The notes under the pieces are model-generated. The model worked only from the letters and a program-made list of their open reading frames with translations. It was not told the DNA's origin and searched no databases. The translations under genes and the position numbers were made by a program. A stretch of DNA of 63,864 nucleotides, filler included, from Bigelowiella natans CCMP2755 (taxonomy: Eukaryota; Protista; Cercozoa): the NCBI GenBank assembly GCA_000320545.1. It is 5 parts of 5 records of this genome, joined end to end, with 100 filler letters (N's around TTAATTAATTAA, not from the genome) between each part and the next. Parts side by side here need not be neighbours in the genome. Positions count along the whole stretch, not along the records: positions 31,913 to 57,092 come from ADNK01002420.1; 4 more parts are not named here. The stretch is one strand, 5' to 3'. This document shows, piece after piece, positions 1-63,864 of the stretch; position 1 is the first letter of the stretch, and each line of letters begins with the position of its first letter.

Positions 1-25796: not shown

Positions 25797-26633
25797 CCTG
25801 TGTTGATAAATTATCGCACGCAGGGAGGCACTACCACTTGACGATCCCGTCGGCCTTGTTCAGAGGGCCATACCGGCGCGAGAATGGGTGGCGCTTGGCG
25901 TAGAACGTGGGAAACTGCTGGGCCAGATCGTCCACCTGCCCCGCTGACATTATGCGTGTCCACCGGCCGAAATGGTCATTATTCGAGACCTGCGGCGAGA
26001 CGAGGCATGCGTGAGCGAAGTGGGGAGGCGGGGAAGAGCCGTCAGAAGATGATTCGTTGGAGAACTCGCGCGTTTTCTAATAAAGGCACGCTCTCCTAGT
26101 GTCAGGAGAATACACCACACCATCTCATCTCTATTACCAGGAAGCCGTAGTAGTTGGCCTGAGCTTGATATCCCATGTACCGCGACGACTCTCCGCTGCA
26201 TTCAACCCCACCACCGTCCGCGTAACACACCGTAACGTCGCAGAACACGCGAAATCCAACAACAAAATAAGACAGGCAATGCTGCGTGAGACAACGGCTC
26301 GCTAGAGGAAAAGAGATAAAATCATGGATGCTTTCCGTACGCAGCACCGCGCAAGCGAGGTTTATGCTAATGATCAACACTTCGTCAGTGCGCGAAGGTT
26401 GGTCGATCACCTGTACACGATATGGTACTCGGCGACTGTGGAATTGCGCGCGTGCGGGTAAAGCGGCTGGGGGGTGCTCAGATAGCTCTTGGGTCGGATG
26501 CGGACTCGCTGCGTCATTGGCCACGTCCAGAAATTCGTGCCTTATTACGCCATTTATAGCCATGAAATGGGGAGAACACGGTTGGAAGGTTGGACGTTTT
26601 CAATAGCATTAAAAAAAACACACACACACATAC

Positions 26634-26667
<34 letters not shown>

Positions 26668-26691
26668 TATATATATATATATATATATATA

Positions 26692-26732
<41 letters not shown>

Positions 26733-28167
26733 CCCCATATTCTGTTACTTACATCCATCAACATCAGGGAACAGAGACGCCCAGTAGTTGTCCCTCCCAC
26801 AGTCGAGATGCAGCTCGATTTCCCCAGGCCCTTCCGCTTTCCAGGACTTCAGATTTGCGGCAAGATCCATGTTATTTGGGAACTTCTTTCCACAAAAATC
26901 ATACACCCCCGCCATCGTATCCGCAACAGTAATCTAAAGAAGCGTGAATTAGTAGGAGGGAGGGGGCGGGGGAGGCGGAGGCAGGTGACAGGACGCAATC
27001 TCTCAGCATATGAATAGATTGGCGATGGTGTAAAATATTTATGTAATCCTCATTGTCAACGTGATGGATTACCTTATGTGCGACCCCCTGGCATTCTTTC
27101 TCCGTGTAGAAGGTCAGAGAGGTAAGCACGCTCGTATCGATGGCGGACGACGAGGTCCCCACAGAATCAGCTTCCGCGTTTTTCACTTGAGGGACCAGAT
27201 TAAGGTTTGAAGGAGGAAGGGGGGGCGGGGGCCTTCGATTCGGACTGCTGCCGCCACTGCTACTACCTGCCGACTTCTCCCCCTTATGCTTTTCCCAAGT
27301 TTTCGCCCTCATTCCTAACAACATTGGCCGAAAAGTAGCAAAAGTAGTCACTTACACCATGTCGAATCGCGGCCTGCAGAGAAAGTGAAGATGGTGTAAA
27401 TAAAGGTTGGGGGAGGGAAGGTGCTTTGAGGGTGAGGGTTTCACCGATTGCGCAAAAATATGATGATCGGACGTGCGGGTTCGTGTGGTGTTGGTGCTAT
27501 CGTGCAGATCTATCACTTACTGCTCGGAAGATACGTCATTGCTATGAACGACACAAGGCTGATACCTGACGACCACAAATAATGGAAATCATACGTGTGT
27601 TGGACGTTCTCTCCTATATATGTGGGTATGAACAATCGCATCTATCTATACTACTCTTGATCATGTGAAGTGCCATATACATGAAAATGCTGAAAATTGA
27701 CATTTGCCAATCACTTTTTCGTCGTCTCGCCTTACCAATAATGCACGCACATGCTCCCTGAGCTGCAATGCTGCAGCCGCCACCTTTCCTCTTCTTGCCC
27801 CTCCGTTGTCTCCTCTGCGTGGCGTAAGAACAGTCTCACATCGGGGGTCGCAGTCATAAACTACAGTGTGCGTGCGGGCATGCGTAATGACGTCACGCAA
27901 GGACATCTACCGACCTTTTCTCGCATCCATTTCTGGATGAGCGATTTGTCCTGCACATAACGAATAACAATAAACCTCTGAGAGGGTGTTTCTGGGTGGG
28001 GTTGAGTGAGCGCTTGCGCACCGCAACGACCGTATGTTTTCTAACAAATGATCATTTCCTGGAGTTCCGTCGCATCCCCTAACCCCCCTGCTCAGCCCCC
28101 CCTCCTTGCAACCCCCCATTAACAACCGCCTCGCTCCAATATAGGCTTTTGTTTTACTTACCGACAT
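23953..28167 (-). CDS. Peptidyl-serine alpha-galactosyltransferase / hydroxyproline O-arabinosyltransferase-like glycosyltransferase (GT96/GT95), multi-exon; 5' end uncertain
   Basis: ESSRYMGYQAQANYYGF, YGPLNKADGIVKW, VIVLIDPDNW, AVPYFIHRDDLAVVGPLW, W|GAEMLGWNFACTHAG; last exon ends NYHEPLA*. Confidence 0.75.
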
Positions 28168-28677
28168 ACGGCGGGATAGAGTGAAATGCGAGTGTAAGGA
28201 GGGGGGGGAGAGATCAGAGAATCCAGCGCGAGATGCGTATCAATGGCGTAGTTTTTCAGATGTTCTCCGGCTGACTTTGCTTACCACTGAGATTGAGGTT
28301 TTAGGGGATATTTAGTCAAAATTTCTTCCGGAGAATATCTGTATTAGGAAAGAACAATGTTTACGAAGTCGTTTCATTGTGAGGCTATGTTTGATGAGGG
28401 TGGAGGCGGATTTCCGGCATTTTCAACCCGCAAAATACCTAAATTCTTCCATATTTTCTACTTATCTGTCGCACGTTGGCGAAGCTCGCAAAACGTTATT
28501 TTTCCGCCCTGAAAACATCTGAGTAGCCATAGATCAGTGGAGGTATTTGAAATCATATAAATTTAAAGACATTTTATATAGACGACAAGACTTAAAATGC
28601 ATAATATCAGAAGACGAACGGCGTTACATGAACTCATGAAGTCTTGTCCCCCCCTCCGCCGCTGAGAGCAGTGAGCA

Positions 28678-30447
28678 ATGTCGAATACGAGAAATCTGGG
28701 GGCTCTAGGTTGAGAATTTCGGAACCAATCAGTACCGTGATATTCATGATCTGAGTTCGCTCTCTTCTTCTTCTACAGATGTTTCGCAGGGTGGAAACGG
28801 AGGCTCAGGAGAACATGTACCTGATATGCATGTTCTTCTATCGAATGATTCTGGCTAATATTTATCCCACAATGAGTGGAGGCAAAGATGATGGCCCTTG
28901 CGAAGTAACCTTTTCTTTCTACTACCACGCTATCATATACGGTCCTGCCCGCCTGATAGGTCGATCTGCCCTCGTCGCCCGACTTCATAGAGGTTAGGCT
29001 GCAAGATGACTCCCCAAAGCAGGATCATCGACGGGAGGATATATCAATGTTCATCAAGGTCTCATCTGCCCTTACACGCCACCCTTTATCATATGTATAC
29101 GCACACTAAAAATGCTTATTCGATCAAAGAGCAACGACTGCACCGTCGGGCTACTGAGCAGATCTTACTTTGTTTTCCCTTTGTTCTAGATTAGACTTTC
29201 ATTGCAAAGCGATCCCGCTGCTGCAGCCTGTATTTTCTCTCTGACGTCGAATTTGCGTGTGCACAGAACCTGGATACGGGGGAAATGGCCGATGTCGAAC
29301 AAGTAGCCATCTTATGCCCTGTCCGCCCCCATTGTCCTTTAGCGGCACACTACCATCGCTGATTACGAGGACAACGATGATGACGAAGATGTAGATAATG
29401 GTGATGCTAATGTTAATTTATTCGCCAACAGGTGAATAAGAGCGTGTCTTCACTACAATCGTCTCAATCCGTCGCCACGAGGCGAGAACGTAAAGCGGGT
29501 AACGTACCATCGCTAGTGAGTACACGCAGCTGGGGAGCTCCGAAGAACCACCGGTATATAATACGAGGATAAGCGCAAATACGATTCATACTATTGAATT
29601 TTAGCTCTCTTTTTTCATATCCAATGAAAGATCCCGCATCATCCTGCTTTCTGCAAACTATCATCAAGTCAACATCCTTGCTATTTCCCCGCTCTCTCCC
29701 TCCCCCCCCTCCTCCCCCAGCTCTTCTCTTTTCTACTGTGCAAATTGATTGGTTTTGACGTTAATTATATACCCAACCAAACAGGAGTCCGTATCCAATC
29801 ACAGCGACGAGCTCTCGATACGGCGGCTCTAAGACGCGTGCACCATCGTCGTCATCGCCCGGGAAAGGACAACGAGATGTAAGGACCGACAATGGGGCCT
29901 TCATAGAGAGAGCAGAATCTGATGATCCCATTGAATTCGTGATAAGAAACTTGGACACCGGGTACGACTTGTTTTTGCATATGTTGTGGAAGTGACTTGG
30001 TGGTAAGCATCCATGTTGGCGGGGAGGGGGGGGGGGGGGGGGATTGCTAACTCATCCGCTCGCAGAAAGAAGCGTATCACCGCTTTTTTTGGGTTGGAAT
30101 TCGAGGCATTGCTTCCAATGGTTCTTCACTTGAGTAGAGGGCATATTTGTGTTGTCATAACCTTCAATCATTGCGCCATTTGGTCTTCATCTTCTTCTCC
30201 TTCTTCTTCTTCTTCTTTCTCTTGTTGTGATTGCTTTCTACCGCAGCGACGAAGTGTCGGCTCATAAGATATTCTCCGAGCTCGAGGCCTCCACTCCTTC
30301 CTACATGATGAGGGGGCGGGGGGAAGACTTTATGGTACAGAAATCAGCTTGAATGAGCACGCTGAGAGGATGGATGTGGGGGGGGAGGAGGGTATGGCAG
30401 CAGATGTTTCTACTCGCATAAAAAATACACACTTACAGAGAGATAGA

Positions 30448-30492
<45 letters not shown>

Positions 30493-30545
30493 TTAATATA
30501 CTACACATATATATTACATATCCAATTGATATATGTGTATATACA

Positions 30546-30592
<47 letters not shown>

Positions 30593-31475
30593 TTGTGTGC
30601 ATATGCATAAATAGATATTTATATATGTGTACACATAAAGACATGTTCAATCAGGTAAAGAATTTAGACTCAGGCGAGGAAGTACCTATATCCCAGACGG
30701 TGCTGTCATCTCCACTCTCTCCCCAAGGAGCATTGTTAGCACCTCAAAGCTTTTCTCCTGCATTAAAAGACACGGTAGGATTGCAATGGCTGTCTCTCGT
30801 TTGAATAGAAGAGATAGCTATTCGAAAGGGCGCCGCAATTCGTCTCCGCCCGCCCCTCTCTGAATTGCATCATTCCCTACACAGGCGGGAATGAAAGGGG
30901 GGGGGGTTCTAGTCGTGAAGAATCTTGACGAGGAAGGCGAGGATTTGACTCTTTTTAATCTAGAGTGAGTGATCCAATGTGAGAGCGATCTTCGAGGCAC
31001 TTTGCGAGTTGTTCTTCATGCGTGTGCGTGTTTGTTTTTGGAAGAGTCTGGATGTGTGTGTGTGTGTGTGTATGTGTGTGTTTGGACGAGTATATGGGTG
31101 TGGGTGGGCATATTCGCGTCGATACATGTGATTGGAACGTGCGAGTTGTGGGAGGGGATATCATCCTTGTAGAAAATAGGGCAGCGTACAGCTCCATGAG
31201 CCTCACACAGTAAATCCAGCCGCCAAGGCGATGATAACAGCACCATCTGCAAGCTAATCACTCGGGTGCTCGCTCTTTGTCAGATATAGCAGCGAGAGGA
31301 AAACGAAGAAAAAAAGGACGCCCCTCCCCGTCAAGTTCATTCGAACGTTGTGCGGCTTCGTTGCTTTCAAAGAGCTTTGTCTTACCCTTCCACTTATCTC
31401 CTCCAGGTAGTAGATGCTACACGCATAAACACAGATTTACACATGATATGAATACTACCACACACGCACAAATTA

Positions 31476-31520
<45 letters not shown>

Positions 31521-31525
31521 GTGTG

Positions 31526-31560
<35 letters not shown>

Positions 31561-31812
31561 GATAGTGGGGTTGGGGGGGGTCAAAAAAAACGAGGGGGAG
31601 GGGGGGGGAAAAGGAAAAAAAGCCGAAAATGAACATCGCGCCGCCCCCTGCCACGACCACAGCGTGGGGGGGGGGGGGTGTGTTTTTTTTTCTCTTTTTT
31701 CCCTGGGGCGAGAGAGAGAGAGAGAGAGAGCGAGAGAGTTAGAGAGACGGGATGGCTAATCTACTCCCTCACTCGTGACGACACCCATACATCCGGACAA
31801 TGTCAGTTGGTG
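28678..31812 (+). CDS. Hypothetical multi-exon protein with repeated (V/I)(K/R)NLD(T/S)G motifs, 3' partial
   Basis: GT-AG bounded exons ESDDPIEFVIRNLDTG, VKNLDSGEEVPISQ and VVKNLDEEG; microsatellite-filled introns like neighbouring genes. Confidence 0.4.
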
Positions 31813-31912
31813 NNNNNNNNNNNNNNNNNNNNNNNNNNNNNNNNNNNNNNNNNNNNTTAATTAATTAANNNNNNNNNNNNNNNNNNNNNNNNNNNNNNNN
31901 NNNNNNNNNNNN
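31813..31912. other. Artificial contig linker
   Basis: N-TTAATTAATTAA-N. Confidence 0.97.
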
Positions 31913-32391
31913 GGGGGGGGGGGAAAAACCTCCCCCAACATTCCCCCCAAAGGGGGGTTGCCCCCGGGGGGGGGGTTTTTTTTTTTTTTTCCCCAATTTG
32001 GGGGGTTTTTTTTGGAAAATATTTTAAACACCTCCCCCCCCCCCCCCCCCCCCCCCGCCGTAGTTCTCCCCATCTTCTCCTTTCTCACCCTACATCCCAT
32101 TTTGCCTGTGTTTTCTTCAAGCTTCTACCCACAACAACAACCACAACATCAACAGCCATCGCAGCAGGTAGGCCTTTAGCTTTACAAGTACAGTGAGGAC
32201 GGGCGGAAAGGGAGAGGGGGGAGGGGGGGGTGGCGAGGCAGCTTACATGCTTTTTTTAGCATTGCCGCTGCATGAGTGATGACGGTCTTGCGGAGCTCTC
32301 TCCGCCCCCTCCCTCCTCCTACTCTTCCTCGTCTCCTCTCCCTATTCTTCCTCTTCCTTTAACACCGAGGGTTCATTTCACATACCTCTCG

Positions 32392-32428
<37 letters not shown>

Positions 32429-33291
32429 ATATATATGGCCCTGCGAGAGGTGTCTGATTTATTGTCTGCGATAATTGTTGTTCCCACCCACGCGCGCAAC
32501 GACATCACAGATGCAATATCCCGGTGGTATTCCCCTGAATTACCAGCAGCGGCCTGCCAACCCAGCAATGTTCCAAGCTCCGTTTCAGCAGAACTATAAC
32601 AACAACAGCGGCAGCGGTAACAACCCCTTCTTCTAAGTTAGCGGTATTATTAAGCGGCGTTAAAGAGGGAAACTCTCGATCGATCGATGTAGCCCTGCTT
32701 TCCTGGCCTGGTGGCGATAATTCGTCATTGCTATTGAAGGTGGAGAGAGCCGGCAGCGGGGGGTGGGGGCTGCGGAGAACTGCTACATAATTTGCTTTGA
32801 CAATTTTGCATGCATGTATTCGTCTGGAGACGTACGAGGGAGTAGACTTTGCAATGTGTGCGCGCTTAAATGTTAGCTGCAGTGTAGATAGTTGCTATGG
32901 GCGGGGGGCAGTAAATATATGACTGACTGATACAAGTATTAATATTCGTACGACGATGAACGATCATGCATGCAACAATGCGCGCATGCATGCGTCATCA
33001 CATCAAATTGAACACGTGCACGCACGCGCATGACAAATGGCGCGCGTGCTAGCGGGTGTGTGCGCCTTCTAGCTAGCTAGCTAGCTGCTGTGCCATGATG
33101 TGCAACGCATGATTTGTATGCCTAGTTATTGCGTGCCATGTGTGTAGCTAGTCTGTAGATGCCATGTAGCTAGATGGCGCATGCGCTGTGTGTACATGGC
33201 GCTCGCCCATCTACAAAGATGAGACGATGCTGTCTTGTGTCATAAAAATGATGTCCACAGTGTAGATGTCGCGGCAATAACAACTAGCTAG

Positions 33292-33385
33292 TGTGAGTGG
33301 TTTTTGCCTTTGAACGTTATAACGTACCACTCTAGCACTCGTAGTTCGCGAACTACGAGTGGTTCAAAGGCAAAAACCACTCACA
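33292..33385. repeat. 94-bp foldback element: 24-bp perfect inverted arms around a 26-bp perfect palindrome (MITE-like)
   Basis: tgtgagtggtttttgcctttgaac ... cactcgtagttcgcgaactacgagtg gttcaaaggcaaaaaccactcaca. Confidence 0.9.
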
Positions 33386-34228
33386 ACTAGATGTGTCAGA
33401 TGTGTGACATGCATGCTAGCATGCATTTCCGCAAACAAAAAAAAATGTTTGTGCCTGCAGCTCTAGCTGTGTGTAGCACTGCGCACATGCAGTGTGCGCC
33501 TGCTCCAGTGCTAGCTAGCTGGCAGTCTAGCGGTCACGTGGCATTACTAGATTAATTTCGCCACGCTTGCACTGATCGACCTATCTGTCTAGCTGTGCTA
33601 GCTACATACTACATACATCGTACTAGTATAGACGATCCACTTCTCAAATAAAGAGTAGTAGTAGTTTCGATGACGAACAAGACGTACACTTAGCTAGTTA
33701 GCTGCCATGCAAGCTAGCGACGGGTTCTGCGGTTGGCATGTGTACAACAAAGAGTCTAGATCGATATCATTTGCAGAGACCGACGGATACAGCATTAATG
33801 ACCCTCATCTTACGCATCGTGCGCCCCGAAAGCCTTGTACATCTAGAATTTTGCCTATTACATAGACATCACTACTAATTCGTCGCTGTGGGTACATTAA
33901 TCGTCTATTAATTTTTTAAGGTTTAGCCTGTGATAGCATGAAGTAGTGTACACGTTTTCAACATCATTCTCTTGATATGCAGGTCGGTGTGGAAGTCAGT
34001 TGGGTCGTAGTGGGACCAGCCCGTCACACTATGGCCACAAAAGGCTTCGAGGCGCAGTGTTAATTACCAGAGTGCAACAGGCTAGCAGGATTGTGATAAG
34101 ACAATAATCGTTATTACTAAATCATGCTGAGTGACACAGTGCATACATTCTCCACGGTATTTCGTTCAACGAGCGACACAAAGCAGGCAATTGACTTAGC
34201 ACGTACACATGTTCCCGAAATCAATGGT

Positions 34229-34244
34229 GGTGTAATAATACACC
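34229..34244 (-). promoter_or_regulatory. Histone 3' stem-loop of H2B (GGTGTA-TTAT-TACACC)
   Basis: 6-bp stem with 4-nt loop about 35 nt after the stop, A/C-rich 5' flank and ACCA 3' flank. Confidence 0.8.
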
Positions 34245-34278
34245 GATAGTTTGGTTGTTTGTGGGCTGAGGTAGACGC

Positions 34279-34644
34279 TTATGCCTTGGAGCTGGTGTAC
34301 TTGGTAACAGCCTTGGTTCCCTCGGAAACAGCGTGCTTAGCAAGCTCTCCAGGAAGGATGAGGCGGACAGCGGTCTGGATTTCCCTGGATGAGAGGGTAG
34401 CCTTGTTGTTGAATCGGCAAAGCTTTCCAGCTTCGGAAGCGATGCGCTCGAAGATGTCTCCGATGAAGGAGTTCATGATCGACATACCGCGGCGGGAGAT
34501 ACCGGTATCAGGGTGGACCTGCTTGAGGACCTTGTAGATGTAGGTGGAGTAGGATTCAACGCGCTTCTTTCTGCGCTTTGCTTCTGCCTTTTTCTTTTCA
34601 GGCTTCTTAGCTGGGGTCTTGGTTGCTTTGGACTTAGCTGGCAT
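34279..34644 (-). CDS. H2B: Histone H2B, intronless
   Basis: MPAKSK...[21 protein letters not shown]...[23 protein letters not shown]. Confidence 0.98.
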
Positions 34645-35783
<1,139 letters not shown>

Positions 35784-35816
35784 GCAGCTTGCCTTAATCT
35801 CAGAAAACTCAACAAC

Positions 35817-35831
35817 GGTGTCAATGACACC
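35817..35831 (+). promoter_or_regulatory. Histone 3' stem-loop of H3 (GGTGTC-AAT-GACACC)
   Basis: 6-bp stem about 33 nt after the stop, AACAAC 5' flank and ACCA 3' flank; loop is 3 nt. Confidence 0.7.
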
Positions 35832-36659
35832 ACCATCACAAGATGAAACTTGATGAGTGTGACCCTCCTGCCAACAGAGACGTTAAGACATCTTTGTTCG
35901 ACTGTGCAATGTGTGTTTTCTCTCTCTCAACTAGATCCATGAAAAAGAATTTGCTTAGATTCCTCGTTTTCTAGCAGAAAAGCGGAATCATGCAGGTGAT
36001 TGTCACAATCGTGCAGTCGAATTCAGCCACAGAATCCGAAGGTTCCAAGGCTGCACTGTCCAGCTGTGCACAAACTCTGCCATGATGACTGGCGTGGTCA
36101 ACGTGCAATCTTCTGCCAAACTCCCGCCCTTCTGGTCTGTTGTTGACATCCAACAAACGCGGCCGGCACTGGACTGTGCGGTCTTCGCGCTCTGGCGCAA
36201 GTGGCTCTCGATTTGGCCAACTCGCAATGCCGCGCGCACGTCTGGACTTGCACAATTCAACGCGCACGCTGCGCCAGCTAGTCAGCATGTCAGATGGCTA
36301 GATGGGGCATCGTGGCTCTGCTGCGGAACACATCTCAGCAATGATGACAGCACCATCTAGCTAGCTAGCTGTGCTCGATGACGTGCTGCGTGTGCTGCCT
36401 AGCTAGCTGGGTTGCATTTGACTAGCTAGCAGCTAGTTGATGTGAAAGCGCACGCACGTAGCAGTCTAGCAGTGTGTAGTCGTCTTGTAGCTAGCCACAG
36501 CTAGAGCTAGTGGTGCGCACTGCATTCATGCTAGCATGGCATCATCGCATCATCCAACGCAGGGCTAGCTTGAGAGTGCAAAGCATCCATAGACATGTAC
36601 GTTGAGTTAAATTTCTTGCGTCATTTCCGATCCATGCTGTCACAGCATTAATTGTCTGA

Positions 36660-39600
36660 TCATGCGTAGACCCCTAGCTTTGTCATCACTGCACCGACTC
36701 TATTAGGCATTTCCTTGATGTTGTTCACGGGAGTTGCAGCGTAAGGGTCGTTCACTTTCCTCTCCTCGATGCTGAAACACAAAATCGATTGATGGATGCG
36801 CGAAATCATTGCTCGTGCCATCATTAACGCATATCTAAGTATGTTGCAGAGTCAAATTCCTCTTTCAAGATAATGTCTTCGTTTACCGCGTGGAGACCGT
36901 ATGTTGACTAAGATAGATTACAAGCTTGTCGACCATTCTCTCTTATGCTAGCGCTAGCTAGCTACCATAGCTACGTTTGACGAATTGTGAGGTTGTGTAC
37001 GATATTTATTGTGCACAAAGCGTAATAGTTCTGCACCTTTTGCTTCTGGCGACACTCTCAATCACCTGACGTAACAGGGTTCAGCGGCTCGCAACACATA
37101 CGAACATATTTGTGCACAATTTGCAAAATTACCCCAGGCATTACGTCCAACGAACTGAATTGTGAAAGTACGAGCAGACGGAAGCGTTCAATCCATGGGA
37201 ACTTTGAAACGATACCATCGTATGCATTCCTTAGTCCCCATTGCATTTCAGATTGACCAAACCTTTGCGTCAAAAGAACATTCACAAAAAAGTTACATTA
37301 GGCAGGCAATATATCATACAGATGCTGGTGTACCAAAGAAGAAGAATTGCTACTCCCAAGCTCAGTCGGAAGCAGATATACAGCACGAATATAACTTGTG
37401 AGTATCTAAAATGAAAATCAACTAAATGAAAGCCAAAACATCAAAGTGTAAGTGAGAGTTTAGTCTTTAGTCTTTAGAAATATACGCAGGTGCATTTGAG
37501 CCAGCATGAACTAGATCGGAGATAGTAATGATTAGCTCTGTATTATCGAATTATCGAATGGGTTAGCTAAATGATCTGTAAAGTCCATCCGTGTCATCGC
37601 TTACCTAGAACAATTCCGAATGCAATGAATAATATCTTCATCGTGTAACGAGATGAATCGGGGGAAGGAGCTGCGACCGTCCTATATGCTGTTCACGAAT
37701 TTATTAGAGAGTGAAGATTAACAATTCACTAACTATTAATTTCAGTCACCTTCGTCCACTCTATTTACTACTTTCATTTCCATAAAAGACGTAGGTGGCT
37801 CATCTCTGTTGTACGATTAAATTTGATTAACTAAAAAATAAAGCTTTGCGGAGACTTCACCTTTCAAAAACATCACCAATCTCCGAATAAGGTTCTGAGT
37901 CCACCTGCTGTAGTAGCTCAAACTTATTGATAATCGCTCCAAGTTATATCGATCGAAAACGCACAGTGAGTGTTCCGGATGCAGATAAGGCATCGTCCAA
38001 GAGTAGACCTTCAGACTTTTTGCAGAATATGTTGATAATGTAAGTATCTAGAAACAAATAATTTGAGTGTATGTACACCTTATCGTCTTTTTGTTGGTTT
38101 CTTATCATCTGGGGTATCTAAAGTGTTATACTTGTATAAGAGCCACTCTAGTACATTGTTCGATTTTGATAAAAAATACTTTCAGACGCTCACTTAAAGT
38201 AGATGTTGCGAATTGATACTTGATGATCTGGAATTAAATAGTAAACAGTATTAGTTGCACTTAATCTGTACGACTTTACGAAAGCTGCCATCTACCATGT
38301 ATATACTTGAAATGCTTATTCCCAATAAAGTAAGCAACTTTATGACCTAAATGTTTGTGTCCATAGCGACAATTTTCATATAATAATGAAACAGCAGTTG
38401 GCAGTGTTATCTCGAACATTGAACATTGAACGTTGAACATTGAACATTGAAATGGAAAAACCTGGAAAGAGATAGGGTCCCAAGCGTGACACATGAGCAC
38501 GGATTGTGCGTAGTTGCTCTAAAAGCAATTTCCATAAACGCATAATGAATAAAGCAATCTTTTGACACAATAAATCCTCTACTATCAATTATATAATTAT
38601 ATCACTCACATCTGTTTTATCCATATTTCCTCTAAATCTTGGTGTTACTCCTACACAATACATGAACCAGATCAAGCAAGCATGCAAGACAGTTATTTTA
38701 TGGCTACCTGGAATACAGAAAATTAGCGATATGATTAATACAGCCCTATACGACAATATCATAAATCATACCGAGGATGGTATTTATAAAAAATATAACC
38801 CACCCCCATGTAACAGCGTGCCCGTACTTTTCAGTTTTCAATACGGTTGCTTTGTTGTAGCTGAGGCTAATTGGGGGTACAATGAATATTAGATTTGATG
38901 ATTTAATCACTTATGCTCTCATCGAGTGTCATTCGCCTACCGTGCATAAAGGACAACGCATAATGTCAGTCCGTATCCGGATTGAAGTAACTGAAATCCT
39001 GTTCAAGTGTGAAAGGACGATTAAAGGAGGAAACGAAAGCAGGACAATGATAAAGTCTCACTCTTTTCAACTACCTACTTCCCACAAATGTAACCCAACA
39101 GCCTAGGAAAAACAGTACGTAAGAGACTCTTGGCAAATAGGTTACATACTGATGTACTAATTATTACTTCCCGGTCTGTAATTTCTTCTTCGGAATTGTT
39201 TAAGCATGCCAACTTCACGCTAGACGTTCACGTAATAACGTTACTTCTCGTAGAAAACTAGTATCTAATATACTTACCTCATCAACGCAATCGTAACAGC
39301 TGCAAGTGTACATACTACTCGCCAGGATCCTGCATTAGATGTGAGACTCGAGCATTGCTGATAGCTATGATGAAAAAGTACTTTCTTGTAAATTCTTACC
39401 TTTAATTGGCCTTTTCTCGCGTGCTAGGTAGCACATGACTAGGAACACGCCTTCAAAGATGAGGAATATGAGCCGGTATTAGGGAGTAACACTTGAAAGA
39501 TTCTATTGCATTAGAAATTATATTTACAGCTAGCTCCGAGAGAGAGAGATGCGACCCAGAAAGAAATGCCTTTTGATGTTTTAGGATAAACTAAAGTTGT

Positions 39601-42015
39601 TAATAAAACCAATGCCAATTCTCACTTATTGAGACTTCATTGCTTTTCTGAACATCAGATTCGCCTGTAGTTTGTGTGACAATTGTGAGTAGAAGAATTC
39701 TTTAAAGTCCTTCTACCGTAAAGATGCATATAAATATTGTTATTATTGACTCTGAGCTTGTAGAGCTGCTGCCGCTATGACAAGAAGGGGTAGGGATGCT
39801 ATGAGCACCTGAGAAAATAATCTTTCAACTTGTTTTTGTGAATGTTTAAAAACAAAATAGACAGTTACCACAAGGCATGCTGTGGATAGGAGTGGTTCCT
39901 AGTTAGAAATTTAAGGATATCTATTTCAAGTCTAACAACTAACAACCACATATTGTAAACTCAGCAACCTGGACACCATATGCTACCGCCAGAATATATG
40001 CAGTAGGGGCAGTTGGAAGCATTCCATAGATGAATGCAAATTGTGTATCCCCCTAGTCAGTGCATATAAAACTATATCAAAGCACAAACCTTAGCATCAA
40101 TGTTATCGATGCTCAATTACCTCATTGCGTGTCATAATCCTGGCAATTATTGCCATTACCATGGGCATCAGTAAAACCTAATTGATATTTTACTAATATT
40201 ATTCACTGATAACCTTAGGCTCCCAACAATTGGAAACCTTTGTTGCTACGAGTATGGAGACTGCAAGGTTGTTGCCGCCTTTCATATTAGGATCTATTGA
40301 TAACCTAGATAATGTGATTAATGATTTTTTCTTTATACAAGCTTCAGTTCCATCTTAAATTTACCCAAGAGAAAATAAGGCACATCCTGCATACGTATTT
40401 GCTGACAAAATTATTATCATCAGCTCCGGATATTATGTAACACAAATCCATCTTACCTAAAACTCTGAATATTCCTCCAAAAAAGACAGGGATGTTTTCC
40501 GATCCCACAGTCACATTGACAAACTATCGGTAGGAATTGTAATACTTTATTCTGTATTCTATTAAGGTAAAACAAACAAACTTTTACCAGTCCAATAACA
40601 CAGGACATAATGATGGGAGACTTTATCAACTTCGAGAGTACTATGCATGCAATAGATGCACTACCTGCTCAATTTCCATCCTTCATTTATAATTAACATA
40701 ACGACTAACCGATCATAACAAACCATTTTCATTGACCCCGATCTCCATGCGCTCTCTCGCCTAACCCATCACCAAAAACTTGAACACGTAAAAAATTATA
40801 TTTTCGAAACCCACTCACCAGTTTTTTCTGTGCAGTAGTTTCCATAAGAATAAGCGAGATCTTTTGGGAAAATATTATTAGTTTGGATGAGCAAGTAGAG
40901 GAAAAATTGGGATGTTGGATACAACCAGATTTAGAAATAATAATTGCACAGGAGCCAGAAGAAAAATGTAGGTTCCATATTCTTCGCCTTTTTGACATAA
41001 CGATTAGTATATTAGTATGCAGTTATTATGATAATAGAAGGTGCCTTATACCAAAAGATGCTGTGATGATAGGTAGACCAAGAGCAATGTCTATAGATTC
41101 AAATAGTTCACACATATTGAAGACTAAAGCAACATCGTTTGATTGTTTATAAATCAGCAAAACTCAGCATACCGTTCGATTGAGTCGTGAAAATACCTAA
41201 CATACGATCATTTGTGGGAATCTAGTTTCAACGTTTAAACGTATTACAATATTGTATACCAAAAATGCCGATCATGCCTGGACGGTTGTCACCCTCATTT
41301 CGACTCACAATATAGGTTACCTGTCATTGATAACTGAACTTAGATACGTAGATGATATCGTGATTGTTTCATTGAATATTAGCCCGTTACATACAGCGCA
41401 TGTTCCCATGTAAATGAGAATTTTGGAGAGTGCCATAGCAGCAAATAGCGTGAACGATACCTGCGAATAATCGTTTTGTTATTACACGTAAGGTCTTTGT
41501 ACCTTTTTAGTTTTGCAATTGACTGACCGAATCTGCATTTAGAGTCGCTAAGCCCAGGAAAAAGATTGCCTGTCATAAGTGGTGACATATATGTAATAAA
41601 TCCAGTAATTAAGGCGATCATTTGAATAGGTAGTTGGAGCAAAATAAAATGAGTTACGAACTGGCACAGATATAGTTGCGATAAACTTGTTGAGCCCTGG
41701 GTACATATGCATAATGAGCCCGATTCAACTCATCCAATTTGCATATCAAAATGACTAGAATCAATATGATTGCCACCTTCCATGTGTTTGGCAAGAAAGA
41801 TCTCATATCTGTTAAAATTTAAGTTAAACATCATGCCATCACGCGATGTAGCTACACATGCAATTTAAGGTTTCACTTTCTGCAAAGAAACTCAAGGGCA
41901 AATATCACAGCCGTCTGCCCAACAGACGTGAGAAGTCCTTACAATAGCACCAATTAGGCAAATTGCAGACTTTGTAGCTTCATTCTAACTCATTACCCGT
42001 AAGGACACTCATTGA
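36660..42015 (-). CDS. GPR155: GPR155/LYCHOS-like protein (PIN-like transporter domain plus further TM region); many very small exons, both ends approximate
   Basis: Exons GLNKFIATISVP, AIFFLGLATLN, DIALGLPII, EEYGTYIFLLAPVQLLFLN, KLIKSPIIMSCVIG, YAGCALFSLG, ILVATK|LLMP and FAFIYGMLPTAPTAYILA. They match GPR155 GLGNFVSRFALP, DFALGYPIV, YIYLVAPISLMMLN, NPIVFMVFIG, FSGSALFYLG, ITAKLLVLP and YAFLYGVFPVAP. Confidence 0.8.
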
Positions 42016-42458
42016 AGCGGATGGGGGAGTTCGAATTATAAGCTCCTGCAAGTTCCTCAGTAATAAATCCCCGCTACTGACAGACATAAGGGCATTGGAG
42101 AAGTATTACGACAACAAAAATCGCCATGTCGTAACTTACGTATGCAGGACATCTGATGAGAAAAACTCTGAAACCATAGAATCTCGTCGATTCTACAACC
42201 AAATTCTTGCAACTAATTGAAAACGAAGGCCATTTCTATCCCAAAAAAAGGTCTTGCGGTGAACTTGGTGCTGAGAAATAAAATGGAGATATTTTGATCC
42301 GAAATTTTCAGATCTTGCCTTTGTTCAAATACCTGGAATGTACCAAAAACGGACAGAAATTCATATTTTTCACATGCTCTGAATCTGTCTCAAAGAGAAA
42401 ATCACCCGTGTTTTACTTTTTCTATGATGCTTGAACTCTGAATGCCCCTCAAAAAACA

Positions 42459-43690
42459 ATGGGGGCTACCAAATCAAGTGAGATCTCAGGCCTATCCCGC
42501 GAGGAGGTTGCGAATGCGATTTTCAGACACCTCGATGATGACAACAGCAAGGTTTGTGCGCATAAAATTCACTTTGCATCCAGATCTAGAGATATAACAT
42601 TTGCTTTCTCAGCGATTGGATGTGACGGAACTCGAGGGTCAGGGATGTGGAGACATGGTGAAGATGTACTTCGCAAACAGGGAACAAACTATGAACGAAG
42701 TTCAATTCGTAAACGCTTTGCTTGCAAAATGGAAACTTGGTAAATACAAAGTTAAAGCTATTTCTCAAGGAAAATAGTTATTTAACACAAACTGTTCTCT
42801 CCACAACACATAGATAAAGATCCAGAATACGAGAAAAAGGCCCTTCAACTCATCGAGACCGCTAAGTCGGTGAAGGTGGGAACTGCTGATGAAGAAAAGA
42901 AACTCTCGGTAATAACATTCACTTTGAAGATTGTGAAGCAATAAGTACGATATAGCAACCACTTCAACCATCTAACTACAGGAATGCAAAGATAAAGCTG
43001 AAATGTGTGGCCTTGTCTTCGAAGCTCTGGATGACGACAAGAGCGGGTGAGTGTTGACCGTTATCTTCATTGCGATCATGTGTCAGTATTTTTTCTCTTT
43101 AATAGATCTTTGGACCTAAAAGAAGTGATCAAGCAGCTGGATCCATACCATAAGAAAGCACAATTTGTCCTGGTGTGATTTTTGTGATCACTATAAATTT
43201 CAATCAAAATTTTTAAATGTACTTTGTGCACGGCATCTTACACTATGGTTTTTGATCTACAGAAAGAGGGTGGCCAGGTCGAGTATTCTATGAAATATTG
43301 GGAGGATATTTTCAAAGGATATGATAAGGTGGGTCGCGTTTGTTGATAACTTGAAAGCCACGAAGATTTCCATAACATTGTGTTTGTGTGTGATTTTTTT
43401 AGGATAAGAATGGCCACGTAAGCCAAAAAGAATTTACGTCTGCCATCGTTGAGAAATTCAAAGACAGTAATCACATAATCAAACTCTAACTGAAAGCGAT
43501 CAAATTTCTCTGAGTTTAACCTTAATAATTTGTTCTTGATTACACGGATGATATTTTTGGTGTAAATAATACCACAGAAGAGGAAAAATTATTTCTCTTG
43601 ATCCTTGCAAAGATGCTGAAGTCTGCCAATATGATCAATGCTGCTAAGGGAAAGAAGGGAGAGGCTGCAGAAGAAAAGAAGAAAGATTGA
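42459..43690 (+). CDS. N-myristoylated EF-hand calcium-binding protein, copy 1 (8 exons)
   Basis: MGATKSS start; EF loops DDDNSKRLDVTE, DDDKSGSLDLKE and DKDKNGHVSQKE; GT-AG introns; stop TGA 43688-43690. Confidence 0.85.
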
Positions 43691-44099
43691 AATCTTGTCC
43701 CCAAGTGTAATTCTATTACACTATTAACTTTCCATGGAGGCCATACGAACCAGTTTGCCGTTACAATATTGGGATAGCGCAAATTTGTGTTTATTTGAAT
43801 ATGCATTTTTGCACAGAATAACTGCATGGCATTCATACAATGGAAACCCTAATGTGCATTTTATATTTATTACACAGTAATGTCTACATGTCATTACGAT
43901 TCGAAAATTGGAGCATAGCATCAGTTAGCCATCGTGCCATTTGATGACAAGATGTGTAGCCGCATTTGACTGCAACCATGCGCACATGCTAAACGCACTC
44001 ATGCGCATAGAATCGAGCATTTCTACTTTTGTTGAAATCACAATCGAATGCTCCACCACTATTTAGCTACGCTAGCGCATAGCCACATGGGGTGGGCAA

Positions 44100-44556
44100 C
44101 AATCTGCTGTTGCACCTCTGAGCACTGCGAATTGCGATCGAGGGACACGTTCTAGCGTTGTTGAGATCAAGATCATTGGAAAGCACTGGAGCATGTTGCA
44201 AGCAAAAAGAGGTTCTATGCACAAGCAAAAGTGCCGATTTGATTGCAGTTGCAACACATCTTGACATCTGGAAAACGCATGTGTTGGACATCATTGTGGG
44301 CTCATCCAAGTTTGAAGCGCATGACCACCGCTCCAGCTGCTAGCTAGCTAGCTAGCGCTAGACCGCTAGATCGGCACAAACTAGCAAACAGCAATGCTGG
44401 AATGCTGGAATGCTAGAATGGTCGATCACATCTAGACATCACTAGATCGGCACAAAATTGTCGCCCATCCACATGTGATGTGACCCCCTAGCCCCACTGT
44501 TGACCCACAAAAGCATCGGCAGCTGAAACAGCACGCACCTTCTTTTTTGTCATCTG

Positions 44557-44593
<37 letters not shown>

Positions 44594-46080
44594 TCTCTCT
44601 CCCTCCCTCTCTCTCCCGACCGCGAGCATGCAGCCAACAAAGCAGTTCTCTGCTTCTCTCATGTGTGTTTTTGCAACTGTCTGTCCAGTCTGCCCAGCTG
44701 TGTGGCGGCGTGACATGGACTTGAACGTTCGTTGATTCCTGCCCCGTTCTGTCATCTCTTTTTCCCAAATGGACATGGAACTTTTTCTCCATTTCTGCTT
44801 TCCTCAACGTTCATCCCCTCTCAAGGCAGCGGCTCTGTCATGGGCATCATTGCCACGTCAGACTGAATTGAAGAAGCGCCACCTGTCCAGCAATGCCGGT
44901 GGGCCGAATTTCAAAAAATTCGGACTCATTCAAGATTCGCTCGATCCCTGCGACAAAGATCTTCCATGTCGCAGCATGGAAATGGATCACGTTTGGAATC
45001 GGGGATTCTGTTTCAATGGGATGGTGTTTTTGGCCCTGCGACAACACAAAGTGTCCAGATTTTCTAGTTTTCAAATGTCTCGACATTGAGCATCATCTGC
45101 TCACACGCAGAGGGGCTCCAGGGGCTGTTTCAAGATCTTGGCATGTCCTCGTCGTGCGCCCAAAAATTTCATGAAAGAGTGCCGCCATGCTGCTACCTGT
45201 GCGCCTTCAGCGACGGCGAATGTCAATTTTTGTGCGGGTTGTTTTCCTGGACCTCAATTGCAGACACAGTGACAGTGCATGCATCACGTGTGTGGTGTTG
45301 CATGTCCATCATTGCACCTAGATGTCAACGTTGCACATCATCCCAACAGACGCATGAAGTCCATGACACCAACAGACACATGAGACGGCAATGAAGTGAT
45401 CAAATCTTTTCAATGGTCATCCCAATGTGGCCATGCAAATCAGTGGCTGCAGCGCTCACATTGCATCTGCTAGTTTGTTGCGTTTCCACCATCAGCACGC
45501 ATGCCAGCATGGTCATCGAGCGCGTGGTCCGCTTTCCGTGTGCGGGAACATCACAGCCAGTGGAAGTAGACCGAGATTCCAACTCCGTTCTGAACCAATG
45601 CACAGCTAGACAAGAGGCAATCAATGGTTTGTTGGGACGTGCATGAGCATGTGAGCGACATCGATGACCCGATGCGATCGAAATTGCAACTTGAGGGCAA
45701 TTCCAGAATTGCCAATTGGGACAGACGTTCTGTTGTGTTTGTTGGGGAGGAAGGGGTCAAAGACTAGCTAGTCAGAAGGGGGGCCAGGTCCATGAGCGAT
45801 TGCGTGAACTTGCTGCGTCACAAATGGGCTCAAGTGGTGGATGGCACGTGAAAACGTTCGCCAAGTTGTCAGCGATGGTGTTCCACCCACTGAAACACTG
45901 GACGAGGTCACATCTGGACGTCGTTGATCTGTCTCCACGTCTTCTCCTCATCGCTGATCCATGCCACTCAGTGGTTCTGCATGCATCTGTCACGGTGGTC
46001 CCTTTTTGTTCAATTCTTGACCGAATCACTGTTGGCTGGTGGGACACGGCACCCGGGTGAGCCACTAGAGCTAGAGAGAG
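44100..46080. other. TpA-depleted intergenic island; remaining TA almost only in CTAG
   Basis: Manual count about 23 TA: 20 in CTAG, the others CTAT, CTAC and GTAG. Confidence 0.88.
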
Positions 46081-46189
46081 GGGAACAAATGCCACCCTCG
46101 CAACCGGAAAAATTAATAATGTTTGAGAATTCAGGATTCCCGCACATTCCTCATCCCAACAAGATGTGCTAATGCACTGCTGACAAGCT

Positions 46190-46515
46190 TGTAGCGCGTA
46201 CCACTACGCGGGCACAAGTCACGTGCGACAACAAAGGGGTTGTCGCGGATATAGAATATAGATAACGTAGATATTAATACAGCATAGGCACGTGGGTTCC
46301 GGCGGGACTCATGGCAGCACACCGGAAGTGTGCTGCCCCACGTGCGGCGGCATTCGCGAAAGCTTCGCGAATGATTACGCAGTGCACGATTTAATAAAAA
46401 TATAATCTTTAATAAAAATAAACACAACTCTTCAAAAGGAAGCAAACGTGCCTTTCCCCCCCCCTGCCTACTTGTGCACGTAGCGCCTCGGCCTGTGAAC
46501 ACCTTACGCGCAACA
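46190..46515 (+). repeat. 5' LTR
   Basis: TG...CA ends with a 10/11 terminal inverted repeat; AATAAA signals inside. Confidence 0.96.
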
Positions 46516-46554
46516 ACCTTTGGCTTCCACACACGGGAAACGATTTGACTAACA

Positions 46555-49500
46555 ATGTCACAGCAGCTAGAAGAACAGCAGGACTTTGGCTCGCAGGCCG
46601 TGCAAGGGCACGAGCAGAAACAGGAAAGGAAGGGCGATACGGACGCTAAGGAAGGAGGAGGAACACCTCCACAGGCACCGCCGGGACCAGCACCCGGGAT
46701 TAAGAAAGCAGATGCAGCAGCAGAGGCACTGGAGAACTTCTACGAGGCGGACGACGAGGACGTGGCCGCCGAAAGCAAGAAGGTCGTAATGGCATTACGA
46801 GCCTTGCGACCCAGGGCGAGCAACTACGCCAAACTGAAAGTATCGATAGAATACAAGTATCAGACACATGATGTTTGGGCAGCTATCATGCAGGACATCA
46901 TGGATTACGAAGCAGACTTACCTCCAGAGTGGGCAGCTTTGTTTAGGAACGACGGGGGTCTGGGCGCCTCGCGGGGGACGACCCAGAGCACCGTCAAGCA
47001 GCAGCAGCCGGTACAGCGGAACACCCAGTTCATGTCTGTTAAAACAGCACCGGTTATGATAACGAAATACAACGGGAAAAGAGGTGAGGCAAGGAGGTGG
47101 TGGAAGAACGCTAGGAGTATACTCTGCGACTTTACCCCTAACCCCACCGAAAACGACAAGCTCAAATGGCTAGCTATAATAAAGCAAGCCATGGACCTTT
47201 ACGAGACAGGCAGGACCCGGATCAGGCAGCTAGAGAAAATACACACTACAGTTAGTGGGCTACGAGACGTTGAGGCGATAATGAAGGCTTTTGTAAATGA
47301 ACAGGATGCTAACTCCCTACCCCAGGCTATTAGAAAATACAGAGCAATGATGCAGCATGAGAGAGAACCTGTTAGAGACTTTGCCACGCGCTTCCAGGAT
47401 ATGATCGACGAACTACATGATTTTAATTACAACACAGGTGATGATCAGGCAAGGTTTGAAGAGTTCAAGTTAAAGATAAAGGAATCCACTTACGTTACGG
47501 AGAAAGGCTACACCACGATGGAGGCAGCAGTGCAGGCTATATCCCTACGCGAGCAGGAGCAGGACCGCAAGTTTACCAGCCCTAAGGTACCTGGCATAGG
47601 AAACATTAACGCTATTAAGCCGCAGCGAGACTGGTACAAGGACAGGGAAGGTAACCGACGTTGCGGATACTGCTCACGTAAAGGGAAACACACCGCTAAA
47701 GACTGCAGAGACAGGAAAGAAGGACGACCCAGGATGACGATCAGGCAGCTCAACGAACACTACGAGAAGTTAAAGAGAAAGAAAGGCAGAGGACAAGGAT
47801 ATAACAACAGCAAATGGCAAGGCAGCAACAACGGGAAGAACAATAAATATAAGAACAAAAAGCAGAACAGTATCAATGCTATACAGCAGCAGATAAACGG
47901 AATATTAGATCACCTTAAGCAGGCGCCGACGAAGACAGCAGTACCAGCAACGCAGGACCAAGACAAGCCCATGACCCTAGACGACATAAAGAACTTAGGA
48001 GTATGCAACATTAATGACGAAGACGCTAACAGGACTATCAAAGTTGCTATGACCAAGGTTAAAGTTAAAGACAGCTACGGAGACTACAAGAAACTACCTG
48101 CCCTTTGGGATAGTGGCAGCATGCCGAAGTCCTTCATAAGCCTAAGCACAGTAAGAAGGTTAGGACTATTGGATCAAGTGACTAAGAAAGAACGTAAATA
48201 TGCTCAAGCAGACGGAAGCTCTTCCATGAAGACCGTCGGTGAGCTAATGCTAAAGCTACAGATACCTGGCAGCGACGCGGAGACCCAAATCAAGACCCGA
48301 GTAGCCATGACTTTATCCATGGAACTACTCCTCGGACAGGATGCCCTAGAAAAATTAGGGGGGATCATATCATTCTACAATCACAAGATATACTTTGCTA
48401 AGTTGCCAAAGAAGTCAGGCAGGACCATCAGCCAGAACATGATACGGCTTGACGAGTGGACCTCTGAGTCAAGCGTTAATGCGTTAGAGTTTATGGACCT
48501 AGCGGACAACAAGCTACCTACACCTACCGAGCTACGGAAGAAGAACCCCGGCAAGACCATCCGACAGATAACGGAGCTACTGGACAAGACCCCCCCAGCT
48601 GATGATTGGGATATCGACAAAGGCAAAAAGTACATTAATAAAATATTAAACGAGAAGTACTCTGACATCACCAAGCCGACGACGAAGCCCTCCAGCAAGC
48701 TTACCCCAGTAAAGATCGAGCTAAAGAAGGGATACGAAGAGTGCATCATCAATGACCCAGAACATAGGCGACCGGAAGCGGACTGGGAAAAGATAGAGTG
48801 GCAGATCAATGAATGGGCAAAGGAAGGGAAGATAGAGCCAAGCAACTCACCATGGAACGTGAGACATGTGCTAGCTAAGAAACCTACTTACCCTTTCTTC
48901 CGCCTGGCGCACAACTTCATCCGCCACAACCGAGTAATAAAGAGGATCCAGACACCTACACCAAGGATAGATGACGTTATTGAACACGTCATAGGATACA
49001 AATACTACTCTTCCCTAGATAAAAATGAATCATACATGCAGACACCCATCCACAAAACCTCCCGCCCCATTACCGCGTTCTCCAGCAGGCACAGGAAGTG
49101 GCACTTCGTCGTATTCCCTTACGGCCTAAGCATATCAGGGGATGCGTTCAGTAGTCAGAACTACAGGGCATACACACATGATGGGATGGCGTCTGTGTTG
49201 TGGGTGTTTGTGTTTGTGTATGTGGATGATGACATAATATGTACCAACACAGTCGTCGCTCAGATCTTCCTCCTGGAAAATATATTTATTAGGTTTGCAC
49301 ACTTCGGTTTTACTATTAGACTGCAGAAGTGTACATTCCTAGCTACAAGAATCAAGTGGTGTGGATATTACCTGGAGCAAGGCCGCATCACCCCAAACCC
49401 CGAGAAAGTAGCAGCACTACAGCAAGCCCCTAAACCTAAGAATGCAAAGGAGTTAAAGTCATTCTTGCAGACTGCAGCTTGGATACTACGTAGGTTCTCC

Positions 49501-51528
49501 CCTACCTACGCTAGGACTGCAGCTGCTTTTACTACTGCTTACCGGAAGGAGAACTCTGTAGGCCTCAGCTTCGCTAAGGTGTGGGCCAAGGCTGGCCTTG
49601 ATGCCCACTTCGATAACCTAATAAAGTTATGCAGCAACACCCTATTGAATGCTAAGCTAGACACTACTAGACCAGCTACCCTATGGACAGACTGGTCTAA
49701 GCTAGGTATGGCTGCTGTACTTACCCAAGACCAGCAGATCATACGGGTGTGGGGCAGGGCCTGCACAGCAGCTGAGGCCAAGTACAGCCCTACAAAAGGA
49801 GAGTATAAAGCCATGACTGAGGCGCAGAGGAAACTAAGATACTACCTGCTGTCGGTGCCCAGCTTCACCTTAATGACTGACCACAAGCCCCTCCTAGGCA
49901 TCGACCGCAAGCTCGAAGCGCCTAACGATGAGTATGCAGCTATGAGGGCGGACACGGAAGAGTTTAGGGACAAGAGGACAGTGGTCTACGCACCAGGAGA
50001 CAAGCAGCTTGCTGACTATTTCAGCAGGCTGTTCGAAAAGAAAGTCCCTACCCAGGTCACCCCTATGGTTAACGCGATTACCTTCGAGGACGGCGACTTC
50101 CTGCCTGAGCCAGAGGAGCTCCAGCACCTTCAAGAACACCTGGATAAATACAAACACAAGCATGAGGTACTTAGTGATAGGATATATGTATACACTAATA
50201 ATGTTAGGCGTACCTACGTGCCACGGCGGACCAGGGGAGCCCTTCTCTTTACCGCCCATGGACCTGCACACGTAGGAGAAAACCATATCACTGCTCTACT
50301 CTACCATTACTACTGGCCCTACAAGCTAAAAGAGATAAGGACATACCTGCGTGGCTGCAGGTGCTCCAGCTTGAAGGCGGCAGGCGTCGCCACCAAGGAG
50401 TCCAGCAAGAGCCGTGCATCTAAGAAAATCAAAGCAAGGAACTTCTTAGATATCGTGCAAATTGATGTTTATAAGTACGATGGCTATCACTACCTTACCT
50501 TCGTTGATGTGGCCACTGGAAAGTGCTGGGTTAAAAAGATTATCAAGGTCAACGTTGCTAAGAAGAACAAAGGCTTATATAAGCAGAGGCTTACTAACTG
50601 CTACCGTACCTGGGAGTCTGAGCTCCAGGCTATCCCTGATGAAGTTAGCATAAACAAGATACCAAAGAAGTTACATGTGGATAATGAGACCTCTCTTCTA
50701 CAGCTACCACACCCTAATATTGATGCCTCACCTGTATACTATGCCCAGTCCAACTCCAAGGTAGAGCGACTCCACCGCACCTTGGCCAACCTAAGCAGGA
50801 TAAATAGCACCACACCAGACAAGATACAAGGGTTAGTAAACGACACCTTCACGTCTGGGGGAGGTATCAAGGATAAGGAGAGGGAAGAAGGCGACGACAA
50901 CGACGACGATACCGAGAGCGAAGACGAGAAGGTCCCGTACGATGGCCGAGTTCTAAAGGAAGGACAGTATGTTAGGGCCAAGGTAAATCTGAGATCGAGA
51001 AATAAACAAGACCCCTTCTGGGGTGGCGTTGCAAAGGTTACCGAGAGGAAGGGGAGGAAGCAGTACTACATCTATGATGGGAACAGGGTCACCTTGCGCC
51101 ACATCAGTCACCTAAAGAATTATGATATCGGTGAGAAGCTCCTAGAGGATGTTAAAGTAAACCCTACTGTGTGGGAGCGAGCAATGCCTTGTTTAGGACC
51201 CCGACCTAAGTTCGATGTGGAATATGGAAACAATAAGGTCAGGGTGAACGACGATTGGCGCATGAAGATTGTCTATCTAGGCTACCCTGGATTACGAAAT
51301 ATGGAGAGGGTAGCTATGAAAATAAAGGACGGAAAATATCAGCTACTCTACCTAGCTGTTCCCGACTTACCCTTTGAGCACTGGTATAAGGTCCTGGGGG
51401 ACCTTGATGCAGAGGGCTGGTATGGACACGAACCTAAGGACGAAGGTGAGTTCTGGGTAAGCGACAAAGGAGATAAGGTTAGAGAGGAATCTATTACCTG
51501 GTGGTTGGTGAAGTTCCGAAAGCGATGA
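46555..51528 (+). CDS. Gag-Pol polyprotein, 1657 aa (Gag zinc knuckle, protease, RT, RNase H, integrase, extra C-terminal domain)
   Basis: CGYCSRKGKHTAKDC; LWDSGS; SPWN...YVDD; TDWSKLGMAAVL...YSPTKGE...TDHKPL; QIDV...FVDVATG...HVDNE...SNSKVER. Confidence 0.96.
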   Translation: MSQQLEEQQDFGSQAVQGHEQKQERKGDTDAKEGGGTPPQAPPGPAPGIKKADAAAEALENFYEADDEDVAAESKKVVMALRALRPRASNYAKLKVSIEYKYQTHDVWAAIMQDIMDYEADLPPEWAALFRNDGGLGASRGTTQSTVKQQQPVQRNTQFMSVKTAPVMITKYNGKRGEARRWWKNARSILCDFTPNPTENDKLKWLAIIKQAMDLYETGRTRIRQLEKIHTTVSGLRDVEAIMKAFVNEQDANSLPQAIRKYRAMMQHEREPVRDFATRFQDMIDELHDFNYNTGDDQARFEEFKLKIKESTYVTEKGYTTMEAAVQAISLREQEQDRKFTSPKVPGIGNINAIKPQRDWYKDREGNRRCGYCSRKGKHTAKDCRDRKEGRPRMTIRQLNEHYEKLKRKKGRGQGYNNSKWQGSNNGKNNKYKNKKQNSINAIQQQINGILDHLKQAPTKTAVPATQDQDKPMTLDDIKNLGVCNINDEDANRTIKVAMTKVKVKDSYGDYKKLPALWDSGSMPKSFISLSTVRRLGLLDQVTKKERKYAQADGSSSMKTVGELMLKLQIPGSDAETQIKTRVAMTLSMELLLGQDALEKLGGIISFYNHKIYFAKLPKKSGRTISQNMIRLDEWTSESSVNALEFMDLADNKLPTPTELRKKNPGKTIRQITELLDKTPPADDWDIDKGKKYINKILNEKYSDITKPTTKPSSKLTPVKIELKKGYEECIINDPEHRRPEADWEKIEWQINEWAKEGKIEPSNSPWNVRHVLAKKPTYPFFRLAHNFIRHNRVIKRIQTPTPRIDDVIEHVIGYKYYSSLDKNESYMQTPIHKTSRPITAFSSRHRKWHFVVFPYGLSISGDAFSSQNYRAYTHDGMASVLWVFVFVYVDDDIICTNTVVAQIFLLENIFIRFAHFGFTIRLQKCTFLATRIKWCGYYLEQGRITPNPEKVAALQQAPKPKNAKELKSFLQTAAWILRRFSPTYARTAAAFTTAYRKENSVGLSFAKVWAKAGLDAHFDNLIKLCSNTLLNAKLDTTRPATLWTDWSKLGMAAVLTQDQQIIRVWGRACTAAEAKYSPTKGEYKAMTEAQRKLRYYLLSVPSFTLMTDHKPLLGIDRKLEAPNDEYAAMRADTEEFRDKRTVVYAPGDKQLADYFSRLFEKKVPTQVTPMVNAITFEDGDFLPEPEELQHLQEHLDKYKHKHEVLSDRIYVYTNNVRRTYVPRRTRGALLFTAHGPAHVGENHITALLYHYYWPYKLKEIRTYLRGCRCSSLKAAGVATKESSKSRASKKIKARNFLDIVQIDVYKYDGYHYLTFVDVATGKCWVKKIIKVNVAKKNKGLYKQRLTNCYRTWESELQAIPDEVSINKIPKKLHVDNETSLLQLPHPNIDASPVYYAQSNSKVERLHRTLANLSRINSTTPDKIQGLVNDTFTSGGGIKDKEREEGDDNDDDTESEDEKVPYDGRVLKEGQYVRAKVNLRSRNKQDPFWGGVAKVTERKGRKQYYIYDGNRVTLRHISHLKNYDIGEKLLEDVKVNPTVWERAMPCLGPRPKFDVEYGNNKVRVNDDWRMKIVYLGYPGLRNMERVAMKIKDGKYQLLYLAVPDLPFEHWYKVLGDLDAEGWYGHEPKDEGEFWVSDKGDKVREESITWWLVKFRKR

Positions 51529-51579
51529 AGGTCTAAGGGAATAAGGAAGGAAGGAAGGAGCAACGTGACTTGGGGGAGG

Positions 51580-51905
51580 TGTAGCGCGTACCACTACGCG
51601 GGCACAAGTCACGTGCGACAACAAAGGGGTTGTCGCGGATATAGAATATAGATAACGTAGATATTAATACAGCATAGGCACGTGGGTTCCGGCGGGACTC
51701 ATGGCAGCACACCGGAAGTGTGCTGCCCCACGTGCGGCGGCATTCGCGAAAGCTTCGCGAATGATTACGCAGTGCACGATTTAATAAAAATATAATCTTT
51801 AATAAAAATAAACACAACTCTTCAAAAGGAAGCAAACGTGCCTTTCCCCCCCCCTGCCTACTTGTGCACGTAGCGCCTCGGCCTGTGAACACCTTACGCG
51901 CAACA
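51580..51905 (+). repeat. 3' LTR
   Basis: Matches 46190-46515. Confidence 0.96.
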
Positions 51906-52191
51906 AGCTGGATACGCCTCAAGCAAGTGGGCAGGGCGGGTCGGGCTTGCGAGGTGGATTGATGAAACTCGAGAGAGTCACCCGAGATTTTCTTCCATTA
52001 GCAAAAAACTCAGATAAATATCATCCAAAAAGCTCAGATCTTGCCTTCCTTTCCAAAGCCGGGAACGTACCAAAAACGGACAGAAATTCATATTTTTCAC
52101 ATGCTCTGAATCTGTCTCAAAGAGAAAATCACCCGTGTTTTTACTTTTTCTATGGAGCTTGAACTCTGAATGCCCCTCAAAAAACAAAACA

Positions 52192-53474
52192 ATGGGGGCT
52201 GCGCAAACCACAGAGATCTCAGGCCTATCCCGCGAGGAGGTTGCGAAGGCGATTTTCAAACACCTCGATGATGACAACAGCAAGGTTTGTGCGCATAAAA
52301 TTCACTTTGCATCCAGATCTAGAGATGTAACATTTGCTTTCTCAGCGATTGGATGTGACGGAACTCGAGGGTCAGGGATGTGGAGACATGGTGAAGATGT
52401 ACTTCGCAAACAGGGAACAAACTATGGACGAAGTTCAATTCGTGAACGCCTTGCTTGCAAATTGGAAACTTGGTAAATACAAAGTTAAAGCTTTTTCTCA
52501 AGGAAAATAGTTATTTAACACAAACTATTCTCTCCACAACAATACATAGATAAGGATCCAGAATACGAGAAAAAGGCCCTTCAACTCATCGAGACCGCTA
52601 AGTCGGTGAAGGTGGGAACTGCTGATGAAGAAAAGAAACTCTCGGTAATAACATTCACTTTGAAGATTGTGAAGCAATAAGTACGATATAGCAACCACTT
52701 CAACCATCTAACTACAGGAATGCAAAGATAAAGCTGAAATGTGTGGCCTTGTCTTCGAAGCTCTGGATGATGACAAGAGCGGGTGAGTGTTGACCGTTAT
52801 CTTCATTGCGATCATTCGTCAGTATTTTTTCTCTTTAATAGATCTTTGGACCTAAAAGAAGTGATCAAGCAGCTGGATCCATACCATAAGAAAGCACAAT
52901 TTGTCCTGGTTGAAAGAAACCACTATGAGTTTGACCTGAAATTTGCAATGTACCCCTTACATAATCATTTTGATCTGCAGAAAGAGGGTGGCCAAGTCGA
53001 CTATTCTATGAAATATTGGGAGGATATTTTCAAAGGATATGACAAGGTGAATACTGTTCGATCGCAAACTAGAAAGCCACGAAGATTTTGATAACACCCT
53101 CATTATCTGCATCGTCGTCATCAACACTGCCATCTCCATCTGTTGGCTTGATACAACATTGTTCTCTGCAAATATTTCTTTAGGATAAGAACGGCCACGT
53201 ATGCAAAAAGGAATTTTCGTCTGCCCTCATCGAGAAATTCAAAGACAGTAATCACATAATCAAACTCTAACTTGGAACCGATCTAGTTTCGTTGAAATTC
53301 ATTGTTATAGTTCATTTTCAGTGCTCTGATAACATCTTTTGCTACGTAAATGATATCACAGAAGAGGAAAAATTATTTCTCTTGATCCTTGCAAAGATGC
53401 TGAAGTCCGCCAATATGATCAATGCTGCGAAGGGAAAGAAGGGAGAGACTGCAGAAGAAAAGAAGAAAGATTAA
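52192..53474 (+). CDS. N-myristoylated EF-hand calcium-binding protein, copy 2
   Basis: Paralog of 42459-43690 with the same exon structure; MGAAQTT start; stop TAA 53472-53474. Confidence 0.85.
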
Positions 53475-54260
53475 AACGTTTTCCACAAGTGTATTTCTAT
53501 ATTATAAAATATCAGCTGTGACATACATAATCTAAGCACTGTAGCCGCAGCTTTGCACAGCTACATTAGGATGACTATTAATAGAATGCAATGTCTTCAT
53601 TCATCATTACATCCGTCTCCTATACAGAAGTTGTTGTCCATCATGTGGCCCTTGAGCGAGGCCATGCACCCAATTTACCGATGCAACATTGGCTAAATTT
53701 CTGCACACACTTGAATTTTCATTTTGCGCTGGATCGTTGTATAATGTTTAGATGTTGTAAGATTGGTCGTTAAGAGCTCAAAGCTAGCAGGGAGTGCGGC
53801 ATGCCTCGCTTGTAGTCATCTATCTAAAGCCATATATTAGCAATGCAATTATGGCAAGACAATCAACATGTACGTGCAGTCGCTCCTGCTGCCCGCCGGC
53901 CGCGCACACATGCGCGTAACTAGCTACGCTACGCTGCTAGCTGGGTCTAGAAGTGCACACATACATACAGGCGCGACATGCACCCCTAGGTATAAATTAC
54001 TAATTCGCAAAATTTTGTCAAGTTTGACCAATTGTATCTAGCAATCAGCAATGATGATACTGTAGTCACAGCAGCTCTGGAAATTGATGTTGTGTGGCAA
54101 GTCTTAGAATCTGCTAGATGATCATCTAGGCAACGTTTTGATTTGCACATTCGCGCCGCGAGACTAGCGTAGCAGCGAGAGAATGACCTCCGGGCCGGCG
54201 CACATTTTTTTGGCTACGATGCGACACATTACATGCTGTAGTGCCGCGCACAAATGAAAA

Positions 54261-54621
54261 CACAACCAGCAGAAACTTGTAACATCAGCTTTGCGTGCAT
54301 GGTGGCCGCACCAAACTTCATCAAAAAGCTTGGAAAACCACAATAAAACATTCCACTTTGCATATTATGCATGTGCACTCCGGTGGACTCTGACGAGCTG
54401 CTGCATGCTAGCCTGGTGGCTTCCAGTGCGCTCAAACACCTTCACAACCAGCAGAAATTTGCAACATTGGCTCTGCGAGCATGCCAGCATGGCGGCCGCA
54501 CAACATTTTTTTTTTTCAAAAAGCTTGGAAAACCACAAAAAAAAACATTGCCATGCATTGCGAATGCACTCTGGTGGACTCTGACGAGCTTCTGCTGGCT
54601 TCCAATGCGCTCAAACACCCT
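54261..54621. repeat. Diverged tandem duplication of about 180 bp in a TpA-poor region
   Basis: Both units begin cacaaccagcagaaa and share tcaaaaagcttggaaaaccacaa, ggtggactctgacgagct and tgcgctcaaacacc. Confidence 0.85.
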
Positions 54622-55767
54622 TTAGCGTTGTGTTGAAAATTGAAGCGCGCAAAAGGTGCAAAAACTCGATTTTGAAATTTTTTTGCAACGTGACGTTCAT
54701 TCTCAAAAAAATGTTTTTTTGCTCCGAAATTCAAACCGTGTGTAACATTAGTTTGCCAAAAGTGTGCGCGATGCTCAATTGTGGATTTGCATGTCGTGCG
54801 ATCGAGCCATCGTGTTCAAAACAGCGTGAGAATTTTCCAAATCTGAGGGTTGGAAAAATGACAAAAAAACCCTGCAAAACCGCATGCAGAGCAGGAAATG
54901 CGCGCGCGTGCGCCCTGAAACTTGCTCGAGCGTTGTTTCTCACCATGTTCGAAAGTTTTCAAGCGTCACTTGGTGTGGTGTTGCGTTGCATGCTGCAGCA
55001 CCCAGAGTGTTACATGGTTTCTGCTGGTTGTGAATTCGCTGGTTCTAGAGTTTGATCGGCATTTTCTAGTTTTCTCAATATTCGTTTGAGCCTGGGAGCT
55101 TTCATTCGCACCTAGATGTACAGACTTGACGCGATTAGCCACATCCACAGTAGATCTGCACGCACATATAGTCTAGCATGGTCTCTGGCATCTTTGCTCT
55201 AGCTAGATTCGATCGCATGTTGGATCGCACATACATCAGCATAAATCTGACATTTAGACATTTTTATCTTGTAGCTTGAGAGCACGAGAGAGATCGATAA
55301 TCGATGAACTAGATGGCTCGCCATCGATCTGTGCGCGTGTAAGCCACAAACATGCACGATCGATCATTGCGGGTCCACATGTAGCAGCAGCCGCGCGCGC
55401 GGCAAACTAGCAAAGAACGACAGGAACGCCCAGAGCACGTTGCAGATATGCTGCATCGCAATCGATCGAATCGGCATATTTACTTGTGAATACAACTTTT
55501 TTGCTTTCTCGGTACATGTGAGAGCAACATCAAGTCCTCTAATCGTACTTCGCCGTCCTTGGAGGAGCAGCAGCAGGTTGATACCCACCCCCGTATCCTC
55601 CTCCTCCTCCTCCTCCTCCTCCTCCTTGATAACACAAAACACGCGGAAAGGCAACTTAACCCCGTTTTTACGTCGAGCAGATTAGCGTGTTGGAAGTAGA
55701 TACAGTGTGTGTATGTGTGTTTGTGCGTGTATGGGGGGATGTTTCAGAGTACTACATATTATACACG

Positions 55768-55816
<49 letters not shown>

Positions 55817-55890
55817 TATTATGCGATTACGATTCATGAATATTCCTTCTTCACAGACAACCCTTTGTCGCTTCGTGGCATTGGCTACTA

Positions 55891-55927
<37 letters not shown>

Positions 55928-56276
55928 CAAACTAGACGATTACCTCTGTTCACCATGTGCGAATTGCTATTGCCTTGGCCGCTCATCATTCCTCCGGAAT
56001 TTCCTACGACACACGCGGGTCAAGGGAAGGGGCAGCAAGCACGCTTGTATAGCAGAAAGGCCAGCGCGTGCGGTTCATGATATATTGGTGAATACTGTGC
56101 GACGGACATGCATACCGACCAACATACCGTAGTTCCCATAGTTGGTTTGCGAAGGAGCGGTCGCTGCCGCAGCGGCGTGTGGGTTGTAATATGACGGCTT
56201 GCTGGCCCCGCCCCCCTGCGACTTCTTGTCTTTGCTGTGGAGGGAGGGAGGGAGGGAGGGAGAGAATAAATTATGA

Positions 56277-56311
<35 letters not shown>

Positions 56312-56739
56312 TATTTTTTTGATGCCACGAGTTGGTTTTGCGCTTGTCCCCCCACCCCCCACCTCTTCTCCAACCAAGAGCGTAAAGTTAAACGATAGAC
56401 ACCATAACTATCAAAGGAAGGGCGCTCCCTTGGCTACGCGGCAAAGTCTCAGCACCACTGCTACTACCACACTGCTATACTATATACGATCACAACAGCA
56501 GCATTCGCGACGACTACTATGACTACTAAGACTACTGCTTCTTCTTCTACTGCATCGCCTAATGCTGCTACTTTCCAAATCCAAAATACGCAAAGAGGTT
56601 CTTCATTGAGAACTCAGCGCCGCCCCTACAAAAAAGGACGAGTGGTGAAGGGGGGGAGGGGGGGGGGGAAGGGGGGGAACCAATCGGGGGGTTTAAAAAA
56701 ATTGGTCGTTGGGAAGAAAGGGAAAACTTCACCACACAC

Positions 56740-56781
<42 letters not shown>

Positions 56782-57092
56782 ACTCCAAGATATGGAGGAA
56801 AAGTCTATCACATAACTATTGTCGTTGGATGCTTCTTGTTGTTAATGGGTCTCATCGCACTAGGAAGTAGAAGCGTTGACGGATATGATGCCCCATCGCC
56901 TCCTACATTTTCCATAAGCGCTACCGCAAATTCGAAAGGGGATCTTTCTTATGCTACACAGCATGAAAATAACCCAGATGGTGGGACTGGTGGTGATATC
57001 AAACAAGATAACAATATAAATAAGCAGTTTTGCAGCTCTTGGATGATACTTCTTCATCAAGTAGCCAGAATAGCGATCTCCCTCCTCTTACT

Positions 57093-57192
57093 NNNNNNNN
57101 NNNNNNNNNNNNNNNNNNNNNNNNNNNNNNNNNNNNTTAATTAATTAANNNNNNNNNNNNNNNNNNNNNNNNNNNNNNNNNNNNNNNNNNNN
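57093..57192. other. Artificial contig linker
   Basis: N-TTAATTAATTAA-N. Confidence 0.97.
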
Positions 57193-57258
57193 TGTTAAAG
57201 TATGGCTGCCCAAAAAAGTAACATCAAGATTACATCTGTGCTATTGTAGAAGCATGCC

Positions 57259-57300
<42 letters not shown>

Positions 57301-58088
57301 TTTATTCATAATTCATTGGCATCTATAGTGTGCCATTGTTCGGTTTCGTAAGTCGCAAACGGTCCAATGGGGCCAAAACTGATGTATCAACAAGCAATGC
57401 TAAAATTTCACACACTGTTTTGTAATCATCCTTGCTAGCTTGTGATGAAGCGTTTGTGTGGTTCATTTGTGATGCTCGTAGATGGTGTGCTGCATGTATA
57501 AGTGCGCACATGAGCAATGGGTCTAGCTAGTTGCATGTGTGCACATGCATCGTGTCACGATGCGATGCAATCATCAATGCTGCAATCTCGCAATGTGATG
57601 TCATGATGTGATGTGATGAACTCGCATGCATTGTTGACTGTGAACGCGGTGACACAGAGACACGTGTGAACACTGAATGATTGTCATGCAAAGAACACGT
57701 GGACAGGTCACATTGCCATGCGCAGCCATGTGCAATGCATGCAACATGCATGCCCCATCTCATGCAACGTACAGAAGAAATCAGACGAGTAGTGATTGCA
57801 CAATTAAGCGACTGCTGCGCGATCGAAATGCGCGACATTTCAAGACTCAAGACCGATCGATCGAAACAATGACATGCAATGAGATTGCATGATTGCACGA
57901 AACGCATCTAGCTAGTAGTGTGGGGAGCGAATGCATCTCATTGCTAGCTGATCCACAGGCTGTTATTAGGTGCATGCATGCTGCATATGGACACCAATTT
58001 GTAGACGCTATGATCGCTGTATATACATAGCGAATATATATGCCAAACGGACTCATAGCCGCGCACAAGTGAAATATTGCCCACCGTG

Positions 58089-59519
58089 ATGATCACGCGC
58101 AGCGCGCGTGGCAACAACAAGCACCAGACACCCAAAAAGGGAAGAAAGCACAAAAAGAACCAACACGCAACGTTGGATCTCGATTCAGAATGCAATGATG
58201 ACGACTGTGGCTCTGATAGGAAAAGTCATGATCTGTCTCAATGCCTTCGCGAAGTTACTTCAACACTGTCTGCAACAATGGAACGCAAAGAAACTCCTCA
58301 GTGGAACACAATGAAAAAATTGTGTGAAATGCTGACCACAATGGTCCAGTTAGTTGATGAGAAACAACAACAATTGCAGCAAGATCAAAAAGACATGCAG
58401 GAGGAAAACGCTGGGCTTAAAAACAAATTACTGAAACTTGAAGAAGAACTGACTTATATCAAGGAACATCAGAAGAATGGCACAATGGAAGCTCAACCCT
58501 CCTCGATGCAACGGACCTCGAGAACTTACGCTAGTGTCACAACCTCATCACGCGCTGATGAACCTCATGGTCGAGATAAATATCCTGAAGCAGAAGTACA
58601 AAGACTAGCTGAGCGAAAGAATAGCCAGAGTTGGCAAGTTCCAAAAAGTCACGCCAGGAATCAAAGGAAATACAACCGGAAGTATAAACAGAACGTGCTC
58701 ATATTGGAACTTGACAAAAAAGCCATGCTGCAAGCGGGGGGCGCCATTATGGCCTCCGGCGACCCATGTCGCACTGTTCTCACTGGCAAAAAAAAACATG
58801 CCAACGAACCAACAAGTGAGGAAACAAACACAGCAGATCCGAGGGATGAAAACCGCGACACACTGACAGAAGTTAACACCGAGGAAGAAGAGACTAAATG
58901 CCTAGCCGGAAAGAACGTAGAGGATTTGAACCCATCCAGTGAAAAAAAAGATGTTCCAGATATTGGGAAAAACCTGTCCAAAATAACTCCAAAGTTGATC
59001 GATGCACTAGGATTGAACGAATTCCAAATGCACGTAGCTTTCCAAGCGAAATATGGGAAGGACTTTCAAGGAATCCAATTCAAATCTAGAAATAAAACCC
59101 ACCTAAAAGTGTTCTTCAAAGGCTCCAGAGAATCTAAGATGGATGCTTACCTGGATCTGCTTAACACCGAACATCAGTTAGGACAAGGATCATTCCTTCC
59201 CTCACTCTTTGGATTAGTGACCACAGTCAGAGCAGCTAAGTCAAGGCCAAGTAAGCACTCTGTAGTTCTGAGAGGCCCAAGGCTGGGACCTAACGAGCAG
59301 GAAAAATCAACACGAATTGGAATCATCAAGCAGATAATCGAAACCAACATCGATGTAAAAGTCGCAGCAATAGAACCTCTCGGCAAGGGCCCTCTACTTC
59401 AGCTGTTTGTGCACTCGCATGAAGAGGCCACCAAACTGCTGAATTCACAAATCACATATCAGGGCAGCTACCTACGATTCAGGGCATATGAAAACAGAAG
59501 GACACGTAAATATGGTTAA
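58089..59519 (+). CDS. LINE ORF1 protein (coiled coil plus RRM-like C-terminus)
   Basis: About 476-aa ORF directly upstream of ORF2; heptad-rich QQDQKDMQEENAGLKNKLLKLEEEL; TYASV motif. Confidence 0.75.
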   Translation: MITRSARGNNKHQTPKKGRKHKKNQHATLDLDSECNDDDCGSDRKSHDLSQCLREVTSTLSATMERKETPQWNTMKKLCEMLTTMVQLVDEKQQQLQQDQKDMQEENAGLKNKLLKLEEELTYIKEHQKNGTMEAQPSSMQRTSRTYASVTTSSRADEPHGRDKYPEAEVQRLAERKNSQSWQVPKSHARNQRKYNRKYKQNVLILELDKKAMLQAGGAIMASGDPCRTVLTGKKKHANEPTSEETNTADPRDENRDTLTEVNTEEEETKCLAGKNVEDLNPSSEKKDVPDIGKNLSKITPKLIDALGLNEFQMHVAFQAKYGKDFQGIQFKSRNKTHLKVFFKGSRESKMDAYLDLLNTEHQLGQGSFLPSLFGLVTTVRAAKSRPSKHSVVLRGPRLGPNEQEKSTRIGIIKQIIETNIDVKVAAIEPLGKGPLLQLFVHSHEEATKLLNSQITYQGSYLRFRAYENRRTRKYG

Positions 59520-61653
59520 TCATTTGAATCTCCCCTACTACTACCAAAACATACGCAGTAAAAACGGAACTGAACAAGGCAGGCAAAGAATAAATAGAAG
59601 ATATAATATGTTAACAGAAATGATAACCACCAACAACATCGAACTCGCCTGGTTTGGGGAAGGCCGCCTCAAAGAATCGGAGAGGCTGCATCCTCCAGCG
59701 GGATACGAAGTGATTCGGACGAGCGGCTCCTCTGGGAGCTTTGGATTAAGAAAAAAGAACACAGATATAATTCATATACCTATAGATGATAACAATTACG
59801 ATATTAGTTTTTTCATACACAGCATTGAAAAATATGCTGTCATAATGGTGTACCTCCAGCCACACCAAAACATCTCACATCTGAAAGAGAGATTAGATTT
59901 CATAATGAACATCATTCGGAAACAGAAATGGAAAAAATACATCATCGTGGGGGACACTAATGCTAAACACTCCACCTACGATGTCCGAAACCAAGAAGAT
60001 AGACGTGGCAGATACCTACACCAGTGGTTGTCGGATAACAACATCATGATGGTCAACCCTGGGGAAGCCACATATTTCAGAAAAGGAAACACAAGCACAC
60101 TTGATCATGTGCTGTGCTCCTCAAACTTCGCACACCAAATAGAATATCAGATGGCCAACACCACGACAAGTGACCATTTCGGTATCCACTTTGGAAAACC
60201 TGTGGCAATCCATCAACAGACTTCACCAATGATATATGACATCGACAAATTCGATGTAAAACGATTTGACGAAAAATTGAATAATATTACCGAACGCTTG
60301 CACCAGCGCATACTAAACGTTCAATCGGAGGCTGATGCAAAAAAGCTTGAACGCTGGTTCTGGGACTTTACCGGAAAAGCTTTTAATAGCTGCACACCTA
60401 AAAAACGACAACGTTGGAGTCCAATCAAGCCATACCAAAACGACAAAAAATATAAATCCATCAAAGATCAACAAGAAAAATTATTTAGATCCTTGAAACA
60501 CGAAAGGAAATTTCGGAAGAGAAAATTATTAGAAACCAAGATCCAAGAAATCAACGCCGAACTTGAACGAACCACCGAAACCCTTCAGTACGAAGCATGG
60601 CAATTATTCTTGTCTCGCTTCGAAAAATACAACAATGGGAATCATACCAGAATGCTGTACAAATTATTCCAAAAATCCAGAGGGCGGGATAAATTCGGAG
60701 GACTCGATGGCGAAACCTCTGAAGAAAAAAAATGTGAAGTGTGTGTTGCCAAATGGAAACATATCTACAAACCACACCCGTCAGACAAGAAAAATCGAAC
60801 CTTTCACGCTGAAACTGAGGCCTGGAGAAATACCTTCAGGAAAAATGAAGACAAAAAGATCCACAGTGTTAATTCATACAACAGAGATTTTTCTATGCAT
60901 GAACTAAGAAACGTGATCAACAAAGCATCACCGTACAAGTCTCCTGGCGATGATGGTGTTCACCTAAACATGTTGAAAAAAAGCAAGAAACTCCATCAAC
61001 TGTGGTTAGCTACATTCAACACGTCATATAGATGGGGTACCCGAGATGGCTCACGTAAGGCGGCCATTTTTTGTCTCATCCCTAAGGCCAACAAAGAACT
61101 TAACACCCCTCTCAACGGGAGAACGATTTCTCTCCTACAAATAGCTTCAAAAATAGAAGACAAACTAATAGAACAACGGCTCCGCGAAGCTATACCCCCC
61201 AAAAACATTAGCATACATCAGTATGCATTCATGAAAAATCGATCCTGCGAAACTGCACTCACAAAGATGACGCAGTCAATCGAGGATGGAGTATATAACA
61301 AAAAGCTTGCAGCCATCCTGTTGTTTACAGATGCCTCTAAAGCTTATCCAAAAGCCTGGCATTCCGGCATGATACGCAAGTTACATGACAAATACGGAAT
61401 ACGAGGCTCGCTATTGCTGTGGATCGACGACTGGCTCAGAGATCGTACCGCCAGATTCAGATTTGGCAATACTCTCTCTGAGCACATGAACCTTGGGAGC
61501 GGCGTCCCCGAAGGATCATCTCTCAGCTGTTTCCTTTTCATAACCTATTACGACATTTACGAACATATTACCAACACAGATTCCAAATATACTGTGACGA
61601 CGTTACCCCCTACAAATTGTTTTTCGCCAAACCGATGGGGAAAATGCAGATGA
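59488..61653 (+). CDS. LINE ORF2 (APE endonuclease plus reverse transcriptase); frameshift just before YCDD
   Basis: YQNIRS, GDTNAKH, TLDHVL, SDH; KSPGDDG, IPK, RTISLL, QYAF, DASKAY, GVPEGSSLS; YCDD at 61590-61601 lies in another frame. Confidence 0.93.
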   Translation: MKTEGHVNMVNHLNLPYYYQNIRSKNGTEQGRQRINRRYNMLTEMITTNNIELAWFGEGRLKESERLHPPAGYEVIRTSGSSGSFGLRKKNTDIIHIPIDDNNYDISFFIHSIEKYAVIMVYLQPHQNISHLKERLDFIMNIIRKQKWKKYIIVGDTNAKHSTYDVRNQEDRRGRYLHQWLSDNNIMMVNPGEATYFRKGNTSTLDHVLCSSNFAHQIEYQMANTTTSDHFGIHFGKPVAIHQQTSPMIYDIDKFDVKRFDEKLNNITERLHQRILNVQSEADAKKLERWFWDFTGKAFNSCTPKKRQRWSPIKPYQNDKKYKSIKDQQEKLFRSLKHERKFRKRKLLETKIQEINAELERTTETLQYEAWQLFLSRFEKYNNGNHTRMLYKLFQKSRGRDKFGGLDGETSEEKKCEVCVAKWKHIYKPHPSDKKNRTFHAETEAWRNTFRKNEDKKIHSVNSYNRDFSMHELRNVINKASPYKSPGDDGVHLNMLKKSKKLHQLWLATFNTSYRWGTRDGSRKAAIFCLIPKANKELNTPLNGRTISLLQIASKIEDKLIEQRLREAIPPKNISIHQYAFMKNRSCETALTKMTQSIEDGVYNKKLAAILLFTDASKAYPKAWHSGMIRKLHDKYGIRGSLLLWIDDWLRDRTARFRFGNTLSEHMNLGSGVPEGSSLSCFLFITYYDIYEHITNTDSKYTVTTLPPTNCFSPNRWGKCR

Positions 61654-61700
61654 TATCCAGCCGACCTAACCAATGACGGACTGGTGCATGAAATGGCGGA

Positions 61701-61800
61701 NNNNNNNNNNNNNNNNNNNNNNNNNNNNNNNNNNNNNNNNNNNNTTAATTAATTAANNNNNNNNNNNNNNNNNNNNNNNNNNNNNNNNNNNNNNNNNNNN
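61701..61800. other. Artificial contig linker
   Basis: N-TTAATTAATTAA-N. Confidence 0.97.
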
Positions 61801-62241
61801 AGAGGGGGCAAAAAATACCCACCATCCGCCCCCCAGGCCCCCAAACCCCAACCCACGCGCCCCGACCCAAATGCCGGAAAAGCCTTGTTTGTTTGGGGTT
61901 ACCTCACCACCCCCCAAAAGACCAGAACCCCCTGCCGCCCCTCCCCCCCCCCCTTTCCGAGTTTCTGATAAATGATCGGTGCGGCTTGTGTTTTGAAGGT
62001 GGGCGGGGGAGGGACGCAAGTGGATCTTGTTCTTTCAGGTGTGTAAAGTCAACCCAAACAAACAGCTTAATCTGCCATATCGCTCTGCGACGCTGTATCG
62101 GTATAGAGGCACTGAGCGCCGATGCTGGCATTTTTGCACACTCTTTGACAGGACACCAACGGGCTGATATTTCAAGCCGTACCAGCCTTGGTAGTAGCAA
62201 GCTATGGCGATGACGAGGATCGATATTCGGATTTTATCTGA

Positions 62242-62280
<39 letters not shown>

Positions 62281-62811
62281 GACACATGTGTGAGCGGGCG
62301 ACTCAAAGAGCGATGAATAGTTATCGTGAGTGCTAATCGACATCGTCGTTATACGATAGATTGGCGTTTCAAAGCACTTAGAGCTCGAGGTGAACACGCT
62401 CACGGTTCCACGAAAACCAGGTGGTGGTGGTGATAATGCTGTCATCGAGAGAGTGTATGAAAAATAGCCTGCGAGAGATATATGATGATTACGAGTTTGA
62501 GTGAATAGTTGTATATACTCATACGTGAGAAGCACAGTCGGAGTCGATTCGCAGCTGACGCCTCTCCTGCACATGGAGCTTTTAAAATGTTGTGTGTTCC
62601 AGTATGCAGTCGTAATGTCGCAGTGTGTACCCCCTAGCATTAGTGCGAGGGTGATGAGATGCGCGGTGGTAGCAGCACTTAGTACTGTTCATTATTTGTT
62701 GTAGGAGAGTCGGTTGGCTCTATATGCAAGCTCAAGCACGAGACCTCTGGAAAGAAACTTACGGTTAATGTCGAGGTCGGTGTGTGCATAATGCACGCGC
62801 GCGGAGAGAGC

Positions 62812-62845
<34 letters not shown>

Positions 62846-62915
62846 GGTGGGGGAAGGGGGGAAAGCCACAACAATGCGTATACAAACAATAGGCATAAAA
62901 CGTGTAGTCTACTAA

Positions 62916-62956
<41 letters not shown>

Positions 62957-63864
62957 GTGTGTGTGTGTGTGCATTCATACGTGACCGTCTGCACGCTTGC
63001 TTGTCCTCTAGTACAATCAGTTGGAGCCTCTACTGAAAAGCACAATCAGCCCTGAGGGGTACTGAAGGGCCATTTATCGAGAAGAAGAAGAAGAAGAAGA
63101 AGAAGACATGCACAAATAATGACTACTCACGCACACTCACGAATGCAGCAATAAATGCATGACAAAGCATCCAAAACAAACGGCGAGATCACCGTCGCAC
63201 ACACCGTTGCGTGAGCAATGTACCGTTCTTCGCCAATATACCAAACGCCATAAGGCTTGTTTCAAAGGCCGGGGAGGGGAAGGTTCTTCTTGTGCTTCTT
63301 CCTTGCGCGAGTGAAACACCGCATGCCGATCCATTGGTTAGTTGACTTATGAGCGTGCTGCTGCTGCTGGTGCTGTTTGTGTGTTGGTTTATCATCTCCA
63401 GCGATGTACCAGATCAGTCAGGTTTCTCGCCGTATCCAGGAAACACCAACGCACTTGTGTTTAGGTTTGTACGCGTTTTTTAAGTTGTTTTTCAACCTCC
63501 TGCCCCCCTCCCCTCCCCCCCCCAAAGAGCTTCTGTACCTGCAGAGTATATATATGAATGGAGGTCTATATATCTTTATATATATTATTGTATAGATCAT
63601 ATATTTTCGTGAGAATGTTAGGGAGAGTGAATGCAATATAGACTGTTGGGAAAGCCTCCATTTCATTGTTCCAAATATTATTGTATTGGTATTATTATAA
63701 TAATTAGTATTATTATTATTTATGCCTCTGTTCTTTTAACTTAACAACCAGATTAAGTGCATGCTACGAAGAGGAGCAGAAGACCACCCTTCGCAGCATG
63801 ATGCATGGGTAGATTTGATTGTGTGTATTCATTTATCTTTCGCACGGTACTAGCGCACTATTAA

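What the first reader, a model, noticed from the sequence alone, without database searches (positions are those of the whole stretch)
44100..46080. Context rule of the mutator: TAG is resistant, so CTAG is the surviving TpA
Seen: about 20 of 23 residual TA lie in CTAG, and the other three (CTAT, CTAC, GTAG) are half-sites. The pattern recurs at 35900-36600. A short repeat at about 44393-44420 reads aatgctgg/aatgctgg/aatgctag. Inference: the edited base is A in 5'-TA(A/C/T). CTAG presents TAG on both strands and so decays last. This is a defined, enzyme-like specificity rather than compositional drift.
Basis: partly seen in the sequence, partly recalled or inferred. Interest (0 to 1): 0.88.

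Follow-up and report, generated by a model that had tools for sequence, protein, structure and literature searches.

The report
Flank fingerprint of algal TA mutator
In this alga's silent DNA almost every TA step has been lost except inside CTAG, likely because the recently described TA-to-TG/CA mutator is slowed both by a C before and a G after the TA, a fingerprint that would help identify the unknown enzyme.

Summary
It survives masking (14 of 17); the background share is 3.3%. The host is a Bigelowiella-like chlorarachniophyte. Its TpA->TpG/CpA hypermutation is already in a 2026 preprint, whose main text gives no flank rule. The predicted order CTAG >> half-site > DTAH holds. The stated rule, that TAG is never edited, does not. 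Half-sites exit about equally through both strands (CTGH 61, CCAH 70; strict rule expects 66% CTGH, p=4e-6). Two of three polarised half-site edits in the patch hit a TAG adenine. A model in which 5' C and 3' G each slow editing fits better. CTAG is also above background density, so some was gained, partly by slippage. Earlier scan notes found a related but different fingerprint in diatoms. Verdict: a useful refinement of a known mutator, not a new system.

The parts
43895..46114 (.). TpA-depleted patch; no DTAH between these positions
   Evidence: 2219-bp gap between DTAH sites
43895..44100 (.). Partly edited edge: 10 half-sites and 1 CTAG survive after the last DTAH; begins 2 bp after a poly(A) site at 43893
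   Evidence: poly(A) loose end in run X15 and drop of X21 read depth
44341..44489 (.). Cluster of 11 CTAG including a tandem array of four
44393..44416 (+). Three-copy 8-bp repeat; two units carry CTGG, one CTAG
45412..45462 (-). Edited copy of a very high-copy short repeat; all five TA of the homologous copy at 53529-53579 read TG or CA here, two of three polarisable half-sites through the TAG-context adenine
53529..53579 (+). Less edited copy of the same repeat (hairpin-forming), used to polarise changes
35884..36600 (.). Second patch with the same hierarchy (18 CTAG, 5 half-sites, 1 DTAH in 35900-36600)
5877..8136 (.). Most edited tract: zero TA including CTAG, and ApT also depleted

Best explanation
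The patch is likely an old target of the chlorarachniophyte TpA mutator (predicted to be a host DNA adenine deaminase), and its surviving TA steps likely reflect a two-sided flank preference rather than TAG immunity. Shown: TA is gone except in CTAG and a few half-sites, TG/CA is in excess, homologous copies differ by TA versus TG/CA, and half-sites leave through both strands. Inferred: A in x-T-A-y is turned into G on either strand; C at x and G at y each lower the rate roughly 3-5-fold, so a half-site is slowed on both strands (one A has the 5' C, the other the 3' G) and CTAG, where both A's have both, is nearly untouched until the dose is very high. Surviving CTAG is then topped up by slippage of the 4-bp unit and by ordinary C-to-T changes of the abundant CCAG/CTGG. 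The enzyme and the chemistry (A-to-inosine) are taken from the preprint's hypothesis and are untested.
For: Loss-rate ranking over 12 hand-drawn patches: GTAT/ATAC 1.48, ATAT 1.29, GTAA 0.91, GTAC 0.88, TTAA 0.76, ATAA 0.68, CTAT 0.50, CTAA 0.38, CTAC 0.24, CTAG about 0. The same order appears in 300-bp tiles binned only on DTAH share. Likelihood fits: symmetric model beats the 3'-G-only model by 16-17 AIC units in the finding alone and 12-24 in pooled patches; with both factors free they come out equal in the pooled fits (5' C 0.17-0.29, 3' G 0.18-0.27; 0.31-0.42 with an extra CTAG term). CTGH:CCAH is 61:70 in the finding, 217:210 pooled; simulated strict rule gives CTGH share 0.58-0.73 on five background ancestors. 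The finding's CCAH share 0.52 exceeds all 30 overlapping 2-kb background tiles (mean 0.33, max 0.48). GTAC, equally GC-flanked, is not spared, so plain duplex stability is not the cause. CTAG is absent where editing went furthest. Direction TA->TG/CA is shown by mutation accumulation in bioRxiv 10.64898/2026.01.13.699255.
Against: Ancestral composition of each patch is unknown and sites are not independent, so AIC gaps are indicative only. Telomere variants are 5 TCAGGG and 0 TTGGGG (two runs of units), and in patches TAG lies next to CAG 8 times (7 places) and next to TGG 0 times versus 24 and 31 in background (p=0.005); both favour exit away from the TAG adenine. Adding a CTAG-specific protection term improves pooled fits by a further 7-11 AIC units, so two multiplied factors alone may not explain CTAG. 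Only three half-sites in the patch could be polarised. In the finding alone the fitted factor is 0.06, not 0.2-0.4, so its size is poorly fixed. Only one 64-kb window was available.
Confidence: 0.5

Rival explanations
1. CTAG as a whole palindrome is shielded (for example by a methyl mark or a bound protein), on top of a weaker flank effect.
For: Fitted CTAG rate goes to 0 and a palindrome term gives the best pooled fit; CTAG share in patches 49 of 106 versus 0.25-0.32 in background; symmetric exits at half-sites are expected.
Against: Palindrome-only model fits worse than the symmetric model by 3-5 AIC units in the finding and 18-25 pooled because half-sites are also spared; CTAG is lost in 5877-8136. 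No methylation data for this host found; chlorarachniophyte virus motifs in the passages read do not include CTAG.
Confidence: 0.22
2. One reading: only the base 3' of A matters; A in TAG is resistant or strongly slowed, 5' C has no effect.
For: Half-sites decay at roughly 0.4 of the DTAH rate; telomere variants 5 versus 0; TAG-CAG neighbours 8 versus 0; 35900-36600 alone has CTGH share 0.60.
Against: CTGH 61 of 131, p=4e-6 against 0.66 and 0.005 against the most lenient 0.58; CCAH share rose; TAG-context edits in repeat copies (two in the patch, one at 54443-54619 versus 54261-54440, and A>G at 53543 in 10 contigs of run X1); worse AIC than the symmetric model in every fit.
Confidence: 0.15
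3. No flank preference in the TpA mutator; a second C-to-T process (CC->CT, or CAG->TAG after methylation) keeps regenerating CTAG.
For: CC/GG O/E is 0.37-0.82 in patches against about 1.0 in background, and C-flanked CTAG is rare (7 of 114 versus 32 of 73); CTAG is above neutral expectation (O/E 1.8-5.5).
Against: At pyrimidine triplets that TpA editing cannot touch there is no CC deficit (odds ratio 1.02 in the finding, 0.89 pooled, p=0.37; only 35884-36598 shows 0.38). CC->CT would drain CCAH into CTGH, which is not seen; CAG->TAG would refill DTAG as much as CTAG (14:18 versus 3:61).
Confidence: 0.08
4. Compositional artefact: (CTAG)n microsatellites or CTAG-ended elements laid on TA-poor DNA.
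For: 8 of 19 gaps between CTAG are 12 bp or less; many contigs elsewhere align to the CTAG array at 33069-33086.
Against: 10 of 13 survivors are still CTAG after collapsing clusters (p=4e-13); isolated CTAG persist at 5-6 per kb while DTAH is 0; half-sites are spared too.
Confidence: 0.05

Closest known systems
TpA hypermutation in Bigelowiella natans (Mettrop et al., bioRxiv 10.64898/2026.01.13.699255; read parts 1-4 of 5 of the main text plus a word search; figures and supplements not seen)
   Same: Same lineage, TpA->TpG/CpA, patchy targets, 124 genome-wide clusters of TpA-poor, CpA+TpG-rich windows, an ADAT2 homologue as candidate enzyme.
   Different: Main text holds no 'CTAG', 'TAG', 'trinucleotide' or 'context' and reports TpA only. 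This patch has no shown viral origin; a flank hierarchy and ApT loss in the most edited tract are additions. Fig. 2B and Table S2 may hold flank data.
ADAR1/2 (passages of review PMC10661471)
   Same: A-to-I chemistry, 5' U/T preference.
   Different: Acts on dsRNA and its hot spot is 5'UAG, the context that is slowed here.
Amphioxus ADAT2/3 DNA deaminase (passages of PMC10354150)
   Same: tRNA-type deaminase able to edit A in nuclear DNA; the model for the preprint's candidate.
   Different: Reported DNA motifs are GAA (A) and TCG (C) with hairpin-loop preference, not TpA.
Fungal repeat-induced point mutation (recalled; named in the preprint's discussion)
   Same: Patchy, dinucleotide-specific genome defence by hypermutation.
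   Different: C->T at CpA, creates TpA; opposite direction.

Membership tests
B. natans TpA hypermutation (Mettrop et al. 2026) | Strong TpA depletion with CpA+TpG excess | tested here: met
   TA O/E 0.32 and 0.14 in the two 1-kb windows; strand-pooled CA/TG O/E 1.59; preprint cut-offs 0.43 and 1.52 (its formula not seen)
B. natans TpA hypermutation (Mettrop et al. 2026) | Cluster of at least three consecutive 1-kb windows | tested here: not met
   Patch is 2.2 kb; flanking windows have TA O/E 0.66 and 0.87. This is the preprint's counting rule, not a property of the mechanism
B. natans TpA hypermutation (Mettrop et al. 2026) | Changes are TA->TG or TA->CA transitions | tested here: met
   5 of 5 TA in the 53529-53579 copy read TG or CA in the patch copy; majority state of the family is TA at three of them, one is mixed, one is read from loose-end letters
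B. natans TpA hypermutation (Mettrop et al. 2026) | Host is a chlorarachniophyte | tested here: met
   H2B 98% identical to a Bigelowiella entry and 97% to Lotharella; species not established
B. natans TpA hypermutation (Mettrop et al. 2026) | Target is of viral or otherwise foreign origin | tested here: inconclusive
   9 of the patch's 28 open frames scanned: no Pfam hit above cut-off; no Rfam hit; holds one copy of a high-copy repeat
B. natans TpA hypermutation (Mettrop et al. 2026) | Ongoing elevated mutation rate | tested here: inconclusive
   No differences in the pieces covered by X1 and X7 contigs; few targets remain
B. natans TpA hypermutation (Mettrop et al. 2026) | Caused by an adenine deaminase | not testable with these tools
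   Hypothesis in the preprint; no genome held
ADAR-type editing | Prefers 5'UAG | tested here: not met
   TAG-containing contexts are the slowest versus ADAR hot spot 5'UAG
RIP | C->T at CpA, TpA gain | tested here: not met
   TpA lost, CpA/TpG gained

The most novel reading that the evidence does not exclude
The chlorarachniophyte mutator reads the TA step as a duplex site with a graded code (D-TA-H first, half-sites next, CTAG last, then ApT), and CTAG is spared by a host self-mark such as methylation, making this a eukaryotic adenine-editing defence with restriction-modification-like protection, confined to untranscribed DNA with a border at a poly(A) site.
Probability: 0.12. Interest if true: 0.8.

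Novelty: new variant of a known kind. Interest (0 to 1): 0.45.

Why it matters
The enzyme behind this A-to-G DNA defence is unknown. A flank fingerprint is directly testable on the preprint's de novo mutation list and on purified candidates; it already argues against an ADAR-like UAG preference and does not match the GAA motif reported for amphioxus ADAT2. The context hierarchy also gives a way to rank patches by editing dose, and to compare the chlorarachniophyte mutator with the one that earlier scan notes describe in diatoms, where TTAA is said to survive while here it does not. A natural TpA-specific DNA adenine editor would interest base-editing work.

Tried and rejected
No whole genome is held, so all counts rest on this window. 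A scan of metagenome contigs with a short motif of the high-copy repeat returned 21 loci, none similar to the window by blastn: chance hits, dropped. A general CC->CT mutator, suggested by low CC O/E, failed the pyrimidine-triplet test; the low O/E is likely due to purine-pyrimidine alternation and new C in CA. Simple duplex stability rejected because GTAC is not spared. TTAA->CTAG creation rejected by inference: the preprint saw only TpA changes and TTAA is among the fast-lost contexts. Pfam (20 frames) and Rfam gave no identity for the patch. Papers on DNA methylation searched for this host gave no methylome (find passages only: PMC5890265 none, PMC9998398 DNMT6 mention, PMC12344493 none, bioRxiv 2025.11.19.688996 viral motifs). 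Novelty searches: searches returned no other paper on a flank rule (listings only); the library lacks most subscription journals. The read-laying table for the repeat showed 40 of 59 rows, so exits at 53542 and 53562 could not both be read. Rows dropped before counts: masked microsatellites; CTAG within 12 or 30 bp of another; tract 5877-8136 left out of the likelihood fits; patch borders were drawn by hand except.

Full report
Observation. The counts are exactly as reported: 23 TA in 44100-46080, of which 20 CTAG, one CTAT, one CTAC, one GTAG; 18 of 24 in 35900-36600. Masking microsatellites and tandem CTAG leaves 14 of 17, and collapsing clusters leaves 10 of 13; background share is 71 of 2137, giving p from 4e-27 to 4e-13, and dinucleotide shuffles never exceed 6 CTAG. 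Contigs of two DNA runs match 43573-44550 and about 45405-46140 without a difference. The patch is wider than reported: no DTAH lies between 43895 and 46114.

Host and prior art. H2B is 98% identical to a Bigelowiella entry and 97% to Lotharella, so the window is from a chlorarachniophyte; the species was not established. bioRxiv 10.64898/2026.01.13.699255 (main text parts 1-4 of 5 read) shows by mutation accumulation in B. natans that two integrated viral regions mutate about 1000-fold faster, 230 of 231 changes being A->G or T->C and all of those on TpA, finds 124 TpA-poor clusters genome-wide, and proposes an ADAT2 homologue. A word search of the main text finds no CTAG, TAG, trinucleotide or context. 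Figures and supplements were not visible; Fig. 2B and Table S2 may bear on the flank question. So the mutator is known and only the flank rule is possibly new (searches).

Survival order. Over 12 hand-drawn patches, with microsatellites masked and clustered CTAG collapsed, relative loss rates are 0.68-1.48 for the six DTAH classes, 0.50, 0.38 and 0.24 for CTAT, CTAA and CTAC, and about 0 for CTAG. Tiles binned only on DTAH share give the same order. GTAC (0.88) and TTAA (0.76) are not spared, which rules out plain GC-flank stability and a general pyrimidine-TA-purine rule.

Strand rule. If A in TAG could not be edited, every lost C-TA-H would become CTGH and CCAH would not grow. Simulation on five background stretches gives a CTGH share of 0.58-0.73 under that rule and 0.46-0.55 under uniform or palindrome-protected editing. 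The finding has 61 CTGH and 70 CCAH (share 0.47; p=4e-6 against 0.66, 0.005 against 0.58). Pooled, CCAH rose from 0.347 to 0.415 (p=8e-4) while CTGH rose from 0.339 to 0.429, so about two fifths of half-site losses went through the TAG adenine. The finding's CCAH share is above all 30 background tiles. Direct evidence: a short repeat at 45412-45462 has a homologue at 53529-53579; summed contig depth there is about 149,000 against about 57-60 on single-copy DNA, so the family has thousands of copies by a rough reading. All five TA of the 53.5-kb copy read TG or CA in the patch copy; of three half-sites where TA is the family's majority state, two were edited at the TAG-context adenine and one at the TAC-context adenine; a fourth is ambiguous (45% C). 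A second pair (54261-54440 / 54443-54619) shows one exit each way at a TTAG. Likelihood fits prefer a model where 5' C and 3' G both slow editing over a 3'-G-only model by 16-17 AIC units in the finding and 12-24 pooled, and the two factors come out equal when free in the pooled fits.

Results against this reading. Telomere-repeat variants at 12587-12700 are 5 TCAGGG and 0 TTGGGG, in two runs. In patches TAG sits next to CAG 8 times and next to TGG never, against 24 and 31 in background (p=0.005), although GTGG as a whole did gain share in the same call. 35900-36600 alone has a CTGH share of 0.60. Ancestors are unknown, sites are not independent and n for polarised sites is three. A partial strand bias on top of the 5' C effect is therefore possible.

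CTAG excess. Pure survival would leave 1.4-3.6 CTAG per kb; the finding has 7.4 per kb masked and 5-6 per kb as clusters, other patches 7-21 clusters per kb. Some CTAG was thus gained. Eight of 19 gaps are 12 bp or less, pointing to slippage; ordinary C->T from CCAG/CTGG would add more once CTAG is a sink (inference from the preprint's AT bias of 2.65). I tested a dedicated CC->CT regenerator, prompted by low CC O/E, and rejected it: no CC deficit at sites TpA editing cannot touch (odds ratio 1.02 in the finding, 0.89 pooled). A CTAG-specific protection term still improves pooled fits by 7-11 AIC units; it may reflect this gain or a real shield, which is the main rival.

Dose and targeting. 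In 5877-8136 every TA including CTAG is gone and the ApT share falls to 0.15 against 0.36 in the finding (p=2e-11), so CTAG is slow, not immune, and a further context seems to follow. DTAH density drops from 53 to 5 per kb at a poly(A) site at 43893, and an intact LTR retrotransposon beginning at 46190 with 99.7% identical LTRs is unedited (TA O/E 1.06). The patch has no Pfam or Rfam identity in the frames scanned.

Comparison. It works like the published B. natans TpA hypermutation and meets its compositional and directional features; foreign origin, ongoing activity and the enzyme were not shown. The slow TAG context is opposite to the ADAR hot spot 5'UAG and TpA differs from the GAA motif of amphioxus ADAT2. 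Three earlier scan notes on diatom-like genomes describe survivors in TTAA/CTAG contexts (unchecked AI notes); here TTAA is not spared.

Verdict. Real, non-random, and a testable refinement of a mutator already in print. Interest 0.45.

Noticed in passing
window 5877-8136: 2.26 kb with zero TA, CTAG included; ApT is also depleted (share 0.15 versus 0.36-0.41; CATG most, GATC and CATC least), suggesting a second ApT->GpT/ApC context that the preprint's main text does not mention.
   Followed up: partly
window 43893-43895: The TA-poor patch starts 2 bp after a poly(A) site of the upstream spliced gene; DTAH falls from 53 to 5 per kb. One case only.
   Followed up: partly
window 46190-51909: Intact LTR retrotransposon (1659-aa frame with protease, RT, RNase H, integrase hits; LTRs 99.7% identical; apparent 4-bp target duplication) with normal TA content right beside the patch.
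   Followed up: partly
window 53535-53580 and 45412-45462: About 45-bp hairpin-forming repeat present in roughly thousands of copies by contig depth, with RNA reads on both strands; family not identified.
   Followed up: partly
window 12200-12776: Telomere array (26 TTAGGG, 5 TCAGGG, 0 TTGGGG) preceded by a TA-poor subtelomeric stretch.
   Followed up: partly
window 12778-12877, 31813-31912, 57093-57192, 61701-61800: Four artificial spacers (N runs around a 12-bp stop-in-all-frames linker): the window joins five contigs that need not be neighbours.
   Followed up: yes
window 17050-17900, 32960-33760, 57400-58000: Patches with strong purine-pyrimidine alternation (0.64-0.66) and excess palindromic tetramers (CATG, TGCA, GCGC; CTAG in the first two); 17050-17900 has near-normal DTAH and may be an old patch regaining TA.
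   Followed up: partly
window 42297-43716 and 52023-53500: Tandem duplicate (85-91% identical) of a small-intron gene with EF-hand-like motifs by eye; each copy is followed by TA-poor DNA.
   Followed up: no
window 58059-61653: LINE-like element with endonuclease and RT domains, TA O/E 0.58 without CTAG bias.
   Followed up: no

Follow-up and report, generated by a model that had tools for sequence, protein, structure and literature searches.

Architecture of the element

The window analysed here is a 63,864-nt stretch of Bigelowiella natans CCMP2755 DNA (GCA_000320545.1). Positions are counted along the whole stretch, of which 31,913-57,092 correspond to ADNK01002420.1. An intact Ty3/Gypsy element was found at 46190-51905 (Table 1). 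The assignment was based on direct, identical LTRs with TG...CA ends, a 4-bp target duplication (AGCT), and the order of gag, protease, RT, RNase H and integrase in the single gag-pol protein (P0001). AGCT was rejected as a recognition site, as only a single insertion shows it as target duplication and loose LTR ends in X16 continue differently.

Table 1. Features of the B. natans element and its flanks
Feature	Position	Strand	Details
Flanking block, nearly TpA-free, outside the element	44620..46050		8 TpA in 1431 bp
Left target-site duplication, AGCT	46186..46189		right copy at 51906-51909
5' LTR	46190..46515	+	326 bp, TGT...ACA ends; same sequence as 3' LTR
Single gag-pol ORF	46555..51528	+	1657 aa (P0001); no stop or frameshift
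Aspartic protease	48052..48414	+	Pfam PF13975, E 0.0022; LWDSG at 48103
Reverse transcriptase	48772..49389	+	Pfam RVT_1, E 2.4e-8; YVDDD at 49219
RNase H	49597..50049	+	Pfam RT_RNaseH, E 2.1e-14
Compact integrase	50218..50829	+	Pfam Integrase_H2C2, E 0.0022; foamy virus integrase, E 0.0042
Conserved 60-aa integrase C-terminal module	50941..51120	+	34-48% identity, three elements
Putative C-terminal Dam-like pseudo-methyltransferase domain	51148..51528	+	conservation, profile, fold, Atlas lead
Purine-rich tract upstream of 3' LTR	51535..51579	+	from sequence; likely polypurine tract
3' LTR	51580..51905	+	U5 end likely holds first exon of antisense RNA
23 distinct GT-AG introns	47230..51818	-	56-286 nt, median 103

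The integrase consisted of an HH-CxC zinc finger and a D1304, D1376, E1404 core. The 27-residue gap between D1376 and E1404 was identical in spacing in P0001 and in the two related elements described below. The C-terminal module of the integrase had been labeled SH3-like in an initial annotation of this DNA; the label found no Pfam support, and the module is presumed to be SH3-like by resemblance only. No chromodomain was matched in P0001 (Pfam, E up to 10) or in its relatives (E up to 1). Pol ends in an extra domain, as had been proposed, at the position where chromoviruses carry theirs. The carrier of this domain has a Ty3/Gypsy RT and a DDE integrase.

Conservation of the C-terminal domain

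The final 126 residues and the stop codon of the uninterrupted ORF make up the domain, in agreement with the approximately 125 extra residues reported initially, and all of the quoted peptides were present. They were located at 51148 (DVKVNP), 51208 (KFDV), 51280-51291 (GYPG), 51349-51372 (YLAVPDLP), 51379 (HWYK) and 51493 (ITWW). The tail was taken to be beyond chance as two distant gag-pol proteins (P0011 and P0032) end in the same domain (33-36% identity). Among the three elements, the domain core showed 39-41% pairwise identity with 24/85 positions invariant, compared to 40-47% for the integrase core and 43-55% for RNase H. The invariant residues were FD (51211-51216), GYPG, VPDLP-x3-WY (51358-51387), FWV (51451) and ITWW, while the N-terminal (SAM-side) half was only 12-28% conserved. 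Random decay was rejected, as GYPG is invariant. Since the core is also as conserved as the integrase core, the pattern is attributed, from the alignment, to selection. The domain was initially described as degenerate; because its core is conserved across three distant elements, "repurposed" is the better term.

Active N6-adenine methyltransferases carry [NDS]PP[YFW] at motif IV. The proposed replacement of NPP(F/W) by GYPG was upheld in that the motif is absent, but the register of GYPG on NPP(Y/F) proved ambiguous by one residue. The G is opposite N in the alignment with a T1-type Dam, and the Y is opposite the N/F position in that with a DIRS-type Dam; neither register contains N, D or S. 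The SAM motif had been called eroded. Its motif-I Asp (within FD) is retained in all three elements, and what was lost is the segment behind it. The gap from this Asp to GYPG was 21-23 aa in the three elements. The corresponding gap to NPP was 29-47 aa in 94/98 prokaryotic Dams, and the DIRS-type Dam had 40 aa. The SAM-binding segment was at least 7 residues shorter than in any of the 94 prokaryotic Dams measured. With no NPP motif and a shortened SAM-binding half, the tail is probably an inactive domain, and if it is Dam-derived, catalysis and most SAM binding have very probably been lost.

The opposite possibility, that of a still-active methyltransferase with an unusual active site that deposits 6mA on new copies as proposed for DAM-LTRs, was considered extremely improbable. 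The invariance of GYPG and of the motif-I Asp would suit such an enzyme, as would the higher 6mA on DAM-LTR insertions than on other LTRs in three species (10.64898/2026.05.21.726589). Against it are the motif without N, D or S and the short, poorly conserved SAM-binding segment. Furthermore, the same preprint reports no methylation in E. coli from eukaryotic DAMs that do carry NPP (10.64898/2026.05.21.726589).

A total of 26 B. natans-type proteins aligned to the tail, 23 of them at 98% identity or more. Protein searches for relatives returned only B. natans-type records, P0011 and P0032. L002 was the sole result from metagenome contigs, and among viral contigs a first search produced a single chance match of 22 residues and a second produced nothing. 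The related elements with an intact NPPY/F that the initial annotation had suggested looking for were not found in these viral, metagenome and protein searches, which is a weak negative.

Probable relationship to Dam methyltransferases

With the tails as queries, searches of Pfam, PHROGs, NCBIfam and PDB sequences recovered no methyltransferase (E up to 10). PF05869 matched none of the three tails, PHROGs returned only one unnamed family (E 0.077), and the PDB sequence searches returned a single collagenase (E 0.49).

A profile of the three tails was compared with the DIRS-type Dam of L102/L107, for which the best Pfam match is PF05869 (E 0.003-0.005). The score was 18.4 bits (pairwise P 1.1e-7), and hhalign gave E 0.0015 over 81 columns with a probability of only 17%. 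As controls, 12 other loci selected by the same motif scored at most 3.7 bits, and 0/2000 motif-fixed shuffles reached 18.4 bits (best shuffle, 16.6 bits). The DIRS link consists of a single reference sequence found with the motif of the initial annotation, and masking that motif reduced the score to 0 bits. A search for further DIRS-type Dams returned the same contig again and otherwise prokaryotic or viral types. The order of elements was alike in the tail and the DIRS Dam, namely helix, Asp, strand, Pro motif, helix, VP-x-[WL]P-x3-W, strand, F, and last strand. The likeness in order and spacing claimed initially holds as a colinear resemblance in the controlled profile test.

Other Dam types gave no such signal. 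The hhalign result against the T1-type Dam was not significant (E 0.23), and a 98-sequence prokaryotic Dam profile aligned in the wrong register at E 0.083, inside the range of 60 shuffles. Of 118 proteins with an NPP motif, none scored above 4.3 bits. The 98-sequence profile scored the three tails at -1.4 bits or lower, and no tail reached the HMM threshold of E 1e-5 that is used for DAM-LTRs. In the Atlas, the second of three matches listed was a cluster with 14% PF05869 members (score 0.81), taken as a lead only; no usable match was obtained for the domain of P0001 itself.

An AlphaFold model was built from the three tails only, with no methylase in the alignment. Its mean pLDDT was 49.9, and it contained four strands and four helices with a core of strand-helix-strand-helix-strand-strand, the DAM fold being defined by a five-stranded sheet with flanking helices. 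A single-sequence model (pLDDT 39.2) was unusable. In a wide PDB fold search with the low-confidence three-tail model, SAM-methyltransferase folds made up 49/50 of the matches listed, all of them weak; this class was presumed from titles. The best were KsgA (Z 5.8, rmsd 3.9, 113 aligned) and then PH1948. A second structural alignment gave a best Z of 5.5, with T4 Dam at 4.9. The top match in a viral library was a phage DNA N6-adenine methyltransferase (E 0.058), and 6/50 of the matches listed there were named adenine methyltransferases. Foldseek gave no match at E 0.001. As all Z values are below 8, they may reflect a common arrangement alone.

The initial reading, a probably inactive methylase fold, is retained in part. 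Four weak lines point to it (the DIRS-type profile, the fold searches, the Atlas lead and the motif order), but none is significant alone in a database search. The similarity to N6-adenine methyltransferases extends to one DIRS-type Dam and the weak fold matches but not to prokaryotic Dam profiles. An independent alpha/beta domain with a Pro/Trp pattern that resembles the DIRS motif by chance would explain the blank library scans, the failure of the prokaryotic profiles, the dependence of the DIRS score on the selected motif, and the middling Z-scores. It was deemed distinctly unlikely, since the sequence, fold and language-model leads converge on one family from a model without a methylase in its alignment and the motif order and spacing are those of the DIRS Dam. 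Dam ancestry of the tail, while unproven, is very probable.

Proposed function of the domain

The domain is likely a Dam-type methyltransferase fold that came from a DIRS-like retroelement and was fused behind the integrase. The predicted-inactive domain would bind DNA or chromatin while carried along with the integrase and would thereby bias the insertion sites of the element. For this explanation as a whole, the chances of its being right or wrong are about evenly balanced. Retention for binding is suggested by the fact that conservation is confined to the substrate-side half and does not extend to the SAM-side half. Among binding roles, integration is somewhat favored because the domain follows the integrase module with neither a linker nor an evident break. 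Chromodomains at the integrase end steer insertion. The B. natans element resembles chromoviruses in having an extra module at the integrase C terminus and differs in having no chromodomain match, a different fold, and a targeting role that is putative. Transfer of DAM domains from DIRS to LTR elements at least four times has been reported (bioRxiv 10.64898/2026.05.21.726589).

Alternatively, a dead Dam/PCIF1-like fold could bind either RNA of the element itself or a host transcription factor, for example RNA polymerase II, and act in packaging, reverse transcription or localization rather than in target choice. DIRS elements keep the Dam domain although they lack a DDE integrase, and the two best fold matches are KsgA and a putative RNA methyltransferase. 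RNA or polymerase binding has been proposed for the inactive MTase domains of DIRS1, derived there from PCIF1 (PMC4738411). However, the fold matches are tied within 1 Z unit and are uninformative on the ligand, and the domain lies directly behind the integrase module, the usual place of targeting domains. This alternative was considered unlikely.

TpA mutation and the counter-defense proposal

The adenine-directed mutator invoked by the initial annotation is confirmed by its TpA signature here and by the published TpA-to-TpG/CpA hypermutation of foreign DNA in B. natans (Mettrop et al., bioRxiv 10.64898/2026.01.13.699255). In the window, the signature was seen in the flanking block (Table 1), and it was also seen in one copy of the element (P0025). 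General TpA avoidance by the element was rejected, as the gag-pol frame is TpA-rich. The terms "LTR" and "retrotranspos" are absent from the main text of that study (10.64898/2026.01.13.699255), and the present family has both mutated and unmutated copies of one sequence.

It had also been suggested that the domain may act in counter-defense. In such a role it would cover TpA sites or serve as a decoy for the mutator, so that new copies escape erasure. The TpA content of gag-pol (0.070 per base) exceeds that of the LINE in the window (0.035-0.057) and of host coding sequences (0.041; 10.64898/2026.01.13.699255), and this proposal is also consistent with the near-identity of the 23 proteins noted above and with the depleted neighboring block. 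However, P0025 is itself mutated, with 17/21 amino acid changes fitting TA-to-TG/CA and 13/16 exposed codons changed, which weakens the proposal. Youth alone accounts for the intact copies, antisense splice signals may supply part of the TpA excess, and virophage DNA is TpA-rich too (10.64898/2026.01.13.699255). The pairing of the domain with the mutator is documented here from B. natans alone, which gives no link between them across species. Counter-defense is accordingly regarded as decidedly improbable.

Comparison with known elements

Ty3/Gypsy elements with a Dam domain have been described before. The DAM-LTRs of Fernandez-Moreno et al. (bioRxiv 10.64898/2026.05.21.726589) share with the B. 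natans element the Ty3/Gypsy type, a DDE integrase, a Dam-like domain in Pol, and an inferred DIRS origin. The DAM-LTR domains are recovered by an HMM search at E 1e-5, and Asn-Pro-Pro is retained in nearly all of them, whereas the B. natans tail passes no HMM and has GYPG and a shortened SAM half. Five lineages are described (green algal, chloro-ochrophyte, ichthyosporean, Pyropia and Euglena). Bigelowiella, Rhizaria, Cercozoa and chlorarachniophytes are absent from the main text of the preprint, although B. natans may be among its 880 data sets (10.64898/2026.05.21.726589). With regard to the AMT1 gene and the 6mA enrichment of insertions expected in hosts of DAM-LTRs, B. natans is absent from the main text of PMC12695648. 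The DIRS1-type Dam/MT domain (PF05869-related) matches the tail in motif order and spacing between motif IV and the last strand and has likewise been judged likely inactive (PMC4738411). The DIRS-type example differs in that its Dam keeps xPP[F] at the longer distance from Asp given above and does not follow an integrase as in B. natans. The region before its Dam is presumably RNase H-like, judging by motifs.

The literature covered, mostly outside subscription journals, contained no description of LTR elements with a catalytically dead Dam domain. The new observations are an intact family with a conserved, predicted-dead domain in a culturable host, and an unexplained non-coding RNA, likely antisense, with 23 introns on the minus strand. 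The function of retrotransposon Dam domains is debated, as the 2026 preprint favors 6mA deposition while reporting no activity (10.64898/2026.05.21.726589) and an earlier review calls the DIRS copies inactive (PMC4738411). That a domain without the catalytic motif is conserved to the level of integrase in three distant elements argues for binding as a sufficient reason to retain it. Lineages of this kind go undetected in HMM screens at E 1e-5. With an intact family, many near-identical copies, a cultured alga, and a measured TpA mutator, insertion preference, methylation, and escape from mutation are readable from long-read data.

Probable antisense RNA

An RNA with 23 introns likely runs along the opposite strand of the element. 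Three of the introns (51112-51167, 51206-51370 and 51434-51497) lie within the Dam-like domain region. The spliced product has no long ORF, and a protein-coding role was rejected, as the longest Met-started frame is 73 aa (49425-51905) and L002 has 18-20 stops in each antisense frame. An enrichment of antisense acceptor motifs under a codon-usage null was lost under a dinucleotide-preserving null.

Independently of the domain, this heavily spliced RNA offers a lead on the way a parasite without introns copes with a host rich in them. A combined scenario, in which the element evades the adenine-erasing defense by disguise, was considered hardly probable. In it, a dead Dam reader on the integrase would place copies beside active genes, and the antisense strand, with 23 or more functional spliceosomal introns, would mimic an intron-rich host gene; introns on that strand would persist through retrotransposition, as the genomic RNA is of the opposite strand. 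The literature covered, again mostly outside subscription journals, contained no LTR element whose gag-pol is crossed by a multi-intron antisense RNA. The nearest likeness is to the Drosophila telomeric element TART, where several spliceosomal introns are removed from antisense transcripts and no long spliced ORF results (PMC1636488). TART is a non-LTR element, whereas the present introns are laid out along the gag-pol frame of an element with LTRs. For TART, 8 introns are listed for subfamily A and 4 for subfamily B, several of them in UTR repeats (PMC1636488).

Element architecture and copies

The initial annotation of about 125 extra residues closing the Gypsy Pol was borne out (see table), as was their placement where chromoviruses carry a chromodomain; the tail ends Pol, and no chromodomain was found by Pfam in the gag-pol ORF. 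The Pfam matches followed the Ty3/Gypsy order of gag (weak), protease, RT, RNase H and integrase zinc finger. The integrase core gave no Pfam match within its interval of the window, and foamy virus integrase was a match for the integrase region (E 0.0042). The normal spacing from the second Asp to the Glu of integrases is 35 residues. No tRNA gene was found within the window.

Features of the element and of the surrounding window
Feature	Position	Strand	Details
gag-pol ORF	46555-51528	+	single frame, 1657 aa
Tail	51148-51528	+	last 126 codons and stop
LTRs	46190-46515 and 51580-51905		326 bp each, identical
Target-site duplication			AGCT, 4 bp, either side of the LTRs
Possible primer-binding site	46521-46540		begins TGG, 5 nt past the 5' LTR
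Compact integrase	50218-50829		zinc-finger CxC and second Asp to Glu of 27 residues, same in all three elements
GT-AG introns	47230-51818	-	at least 23 distinct; median 103 nt; three in tail region
Blocks almost without TpA	5600-8000; 44620-46050; 54500-55000		2 in 2401 bp; 8 in 1431; 3 in 501; rich in TpG/CpA
Weaker TpA-poor block	57520-58000
Duplicated segment	42297-43716 and 52023-53500		85-91% identical; gene-like frame starts MGA
LINE-type element	58059-61653		ORF1 and endonuclease-RT ORF2 running into assembly gap; TpA 0.035-0.057
TTAGGG-type repeat run	12583-12776		ends at assembly gap

In protein searches, B. natans gene models reached 100% match to the element's protein, and this establishes B. 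natans as the host. The tail was aligned by 26 of 28 B. natans-type records, 23 of the 26 being at least 98% identical; these records are gene models and no measure of copy number. The element was also present as one 5420-nt contig with zero differences in two DNA runs. The near-identical gene models and the difference-free contig thus point to a young and homogeneous family. Many of the models P0003-P0010 and P0012-P0031 join element pieces to adjoining sequence, and these fusions are probably annotation artefacts. The single insertion seen is bordered on one side by a TpA-erased block; on the other, the second copy of the duplicated gene-like segment has its ATG (52192) 287 bp downstream of the element.

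Conservation of the tail

In three protein searches, two distant relatives turned up: the gag-pol or pol proteins P0011 and P0032, both ending in the same tail. GYPG, YLxVPDLP, WY, FWV and ITWW were invariant across the three. The 85-residue core showed 39-41% pairwise identity. The corresponding values were 40-47% in the integrase core, 43-55% in RNase H and 28-35% in protease, but just 12-28% over the 41 residues at the N-terminus of the tail. Because the core identity is close to that of the integrase core and the motifs are invariant, the tail is taken to be maintained by selection. A decaying remnant was ruled out by this conservation in three distant elements.

Similarity to Dam methyltransferases

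The tail is a real, conserved domain and likely a dead Dam fold. The earlier claim of a Dam-like domain stands on a DIRS-type Dam profile score and on methyltransferase fold matches, but library scans were blank, with no methyltransferase family for the tail in Pfam, PHROGs, NCBIfam or PDB sequences, and prokaryotic Dam profiles failed. A prokaryotic and viral Dam profile (98 sequences selected from 118 NPP-motif proteins by T1-profile score) gave E 0.083 against the tails, in the wrong register and within the range of 60 shuffles. The T1-type phage Dam alignment set GYPG opposite NPPY (E 0.23).

A motif scan of viral contigs yielded 13 loci. In one of them, L102 (also L107), a Dam-like domain stands behind a region that is RNase H-like by its motifs, in what is presumably a DIRS arrangement. 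PF05869 was its top Pfam match (E 0.0047, below the cut-off). The three-tail profile scored 18.4 bits against this domain (pairwise P 1.1e-7), and hhalign aligned 81 columns (E 0.0015, probability 17%). The other 12 loci selected by the same motif scored at most 3.7 bits, and none of 2000 motif-fixed shuffles attained 18.4 bits (mean 3.7, best 16.6); with the motif masked, the score fell to 0 bits. The similarity to the DIRS-type Dam therefore goes past the selected motif, yet depends on it. Motif IV of the DIRS-type RNase H-Dam frame at L107:2-829 reads FPPF, without the catalytic Asn.

An AlphaFold model built on an alignment of the three tails alone, without any methylase, had a mean pLDDT of 49.9 (55-67 across residues 51-100) and the order helix, strand, helix, strand, helix, strand, final strand. 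In a wide structural search, 49 of 50 rows were SAM-methyltransferase folds, as assigned by hand from titles, the sole exception being SepF. The best row was KsgA (Z 5.8, rmsd 3.9, 113 aligned), where Z below 8 may reflect a common arrangement. The proposed AlphaFold and Foldseek check gave methyltransferase-type rows, but at low pLDDT and with no Foldseek match at E 0.001. The top viral Foldseek row was a DNA N6-adenine methyltransferase from a phage (E 0.058), and names of this kind were carried by 6 of 50 rows. Atlas gave no match for the window's tail; with the P0032 tail, a cluster in which 14% of members are PF05869 came second among the three matches listed, its score (0.81) being one that shuffles attained one third of the time. 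Since four weak lines agree, descent from Dam is considered likely.

Catalytic motif and possible role

The suggested loss of NPP held: the register of GYPG on motif IV is ambiguous by one residue between the T1-type and DIRS-type Dam alignments, and neither register yields N, D or S. The suggested erosion of the SAM motif held in part, as the SAM-binding side is shortened and variable and the substrate side conserved, but the motif-I Asp is retained. The distance from this Asp to GYPG is only 21-23 residues, against 29-47 to motif IV in 94 of the 98 prokaryotic Dams and 40 in the DIRS-type Dam. Such a half-pattern would be expected of a pseudo-enzyme retained for binding. On the favoured reading, modelled on the chromodomains that occupy this position elsewhere, the tail would be a binding module that remains on the integrase and biases insertion. 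The main rival is that it binds element RNA or RNA polymerase II, as has been proposed for inactive DIRS-type domains in the available text of PMC4738411.

Ty3/Gypsy elements with Dam domains (DAM-LTRs) were reported in May 2026 in five lineages, none of them rhizarian in the main text, supplements apart, and almost all their DAM domains bear Asn-Pro-Pro (bioRxiv 10.64898/2026.05.21.726589). Unlike these, the B. natans element lacks both HMM detection and NPP, two working criteria of that group, and it is therefore best called a DAM-LTR-like derivative, not a member. B. natans is absent from the available text of PMC12695648. The value of the find is raised by an intact family, by a host in culture whose adenine mutator has been measured, and by antisense introns.

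TpA mutator and proposed counter-defence

The genome had been credited with an adenine-directed mutator, and this was confirmed: the blocks almost without TpA bear the mark of a mutator already known from B. natans, a TpA to TpG/CpA process described from mutation accumulation in the available text of bioRxiv 10.64898/2026.01.13.699255. Nine of the 13 TpA sites remaining in 44620-46189 are preceded by C (CTA), which may point to a context preference. The element frame is TpA-rich (0.070, versus 0.041 for host coding sequences in the same text). P0025, a B. natans gene model, is a mutator-struck copy of the tail and LTR start, in which 17 of 21 amino-acid differences fit TA-to-TG/CA; of its 16 exposed codons, 13 are altered. 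These changes show that the mutator strikes LTR retrotransposons too. The idea that the tail serves counter-defence against this mutator is weakened to an unlikely one: intact copies might speak for it, but they are explicable by the family's youth, and P0025 shows that the family is not immune.

Probable antisense splicing

Joints across the element were observed in contigs of X15 and X16, marine metatranscriptomes from two separate studies, and in neither DNA run X1 nor X4. Their ends were CT..AC in 14 of the 15 joints shown, of 23 in all, in the first contig comparison and in 11 of 12 in the second. Intron strand was read from these ends, the contigs themselves being strandless, and 19 of 20 junctions checked were minus-strand GT..AG introns; for the junction at the LTR, contig pieces served as the source. 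The same held for 13 of 13 junctions in L002, a contig with element sequence whose molecule type is off record, nine being common to X15. Five junctions were found in X15 and X16 alike, and the transcript-derived protein P0022 starts across one further junction. These introns were removed from a non-coding, probably antisense RNA spanning the whole retrotransposon; the spliced RNA holds no long ORF. Unspliced pieces cover the tail at 51219-51369 (X16) and 51395-51534 (X18), on a strand not given by the contigs, and because of the antisense splicing such RNA is no proof of sense expression.

Against a null keeping codons and dinucleotides (11 motifs per strand, p uncorrected), antisense donor and branch motifs were modestly enriched: GTAAG (10 versus 5.2 expected, p 0.010), GTAAGT (5 versus 1.6, p 0.006) and CTRAY (25 versus 19.2, p 0.017). 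Acceptor motifs were not enriched over this null, and sense-strand GTA was depleted (z -3.3). The LINE in the window had no such antisense enrichment. The signals could be a side effect of a permissive spliceosome reading the A-rich sense strand, or could be selected. Non-coding antisense introns are described for TART in the available text of PMC1636488.
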